From: a virus
Taxonomy: Duplodnaviria > Caudoviricetes
Strand: one strand, 5' to 3'
IMG/VR virus record: IMGVR_UViG_3300037585_001476
Span: 1-28,091 of that record
Length of the DNA stretch: 28,091 bases
The notes beneath the pieces are model-generated. The model was not told the origin of the DNA and did not search any database. It saw nothing but the letters and a program-made list of their open reading frames with translations. Both the position numbers and the translations under genes were made by a program. This document shows, one piece after another, positions 1 to 28,091 of this stretch. Positions within the stretch are counted from its first letter, which is position 1, and every line of letters begins with the position of its first letter.

Positions 1-992
1 AAGCAGAAAGACTTGGGAATGCTACTGGTCTATCAGACAGTCAGATCGAAGCAATATTCCAAGACTCAGGAATTGGAAACAAGATAACTGATATTAGATC
101 TGGTCTTAGCCAGACAGACGCAGATAGGGCGGCTGAAGAATCCCGTATTGCGAGAGCACAGTCAGACGCATTGGCTGGTGCAAACACAGCATTCTCAAAT
201 ATTGGTTCATCAGGTTACTATAACAAGTCAATGCTCGACCAACTCCAGAACGCAATCACTCAGGGCCAAGGAACTTACGAAGATTTCTCTTCCCCATTGG
301 CCTATGATTTTACAAAGGCAACTAATCAATATGGTTCTGCTCAGACTGCACTTAATGATCTTCTGGCTCAAAGAAAAAGAAAACTTGATTCAATAGAGGG
401 TGATCTTTCAGGAGCTTACAGTCCTCTTGCAGATTTAGATCTGTGGGAAGAAAGTGAAATGAATAAGATACTTGGAGGTATCGAAGACGTTGATTACGAC
501 CTGGGATATTTTACAGGTGGAAGAGTGGGAGATATCTATGCTGATATGGATAGTTATAAAAGAGATGTCACAAACAAGCTGGGTCAATTAGGTGATTACC
601 GTGAAGGTTTAGAGACAAGCTCTAAAGGTCTTTACGACAGATTAATGGGTGAAGATACGAACAGAGCAAACTATGATGCCTTCTTAGAAGAATTTGATCC
701 AATAAAAGCTGAGATAAATAAGTACACAGCATCTCAGGCGTATGATGAAAGAGGCGACATAACCGCAGAGCTTGCATCCCGTCTGGCTCAGATCGAGCAA
801 GATGAATCAAATGTTGCCGCACGGACGGCAAGAGCTAATGCAGACAATAATGATTTTCAGTTTCAGGATTACAGATTGGTTGATCCACTTACATCCTTAA
901 ACAGAGGAGCTTTATATAGTGCAGAGGATGAAGAGGAGGACTTGTTTAACAATCCAACCTCGGCCTTCGCACAAAACATATTGAGGTATTAA
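1..992 (+). CDS. Virion-associated protein, 5'-truncated (probable internal/ejection protein)
   Basis: Frame is open from nt 3 (AERLGNATGLSDSQ...) to TAA at 990-992, so the 171 start in the ORF track is internal; acidic, helical composition; first of a coupled run of large genes. Confidence 0.7.
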   Translation, partial: AERLGNATGLSDSQIEAIFQDSGIGNKITDIRSGLSQTDADRAAEESRIARAQSDALAGANTAFSNIGSSGYYNKSMLDQLQNAITQGQGTYEDFSSPLAYDFTKATNQYGSAQTALNDLLAQRKRKLDSIEGDLSGAYSPLADLDLWEESEMNKILGGIEDVDYDLGYFTGGRVGDIYADMDSYKRDVTNKLGQLGDYREGLETSSKGLYDRLMGEDTNRANYDAFLEEFDPIKAEINKYTASQAYDERGDITAELASRLAQIEQDESNVAARTARANADNNDFQFQDYRLVDPLTSLNRGALYSAEDEEEDLFNNPTSAFAQNILRY

Positions 993-993
993 G

Positions 994-2403
994 ATGGTTT
1001 GGTCAGTTGTATTAGGTGGTCTTGGTCTTCTCCAAGACATGTCTCGTGAAAACAAGGCACAAAGGAGATACGACTCTGCTGAAGCGTTCAATCGAGAAAT
1101 GGCTCGTCAGTCAATGGATTGGATGGAGGAAGACAGAGCACGTTACAACAGACTTGATGACCTAAATCGTGGTATCCGTGGAGACGAGAGAGCATTCGCT
1201 GAACGAGAGTTAGGTGAATACAAATCCAGATTACTCAAGGAACGTGAGTTTGAGATTGAACGTATGCTTCAAATGGACAGGGAAGCCGCACGTCAATACG
1301 CATTTAAGCTAGAACAGTATTTAAGAAATCAGGAAATAACTGGTCAAGAAAGAGAACGGGCTCTTCAGGAACTTGAAGACGCAAAGGCGATAGCCGCAGG
1401 TGAAAGAGACGAAGACCAACGAAGATTTGAAATGGCAAAGGCTCAAAAGGAAGTTGAAAGAGACTACCAGATCCAGCAGATAAATAATGCCAGAGTTGGA
1501 TTCCAGCAAGAACGAAACGATATGTTGCGTCAACGCAAGATGATTTCAGATCGCATTCAGGGTATGCAGACAGGTCTTGAGAATGTGTACGCTGGCTTAC
1601 AAGATATCCCAGACGTAACACCAGTTACTCAGGCACGAATTGACGCAGAAGTAAACAAACGTGCAGACCAATATATCGGAGACGTAGACCGTGCGGCTGA
1701 CAGAGTTGCGTCTGTTGCTGAAGGTGGTCTGATAAACAGAGGCATGGACAACTCTACTCTGGCTAACCAGACCAGAGGTGATATAGCTTCACGTCTTGCA
1801 GACGAATATCAGAACGCTCGGTTCAGAGCTTATGATGATGCAATGAAATATATTGGCGGTCAGCAGAATATTGAGAATACAGACATAAACCAAATCTTAG
1901 CTTCAAGACAAAGTCAGCTTGGTCAGTACGGAGATACTATGGGTGCAGGTCTAGCACAAATGGCTAACCTTCCAGACGCTCCGTCTTCTATGGGTTATAT
2001 GAATTATATGCCAGCCTCTTCTATTTACGACAGAGGTGTCGGATCTTCTGCTAATGCGTTCCAAGACAAGTATGGTCTGAGAAGTGGAATAAGCAGTGGC
2101 TACACAGATCTTGGTTCAGAGCTTGCTTCCCTAACAGGGGTAAATACAAGCGGTGCGGCAAGTGCAGGTCTAAATCTCGGAAGTGGCGTTTACGACTATT
2201 CACCACAAAATTGGTCAGACCCAAGCTCCTATTCTGGAAACATGTTAACCTCTGCGAGTGAAAGGTATAATAAAGCCTTAGAACAATCAAAAACATCTGG
2301 AGGAACATTCGGTAAAGCATTCTTAGATTGGAATTATGGTACGGGAGAATATTCAGATATGACACCTAAGTACACCGTTAAAGATATTTTTAATTGGAGT
2401 TAA
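994..2403 (+). CDS. Putative internal virion/DNA-ejection (pilot-like) protein, 469 aa
   Basis: GAGGT SD before ATG; hydrophobic Gly-rich N-terminus (MVWSVVLGGLGLL), long E/R/Q coiled coil, G/S-rich C-terminus; position typical of podovirus core genes. Confidence 0.6.
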   Translation: MVWSVVLGGLGLLQDMSRENKAQRRYDSAEAFNREMARQSMDWMEEDRARYNRLDDLNRGIRGDERAFAERELGEYKSRLLKEREFEIERMLQMDREAARQYAFKLEQYLRNQEITGQERERALQELEDAKAIAAGERDEDQRRFEMAKAQKEVERDYQIQQINNARVGFQQERNDMLRQRKMISDRIQGMQTGLENVYAGLQDIPDVTPVTQARIDAEVNKRADQYIGDVDRAADRVASVAEGGLINRGMDNSTLANQTRGDIASRLADEYQNARFRAYDDAMKYIGGQQNIENTDINQILASRQSQLGQYGDTMGAGLAQMANLPDAPSSMGYMNYMPASSIYDRGVGSSANAFQDKYGLRSGISSGYTDLGSELASLTGVNTSGAASAGLNLGSGVYDYSPQNWSDPSSYSGNMLTSASERYNKALEQSKTSGGTFGKAFLDWNYGTGEYSDMTPKYTVKDIFNWS

Positions 2404-2406
2404 TCA

Positions 2407-5103
2407 ATGAGTATATTTTCAGCAATATCACAGGGAATGCAAGACCAAAAAGAGTTCAGGCATGGACAAAGACAACAGATGGCAGAAGCATTTGCTGACT
2501 ACAAAGCGGCTAACCCTTATGCAACTGCCGCAGATTTCCAAAGTTTCGTTGATTCATATTCTGGTGGAAACAATTACATCTCAGGTGGAGCACCATCTGT
2601 AAATGTTCGTAATAGGATAGCGGCAGAAAATTTTCGGCAAAAAGAAATAGCAGACAGAACCCGTCTTCTTGGAGAGATGGAAGATATGCGAAGAATTAGT
2701 GATTTGTTTAGCACTGATATAGACAACGCCTTGTTAAACGCACCAATAGGTAAAGACGGAACGGTAGAATTTAACAAAGCATACGAAACTTTCATGGAAA
2801 ATAATCCAAGGTTTGACAAACTGGGATTTGATATCAAGGGTCAATTTAACCAAACGAGATTTGATAAATTAAGGCGAGGACGAATTGCGGAAAACTATGA
2901 AAATGCCATGAAGTTTATTGAAGATGCAAAAGACCCGACTAATATAAATGTCGGCATGTTTGCGGATATGTATGGCCTTGGTGAAGGGATTGCAAAGGAG
3001 GTGTTAGACCAAGCAAAGGTAGAATTTAACGAAACCCAACAAAAAAAGAAAGACAATTTTAATACTACTGTCAATGCCAGAGTAAGAGAACTTGCAAAAG
3101 ATTCTACGATAACTCCAGCTAATCTTTTAGCCACATTAGAAAGTGAATTTGGGGGCAACCCATTATGGGATAAAACTGATACAGATTTTATTGGCGGTGT
3201 AGTTAAAGAAGGTGAAGATCTTTTAGCAAAAGCAAAAGACGCACGGTTCAAAGCCTTACTGACAGAAGCACAAGGCGAAGCAAGTCGCTTAGAGGGTATA
3301 TACTCCCAACGAAACATGGACGTATTACAAATCGAGAAAGATCTAAGGAGTAAATACAATTACCTTTTACAATCGGAAGACAACGACTTCTTTGATAAAT
3401 TGTTTGCAGACCGTGACTGGCTAGATCAAATTGTAGATAGAGCGACAAGTACCCAATCGGTTGCCACAGAAACTCGTAGGGACGAAGCACAGCGAAGTGC
3501 TTACCAAGCTGTCGAAGCCGCTATCATTCGAGGAGATGATCCTTCTACTCTTCTCGCAACCGCAAGGTCAACACTACCAAAAGAGTTTGAAGACATACTC
3601 GGCACTGGCTCTGCTGGGATACCAGACGATCTGGCGACAATGATTACTAATGCTACAGAAAAATATGAACTTAAAGTTGATGCAGAAAGATCCGACGAAT
3701 TAAGCAAAGTAGAAACTAAACTTTGGAATCAAACTGTGGCGACAGCTATTGAATCACAACTCAGGGTGGGAGGAATGGAAGCGGCAAGCAAATATATTTC
3801 CGAAACTCTCAGCAGTACTCTTACTGGTGAATACTGGCTGTCTAAGGAGGGCATTGCAGAAAAAGAGAAGTTTATCCAAGAGCATCTTGAAGGTGTGATT
3901 AAACTAAATCAGGATGTAATGGATGGACAAATTACAGACGGTATCCTTACAGCTAAAGACAGGGAGAAACAGTTACTTGCAACAGCCGTATCTGATAATG
4001 CAGAAAAAGCCTCTCAAATTTTTGCTGGAGATGCTTCAAAAATTAAGAGTGGTGGCAACCCTTATCTACAAGAGATAGCTCCACAACTAGCTAAAGATTG
4101 GCTAATGAATGACAATACCAAAAATCTTTTACTTACTTTTGCAACCAGTGATTCTCTTAAAAATGCTGGAGAGAATGTTACGCCTAGCCAACTAAAAAAC
4201 ATGGCAGACGCATGGCTTAGAGCACATGGGGCAACTCCTTGGGCAGATGCCGTCGAAAGCCTCAGTACCGATGAGTTGGTTCAGCAGAGAACTTTGTTTA
4301 CAGATTATCAGGATAGTGTTGAAGCACACATTAGTGAAACAATAGATTCATTTGAGTCTAGTTTTAATGAGATCCAACAAAACTCTAAAGAATTTGAGAC
4401 AGCAGAACAATATGATTCTGCCATTCGGGTACTTAATAACCTCAAGGGTCAGTATAGAAAGTGGGTAGGAGAGTACGGAAATGTTCTTGAAAACAACTTC
4501 GAAACTCGTAGAAATTGGAGAGACATAGCTGGTAAGGCTTATGACAGAGATGCAATCGACGAGCTATATGCAGGTGCATCAGGTTATCTTTCAGATAATA
4601 CAGCCGTAGATAGGTTGATTGACCGTCTAAAAACACAAAAAGAGAGGATACAGCCAACTGACCTAAACAATGAAAACAGAAACCAAGATTGGTATAACCA
4701 GTATTATGACGACACTAAGAGTGTAGATTGGAACAATAAGAACAAGAAAAGAATAGAAGCTAAGTTTGATCTCAATCTGGGTCAGCTTCGGTCAGAGAAA
4801 GCTCTAGGTACAGACCTACCATTCGTTGGTAATAAATTAGAAGAGTGGCTGAAAGGAAGAGTTGGCGACGGTGGAGTGAGTTTAAGAAATCTTCTTCTTG
4901 GATCTGAAGACGCTGAAAATAGAGATCAGATAGCTCAAAGAAAGTTTCTTGATGAAATGACAGATGATATAGGTGTGAAGGCATACTTTAGAAGAAATCC
5001 TGAAGTTTTCCAAGCATTCATAGAAGATCCATTCAAGGCCATAGAGGAAGTACCTGAATTGGCTTCTATGGCTGTGTCTTTTGGGTATGAGATACCTAAA
5101 TAA
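2407..5103 (+). CDS. Putative internal virion/ejection protein, 898 aa
   Basis: GGAG SD; N-terminus MSIFSAISQGMQ followed by helical sequence; lies between the 469-aa and 3381-aa genes, like the T7 gp14-gp15-gp16 size series. Confidence 0.6.
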   Translation: MSIFSAISQGMQDQKEFRHGQRQQMAEAFADYKAANPYATAADFQSFVDSYSGGNNYISGGAPSVNVRNRIAAENFRQKEIADRTRLLGEMEDMRRISDLFSTDIDNALLNAPIGKDGTVEFNKAYETFMENNPRFDKLGFDIKGQFNQTRFDKLRRGRIAENYENAMKFIEDAKDPTNINVGMFADMYGLGEGIAKEVLDQAKVEFNETQQKKKDNFNTTVNARVRELAKDSTITPANLLATLESEFGGNPLWDKTDTDFIGGVVKEGEDLLAKAKDARFKALLTEAQGEASRLEGIYSQRNMDVLQIEKDLRSKYNYLLQSEDNDFFDKLFADRDWLDQIVDRATSTQSVATETRRDEAQRSAYQAVEAAIIRGDDPSTLLATARSTLPKEFEDILGTGSAGIPDDLATMITNATEKYELKVDAERSDELSKVETKLWNQTVATAIESQLRVGGMEAASKYISETLSSTLTGEYWLSKEGIAEKEKFIQEHLEGVIKLNQDVMDGQITDGILTAKDREKQLLATAVSDNAEKASQIFAGDASKIKSGGNPYLQEIAPQLAKDWLMNDNTKNLLLTFATSDSLKNAGENVTPSQLKNMADAWLRAHGATPWADAVESLSTDELVQQRTLFTDYQDSVEAHISETIDSFESSFNEIQQNSKEFETAEQYDSAIRVLNNLKGQYRKWVGEYGNVLENNFETRRNWRDIAGKAYDRDAIDELYAGASGYLSDNTAVDRLIDRLKTQKERIQPTDLNNENRNQDWYNQYYDDTKSVDWNNKNKKRIEAKFDLNLGQLRSEKALGTDLPFVGNKLEEWLKGRVGDGGVSLRNLLLGSEDAENRDQIAQRKFLDEMTDDIGVKAYFRRNPEVFQAFIEDPFKAIEEVPELASMAVSFGYEIPK

Positions 5104-5121
5104 GGACGACCCCTTCTTTTA

Positions 5122-5157
5122 ACTCCAGTATTCTGAGAATTATTCGGAAACTGGAGT
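5122..5157 (+). promoter_or_regulatory. Hairpin covering the SD of the 3381-aa gene
   Basis: ACTCCAGT-A-TTCTGA / TCGGAA-ACTGGAGT, 14 bp with one bulge and one G-U pair; GGAG at 5153-5156 is in the 3' arm, ATG at 5165. Confidence 0.65.
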
Positions 5158-5164
5158 ACCGTAA

Positions 5165-8100
5165 ATGACATTTAAAAAAGTTACTTTTGATCTTACAGAC
5201 CCTAAAGATCAAACCACCTCTCAAACAGCAGACCTTGGATACGCTTCTAATGTAGACAGACGAAGCATACTTAAAGATCCAAGATTTATTAAAGACCTTC
5301 AAGACAGATACGACCCGTTACAGCAACTGTCAGACGAAGACCTTATCAACAAATTTTATTCAGACGAGAACTGGGCTCAGTTAAATACTATCGGTGCTGT
5401 CGGCAGAATGATGGAAGGTGGTGGAGACACCGACGAAGAGAAGATGAGAAACGCCAGACTAACAACAGTCTGGGACAACCTGCCTAACTTCTATCAAGAA
5501 GGTGGTCGTGGTTGGGGTGCTGTGCCAGACATAGCAAAGTCTGTGTTGGCAGACCCAATTAACTTAATTGGTGGTATTGCGGCTAAAGGTGTTTCCCAAG
5601 CGGCAATGAGAACAACAACTGCCCTTGGAAGATCTGCTCCAGTTAAATCATTTCTTAAAGGTGTTACTACTGGTGCGGCAACTGAGGGTGCAATATCTGG
5701 TGGGCAAGAAGCTCTTATCAACGTAAGTGAACAAGGATACAGACAAGACATTGGACTCCAACAGGAGTTTGACTGGAATCAATTCGCTCAAGCAACAGCA
5801 TTCGGAACTGCTCTTGGTGGTGCTGTCGGTGGTGCAATCGGTATTCCGTCAGCTATTTCAGGTGTCAGACAAGGAGCTAGAGAGGCTCAAACTTTATCAA
5901 GGTCAGACCTCTCTCCAGAAGAAATAGCGTCTTTAACTAATAGAAGAGCTTCAGAAGAGATAAACTTTTTGAATCAAAAAGAATCGGGATTAATACTCCC
6001 TGCTCCAAAAACAGATGAACCCAAAATTGGAGCAGAAGCAGAAGTTGAAGTAGAACCTGTTCCCAAGACATCGACAGACGAGATACTTGGAGAGTTGGAC
6101 GGACAGCAACCTGTATTTCAACAGCAGTTAAACGAAGCAAGGATAGCACAAGAGGCAATAGTAGAAGACGGCTTAGAAAATACTACTTTGGGTAGAGAAA
6201 TTGCGAAGGATGTATCACGAGCAGAGGTTAATAAAGAAATAGTAGAGCGTCTGAAGAATGAGCAAGACCAGATTTCAGCCCTGATGCAGTCCAATAAAGT
6301 TGCTGACCAAAAGATGGCTAAAGCTATGCAAGCCGCTTTGGATGCAGATGTGGCACATGCAAGAGTTGCGGCTAAGAAAGGCGACGCTCTAACTTCCGAA
6401 GCTATTCTTACTTCAGCAAAGAAGCGAGCAAAGAAGATAGATGAACAGGCTAAGAAAGCCTCTGCTAAAAAGGCGAGAGGAAAAGGAAAAGGTTCGGCCT
6501 CAACTACAACCGACGAGGCTGAATTGGCGACGGAGGATGGATCTGGCCCTTCCTCCACAGACGATTCCTCCGTCACCACTGAAGATATAGAGGCTGATGA
6601 AGCAAGAGTTGCTGATCTCAGGGAAAATAATCCTGAAGGCTACAAGAAAGAGATGACACCAGTTGTCAATACCTTGATTTCAGGCGAACCAGACGCAAGC
6701 AAAATAAAAAGAAAATTAAAAAAAGCAAAAACATCAGATGATGTTGATAAAATTATTGACGAGGTGTCTGAGAGATTACAGACAAAGGTAGAAGACCCAG
6801 ATAAAGCATCTGCACCAAAACTTCCTGAAGTTAATTGGGGAGGTAAAGCTGGTCAAGGTGGACAGAAGAGTGTTGACGAACAACTTGCGAAGGCAGGGTT
6901 TACCCCAGAGCAAGCCGATCAGTGGCTGAAAGAAAACATTGCCAATGGAAACATTGCAACGAATGAGAAGGGGGTAATCAAACTTGGAAAACAAGGTGCT
7001 ACAAAGACTGTCAGACAACTTCTAAAAGATACTGAAGCTCCAGCAGTTAAGGTCGAAGGAGAGCCTTCGGTAGCCGAAGAAATAGCAAAAATAGCGGAAG
7101 ACAATAGGAAAGTCACAGACCCAGAAAAGATGGCTGAGATTATAAAGGCTCAAGCAAAACGAAATTTACCTAGCAAGAGCCAAGAGGAGATAGACTCAGT
7201 TTATGACACACTCATGTCTGGCGGTGAGAAGCAGAGACTGGCAGACGATCAGACTATATTGAATGCCAAATTTAAAGGTGATGAAGAAAAGGAATTTATC
7301 AAAGCAGTTAGAGATCTACAAAAGAACGAAGCTGATTACAAAAAAGATTTAACTGAAGAGGAGCTTGCAGATTACGAACCTATGAGCATGGAGCAAATGA
7401 AGCTCAATGCAAAGAAGGTTGTCCTAGCTCAGAGGGCTGAGAAAGGACTTAAAAGCCCAAGGAATGTTACGAATGCTATTGAGAGAGCATCTATTCTTGA
7501 AGGGGCTGGTAGAACTGAAAGCGGTAAAATCCAATCATTTCTAAAATGGGACTCAAAGCGTGTTGGTTTAGGTTCAAAAGAGCAGACGTTTGTTGGCAAT
7601 AGAATGAATGACATTGGCTCTGCCCTTGCGGAAGCTACTAGACGTAAAAATTCAAAGGGAGAGAATGTAGAAACATTAAGAAAGAAACTTGAGAGACTTA
7701 GAAGCCCGAAGAAAATAGAAGAAGTAGAACAAGAAATAGCTAGGATTGAGTCTGAAAGTCTTCTTGTTCCTTTTCAAGCTGATAAATCTACACCCAATGT
7801 CATCAAAGAAATTACGGAAGGCCCGAATAAAGGCAGAGTTGATTTCAGGCACACTGCTAAAAAAGGAGAAATTCTTTACGCCAACGGACGGGATGGAAAG
7901 ATATACGCAGACGAAGCTACAGCAGAATTAGTTAGTCAGAAAAAACCTAGTTTAGTGTCAGAGGTTCTTGAGAAAAACCCAGCAGTTAAAGGTAATAAAC
8001 TTTTATTCATAAAGAAAAAGGATGGCACAGGTAAGTTGCCATACCGTCTGGCTTCTAAAAAGCAAGCAGAAACAGGCGAAGGTATTAAGTCCCTGCTCGG

Positions 8101-11100
8101 AAAACAAAACCCAGATGATTGGGAAGTTCGTTACATAGAAGAAAGCAAAGTCCCTACTGGCTCTAGGTCTAATATAAATGCTTTGGCAAAACTTTGGGAT
8201 GAAGCAGGGGAAGAGCCAAGTGCTTCAGACGGACAAGGAGTTATACGTTTCGTTGGTGACGAGACAGGAAATGGTATGGCTACTCCCGTAGAGAACCTTG
8301 CCGAAAGCCCTCTCGATGTATCTAAGTTAAACGAACAACAGCGTACAGCTTTTAACAGAAGGAACACCAGACAGGCTCTAGGTGATCCTACACTCAGCGA
8401 CGTTCAACATGCCATAGATAGTATTGATAACGGTGAATTTCCCACTAAAGGAAATAAGACAGAACTCGCAATATTAATCAGCGATCTTGAGCAACTCTAC
8501 TCCATTCAAAGAGACTTAATTCCAGGGGGTATTGTTAGAAAAGCTAGTGATAGAGAAAAGATAATCAACAAGATTGAAAAAATTATGCAAGATGCCGACC
8601 CAGAGGTTGCGGTAGTTGTGAAAAACACACTGGCTTTTATTGGAGGAGATCCTCTTAAAGCTCCAAGAATTGTGACGACAGAAGGAGGAGATCAAGGTTG
8701 GAGTTATGCCAATGGGAACATTAGAATGGGTGACAGAGAAAAGGTATCTGCTGACCATACTTTTTTCCATGCAGTAGCCCAATGGTCTTATGACAATATC
8801 TTAACACCAGAAGACCGAATGCTTTTCTGGAATGCTTTAAGTAGAGACATTGCAACAAAAGGAAAAGCAAAGGCAAAGATACCTGTGTTAGACAGGTATG
8901 CAGAAACTGAGACAGGCTTGGCACGAAAGATATGGGCAGACCAGTTTGCATCTTGGGCTTTTGACAACCGTTCTCACGGCATATTTAGCGATCATAAAAC
9001 TAATGTCTACAATGAACATTACTGGCAAAAAATGTCTAAGATCCAAAGGGCATCTGTGGACAGGTATTTTTCTGGAGCGAACATTGCCCCAGAACTCGAA
9101 GGTTTGTTTTCGAAAGTTCTTCCAGAACAAGTCAGAAGCATAAAAAAGATTGGTGTAATTTCGGACGATCCGAAGACAAAGAAGGGAATGGTAGTAAAGG
9201 GATTTCAGGTTAGGCTTGAAATGGCAGTTGATGAAATACAACGAGCTATCAGGGTTTATCAAGACCCTGAAGGCAACCCAGAAGAATTAGTAAATGCGGC
9301 AAGAGGTTTTAGATCTCTTCTAGCTTCCGCTTTCCCAAATAGAGATGTCGGCTCTAAATCTACTGCAATGAAGAATACACTAAGCTGGCTACGTCCTTTA
9401 GATAAAGTAGCAAGAGGTAGGTTTGCAGACTTAAATTATATTATGGCTGAGAAAGGGGGTCTTGTTCAGCAACTCAGAGCAAAACAAGATGAGCTTGGTC
9501 AAATAAGAGACGACGCTTTACAAGAGGCTGATAGTCCTGAAGCTATCGAGTTGAAAGCAAAATATATTGAAGAACTGTTCGAGCATGGACACGCAGATCT
9601 GCTTAAAGGTGGATCAAACGCCAGACCATACGGCGGTGAACAGACCAGTTACACAACTTTAAATGAACTTATTCGGTTAATGCGTGAGTATTCAGACATT
9701 GAATATAAAAAGGCAGAAGGTGCATCGAGAGCAGACGAGTTTGTAAATTTAAGAACGGGCATGGTATCCAGAAAGCCTTCTTTTGAAATTAGAACAAAAG
9801 AAGGTAGAAAAATTAAAGTTGCTAACAGAGCCGCAGACAACGACGCTAATAAAGTAATAAAAACCCCTGCAAATAAACGTAAGTCTGCGACAAATAAAAA
9901 GCCAAGGATGGATAATGTAACTGAGGCAACTCAAAGATCCTATGGCGATAAGTCTATCCCAGAACTGCGTGAAATCTACAAGAAGAATAAAGACACACAA
10001 CTTGGCGATCAGGTTGCTTGGTTAATGTGGCAAAAGAAGAACGCCGAACCAGAGCCTGAATACTTCACTCAAATTCACTATGAACAAAGTGCAGATGACA
10101 TACAGGTGATGAAGGAGGAAGGCCCAGAAGCAGGTTCTCCAGAAGCTATTGCAGAAGATAAGGCAATTCAAGAGGAGCTTGCTGATATTAAAGCAAAAAA
10201 TGATGGTGGAAGATATAAAGAGTTTTATGACGAAGAAGCATCTGTTCTATTTATCGTAGAGTTACCTGATAATTTAAAAGCACAAGCGAAAAGAGAATGG
10301 GGTAAAACTAAATCAATCAAGGATATAGACACTTGGTTAGCTAAGTACAGGAACATCTGGGATCAACAACAAGCGTCCCCCCCGATGGATCAAGCGTCTC
10401 CCCCAATGGATCTAGCCCCAAGGAGTATGTGGAAGACCACAAAGGAACTCAGGAAGTTACAAAAGAATGAGCTTGTAGAACTGTGGAAGAATGGTGCTGA
10501 GACAGGTTTTTTCACTCATGGAAATATTGAGTGGCCTATACATGCCGTCGAGTGGGAAATCCATCGACGAGGTATCACTGATACATACAAGAAGCTAGAC
10601 AAGCCTGTTCCAAAATATCTCAGACAACGCATTAGAACAGAACTTAGTAATGGTGTTGGTATTGCTACTGAAGATGGCATCCCACCTTCAGCACCTATTT
10701 CCACAAAGACAATCCTTTCATATATGTCCCATCGTGATCCTGAAGTTCAGTACACCATGAGAACCATGTTGCATCGTATGATGAACTTAATGGGCAAGAA
10801 CGTAGAGAATACTCTTGGCGAAACTAATGTGATGGATGGGTCTGATATTGCTCGTCTGGCAAAGGTAGACCCTGCTGGAATGAAAAATGTTTCTGTCGAT
10901 TTTAGAAGCGATACATTTAATAAATTAAGATCAGACCTCAGAAAGATTTCTATTGGTCTAACCAAAGGAAACTCTAACCCATTTGATGCCGTGCATGAGA
11001 TTGGTCATACAATGGTCAGGGGTGGAATGCTACCTAAAGAAGAGATGGACGCTGTCATTGAGTTATACAGGGCGGCTGACGACACTATCAAATCAAATGT

Positions 11101-14100
11101 AGAAAAGTCTTACGGGAAAAAATATCCAGACATGACACCAGCCCAGCTTGAAGAAGTTCTAGCAGAGGAGTGGTTTGCTGAAGGTATGGCTAACTATCTT
11201 GGTCAACGGGTTATGCGTGGCGATGTTATGAAAAGCATGTTGTCTGGCAGTATGGATAATATCCGTCTTAAAAATTCATTCGAGAGAGCCATTGATAGAA
11301 TGGTCGAGTATATCTCCTACGTTGTTAATGGATTGATTGGACGCAAAGATATCAAGCAACAGTTCAGACGACTAACAATCTACGGAGATATGCTTGAGGC
11401 ATCTAATAAATCTCCACTGGCTCGTGTTGATGTTAAAGAACCTGCCGTATCTCCCACTTATGTTACTGCATACGCACACGATATTATACGACAGAGCAAG
11501 GACTCTAAGAAAGCGGCGATCAGTAAATACACAGCCAATGGTAAGCATTCGGTTAATGATGATGGAACGCCAACCATTTACTATCATGGCACACCTAATG
11601 GAGCACCATTCAAAGACTCTCAGGTCGTGATGCGTCAGGGTGGCGGTATGATGGGGTCTGGTATTTATATTTCTCCAAGCAGTAGAGCAGTCGAAGGTAC
11701 TTATGCAAGGCGACCAACCCAATCGGCTGTGAGAAGAATGATTGATGATGGAGACTTTGACGAAAAAACAAAAGATGATCTCATTTGGCAGAATGAAAGA
11801 CTGCATTCAGACAGAGAAAAAATTGCATCTGAAAGAAGGAGATTGGCAGACGTACAGAATGAGGTTGAAACTCATAACGATACTGTTGAGAGATTGAGAA
11901 ATGCTCTGGAAGAAGATGACCTAGCAGATTTGAATGTAGAACTAAGATCTATTACACAAAGACGAAAGCAGATCCAAGACAATTTGGATTACCTTCTATA
12001 TTCAGAGAAGATGTCAATGAAGATTCTGGATGATGCTGGCTTAAATTTCGAACCCACCGTCCTTCCTCTCATAACAAGAATGAAGAACACTTTCGATCTC
12101 GGTAAAAATATCTGGAGAGTGGGTGATGACGGCAATGGAGTAAATTATTCGAATACTCACAACGTAGGTAGAGAGGATACGAATGCGGCCTTGAATGCAA
12201 TCATGCGAGTGACAAACAATTTCGAAGGCGGCAACATGGCAGACTTCCAGAAAGCTGTCGAAGAAAACTTTGGGGCTTCAAAGACGGGAGTTGCTGGGCA
12301 AGTAGCATATAATTCCTACATTAAGACAATAATGAGAGGAGATAGTTCTCTCACTGAAGAGCAAGCTAAAGAGATATTCAGGGAAGCTCTTGAAGATGCT
12401 GGGTATGACAGTATGAGAGCACCACATAGAAACAGAATTAACAGAGACAAGGTATCTGATAGTGACGATTATCGTGCTGGCGAAGAGGTGGATTATGATG
12501 CCTTTGTGATATTCAATCCAGAGAATGTGAAGCATGTTAACGCAGAGTTCTTTGATGCCGAAGACGCTCGTCTGTATTACAGGGACTTTGAAGGGTCTGC
12601 TAAAGGTTTCAATGGCGGAGCGGCAATGGCTATGGCTGACGGACAGACGAGTAAGCTAGATACCACGAATACGGTAGACATGCTACAGGCGGTTGAAGAC
12701 GAAGGCGTATCTCCCCCAATGGTAGACGCTATGTCTAGCATTATAAGACAAAGAGACTTAACCCCTGTTCAAGAGCAAGCAGTAAGAAAACAAGGGCCAT
12801 TCGCATGGCTTCAAGCTCAGTCAACACGCATGGAATCAATGGGTATGAACTGGTTAGGTGGCTGGTACAAGCAACATTTCCCAGACCAGCACCAGACTTT
12901 TGCATCTAAATATATGCCTATTCATAATATGTTGCGTGGTCTTCCAGGGGCAGACGGAAAGGTGCGGGCGTGGGCTCGGTCTGCGTCTGGCTCGGTCTGG
13001 CAAAAACAGCCCCAGGCATACAGGAAAATTGTTTCTGCACTTAGGCACGGGGCAGACAGCAGACAGGCAAAAGTTCTGACACCATCTGAAAGAGTAGTCT
13101 TTGATAAGATTAAAGATGAGTTCGCTAGAGAACACGCACGGATGAATGAAGCTGGTATGCACTATGTTGGTTGGAGAAAGAACTATATACCACAGGTTTG
13201 GAGCAGAGATAAGATTCAAAAGAATAGGGAAGAGTTCCTTGAAGGTATGATGGAGTATTATTTTCAGGAGCAAATTCAACTCCTTTCTGGTACTAGCAAT
13301 ATCTTGCAGAAAGACGACGCAAGAAAATTTGCTGAGAAAGTTTACCAGAGCCTGACCAGAGAGAGTGTAGATGGCGTTCAAGTACCAGAAAGTCCTAAGT
13401 CTCCTATCAGAGGATCTACTAAAAATCCTCAAGCAGAAAGCATAGACTTCAACAGACTGATCGAGTTGGAGAAATATCCTAGAGCTATGGAGATTATGGA
13501 GAAATTTCTTGAGGACGACCTTGAGTTCATGCTCGTTAAATACTTTGAAGGATCAACAAGAAGAATACTTCACACAAAGAAGTTTGGATTAAACTCTCAC
13601 GGCGTTGATGACTATCTTTATACAACTGAAAACGGAGCGAGGGGTATAGCTAAACTCCTATCAACTAATAAAGTATTTAATAAAGACTTTAGATCTGTAA
13701 CGACTGACGGTGTCCAAGAAGGAACACTAAGGTCTGAGGTATCTATGCCTTTTACTGGCAAGGATCAGGACGCTATTAAGTTTTCTGAAGAACTGGTGGA
13801 GGTTGCCAATACACAGGGCATACCAGCCGCAAGAGAAATGCTTAACTCCATCGCAATTAGGACACCTAGCGGTCAGATTGATAAGACATATACAGCCAGA
13901 GTTGAAGCGATACTTGGTGCATTGGAAGACCATAAGGGTAATAAGACACTATTGGAGAATGACAATGCTAAGTTTATTGAGAATGCTATGCGAGTGTCTA
14001 GGAAAGATAGTCTCAATGACTTTGGTGGTAAGGCAGGTCTGAGAGTTTCTCGTGGCCTAAGAAGTTTTAACAATGTAACCCTGCTTGGCTTTACTACGCT

Positions 14101-15310
14101 AACATCATTGGGCGACCTTGTTCTCCCAATCGTAAGGTCTGGCTCTGTGACAGACTGGATGAAAGCCGTTAAGACACTGGCTCTTGATCCAGATTATAAG
14201 AGAGCTTTGTCTGAAGTTGGTGTGGCAATGGAGAACATTACGCATGAGCGTATGTTAAATATGTATGGTGCGGTAGATAGTAAATTATCTAATGCCTTCT
14301 TCAACGCTACAATGCTAACGCCTTGGACAGACATGAACCGACAGATCGCAGGTGCATTGGCTCACCAGACATTCATTACGCACCAGAAGAAAGCGTTAAG
14401 ATCTTATGTTAAAGGCAAGCCAGTTAGTGAACAGCCTAGAGAATATAAACTAGCCTACAGATACATGAAGAACTTTGGCCTCGAAGATTATCTTGAGGGT
14501 GGATCAAAAAGTAGAGTTAGTCTAAGCGATAGATCTCTTCTTGGCACAGATGACTCTTTACGCAAAGCAATGATAAGGTTTGCAGACGAGAGTATCTTCC
14601 AGCCTAACGCAAACGATGCTCCTCTATTTGCACAGACACCACTGGGAGCTTTAGCGTTCCAGCTTAAATCATTCCCGTTAATGATGAGCCGTCTGGCAGG
14701 TCATGTGATTAGAGAAGCACAGATTGGCAAGCTACTCAAAGGAGACGCAAGCGAGTCAAACATAAAGCCCCTACTCTACTTCCTTTCACTCGGCCCAACT
14801 TTCGGTATGGGTGCATTGGCAGTGAAAGACATTGTGCAAATGCGAGGTGGCGAGGACGAGCAATCACCACAGTTGAGAGTTAGAAATGCTCTGAAGACAG
14901 CAGGGTATGATGAAAAAATTCACGGTAACGAAGTTGATTTCTTAGGCTGGTATCTTGAGGGAATGTTGCAAATGGGTGGCGTTGGTCTGCTCGGTGACAT
15001 CTTACACTCAGCGGTTACACAGGCAGACAATGGTTCTTATGGACAGACAAGGTTCTTGCAGACATTAGGTGGCCCAAGTGTTGGCCTGATTACAGCAGGT
15101 CTGTCTGTACTCGGCGGCGGCATGGACTCCGCATTCGGTTCATCAGAAAGTAATTCAAAAGAGAGAACTGCCGTTAGGGAAATCGCAACCCGTATTCCAG
15201 TTGTTGGAGGTGTCAAACGAGCAAGAGAAGGAATAGTTAACTCCGTCGCAGGTGAACCCACAGGAAATAATTCGTCTGGCTGGGGTAGCTGGGGAGGTAA
15301 ATGGAGTTGA
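5165..15310 (+). CDS. Giant polyvalent internal virion protein, 3381 aa (zincin-like peptidase, ART-like domain, ejection-protein-like C-terminus)
   Basis: HEIGH at 10994 plus EEWFAE at 11165; YHGT (11582), GIYIS (11660), GYDSM (12401) and VIFNPENVK motifs; Gly/Ala hydrophobic segments near both ends; NYIPQVW and FQLKSFP motifs in the C-terminal part. Confidence 0.8.
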   Translation: MTFKKVTFDLTDPKDQTTSQTADLGYASNVDRRSILKDPRFIKDLQDRYDPLQQLSDEDLINKFYSDENWAQLNTIGAVGRMMEGGGDTDEEKMRNARLTTVWDNLPNFYQEGGRGWGAVPDIAKSVLADPINLIGGIAAKGVSQAAMRTTTALGRSAPVKSFLKGVTTGAATEGAISGGQEALINVSEQGYRQDIGLQQEFDWNQFAQATAFGTALGGAVGGAIGIPSAISGVRQGAREAQTLSRSDLSPEEIASLTNRRASEEINFLNQKESGLILPAPKTDEPKIGAEAEVEVEPVPKTSTDEILGELDGQQPVFQQQLNEARIAQEAIVEDGLENTTLGREIAKDVSRAEVNKEIVERLKNEQDQISALMQSNKVADQKMAKAMQAALDADVAHARVAAKKGDALTSEAILTSAKKRAKKIDEQAKKASAKKARGKGKGSASTTTDEAELATEDGSGPSSTDDSSVTTEDIEADEARVADLRENNPEGYKKEMTPVVNTLISGEPDASKIKRKLKKAKTSDDVDKIIDEVSERLQTKVEDPDKASAPKLPEVNWGGKAGQGGQKSVDEQLAKAGFTPEQADQWLKENIANGNIATNEKGVIKLGKQGATKTVRQLLKDTEAPAVKVEGEPSVAEEIAKIAEDNRKVTDPEKMAEIIKAQAKRNLPSKSQEEIDSVYDTLMSGGEKQRLADDQTILNAKFKGDEEKEFIKAVRDLQKNEADYKKDLTEEELADYEPMSMEQMKLNAKKVVLAQRAEKGLKSPRNVTNAIERASILEGAGRTESGKIQSFLKWDSKRVGLGSKEQTFVGNRMNDIGSALAEATRRKNSKGENVETLRKKLERLRSPKKIEEVEQEIARIESESLLVPFQADKSTPNVIKEITEGPNKGRVDFRHTAKKGEILYANGRDGKIYADEATAELVSQKKPSLVSEVLEKNPAVKGNKLLFIKKKDGTGKLPYRLASKKQAETGEGIKSLLGKQNPDDWEVRYIEESKVPTGSRSNINALAKLWDEAGEEPSASDGQGVIRFVGDETGNGMATPVENLAESPLDVSKLNEQQRTAFNRRNTRQALGDPTLSDVQHAIDSIDNGEFPTKGNKTELAILISDLEQLYSIQRDLIPGGIVRKASDREKIINKIEKIMQDADPEVAVVVKNTLAFIGGDPLKAPRIVTTEGGDQGWSYANGNIRMGDREKVSADHTFFHAVAQWSYDNILTPEDRMLFWNALSRDIATKGKAKAKIPVLDRYAETETGLARKIWADQFASWAFDNRSHGIFSDHKTNVYNEHYWQKMSKIQRASVDRYFSGANIAPELEGLFSKVLPEQVRSIKKIGVISDDPKTKKGMVVKGFQVRLEMAVDEIQRAIRVYQDPEGNPEELVNAARGFRSLLASAFPNRDVGSKSTAMKNTLSWLRPLDKVARGRFADLNYIMAEKGGLVQQLRAKQDELGQIRDDALQEADSPEAIELKAKYIEELFEHGHADLLKGGSNARPYGGEQTSYTTLNELIRLMREYSDIEYKKAEGASRADEFVNLRTGMVSRKPSFEIRTKEGRKIKVANRAADNDANKVIKTPANKRKSATNKKPRMDNVTEATQRSYGDKSIPELREIYKKNKDTQLGDQVAWLMWQKKNAEPEPEYFTQIHYEQSADDIQVMKEEGPEAGSPEAIAEDKAIQEELADIKAKNDGGRYKEFYDEEASVLFIVELPDNLKAQAKREWGKTKSIKDIDTWLAKYRNIWDQQQASPPMDQASPPMDLAPRSMWKTTKELRKLQKNELVELWKNGAETGFFTHGNIEWPIHAVEWEIHRRGITDTYKKLDKPVPKYLRQRIRTELSNGVGIATEDGIPPSAPISTKTILSYMSHRDPEVQYTMRTMLHRMMNLMGKNVENTLGETNVMDGSDIARLAKVDPAGMKNVSVDFRSDTFNKLRSDLRKISIGLTKGNSNPFDAVHEIGHTMVRGGMLPKEEMDAVIELYRAADDTIKSNVEKSYGKKYPDMTPAQLEEVLAEEWFAEGMANYLGQRVMRGDVMKSMLSGSMDNIRLKNSFERAIDRMVEYISYVVNGLIGRKDIKQQFRRLTIYGDMLEASNKSPLARVDVKEPAVSPTYVTAYAHDIIRQSKDSKKAAISKYTANGKHSVNDDGTPTIYYHGTPNGAPFKDSQVVMRQGGGMMGSGIYISPSSRAVEGTYARRPTQSAVRRMIDDGDFDEKTKDDLIWQNERLHSDREKIASERRRLADVQNEVETHNDTVERLRNALEEDDLADLNVELRSITQRRKQIQDNLDYLLYSEKMSMKILDDAGLNFEPTVLPLITRMKNTFDLGKNIWRVGDDGNGVNYSNTHNVGREDTNAALNAIMRVTNNFEGGNMADFQKAVEENFGASKTGVAGQVAYNSYIKTIMRGDSSLTEEQAKEIFREALEDAGYDSMRAPHRNRINRDKVSDSDDYRAGEEVDYDAFVIFNPENVKHVNAEFFDAEDARLYYRDFEGSAKGFNGGAAMAMADGQTSKLDTTNTVDMLQAVEDEGVSPPMVDAMSSIIRQRDLTPVQEQAVRKQGPFAWLQAQSTRMESMGMNWLGGWYKQHFPDQHQTFASKYMPIHNMLRGLPGADGKVRAWARSASGSVWQKQPQAYRKIVSALRHGADSRQAKVLTPSERVVFDKIKDEFAREHARMNEAGMHYVGWRKNYIPQVWSRDKIQKNREEFLEGMMEYYFQEQIQLLSGTSNILQKDDARKFAEKVYQSLTRESVDGVQVPESPKSPIRGSTKNPQAESIDFNRLIELEKYPRAMEIMEKFLEDDLEFMLVKYFEGSTRRILHTKKFGLNSHGVDDYLYTTENGARGIAKLLSTNKVFNKDFRSVTTDGVQEGTLRSEVSMPFTGKDQDAIKFSEELVEVANTQGIPAAREMLNSIAIRTPSGQIDKTYTARVEAILGALEDHKGNKTLLENDNAKFIENAMRVSRKDSLNDFGGKAGLRVSRGLRSFNNVTLLGFTTLTSLGDLVLPIVRSGSVTDWMKAVKTLALDPDYKRALSEVGVAMENITHERMLNMYGAVDSKLSNAFFNATMLTPWTDMNRQIAGALAHQTFITHQKKALRSYVKGKPVSEQPREYKLAYRYMKNFGLEDYLEGGSKSRVSLSDRSLLGTDDSLRKAMIRFADESIFQPNANDAPLFAQTPLGALAFQLKSFPLMMSRLAGHVIREAQIGKLLKGDASESNIKPLLYFLSLGPTFGMGALAVKDIVQMRGGEDEQSPQLRVRNALKTAGYDEKIHGNEVDFLGWYLEGMLQMGGVGLLGDILHSAVTQADNGSYGQTRFLQTLGGPSVGLITAGLSVLGGGMDSAFGSSESNSKERTAVREIATRIPVVGGVKRAREGIVNSVAGEPTGNNSSGWGSWGGKWS
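10370..10411 (+). repeat. 21-bp in-frame tandem duplication (QASPPMD x2)
   Basis: CAAGCGTCCCCCCCGATGGAT then CAAGCGTCTCCCCCAATGGAT, 19/21 identical. Confidence 0.9.
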
Positions 15311-15648
15311 CGAAGAAGCTCGACCCCAAGTCTCGCTTCAGCAAAGCTGATACGAATGGGGACAATATCCTGACAGACGAAGAGCTTGACGCTGAACTGG
15401 ATCGAGAAGAACGTCGTATTCGTATGGAGAATAGTGACAAGAAGGAAGACCAGATAAGATTGCTTATCTGGTTTCAATCCATAGCAACCGTAATCTTTGT
15501 CGCAATACTAACAATACCAGAGGTCGTTCCAGAAAGCAGACTAGATGATTTGGTCGGTGTTGCAACGACATTCATACTTAGCCAGTTAGGAATAATCGGT
15601 GGGTATGTTGGTGCTAATGCTTGGGCTAAATCGAAGGAGGAAAGATAA
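15301..15648 (+). CDS. EF-hand-containing two-TM membrane protein (possible holin/antiholin)
   Basis: GGAGG SD; 12-residue loop DTNGDNILTDEE; two hydrophobic helices; stop overlaps the holin start (TAATG). Confidence 0.7.
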   Translation: MELTKKLDPKSRFSKADTNGDNILTDEELDAELDREERRIRMENSDKKEDQIRLLIWFQSIATVIFVAILTIPEVVPESRLDDLVGVATTFILSQLGIIGGYVGANAWAKSKEER

Positions 15649-16007
15649 TGCTTAAAGATTTAATTAACCCAGTCGCAGGGTTGCTTGATAAATTTGTAGA
15701 AGACAAAGACCAAAAGGCAATGCTTGCCCATGAGATAGCAACGATGGCTGATAAACAAGTCATGGCTCAGTTGGAAATAAATAAAGAAGATGCGAAGGGG
15801 AATTGGTTTCAGTCAAGCTGGCGACCATTGACTGCTTACGTCTGTCTTACAGGATTTGTTATGAATTATTTGGTCAGCCCCCTAGCCGCACCATTTGGTG
15901 TTGTCATTCCACAAGTGGATGTATCCATGATGATTCCGATTTTGACAGGAATGTTGGGTCTTGCAACATTACGCTCCTACGAGCGTGTGAAAAGCGTAGG
16001 CAAATAA
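15648..16007 (+). CDS. Holin, 3TM gene-transfer-release family
   Basis: AAGGAGG SD; GLLDKFV, QLEINK and SSWRP motifs, TM segments, GMLGL..LRSYE end; upstream of the endolysin. Confidence 0.85.
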   Translation: MLKDLINPVAGLLDKFVEDKDQKAMLAHEIATMADKQVMAQLEINKEDAKGNWFQSSWRPLTAYVCLTGFVMNYLVSPLAAPFGVVIPQVDVSMMIPILTGMLGLATLRSYERVKSVGK

Positions 16008-16020
16008 GAAAGGTAAAACA

Positions 16021-16101
16021 ATGAGAAGATATTTAAAAAGAATTTGGTGTGCGTTGCTCAACAAAAAATGCAACGAGAATTGTAACTGTGTGAAGGAGTA
16101 A
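16021..16101 (+). CDS. 26-aa cationic Cys-rich peptide (MRRYLKRIWCALLNKKCNENCNCVKE)
   Basis: AAGGT SD; fills the holin-endolysin gap exactly; too short for the ORF track. Confidence 0.65.
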   Translation: MRRYLKRIWCALLNKKCNENCNCVKE

Positions 16102-16104
16102 GGT

Positions 16105-16575
16105 ATGACCTTTAAACTATCTCAAAGAAGTCTGGGTAGACTGGACGGCGTAAAGAATGAACTGTTCTCAGTTGTTACCTCGGCGATCTCCCAGAGTTCT
16201 GTGGACTTCGGAGTCATTTCGGGGATGAGAACTCAAGCAGAACAGGACGATTTAGTAGCTCGTGGAGCAAGCCAGACGAGGAAGAGCAAGCACCTTACGG
16301 GAGATGCTGTCGATTTAATGGCGTATGTTTCCGTGAATGGAAAGTCACGAGCTTCTTGGGAGTTGAATCTGTACGACGATATTGCAGACGCAATGGCTAA
16401 AGCGGCAAGGGAAAAAGGTATTAAGATAAGGTGGGGTGGAGCTTGGTCTGTTGACTCAATCGGTGAGTACGAAGGAACAATGGAAGAAGCGATGAATGAA
16501 TACATTGATCTCCGAAGGTCAGAAGGCAGACGGCCTTTTATAGACGGCCCACATTTCGAAATCATGCCTCATTGA
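16105..16575 (+). CDS. Endolysin, peptidase M15 family (L-Ala-D-Glu peptidase-like)
   Basis: GMRTQAEQ, SKHLTGDAVD, IRWGG and DGPHFE motifs supply the Zn ligands H, D, H. Confidence 0.9.
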   Translation: MTFKLSQRSLGRLDGVKNELFSVVTSAISQSSVDFGVISGMRTQAEQDDLVARGASQTRKSKHLTGDAVDLMAYVSVNGKSRASWELNLYDDIADAMAKAAREKGIKIRWGGAWSVDSIGEYEGTMEEAMNEYIDLRRSEGRRPFIDGPHFEIMPH

Positions 16576-16808
16576 TGTGGCTATCCATCATTATGTTCTG
16601 TTCGTCTGTTCAAGCTGAGTCTTGCATGGTGGTTACTCGGAAAGATTTATTACCGACACAAGAGGAATGTTTCAATGTTTCTGTCAGCAAAGCACAGATA
16701 ATCTCAGACGACGAGGACATATATTATGTCCAGCCTATGTGTCAGAACATTTATGTTGGCAAGAAGATAATGGTTGGTGGCAGGTATAACATTTGGAACT
16801 TTAGATGA
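16575..16808 (+). CDS. Small exported Cys-containing hypothetical protein
   Basis: ATG overlaps the endolysin TGA; hydrophobic N-terminus, 4 Cys. Confidence 0.6.
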   Translation: MWLSIIMFCSSVQAESCMVVTRKDLLPTQEECFNVSVSKAQIISDDEDIYYVQPMCQNIYVGKKIMVGGRYNIWNFR

Positions 16809-17086
16809 CTGAGCCAGACGAGGAACTAATTCAGGCAGACGAGAAACTAATACAGGCAGACGGCTTCGATGAAGCTGTGATCGGTGTCACAGACATTGGG
16901 TTTGATACCAGACGAATTGTGTATGACGCAGAAGAAGTTATAGATATCCTAATGACCCGTGACGGTATGTCTTGGGAAGATGCTTTAGAATATTACAACT
17001 TCAATATAGCTGGATCTTATGTTGGTAAAGCCACTCCACTTTTCATTTGGAGAATGACGATGAGAGAAATTGGAACTCTCGACTGA
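16805..17086 (+). CDS. Conserved phage hypothetical protein
   Basis: ATGA coupling; ADGFDEAVIG...EYYNFNIAGSYVG..TP pattern; begins with a 21-bp duplication (DEELIQA/DEKLIQA, 16815-16856). Confidence 0.75.
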   Translation: MTEPDEELIQADEKLIQADGFDEAVIGVTDIGFDTRRIVYDAEEVIDILMTRDGMSWEDALEYYNFNIAGSYVGKATPLFIWRMTMREIGTLD

Positions 17087-17216
17087 GGATAAAATACTTA
17101 TCTTCTTTGTATTCTTAGCCTATATATCTACACCAGAAGGTTTCAACTTCGTGCTTACCCACTATCCATTACTCCTTGGTTACATTAAAGAGAGGTACTT
17201 CGGATTTATTTTCTGA
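17070..17216 (+). CDS. Possible 48-aa membrane peptide
   Basis: TTG start, ILIFFVFLAYI hydrophobic run; fills the gap between convergent operons; SD weak. Confidence 0.3.
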   Translation: MELSTEDKILIFFVFLAYISTPEGFNFVLTHYPLLLGYIKERYFGFIF

Positions 17217-17483
17217 TCTCTGTTGAAATTCTCCACCGATTGCACCGTATCCACAGATGTCCAGCCAAGAATCAAATTTATCTGAATGGATAAGTCTGGC
17301 TGTCTTCATGGCTACCATACAAAGAATAACGTCTTTAACTGTAATATCTTTCTCAAGGATGACAGCCCATAGCTTTGCAATTCTTTCGTGGTTTTTGTAG
17401 GCATCTCCATAATCTTTTGCTCTGTCCCCATTAATTAATTCTTCTGCTTCACACAGAACTTCTGATCTATTCTTTTCACTCAT
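17169..17483 (-). CDS. DUF6378-like protein
   Basis: GDRAKDYGD, NHERIAKLW, KTAR and DSWLDICGY motifs. Confidence 0.8.
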   Translation of the reverse strand: MSEKNRSEVLCEAEELINGDRAKDYGDAYKNHERIAKLWAVILEKDITVKDVILCMVAMKTARLIHSDKFDSWLDICGYGAIGGEFQQRSENKSEVPLFNVTKE

Positions 17484-18304
17484 TGACCTTTTTCCTTTGG
17501 CTTATAAACTTTATATTCTTGGCAAGCGTGTATAGCTTCACGATCATGTTTGTCGCAGTGCCACCCTCCGTCCTCTCTTGGGAAAGCAAAGGCACATGTC
17601 TCACACCTCACTGGTGCTCCGAGCCCTTCCCAGCAAGCGGCTTTCTTAAAACAAAACCTACAACTGAAACTATCTGGGTTATCGCTGACCTTTGTGGCCT
17701 CTCCAGACATCACACGTTCAACCTTTGATAACAGAAAGTGGTAGTGTATGTCGTCATACTCGACTATCTCAGCACCATATTCTGACGTATTTTTGTTGAT
17801 AGCTACAAACACGGCTTCCTTGAAACCACTCATACCCATCATCATCTGCAACTGTGAATAATATTTAGGGTGTGCATCCTTCACCCCATTCTTTAAAAAC
17901 TTTTTGTGACTTGCGTCATTCATAGACTTGATCTCAAGTACTCGTACAATCTGATCGTCTGTCTCTATGTGTCCGTCCATGTGACAACTCACATGACCGC
18001 CGTATAGATGATAGGAATACTGACGACCAGTCATGCCGTCTACTTCCCACACTCTTACGTCTGCGTTCTCCTTTAGATCCTTAACAACAATGTCTTCAAG
18101 CAAATGACCCAACGCAAATATGCGTTGTGTCCTTGGGTTAATTTGTGGTTCGGGGAAACCTCTGAGTGAGAAAGCGAGTGCGGCATCACAAGGAGTACCT
18201 ACTCCACTAGCTCCAATGTATTGTCTGGCTTCTTGTATCTTTTTATTTCGATAGCCAATGTCAATCGCTTCAACTATATCTTCTGCCGTTCTAATCTTTT
18301 TCAT
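17480..18304 (-). CDS. Cas4-like PD-(D/E)XK exonuclease
   Basis: YIGAS...C, GHLLE, HMDG, LEIKS, YYSQLQ..M, CRFC..K..C plus a second C-terminal Cys cluster; GAGGAG SD. Confidence 0.85.
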   Translation of the reverse strand: MKKIRTAEDIVEAIDIGYRNKKIQEARQYIGASGVGTPCDAALAFSLRGFPEPQINPRTQRIFALGHLLEDIVVKDLKENADVRVWEVDGMTGRQYSYHLYGGHVSCHMDGHIETDDQIVRVLEIKSMNDASHKKFLKNGVKDAHPKYYSQLQMMMGMSGFKEAVFVAINKNTSEYGAEIVEYDDIHYHFLLSKVERVMSGEATKVSDNPDSFSCRFCFKKAACWEGLGAPVRCETCAFAFPREDGGWHCDKHDREAIHACQEYKVYKPKEKGQ

Positions 18305-18321
18305 AACTGCTCCTCAAATGA

Positions 18322-18438
18322 AACAGCCCAAGGAAAAGGGAGAGAACCTTGGGCTGTTATGTCGTGGATATGGGCATGATAAAACCCTCGCTCTCACGAC
18401 TTACGTTAGTCGTAGGGAAACCAATAAACTACGACTAA
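18322..18438 (-). other. Three tandem hairpins between the SSB-like and nuclease genes (possible structured RNA)
   Basis: AACAGCCCAAGG/CCTTGGGCTGTT (18322-18358), GTCGTG/CACGAC (18361-18400), TTAGTCGTAG/CTACGACTAA (18406-18438). Confidence 0.7.
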
Positions 18439-18890
18439 AACGGAATCTCATCGTCGTCAGTGGAGGCTACTGCTTCAACCAACGCTTGAGATTTTTCATA
18501 AGATTTAACTTCAGGCCACTTGTCACCCTTCTCATTTGCCTTACCAAGACCTACGTTTATGCGAACTTGATAACCACTTAGCTTGTCTGCATCCCCAGGC
18601 TTATTGGCATCAGGGTGGTCAGACGCTTCAAGCATGGCTTTTAATTGAGACTTACCAATCTGAACTGCCTTCGGATTTGGGTTCTGAACATTATATCGCT
18701 CTACGATTGTCATGTCGTTTTCATCAGCAAAGGTAACTTCAAGATAACGTCCAGTCCTTGCCGCCGTTTCTTTAATCATAGCTTCTTTAATGCGTACATC
18801 GTGATTGCCGACCTCTAAAAATCTTTTAGGTGGGCCATCGTCTGCGGCTACGTCCGTTAAATCTAATTCTCCAAAATTAAAACCACTCAT
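18435..18890 (-). CDS. DUF669-family ssDNA-binding-like protein
   Basis: NPNPKAVQIGKSQL motif, beta-rich core, acidic tail DDDEIPF; follows the Sak4-like ATPase. Confidence 0.8.
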   Translation of the reverse strand: MSGFNFGELDLTDVAADDGPPKRFLEVGNHDVRIKEAMIKETAARTGRYLEVTFADENDMTIVERYNVQNPNPKAVQIGKSQLKAMLEASDHPDANKPGDADKLSGYQVRINVGLGKANEKGDKWPEVKSYEKSQALVEAVASTDDDEIPF

Positions 18891-19669
18891 TTTACTTTCC
18901 TCTTCTCAAACTGTTCTTTTGTTTCTGACATTTTTGCCAGTAGTTCTGTTACATCGTCATACTCTTCGATTGCGTTTAGCCTTCTCTGAGGATCTCGACT
19001 CTTGCCGTGCCATCCATTGACTTCGTCTGTCGCAAACATACGTCTGACTTTTGGATGTCCACTATCTGTCTTCTCTGTAGTTCTCACTCCACAAAAGACA
19101 TGGTCAAAGATTGCAGGTATCTGCTTAGAGACAGCCTGACCTTTCACATGAGGCCAATACTGTGTTACTCCGTTAGCATCTGCTTCTTCTTTGGCTAGGC
19201 ATGTCACGAACACATGAGCAGGTAAGTCTCTTATTTTTTTAAGGACACCTATCATCTGCGTTGCATATTCCCCCCAGACCTTGAACCCATTCTTCTCGCC
19301 GTCTAGCTTTTCATCCAGACTTTCGAGAAGTCTGTCTGACATTTCTGTCAAACTATCTATGGCAATCCACTTATATCCTTGAGCTTTTAAGAAGTCTGGA
19401 TGTGTTAACCATTTAAAGATCTGCATAAAAGAGTATGTACCCTTCTCTTCATTGTTCTCTCCATCCCACGATAGGAACGGAATGTAATCAATGTCGGTAT
19501 CTTCAATAGACTTTAGACCTGCTTCACCAGAAATGATTAAGCCTTTTCCAAATCGCTTTTGATAGAACCTGCATTGAAATGTTTTTCCCCACCCGTGATG
19601 TGCATATAGCAACGTCTTGGTTGGGCCATCTGATTGTAAGTCAGATGTTTTACTTGGTCGAAACTTCAT
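18887..19669 (-). CDS. Sak4-like (AAA_24) P-loop ATPase/recombinase
   Basis: Walker A YAHHGWGKT, EAGL, Walker B IAIDSLTE; AAAGGT SD; Sak4-SSB-nuclease gene order. Confidence 0.85.
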   Translation of the reverse strand: MKFRPSKTSDLQSDGPTKTLLYAHHGWGKTFQCRFYQKRFGKGLIISGEAGLKSIEDTDIDYIPFLSWDGENNEEKGTYSFMQIFKWLTHPDFLKAQGYKWIAIDSLTEMSDRLLESLDEKLDGEKNGFKVWGEYATQMIGVLKKIRDLPAHVFVTCLAKEEADANGVTQYWPHVKGQAVSKQIPAIFDHVFCGVRTTEKTDSGHPKVRRMFATDEVNGWHGKSRDPQRRLNAIEEYDDVTELLAKMSETKEQFEKRKVK

Positions 19670-19724
19670 ATATTACCTTTCTTTTATTCTGTATCACTCT
19701 AAATATAATTAGTTGTAATACTAT

Positions 19725-19763
19725 TTGACACTTTAGTAGTATAGTATAAGTTACAGGTGTCAA
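19725..19763. promoter_or_regulatory. Overlapping divergent sigma70-like promoters
   Basis: TTGACAC on + (19725) and on - (19763) in an AT-rich gap; + strand TAAGTT at 16-bp spacing; - strand -10 is weak. Confidence 0.6.
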
Positions 19764-19781
19764 CCTAAAAAAGAGAAAAGA

Positions 19782-20000
19782 ATGAAAAAATTAAACATTA
19801 AAAGATTAATAGAAGATGTTGGTGGTGCTCGTAAGGTTGCAGAAATAGTGGGCGTTCAGAGGACAGCACCCTATGGATGGGTGCGTCAAGGACACATCCG
19901 ATCCACATTTTTAGAAAAGATTACATCAGCTAATCCAACATTAAACATAAACAAATATTTTGAGGAGAGACAAAATGAAGAACTTGGAGGCGGCACTTGA
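19782..20000 (+). CDS. Cro-like HTH regulator
   Basis: 72 aa, GGARKVAEIVGVQRTAPYGW; first gene after the divergent promoters. Confidence 0.8.
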   Translation: MKKLNIKRLIEDVGGARKVAEIVGVQRTAPYGWVRQGHIRSTFLEKITSANPTLNINKYFEERQNEELGGGT

Positions 20001-21882
20001 ACTGCTAGACATGGGGTGGTCAATCATCCCATGTCGCCCAGACACTAAGCGTCCACGAATTAAGTGGAAAGAATTTCAAGAAACCTTACCAACAGAAGAT
20101 CAGGTAACAGACTGGTGGACTAAATTCCCAGATGATCCTATCGCTCTAATCACTGGCAGTTTATCAGGTGTGGTTGTGGTTGATTGCGATAACGAGGAAG
20201 CCCTTCACGCCGCCTTTGATTGCGGAATGAAGTCACCCTTTCGTGCGAAGACCAAGAGAGGACATCATTTATATTTTCGCCACCCACAAGACGGCTTACG
20301 TCGTGGGCCAAGAGCAGGTCTTATGACCAGAGGTTCAGACTGGCCCAAGATTGATGGTTTAGATTTCAGAGGCGACGGTTCTTATGCCCTCGTTCCACCT
20401 TCTAAGAATTATAGTTGGGAGATACCTAAAGGTTTCAGCCTTGACCCAGAAGACTTTCCAGTCTGGAAAGATTGGAAGCCACAGATTAAATCAGAATTTG
20501 ATGACTCATTTAGTTTTAATGACCTAGATCTATCTGACGTTGTGGCAATGAACCCCATCGAACTTATGTCTGAGTGGGATAGGACTGCAAGGTATGTGAG
20601 AGAGACGTACCCAAATACCATGAAGATCCCATCTGGTGTTGGTAATAGTAGGAATGAGAGGGTGATGAAGTATATCTCTGAACAAATCATAGATGGGAAC
20701 TTTGGTGCAGAACTTCGTGTTCGTGGCTACGCCTTTATGACTGAGTTCTTTGAAGAACATCTTTCCGTTGCCGAGTTCGAAGCTACAGTTAGGAGCATGG
20801 AGGAGAGTGAGAGACGTAATCATCCAGACAGATTTGATGAGAAGGGTGAATATATTCATCGGCATAAAATAGAAGAAGCTAAAGCAGAGGAGAATGGTGA
20901 AGGTAGATCACGAAGATTAATTACTATGGGAGATGCTAAAGAGTTAGCTGAGAAGTCAGAGGCTAGAGAGTTCCTTATTGAACCTTGGCTATCCCCTGCC
21001 TCAATCACGCAGGTCTATGGTTATTCTGGTCATGGTAAATCTTTATTTGTCCAGAACGCTATGGCTTCATTGGCATCGGGGCGTAAATACTTTGGTTGCT
21101 TTGAAATCAATAAGCCAAGCAAGATCCTATACTTAGACTTCGAGATGGGTATGTCTACGATAGCCAGACGATTGCTTGAGATGAAGCAAGTGCATGGAGA
21201 TACGAAAGATAGGTTACAGATATGGACACCCTTTGTTGATAATCACGAGATGAACCTCAGAACTAAGGAAGGTCTTACTGAGTTACAAGGTTGGGTAGAT
21301 TTTATTAAGCCAGACGTAATCGTAGTTGACACAATAAGAACTGCATACCCTGGCTTAATGGAAAATTCCTCAGACGAATGGGCAAAGGTAAACCAGTTGG
21401 CTGTCCGTCTGCGTAACTCTGGCTATGCTGTCATCCTTGTTCACCACAGCAACAAGCCAAGTGAGTCTGGTGTTGGTAGAGAGGCTGGGTCAACGAACCA
21501 GTTGACTGTCTTGGAAACACAGATCCGTGTGACACAAGTTTATCAGGATGAAGAGACGGCGAAACAAAACGCCGCAATCTATGACGGCTCATACGACAGA
21601 CCAGTGTGGCCTATGTTGTCGGCAAGGTTAATGAAAGACTTCCAATTATATATGGTAATGGAAATTCGTTACGGTAAAGTTCGTGAATGGACAGACGCAC
21701 ATGATCGAGTTCAATGGATTGGTTTGGCGGCTAACAACCAGACAGATGATAGATGTATCGTATCATCTCGTTCAACAAAACAAATTTCAAAAGACTTGGC
21801 ACTTGACGGTAAAGATGTTGAGGAGATCAGTCGAGTTCTATCTAAACCTTTAAGAGTTATAAAGGATTGGTTGGAGGTTTAA
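19975..21882 (+). CDS. Bifunctional Prim-Pol primase fused to an AAA_25/RepA-like helicase
   Basis: GWSIIP, VVVDCD, GHHLYF, DFRGDGSYAL.PPS; Walker A GYSGHGKS, YLDFE, IVVDT, LVHH; ATG at 19975 follows GAGGAG. Confidence 0.9.
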   Translation: MKNLEAALELLDMGWSIIPCRPDTKRPRIKWKEFQETLPTEDQVTDWWTKFPDDPIALITGSLSGVVVVDCDNEEALHAAFDCGMKSPFRAKTKRGHHLYFRHPQDGLRRGPRAGLMTRGSDWPKIDGLDFRGDGSYALVPPSKNYSWEIPKGFSLDPEDFPVWKDWKPQIKSEFDDSFSFNDLDLSDVVAMNPIELMSEWDRTARYVRETYPNTMKIPSGVGNSRNERVMKYISEQIIDGNFGAELRVRGYAFMTEFFEEHLSVAEFEATVRSMEESERRNHPDRFDEKGEYIHRHKIEEAKAEENGEGRSRRLITMGDAKELAEKSEAREFLIEPWLSPASITQVYGYSGHGKSLFVQNAMASLASGRKYFGCFEINKPSKILYLDFEMGMSTIARRLLEMKQVHGDTKDRLQIWTPFVDNHEMNLRTKEGLTELQGWVDFIKPDVIVVDTIRTAYPGLMENSSDEWAKVNQLAVRLRNSGYAVILVHHSNKPSESGVGREAGSTNQLTVLETQIRVTQVYQDEETAKQNAAIYDGSYDRPVWPMLSARLMKDFQLYMVMEIRYGKVREWTDAHDRVQWIGLAANNQTDDRCIVSSRSTKQISKDLALDGKDVEEISRVLSKPLRVIKDWLEV

Positions 21883-22048
21883 CCTTCCAATAACCTTTCT
21901 CATAGATACCCATAACTTTAGCATCAGGGAAAACTTCTCTGATGCTATCAACCCATTCAGCTATCTCTGGATACTTGGCTCTGTTGCCATTTGTTTCTGT
22001 CTGCTGACCAATGGTTCTGAATTTAGGAACGTGTCGCTTACGGCTCAT
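21857..22048 (-). CDS. Small hypothetical protein, 63 aa
   Basis: AAGGAG upstream; converges on the primase stop. Confidence 0.55.
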   Translation of the reverse strand: MSRKRHVPKFRTIGQQTETNGNRAKYPEIAEWVDSIREVFPDAKVMGIYEKGYWKVKPPTNPL

Positions 22049-22072
22049 GTTCGCTTGTTTCTCCTTCGTTTA

Positions 22073-22100
22073 TACTCAGACCCCCCAAGGGGTCTGAGTA
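22073..22100. repeat. Perfect 12-bp inverted repeat
   Basis: TACTCAGACCCC-CCAA-GGGGTCTGAGTA. Confidence 0.85.
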
Positions 22101-22141
22101 ACACTTCGGCTCAAGTCGCTCTCAGCGTTCCTACACCTTGA

Positions 22142-22167
22142 GAGGTTGAAGGTCAACCCCTTTTTTT
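22142..22167 (+). terminator. Probable intrinsic terminator
   Basis: GGTTGA-AGG-TCAACC stem followed by CC and T7. Confidence 0.5.
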
Positions 22168-22257
22168 AAATTAGTTTATACTATTTTATATATTCGGTTG
22201 TATCTTAGGTGTGCATTAGGTATATCTATACAAATAGGTACAAGTAACAACGGAGCA

Positions 22258-22557
22258 GTGTTGCCAAAGCCGATTGAAATAGGGCCAACAAACTTGAGAT
22301 GGCTCAGAGAAAATCACAGAAGGAAGACGTACTCAGATATGTCAGATAGAATTGGTGTGTGCGTAGACACGCTCAAACGCATACTCGTGCGTGAAGGACT
22401 TCAAGAATTTGATGGAGCAAAGTACCAGCTACGTCGAGACGTTGGTGTAACAATGTGGAATCGTCCTTGCCTTCAATGTTCAAACGAGGAGTTGCGTCCA
22501 AAGAACTGGTTCTACTGTCGAACTTGCAGAAAGAAGAGAGGATATGAGGAGGAATGA
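22258..22557 (+). CDS. HTH plus C4 zinc-finger protein
   Basis: GGAG SD at 22252 favours GTG 22258 or TTG 22261; TYSDMSDRIGVCVDTLKRIL HTH-like; CLQC...CRTC. Confidence 0.65.
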   Translation: MLPKPIEIGPTNLRWLRENHRRKTYSDMSDRIGVCVDTLKRILVREGLQEFDGAKYQLRRDVGVTMWNRPCLQCSNEELRPKNWFYCRTCRKKRGYEEE

Positions 22558-22874
22558 AAGTAATAATAGAGAGTCCGTACAAGGACGACATCGTGCGGAA
22601 CACCGATTATGCGAAGCGTTGCATGATCGACAGTCTAAATCGTGGAGAGTCACCATTAGTTTTCCACTTACTTTACACCCAAGTACTAGATGAATCTAAC
22701 GAAGGTGAGCGATACAAAGGTATCTCGGCATCATTCCTCTGGCACAAACACGCAGACAAGCTAGTCGTCTATGAAGACTACGGCATAACTTACGGTATGG
22801 AACTGGCAATCAATCTGGCTAAACAGAATGGTATCCCCATCGAGAAGAGGAAACTCAATGACACAACCAAGTGA
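22554..22874 (+). CDS. Nucleoside 2-deoxyribosyltransferase-like fold protein (DUF4406-like)
   Basis: VIIESPY, GESP..HLLY, GIT.GMELAI motifs; ATGA coupling. Confidence 0.65.
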   Translation: MKVIIESPYKDDIVRNTDYAKRCMIDSLNRGESPLVFHLLYTQVLDESNEGERYKGISASFLWHKHADKLVVYEDYGITYGMELAINLAKQNGIPIEKRKLNDTTK

Positions 22875-23055
22875 CTTTCAGAAATTTCTAACTCACAAAC
22901 AGATCAAGCAAGTAAAAGATCTCGAAGCAAGAATTAAACTTCTTGAAGAAACACTTATTGAAATCCGTGACATCGCTCGTGTAAGCGAAGGTGTCGAGTT
23001 CTATGCGATGCTTGCAGAAAGGGGATTGAACAATGAGCAACCCACAGAAAGCTAA
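22858..23055 (+). CDS. Small coiled-coil hypothetical protein
   Basis: GAGG SD before ATG 22858; overlaps both neighbours. Confidence 0.6.
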   Translation: MTQPSDFQKFLTHKQIKQVKDLEARIKLLEETLIEIRDIARVSEGVEFYAMLAERGLNNEQPTES

Positions 23056-23455
23056 AGGCGACGGGTACGAGCGTGAACTTGCGGCGTACATCAACGACAA
23101 CACTGGCCTCGATTGTTCACGAGCCCCTCTGTCTGGCGGCGGTGCGATAGGTATACTGTCTGGCGGTGCAGACCTGCTCGGCGTACCCAACCTTTTCATA
23201 GAAGCGAAGCGTGTCGAGCGTCTGAACTTTCACGATGCTATGCGTCAGGCTGAACGTAATCGTACCAGCCGTGCGACAGACGACGTACCCGTAGTCATCA
23301 ACAGAAAGAATAGAATGAAGACGGGAGATAGTCTTTGTCTCCTCAGACTGGACGACCTACTCACCTTCTATCGTGCATACTTATGTCAGGAGGGCTTTGT
23401 AAAGGAAGACGAATGCCTACCTGCCCAGTGTGCTCAACCAACCAAGAAACTGTAG
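23033..23455 (+). CDS. Holliday-junction-resolvase-like PD-(D/E)XK nuclease
   Basis: KAKGDGYERE, GGAD, FIEAKR motifs. Confidence 0.8.
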   Translation: MSNPQKAKGDGYERELAAYINDNTGLDCSRAPLSGGGAIGILSGGADLLGVPNLFIEAKRVERLNFHDAMRQAERNRTSRATDDVPVVINRKNRMKTGDSLCLLRLDDLLTFYRAYLCQEGFVKEDECLPAQCAQPTKKL

Positions 23456-23592
23456 CCCTCTATACACTGAAGCAGAAATGGATAAAGGCACTGATGGCTT
23501 GCCCACGTTGTGAGGCAGAAAGGAAAGAGAGGAAGAGTGAAAAAAGACAAGCTCCCATTCCTGATCGACCAACTAAAAAAAGCCGACGATAG
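23413..23592 (+). CDS. Small C4 zinc-ribbon protein with basic tail
   Basis: AAGGA SD; MPTCPVC...CPRC. Confidence 0.55.
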   Translation: MPTCPVCSTNQETVALYTLKQKWIKALMACPRCEAERKERKSEKRQAPIPDRPTKKSRR

Positions 23593-24187
23593 TTCGCCCT
23601 CCTCTGCCCTGACGGGCCGTCGGGCTACCTCAAAACAAACTAAACTTGTACAACAAGTATGGAACTGGATAGTCCACGACCTCTCCAACCCTACCGAAGA
23701 ATACAACGACATGCCTCCCTGCCCGTATGCACGACAAGCACTCATGGCTGGACGTGTGATCTTCCATACCTCAGACGATCTAACCGCCGCAGTAGATATC
23801 AAAGCCATTGGCGACCCAGACAAGTTCACGCACGTCTTCATCTGGACAGACCCATCGCAAATGTCACCAGATGAAATGACCGATTGGATCGCTGACCAGA
23901 ACAAGAACCACTTTGGATGTTGGCTTATAGGCATGCACCCCGATCACCCAGACGCAGAATTATCTATCTGGCAGTCCCTCAACATGGACGACTGGGGCAT
24001 ACTTCTTGTGCAATCATTAGCTGACTTAGACAATGCTCACTCGATCCTCCTCGGAACTCAGTACTACAGAGGATTGGATGACATAACAGACTTGGTAGAA
24101 AGAAAGGTAACGGCTAATGCGTGGTATGAAAAAAGCAGTAAGGAAATCTTGCTCGAAGTATACGAAGAAGAAGAAGTGAGGCACTGA
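23537..24187 (+). CDS. DUF1415-like hypothetical protein
   Basis: W.....PPCPYA and GMHPD motifs; GTG start after GAGG is tentative. Confidence 0.5.
   Translation: MKKDKLPFLIDQLKKADDSSPSSALTGRRATSKQTKLVQQVWNWIVHDLSNPTEEYNDMPPCPYARQALMAGRVIFHTSDDLTAAVDIKAIGDPDKFTHVFIWTDPSQMSPDEMTDWIADQNKNHFGCWLIGMHPDHPDAELSIWQSLNMDDWGILLVQSLADLDNAHSILLGTQYYRGLDDITDLVERKVTANAWYEKSSKEILLEVYEEEEVRH
24117..24179 (+). CDS. 20-aa basic peptide (MRGMKKAVRKSCSKYTKKKK)
   Basis: GAAAGGT SD; nested in the 3' end of the upstream gene in another frame. Confidence 0.45.
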   Translation: MRGMKKAVRKSCSKYTKKKK

Positions 24188-24366
24188 TGCGTGGAATGAA
24201 AAGACCGAATAGAGGTGTGGTGTTTACCCGATCTGGAAACATAATGCCTAATCAAATGAGAGGTGGAATGAACCCGATGGCAAGACCTATGTCTCGTCCG
24301 TCTGGTATGTTTGGGAGGAATATGGGAGGGCGTAAGCCAATCCTCGGACGATTAAGAAAGAGGTAG
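24187..24366 (+). CDS. 59-aa Arg/Gly/Met-rich basic protein
   Basis: TGAGG SD, TGATG coupling; 12 Arg, 9 Met, 10 Gly, no acidic residues. Confidence 0.65.
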   Translation: MRGMKRPNRGVVFTRSGNIMPNQMRGGMNPMARPMSRPSGMFGRNMGGRKPILGRLRKR

Positions 24367-24370
24367 TCCC

Positions 24371-24808
24371 ATCGACCCTATTACTGTAGCTATTGGTGCG
24401 TTCAAAGTCGCAAAGAAAAGTATTGAGCTTTCTAAAAGTGCGTCCGAAATTGCGAAAGACCTGGGCCAGGTCTGGTCTGCGATAGATCGTGTCAAGGCAG
24501 ACGCTAAGTCTGCGAAGAAGTCTGGAGCATCCAATGCAATGGAGAAGTTCGTTGCCCTCAAAGAAGCTGAAGACCTTGAATATAACCTGCAACAAATCAT
24601 TCGTGCAACTCGTGGCGAAGCAGGGCTCAAGCAATTCATGGCTCTCCGCAACGAAGAAAAGAAAGCTATGGAACTTGAGGACTACGAAACTCGTAAACGC
24701 AGTGCCAAGATAAAGAATATAATCTCCATACTCGTAGGAAGTTTAATCTTTCTTGCTGGCTTTGCTGGCCTTGTGTATGTAGCATGGCTGTATGGTACAC
24801 CCAAGTAA
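24371..24808 (+). CDS. Coiled-coil protein with C-terminal TM; probable ATC start
   Basis: GAGGT SD 6 nt before ATC-GAC-CCT-ATT-ACT; in-frame TAA at 24353; the ORF track only calls the internal ATG 24539. Confidence 0.65.
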   Translation: MDPITVAIGAFKVAKKSIELSKSASEIAKDLGQVWSAIDRVKADAKSAKKSGASNAMEKFVALKEAEDLEYNLQQIIRATRGEAGLKQFMALRNEEKKAMELEDYETRKRSAKIKNIISILVGSLIFLAGFAGLVYVAWLYGTPK

Positions 24809-24950
24809 TCAACTCAGCCTCGACCTTAACGAAGAACCTGACGGTCTAACCCTCGCAGAAACGGAGGGTGACAACTGGCTCTATGATCTTTTCATTGCGA
24901 CTGTTGAGCAAAAAAAAGGGGATGAAGCCGAAGCCTCACCCCCTAGTTGA
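24792..24950 (+). CDS. Possible 52-aa acidic peptide
   Basis: MVHPSNQLSLDLNEEPDG...; overlaps the upstream stop and fills the gap; no clear SD. Confidence 0.35.
   Translation: MVHPSNQLSLDLNEEPDGLTLAETEGDNWLYDLFIATVEQKKGDEAEASPPS
24910..24943 (-). terminator. Intrinsic terminator of the leftward operon
   Basis: Minus strand GGGGTGAGGC-TTCG-GCTTCATCCCC-T8, cUUCGg tetraloop, directly after a TAG stop. Confidence 0.85.
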
Positions 24951-25095
24951 TAGTTTTTTCTGTAGGTTTTTCTTTCTCTGGATTACCATCAATGATAACT
25001 CTGATTGTCCACATACCCTGATCTCTATTAACGATCATAAAGTCTTTAGTCGGACAACTCTCTAGCCATGCGTTGATCTCTTCCTTTGTAGCCAT
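24943..25095 (-). CDS. 50-aa hypothetical protein (MATKEEINAWLESCPT...)
   Basis: TAATG coupling to the upstream ORF; ends at the terminator. Confidence 0.65.
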   Translation of the reverse strand: MATKEEINAWLESCPTKDFMIVNRDQGMWTIRVIIDGNPEKEKPTEKTIN

Positions 25096-25256
25096 TAACG
25101 GTTCATCTCTACAAACCGTCTGGCTATAACTTCCTTGTTGCAGTCATCGCAACATTTTTTATCTGGGCTCGCCAGAGGAGCAGGGTTATTCCCTGATCCT
25201 CTGAACTCCTTATGGCACAGACAACATGTATATTTAGGTCGCCAATCTTTATCCAT
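25095..25256 (-). CDS. 53-aa zinc-finger protein (CCLC...GNNPAP...CCDDCN)
   Basis: TGATG coupling; paired Cys motifs. Confidence 0.7.
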   Translation of the reverse strand: MDKDWRPKYTCCLCHKEFRGSGNNPAPLASPDKKCCDDCNKEVIARRFVEMNR

Positions 25257-25501
25257 CAGATAACCCCCCAATGTTTGAGGTAGATCTTAGCCTTATCGCC
25301 AGATGTCCATCCCTCTTTGGTAGAGTTCTGAACAATCCGACAATGTTGTAACCACTTACAGTAATTACTAACTGCCGAACCAGATATTCCGACCTGCTTA
25401 GATATGTCACTCAGACGTACCTTCTGCCACTGATCCTTCTGTGCCGTCATCCACATGATTGTCAGTGCTATCTTCATTTCCATCGGCTTTATTCTGTGCA
25501 T
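25256..25501 (-). CDS. Winged-HTH DNA-binding protein
   Basis: RLSDISKQVGISGSAVSNYCKWL HTH pattern. Confidence 0.65.
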   Translation of the reverse strand: MHRIKPMEMKIALTIMWMTAQKDQWQKVRLSDISKQVGISGSAVSNYCKWLQHCRIVQNSTKEGWTSGDKAKIYLKHWGVI

Positions 25502-25709
25502 CGGATTCGAACCTCATTACGTTATTGATTACCCATCTGGGACTTGAGACGCATGACGACAAACTTGTTACCAAGTCTGCCGCACCATCCCTATTCTTTA
25601 CGTTGGCATTGAAACCAAGTTCAACACCAACGAGTTTGTTAGTCTCGTTGTCGATGACGGCAAATAGATTGCCGACATCAATAGCTTTTTTGTTATTCTG
25701 ATCTGTCAA
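25407..25709 (-). CDS. Hypothetical protein
   Basis: GGAGGA SD 6 nt before TTG 25709. Confidence 0.6.
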   Translation of the reverse strand: MTDQNNKKAIDVGNLFAVIDNETNKLVGVELGFNANVKNRDGAADLVTSLSSCVSSPRWVINNVMRFESDAQNKADGNEDSTDNHVDDGTEGSVAEGTSE

Positions 25710-25920
25710 TTTTGATCCTCCTGCTATAATCCACACCAAACATTTTAGCGATTTCTCGTTCAGCTTTGTGTGATGTTATTTGTACTTCTGTTAGCAGGTC
25801 TACAATATCGTTCATGTGAACTTGTGTCGTCTTGTTATGAACTTTTAATTCAGATCTCACTGTCTCAATTAATCTCTCGCACAGTCTGTCAACTGCCTCT
25901 GCAAATTTTATATCACGCAT
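25693..25920 (-). CDS. Hypothetical helical protein, 75 aa
   Basis: GAGGT SD; overlaps neighbours. Confidence 0.65.
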   Translation of the reverse strand: MRDIKFAEAVDRLCERLIETVRSELKVHNKTTQVHMNDIVDLLTEVQITSHKAEREIAKMFGVDYSRRIKIDRSE

Positions 25921-26143
25921 GAGCTACCTCGCAAGGTGGGCCAGTTATCACGTTGTTTGAAACATTGACCCATCTATACACAAATGTAGGAACAGTATAT
26001 TTCAACCCCTTCTGAGTCCTTATTCGAAACTTAAATCCGCAGAAGTGGTATGTTACCCAACCGCCTTTTGATCTTCCGTTACCAAGAGAGTGTCTGGCTA
26101 TCAGCTTTCTACCCACTCGGTTCTTATCGTTTATGTTAATCAT
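25913..26143 (-). CDS. Basic hypothetical protein, 76 aa
   Basis: GGAGGA SD 7 nt before ATG 26143; the longer 26278 start runs through promoter DNA. Confidence 0.6.
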   Translation of the reverse strand: MININDKNRVGRKLIARHSLGNGRSKGGWVTYHFCGFKFRIRTQKGLKYTVPTFVYRWVNVSNNVITGPPCEVAHA

Positions 26144-26187
26144 ATTCCTATCCTCCATATATGACCATTTTACTAAGGTTGTCATTG

Positions 26188-26217
26188 AGATTACTCGGAT
26201 TCCCTCGAAAGTGTCAA
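26188..26217 (-). promoter_or_regulatory. Sigma70-like promoter of the leftward small-gene operon
   Basis: TTGACA-N18-TAATCT; -35 lies in the palindrome GTGTCA-A-TGACAC (26211-26223). Confidence 0.6.
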
Positions 26218-26272
26218 TGACACCACTTCTTTGGGTGGTGTTTGTCCCACATTTGGTGAGACGGCACACCAT

Positions 26273-26292
26273 AGACACAACGTATTGTGTCT
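26273..26292. promoter_or_regulatory. Operator-like palindrome, copy 1
   Basis: AGACACAA-CGTA-TTGTGTCT; shares ACACAA-N4-TTGTGT with 26373-26390. Confidence 0.6.
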
Positions 26293-26303
26293 TTAGGTGT
26301 CTG

Positions 26304-27587
26304 TTATGGTGGTTTTTCGTCGGGTAGGTGTGCTTCTACTTCCTTGGTAAGGGCATCCACCGTACTCTTGTCAACACAATTCGTTGTGTTTATGTTGCTT
26401 GTATGCTGGCGTAACTCAGTGGTAGAGTACTGCTTTGGTAAAGCAGAAGTCGAAGGTTCAATTCCTTCCGTCAGCACCACATCCTTCTGGTCAAGATTTG
26501 GGACAGTACTATCTGTTGACGTATCCAAGTGTTCGATAACACTCTTTAGGCTACTCGGAGCGAGGTGAGCATACCGCATAACCATCTCCAAACTTGCGTG
26601 TCCTAACAACTCTTTCAACTCGTCAAGACCCACTCCCTTCTGCCGTAATTGACTGGCAAACGTGTGTCTAGCATCATGGGGTTTGAAGTTTTCGATCCCT
26701 GCTTTCTTGCAAGCCTCACTCCAGAAGTGATAGAAGTTTGTGTTGTCTGACTTCCTCCCATCATTATTAACTCCTGACCTTTTCCACGGAGAGCCCAATG
26801 GATTTGGGAAGACAAGACCACCATTACACCTACTCTCAAGGATTTGTCTGAGTGATGAGACGATTGGAACTTTCCTCCAAGTCATGTGTCTCTTGCGTCC
26901 CTTCCTTGAATATAACATGACCTCATCTCCGATGACATGTTCATTTGTCAGACTGAACGCATTACCCAAACGAGCACCAGTAAAGAAGAGAAAGGAAACA
27001 AGATCTTTAATTGTATCATCGCAACAATTAATCAACCGATCCCTCTCCTTCACAGTTAACCATCTTAACCTACCCTCACCTTCGGGTGGCTTGACAAGAT
27101 TAACTTCTCTCCCATTCACATCTGTAAAGATTATGAATGGGAAACCTCTCGACTTTGAATGATTAATACTGGCTATGAGTACAGCCATTTCTTTTCGGAT
27201 TGAGGTAGGCTTTGTCCCCTTCCTTTCGAAATGGCTATACACTTTTTTAATATCAAGATCGCTTACCTTCATCTTTCCAAAGGCATCATCAAAAGCATTC
27301 AACACCCACAGAGAGGACTTAGATAAGAACCCCTCTGGTCTGCCAAGATATCTCTTGTTCATCTCGGCAACGGTGTCGTCGCTACGCACCTTACTCTTTA
27401 CCTCATCTGTCTGGCTAAAAATTTCAGCCTCAATTTTAGATAACAAATTAGATGCGAATCTTTTTTGATTGAGAGTAAACTTGGTACTGCGTTTAACTCT
27501 AACACTCTTACCATCGGCTCTAGTCATAGTTCCAATGGCGTACCAGACGTTTCCTCTTAGGCTTAGATTAAGTCCCATCTCCTCCAT
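26304..27587 (-). CDS. int: Tyrosine recombinase/integrase
   Basis: TGAR, HDARHTFAS, LLGH, MRYAH give R-H-R-H-Y; N-terminal RGNVWY...RVKRST arm-binding-like segment. Confidence 0.93.
   Translation of the reverse strand: MEEMGLNLSLRGNVWYAIGTMTRADGKSVRVKRSTKFTLNQKRFASNLLSKIEAEIFSQTDEVKSKVRSDDTVAEMNKRYLGRPEGFLSKSSLWVLNAFDDAFGKMKVSDLDIKKVYSHFERKGTKPTSIRKEMAVLIASINHSKSRGFPFIIFTDVNGREVNLVKPPEGEGRLRWLTVKERDRLINCCDDTIKDLVSFLFFTGARLGNAFSLTNEHVIGDEVMLYSRKGRKRHMTWRKVPIVSSLRQILESRCNGGLVFPNPLGSPWKRSGVNNDGRKSDNTNFYHFWSEACKKAGIENFKPHDARHTFASQLRQKGVGLDELKELLGHASLEMVMRYAHLAPSSLKSVIEHLDTSTDSTVPNLDQKDVVLTEGIEPSTSALPKQYSTTELRQHTSNINTTNCVDKSTVDALTKEVEAHLPDEKPP
26368..26396 (+). promoter_or_regulatory. Promoter of tRNA-Thr with operator-like palindrome (copy 2) in the spacer
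   Basis: TTGTCA-N17-TATGTT ending 8 nt before the tRNA; AACACAA-TTCG-TTGTGTT at 26373-26390. Confidence 0.65.
26405..26479 (+). tRNA. tRNA-Thr(GGT)
   Basis: Acceptor GCTGGCG/CGTCAGC-A-CCA; D arm ACTC/GAGT; anticodon arm CTGCT-TTGGTAA-AGCAG; T arm GAAGG-TTCAATT-CCTTC. Confidence 0.95.
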
Positions 27588-28005
27588 CTCCTATTATTAG
27601 ATGATCGAAAGCCTTACCATCTTCCTTGTCATAATTGGCATCCCAATCCTTTGGCAAACCTTTCGACAACAAACGATAACTCTCGTCATCTATTTCCTTG
27701 AGTGCATTGATCGTCTTCAGAATTACTTGAGCCCTCATCTGCACCCCAAATTTTCTAGCGATTGTACGGACATGTACCTTCGCCGTATTCTCAGATATCT
27801 GTAACCTTTTACCTATCTCCACATTAGTAGCTGATCGGCAAATCATTTGGATAACCCCATGTTGTTTAGTTGTGAAACCTGCAAGCACCACCTCTGGTCT
27901 GTCGTCTGCCTCAATGGGTGGGCTAACTTGTCTTGTTGCAAGTCCATTGTTTATTCTCTCGATCAGGTTATCTATCTTCCACTCTATCCTATCTAGTTGT
28001 TTCAT
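27568..28005 (-). CDS. LuxR/NarL-type HTH regulator without receiver domain
   Basis: FTTKQ...TNVEIGKRLQISENTAKVHVRTIARKFGV..R; AGGAG SD; overlaps the int start. Confidence 0.88.
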   Translation of the reverse strand: MKQLDRIEWKIDNLIERINNGLATRQVSPPIEADDRPEVVLAGFTTKQHGVIQMICRSATNVEIGKRLQISENTAKVHVRTIARKFGVQMRAQVILKTINALKEIDDESYRLLSKGLPKDWDANYDKEDGKAFDHLIIGDGGDGT

Positions 28006-28091
28006 TATATCTCACTCCTAAATAGGCGACGTAGATTTTTTCCGAAAGCGTACTTTCCATATAGACTTCCCTTGTTTCTTTTTAGATTATC
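28005..28091 (-). CDS. 3' end of an upstream gene (truncated)
   Basis: Open frame DNLKRNKG...RSEI ending in TAA overlapping the LuxR ATG. Confidence 0.45.
   Translation of the reverse strand, partial: DNLKRNKGSLYGKYAFGKNLRRLFRSEI

Follow-up and report, generated by a model that had tools for sequence, protein, structure and literature searches.

A predicted attachment site and a whole tRNA-Thr gene inside the integrase gene of a CRP-810-type marine phage

An integrase gene open through a tRNA gene

Why does a phage integrase gene stay open through the antisense strand of a complete tRNA gene, and what would integration do to the enzyme it encodes? The question is raised by a single virus record of 28,091 bases, a 28-kb fragment that is 48% complete (the window, meaning this whole stretch of DNA). 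Its tyrosine integrase gene runs for 88 codons past the predicted catalytic tyrosine, stop-free through the antisense of a tRNA-Thr(GGT) and of a promoter-like site; the coordinates that a first-pass annotation had given for this read-through hold. The features concerned are:

27587-26304, minus strand: tyrosine integrase gene int, 427 aa, CRP-810-type, Pfam Phage_integrase (PF00589)
26571-26573, minus strand: codon of the predicted catalytic Tyr339 (MRYAHL), invariant in the Int alignment
26304-26570, minus strand: 88-codon C-terminal extension of int after Tyr339; residues 346-427 predicted disordered
26405-26479, plus strand: whole tRNA-Thr(GGT) with CCA, 75 nt, antisense to int residues 370-395
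26368-26396, plus strand: promoter-like site TTGTCA-N17-TATGTT, a sequence match, between the predicted core (below) and the tRNA
27568-28005, minus strand: LuxR-family HTH gene (PF00196), overlapping the start of int, as in CRP-810

A Pfam search placed the PF00589 Phage_integrase domain at residues 176-344 (E 1e-24). Predicted-structure comparison matched the fold model to lambda Int and XerA, and the AlphaFold2 model carries, by fold match, a lambda-like N-terminal three-strand-plus-helix unit. The best phage match in a protein search was CRP-810 Int (37.8%). Residues 346-427 were modelled with pLDDT <50 (AlphaFold2, 17-sequence alignment), on which ground a folded domain in the tail was rejected, and a protein search with the tail alone gave matches confined to the 5 closest clusters. 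No excisionase was recognisable among the four ORFs downstream of int. Elsewhere in the window, a 3381-aa ORF (5165-15310, plus strand) and its 898-aa and 469-aa neighbours, without PHROG match, are probably internal virion proteins.

The tRNA was called by ARAGORN, scored 73.1 bits against Rfam RF00005 (cut-off 29) and folds into a cloverleaf (z -3.2). Across 19 distinct homologous phage tRNAs, 1 of 399 stem cells was non-pairing, with several pair types per position; between the window and a 95%-identical relative (L001), the anticodon stem is rewritten. These alignments indicate selection on the structure of the phage tRNA-Thr, whose stem changes compensate one another and in doing so alter residues of Int. 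That the antisense of such a tRNA is open is in itself unremarkable, at least 10 codons being open in all 162 tRNA-Thr 5' halves considered; what goes beyond chance, judging from the sequences, is its conservation among relatives and not the openness itself.

Relationship to the integrating phage CRP-810

The window phage shares with Roseobacter phage CRP-810 (OR671924) a primase-polymerase (64% identity), a PD-(D/E)XK nuclease (57%) and an AAA ATPase (64%). The same three core genes are 86-99% identical to those of close uncultured relatives, two of them not being found in relative G003. Three relatives of the window phage are listed as subgroup V in Table S5 of PMC11288001, with host predictions that score only 0.22-0.29, and to one subgroup V record the nuclease is 96%, the AAA ATPase 88% and the primase-polymerase 98% identical. 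Judged on these three family core genes, the window phage is of the CRP-810 type.

CRP-810 is described as integrating in the middle of a tRNA-Thr via a 13-bp core, verified by PCR, with the core downstream of the phage tRNA (PMC11288001). We infer from the wording of that paper and from the match length to the commonest cellular anticodon arm that this 13-bp core is a bare copy. Two of the four published primers bracket the interval without telling tRNA from core; the other two are absent from the phage locus and presumably host-side. Both phages have the order LuxR, int, antisense tRNA-Thr(GGT), bare core, and the core sequence is identical. Unlike the window's integrase, CRP-810 Int stops 27 residues after the tyrosine, before the tRNA, and 24 nt separate core from tRNA instead of 54. 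A tRNA replacement, an overlap with int and a C-terminal change do not figure in the available text of the CRP-810 paper (PMC11288001). The possibility that the window is a prophage junction, or an element inserted in a phage tRNA, was rejected: phage genes lie on both sides, and the order in CRP-810 is the same.

A bare anticodon-arm copy as the predicted core

The first-pass annotation had overlooked a second copy of the anticodon arm, which together with its surroundings defines the predicted attachment site:

26342-26353, plus strand: predicted attP core, bare tRNA-Thr anticodon-arm copy, 12 bp, over codons L413-T414-K415 of int
26304-26342, minus strand: last 12 int codons (EVEAHLPDEKPP) and stop, predicted to be swapped for xxLYH or xxLYP plus stop
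26499-26505, minus strand: candidate arm-type Int site beyond the tRNA, at a distance of 155 nt from the core
26243-26249 and 26262-26268, minus strand: two candidate arm-type sites across the core from the tRNA, inverted pair plus motif

The predicted core lies within int, 12 residues before its end and 54 nt upstream of the tRNA; it holds the 7-nt anticodon loop (26344-26350), and its 11-mer has a single exact match in the window. Its flanks are non-tRNA sequence, with D arm and acceptor stem absent to its left. The proposal of an attP inside int thus finds a concrete counterpart at codons 413-415, and the core falls within int in all 18 read-through loci surveyed below; the isotype of the core, together with CRP-810, also agrees with the proposed target, a host tRNA-Thr gene.

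The annotation had, in addition, set the crossover in the whole tRNA, with the long tail swapped and tRNAs at both junctions. The tRNA does carry the same 7-nt loop (26434-26440) and lies between candidate arm sites. Against this stand the published position of the CRP-810 core, the missing D arm and acceptor stem left of the core, and three integrated-type proteins from relatives that keep the tRNA-coded peptide and differ only past L-T-K. Moreover, all 11 loci of the window's subclade have a tRNA whose anticodon stem is without the core's CC..GG flanks, a lack that may keep the tRNA from acting as an Int substrate; stop-first loci keep these flanks in 10 of 12. We regard a crossover in the tRNA as highly improbable. 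By analogy with CRP-810 and from the integrated-type proteins of relatives, on which this assignment rests and not on the window phage itself, crossover most likely occurs in the separate 12-bp bare core at 26342-26353.

A candidate arm-type motif is present in 24 of 28 loci at a distance of 115-195 nt from the core beyond the tRNA, often as a pair with 11-bp spacing. It also occurs across the core in 23 of 28, against a background of 1.5 per kb; the motif was picked by eye from the same loci that were then counted. With the motif on either side of the core, one arm of attP probably contains the tRNA.

Promoter-like sites numbered 7 in 25500-28091, compared with 4.8 +/- 2.7 in shuffles, a result that is weak alone. 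The site TTGTCA-N17-TATGTT itself had p=0.012 when the 60 nt upstream of the tRNA were shuffled. Within the window's subclade, each of the 9 distinct spacers has a similar site (8-10 of 12 matches), and for 3 of the 9 p<0.05; six more distant read-through spacers reached promoter scores of 5-8 within the 60 nt scanned. In two loci (L009, L107) the core lies between the best -35 match and the best -10 match; integration there would cut the phage tRNA promoter and leave the tRNA to a host promoter. Two palindromes ACACAA-N4-TTGTGT (26275-26290 and 26374-26389, 99 bp apart) flank the core of the window, one of them filling the spacer of the promoter-like site; they are possible operator or accessory-protein sites.

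Read-through frame across the family

A bare core accompanied the whole tRNA wherever we looked among relatives fetched by integrase similarity alone: behind int, a second loop copy (TTACCAA) followed the tRNA in 14 of 14 non-redundant loci with a whole tRNA-Thr. In 36 int loci without a whole tRNA, a bare core was found in none; ten had a CC/GG-flanked Thr loop copy, all with the tRNA's 3' half, which is the canonical attP that rebuilds the host gene. Adding pattern scans, which fixed distance ranges and not frame, gave 30 distinct loci, many of them near copies (L108, with a stop before the tRNA, was not counted).

Every one of the 18 read-through loci has its core in the L-T-K frame, with spacers of 48, 54, 57, 66, 78 or 90 nt between core and tRNA and Tyr-to-tRNA distances of 94, 97 or 100, all of which keep the frame. 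In the 12 stop-first loci, the spacers measure 15, 23, 24 or 34 nt and the core occurs in all three frames. Stops in the int frame number 0 in 570 codons, as against 21 in 585 and 48 in 570 in the other two frames, a count that is partly circular. Closer to the window, a stop soon after ...VIEHL had been named as the sign of an incidental read-through; in fact 85 of 94 proteins from the 12 closest clusters read through to the core, 2 have an integrated-type end and 7 other ends (one longer read-through, five fragments, and P0136 stopping at 358 aa).

A quick tree, leaving out 8 loci with <150 residues, placed 19 of 21 read-through rows in one clade (SH-aLRT 92), which also includes three long-tailed integrases without tRNA; L118 and P0050 fall outside it on long branches. 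Because the read-through loci mostly belong to a single clade, their frame counts cannot be treated as independent; one origin, or two, would be enough. The distant integrases L118, P0050 and P0224 are nevertheless in the same frame. Exceptions are P0223, which crosses a tRNA and ends without L-T-K, and L004 and L008, where the core keeps one flank of two.

What is conserved in the tail, according to these alignments, is its frame and openness. The pN/pS ratio was 0.53-0.58 in the tail, 0.27 in the Int core and 0.50 in the tRNA-coded stretch, and codon third-position changes were in slight excess (103 vs 77 and 74; p=0.039, from related pairs), so the residues are weakly constrained. The tail conservation that the annotation wished to see among homologues is therefore present in frame and weak in residues. 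An open, disordered and weakly constrained tail fits a flexible linker that bears a switchable end.

These data bear on a simpler account, with the same att geometry and tRNA replacement, in which the read-through is a passenger of one ancestral stop loss, the region stays open because tRNA, promoter and Int sites constrain it anyway, and the swap is without effect. CRP-810 integrates with its short Int, and 12 of 30 loci are built likewise, so the tail is not needed for integration; the predicted disorder, a pN/pS near the tRNA-segment baseline and the single clade agree with it too, as does phage Fionnbharth, whose published tRNA also lies antisense in the 3' end of a gene, an overlap given no role in the available account (PMC10865867). 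On the other side are the six spacer lengths and three Tyr-to-tRNA distances, all in frame, the partly circular stop counts, the shared frame of the three distant integrases, and a sister clade that keeps the tail after tRNA loss. We consider this account somewhat unlikely.

That sister clade (L012, L018, L026; P0026, P0030, P0039, P0222) has a tail of 98-99 residues ending ...HPxxYxPDK; inspection by eye shows other bases in the 7 positions that CC and GG enclose where the core would be, and the clade has possibly been retargeted to another site. Other att layouts occur in the same integrase family (L019, L035, L037, L029, L032, L042, L041): Thr 3' halves running either way, Ser halves of the 3' or the 5' kind, and, within an Int tail of 75 residues, a Gly 5' half. 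L027 and L045 have an antisense tRNA-Thr 3' half with a second loop copy 70 nt further and are possibly intermediate or decayed. In the viral or metagenome loci L116, L119 and L176, a whole tRNA-Thr and core occur with an integrase across the core and facing it.

Alternatively, the overlap might serve antisense control of int, whose mRNA would be lowered by transcripts that enter it from the tRNA promoter and, after integration, from the host promoter. The geometry would allow it, with no terminator-like site on the plus strand from the tRNA to 27170. The 12 stop-first loci share this geometry, however, so antisense control explains neither the read-through nor the fixed frame, and we give it very little credence.

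Integrated-type integrase ends

If the swap predicted from the bare core takes place, its product can be read from host tRNA genes. In the L-T-K frame, the antisense of tRNA-Thr(GGT) 5' halves encodes xxLY[HPL] and reaches a stop 8 codons in, across 162 matches that include phage tRNAs; the next frame is the one open for 10 codons or more in all 162, and in the third frame the same 5' halves reach a stop within 9 codons in 34 of 162. Three proteins end in this way. P0008 ends LTKDALYH, where its cluster-mate P0122 ends LTKDDDRHPKNTKPP; P0137 ends LTKGVLYP, where 10 of 11 other cluster members end LTKDKGGAK; and P0050 ends LTKGTLYP. In all three, which are protein records only, the phage-tRNA-coded peptide is intact and the change begins only after L-T-K. 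We infer that they are integrated forms with a new C-terminus and an intact catalytic domain. Unrelated integrases (such as P0266) also end LY[HP], at tRNA-Gly, and several free-phage Int ends also finish in Pro. Two further proteins (P0123, P0169) have ends reading LLYTS..., which may be library-adapter read-through at contig ends.

Could the LY[HP] proteins be free phage variants that carry a tRNA 5' half behind the core, their Int end unchanged on integration and a second tRNA rebuilt by it? Such a layout is published for pelagiphage HTVC011P (10.1101/410191), 5' halves, though from other tRNAs, occur in the relatives L032 and L041, and P0008, P0137 and P0050 are known as protein records alone. 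Yet cluster-mates at about 90% identity or more have an ordinary post-core end, and a 5' half behind the core was seen in 0 of 30 DNA loci. The idea is inapplicable to the window, and crossover would still lie at L-T-K; we judge it very improbable. On the preferred reading, that of integrated copies, the signature [LI]T[KN]xxLY[HP] at an integrase end would mark integrated copies in protein databases, a useful handle as marine lysogens are rarely assembled.

Searches for junctions and hosts

The first-pass annotation had taken integration junctions outside the tRNA as evidence against it. The evidence above does point outside the tRNA, to the 12-bp core; as for junction DNA, no CRP-810-type prophage junction emerged from the viral scans or from a metagenome scan (53 of 64 parts, 118 loci). 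The 108 distinct pattern matches examined were mostly chance second motifs, tandem tRNAs and other elements. Contigs of 4 runs had no joint or loose end at the core, contigs being prone to drop rare variants, and a host search in genome contigs gave a single, uninformative 653-bp phage-like contig from an Opitutales MAG. Some metagenome contigs hold tandem tRNA-Thr(GGT) copies; in such hosts the need for a phage tRNA would lapse.

Among the matches, twelve cellular-looking contigs (L133, L136, L141, L165, L199, L201, L206, L113, L138, L145, L187 and L234) have a tRNA-Thr(GGT) 5' half, a short spacer and a whole tRNA-Thr(GGT), and no integrase was found within 2.5 kb. They resemble junctions at which other elements have used this replacement layout. 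In the same match class, L182, L196, L222 and L225 are tandem whole tRNAs.

A proposed course of integration

We propose that this probably temperate phage would integrate into the anticodon loop of a host tRNA-Thr(GGT) gene via the 12-bp core, splitting the host gene, and that the phage tRNA-Thr 54 nt from the core would replace it. The int-side junction would then consist of the host promoter and 5' half, the phage spacer and the whole phage tRNA. The host 3' half, left at the other junction, would be without a partner, so one intact tRNA is expected, on the int side only, and not the tRNAs at both junctions that had been suggested. This att geometry with tRNA replacement is very probable.

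We hold the accompanying tail swap to be just as probable. Integrated Int would shrink from 427 to 420 residues with its catalytic part whole: the last 12 residues would give way to five read off the host tRNA, and translation would stop at a TGA formed by the antisense D-stem, leaving the end xxLYH or xxLYP. The earlier suggestion that integration rewrites the Int C-terminus is thus retained for the last 12 residues, not for the 88-residue tail. That the swap alters the level or activity of Int has about an even chance.

The reason for the kept frame that we favour is that the hydrophobic His/Pro end on a disordered tail would act as a Lon-type degron. Recombination itself would then switch Int from stable to short-lived, and with prophage-made Int short-lived the prophage would stay put; the host-rescuing tRNA would sit antisense in the same 270 bases as the degron-writing site. 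Lon degrons described in PMC11986505 end ...GLYH (Smg) and ...YLYH (SulA), terminal Pro was third-best in a reporter screen there, and a terminal-His Lon degron works in Caulobacter (PMC10665427). The P0008 end ...ALYH fits the Smg and SulA ends, not the strict x-L/I-L/I/V-H, and P0137 and P0050 end in Pro. Since the LY[HP]-stop is forced by the universal D arm, and appears at tRNA-Gly as well (P0266), the likeness to a degron may be coincidence. The degron remains a tentative and rather unlikely idea; the whole explanation, from attP to this favoured hypothesis, we consider moderately probable.

If the end is a degron, an off switch would come built into any integrase that crosses an anticodon-loop core in the same frame, and such prophages would have a cheap way of controlling excision. 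Whatever its function, one stretch of 270 bp serves as coding sequence, tRNA gene, promoter-like site and predicted recombination site.

Comparison with known systems

Both components are already published. In the literature searched, mostly outside subscription journals, we found no case in which int encloses a core together with a replacement tRNA, nor one in which integration gives an integrase a degron. The locus joins two published tricks, tRNA-dependent lysogeny and an attP inside int, in a globally distributed marine phage family.

Replacement of a tRNA is also reported from Alphaproteobacteria, in two papers on Sinorhizobium. Precedents for tRNA-dependent lysogeny include the actinobacteriophages Fionnbharth (K4), cluster L and Gaia (PMC10865867) and the pelagiphages HTVC019P, HTVC025P and HTVC119P (10.1101/410191), as described there. 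The window shows three of the four features of such systems: a tyrosine integrase, a bare 12-bp core without a tRNA half, and a phage tRNA-Thr(GGT). By analogy, it would work in the same way; the fourth feature would be a need for the phage tRNA if lysogens are to survive, where the host gene is single and essential. In those precedents, according to the available accounts, attP sits between genes, and the tRNA either overlaps some other gene or is found elsewhere, whereas here int contains both core and tRNA, with the tRNA placed between the core and candidate arm sites, and Int would be rewritten by integration.

In placing attP within int, the locus resembles the SSV1 and pTN3 suicidal integrases, which have an att site in int and a tRNA target (PMC8371274). 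An SSV-type suicidal integrase was rejected for the window: the Pfam domain (176-344) and Tyr339 lie upstream of the core at residue 413. The locus also resembles the Myxococcus phages Mx8 and Mx9, where attP lies in int and integration makes a new 3' end with the enzyme active (PMC6070905, PMC4383910). Unlike the window, they come without a whole replacement tRNA in the available description (PMC6070905), and in the window the change would be confined to the last 12 residues of a disordered tail. In mycobacteriophage BPs, recombination at an attP within a gene alters a C-terminal proteolysis tag, and the level of Int sets directionality (PMC3694055). There, integration removes the tag from the repressor; in the window phage it would, hypothetically, add one to the integrase.
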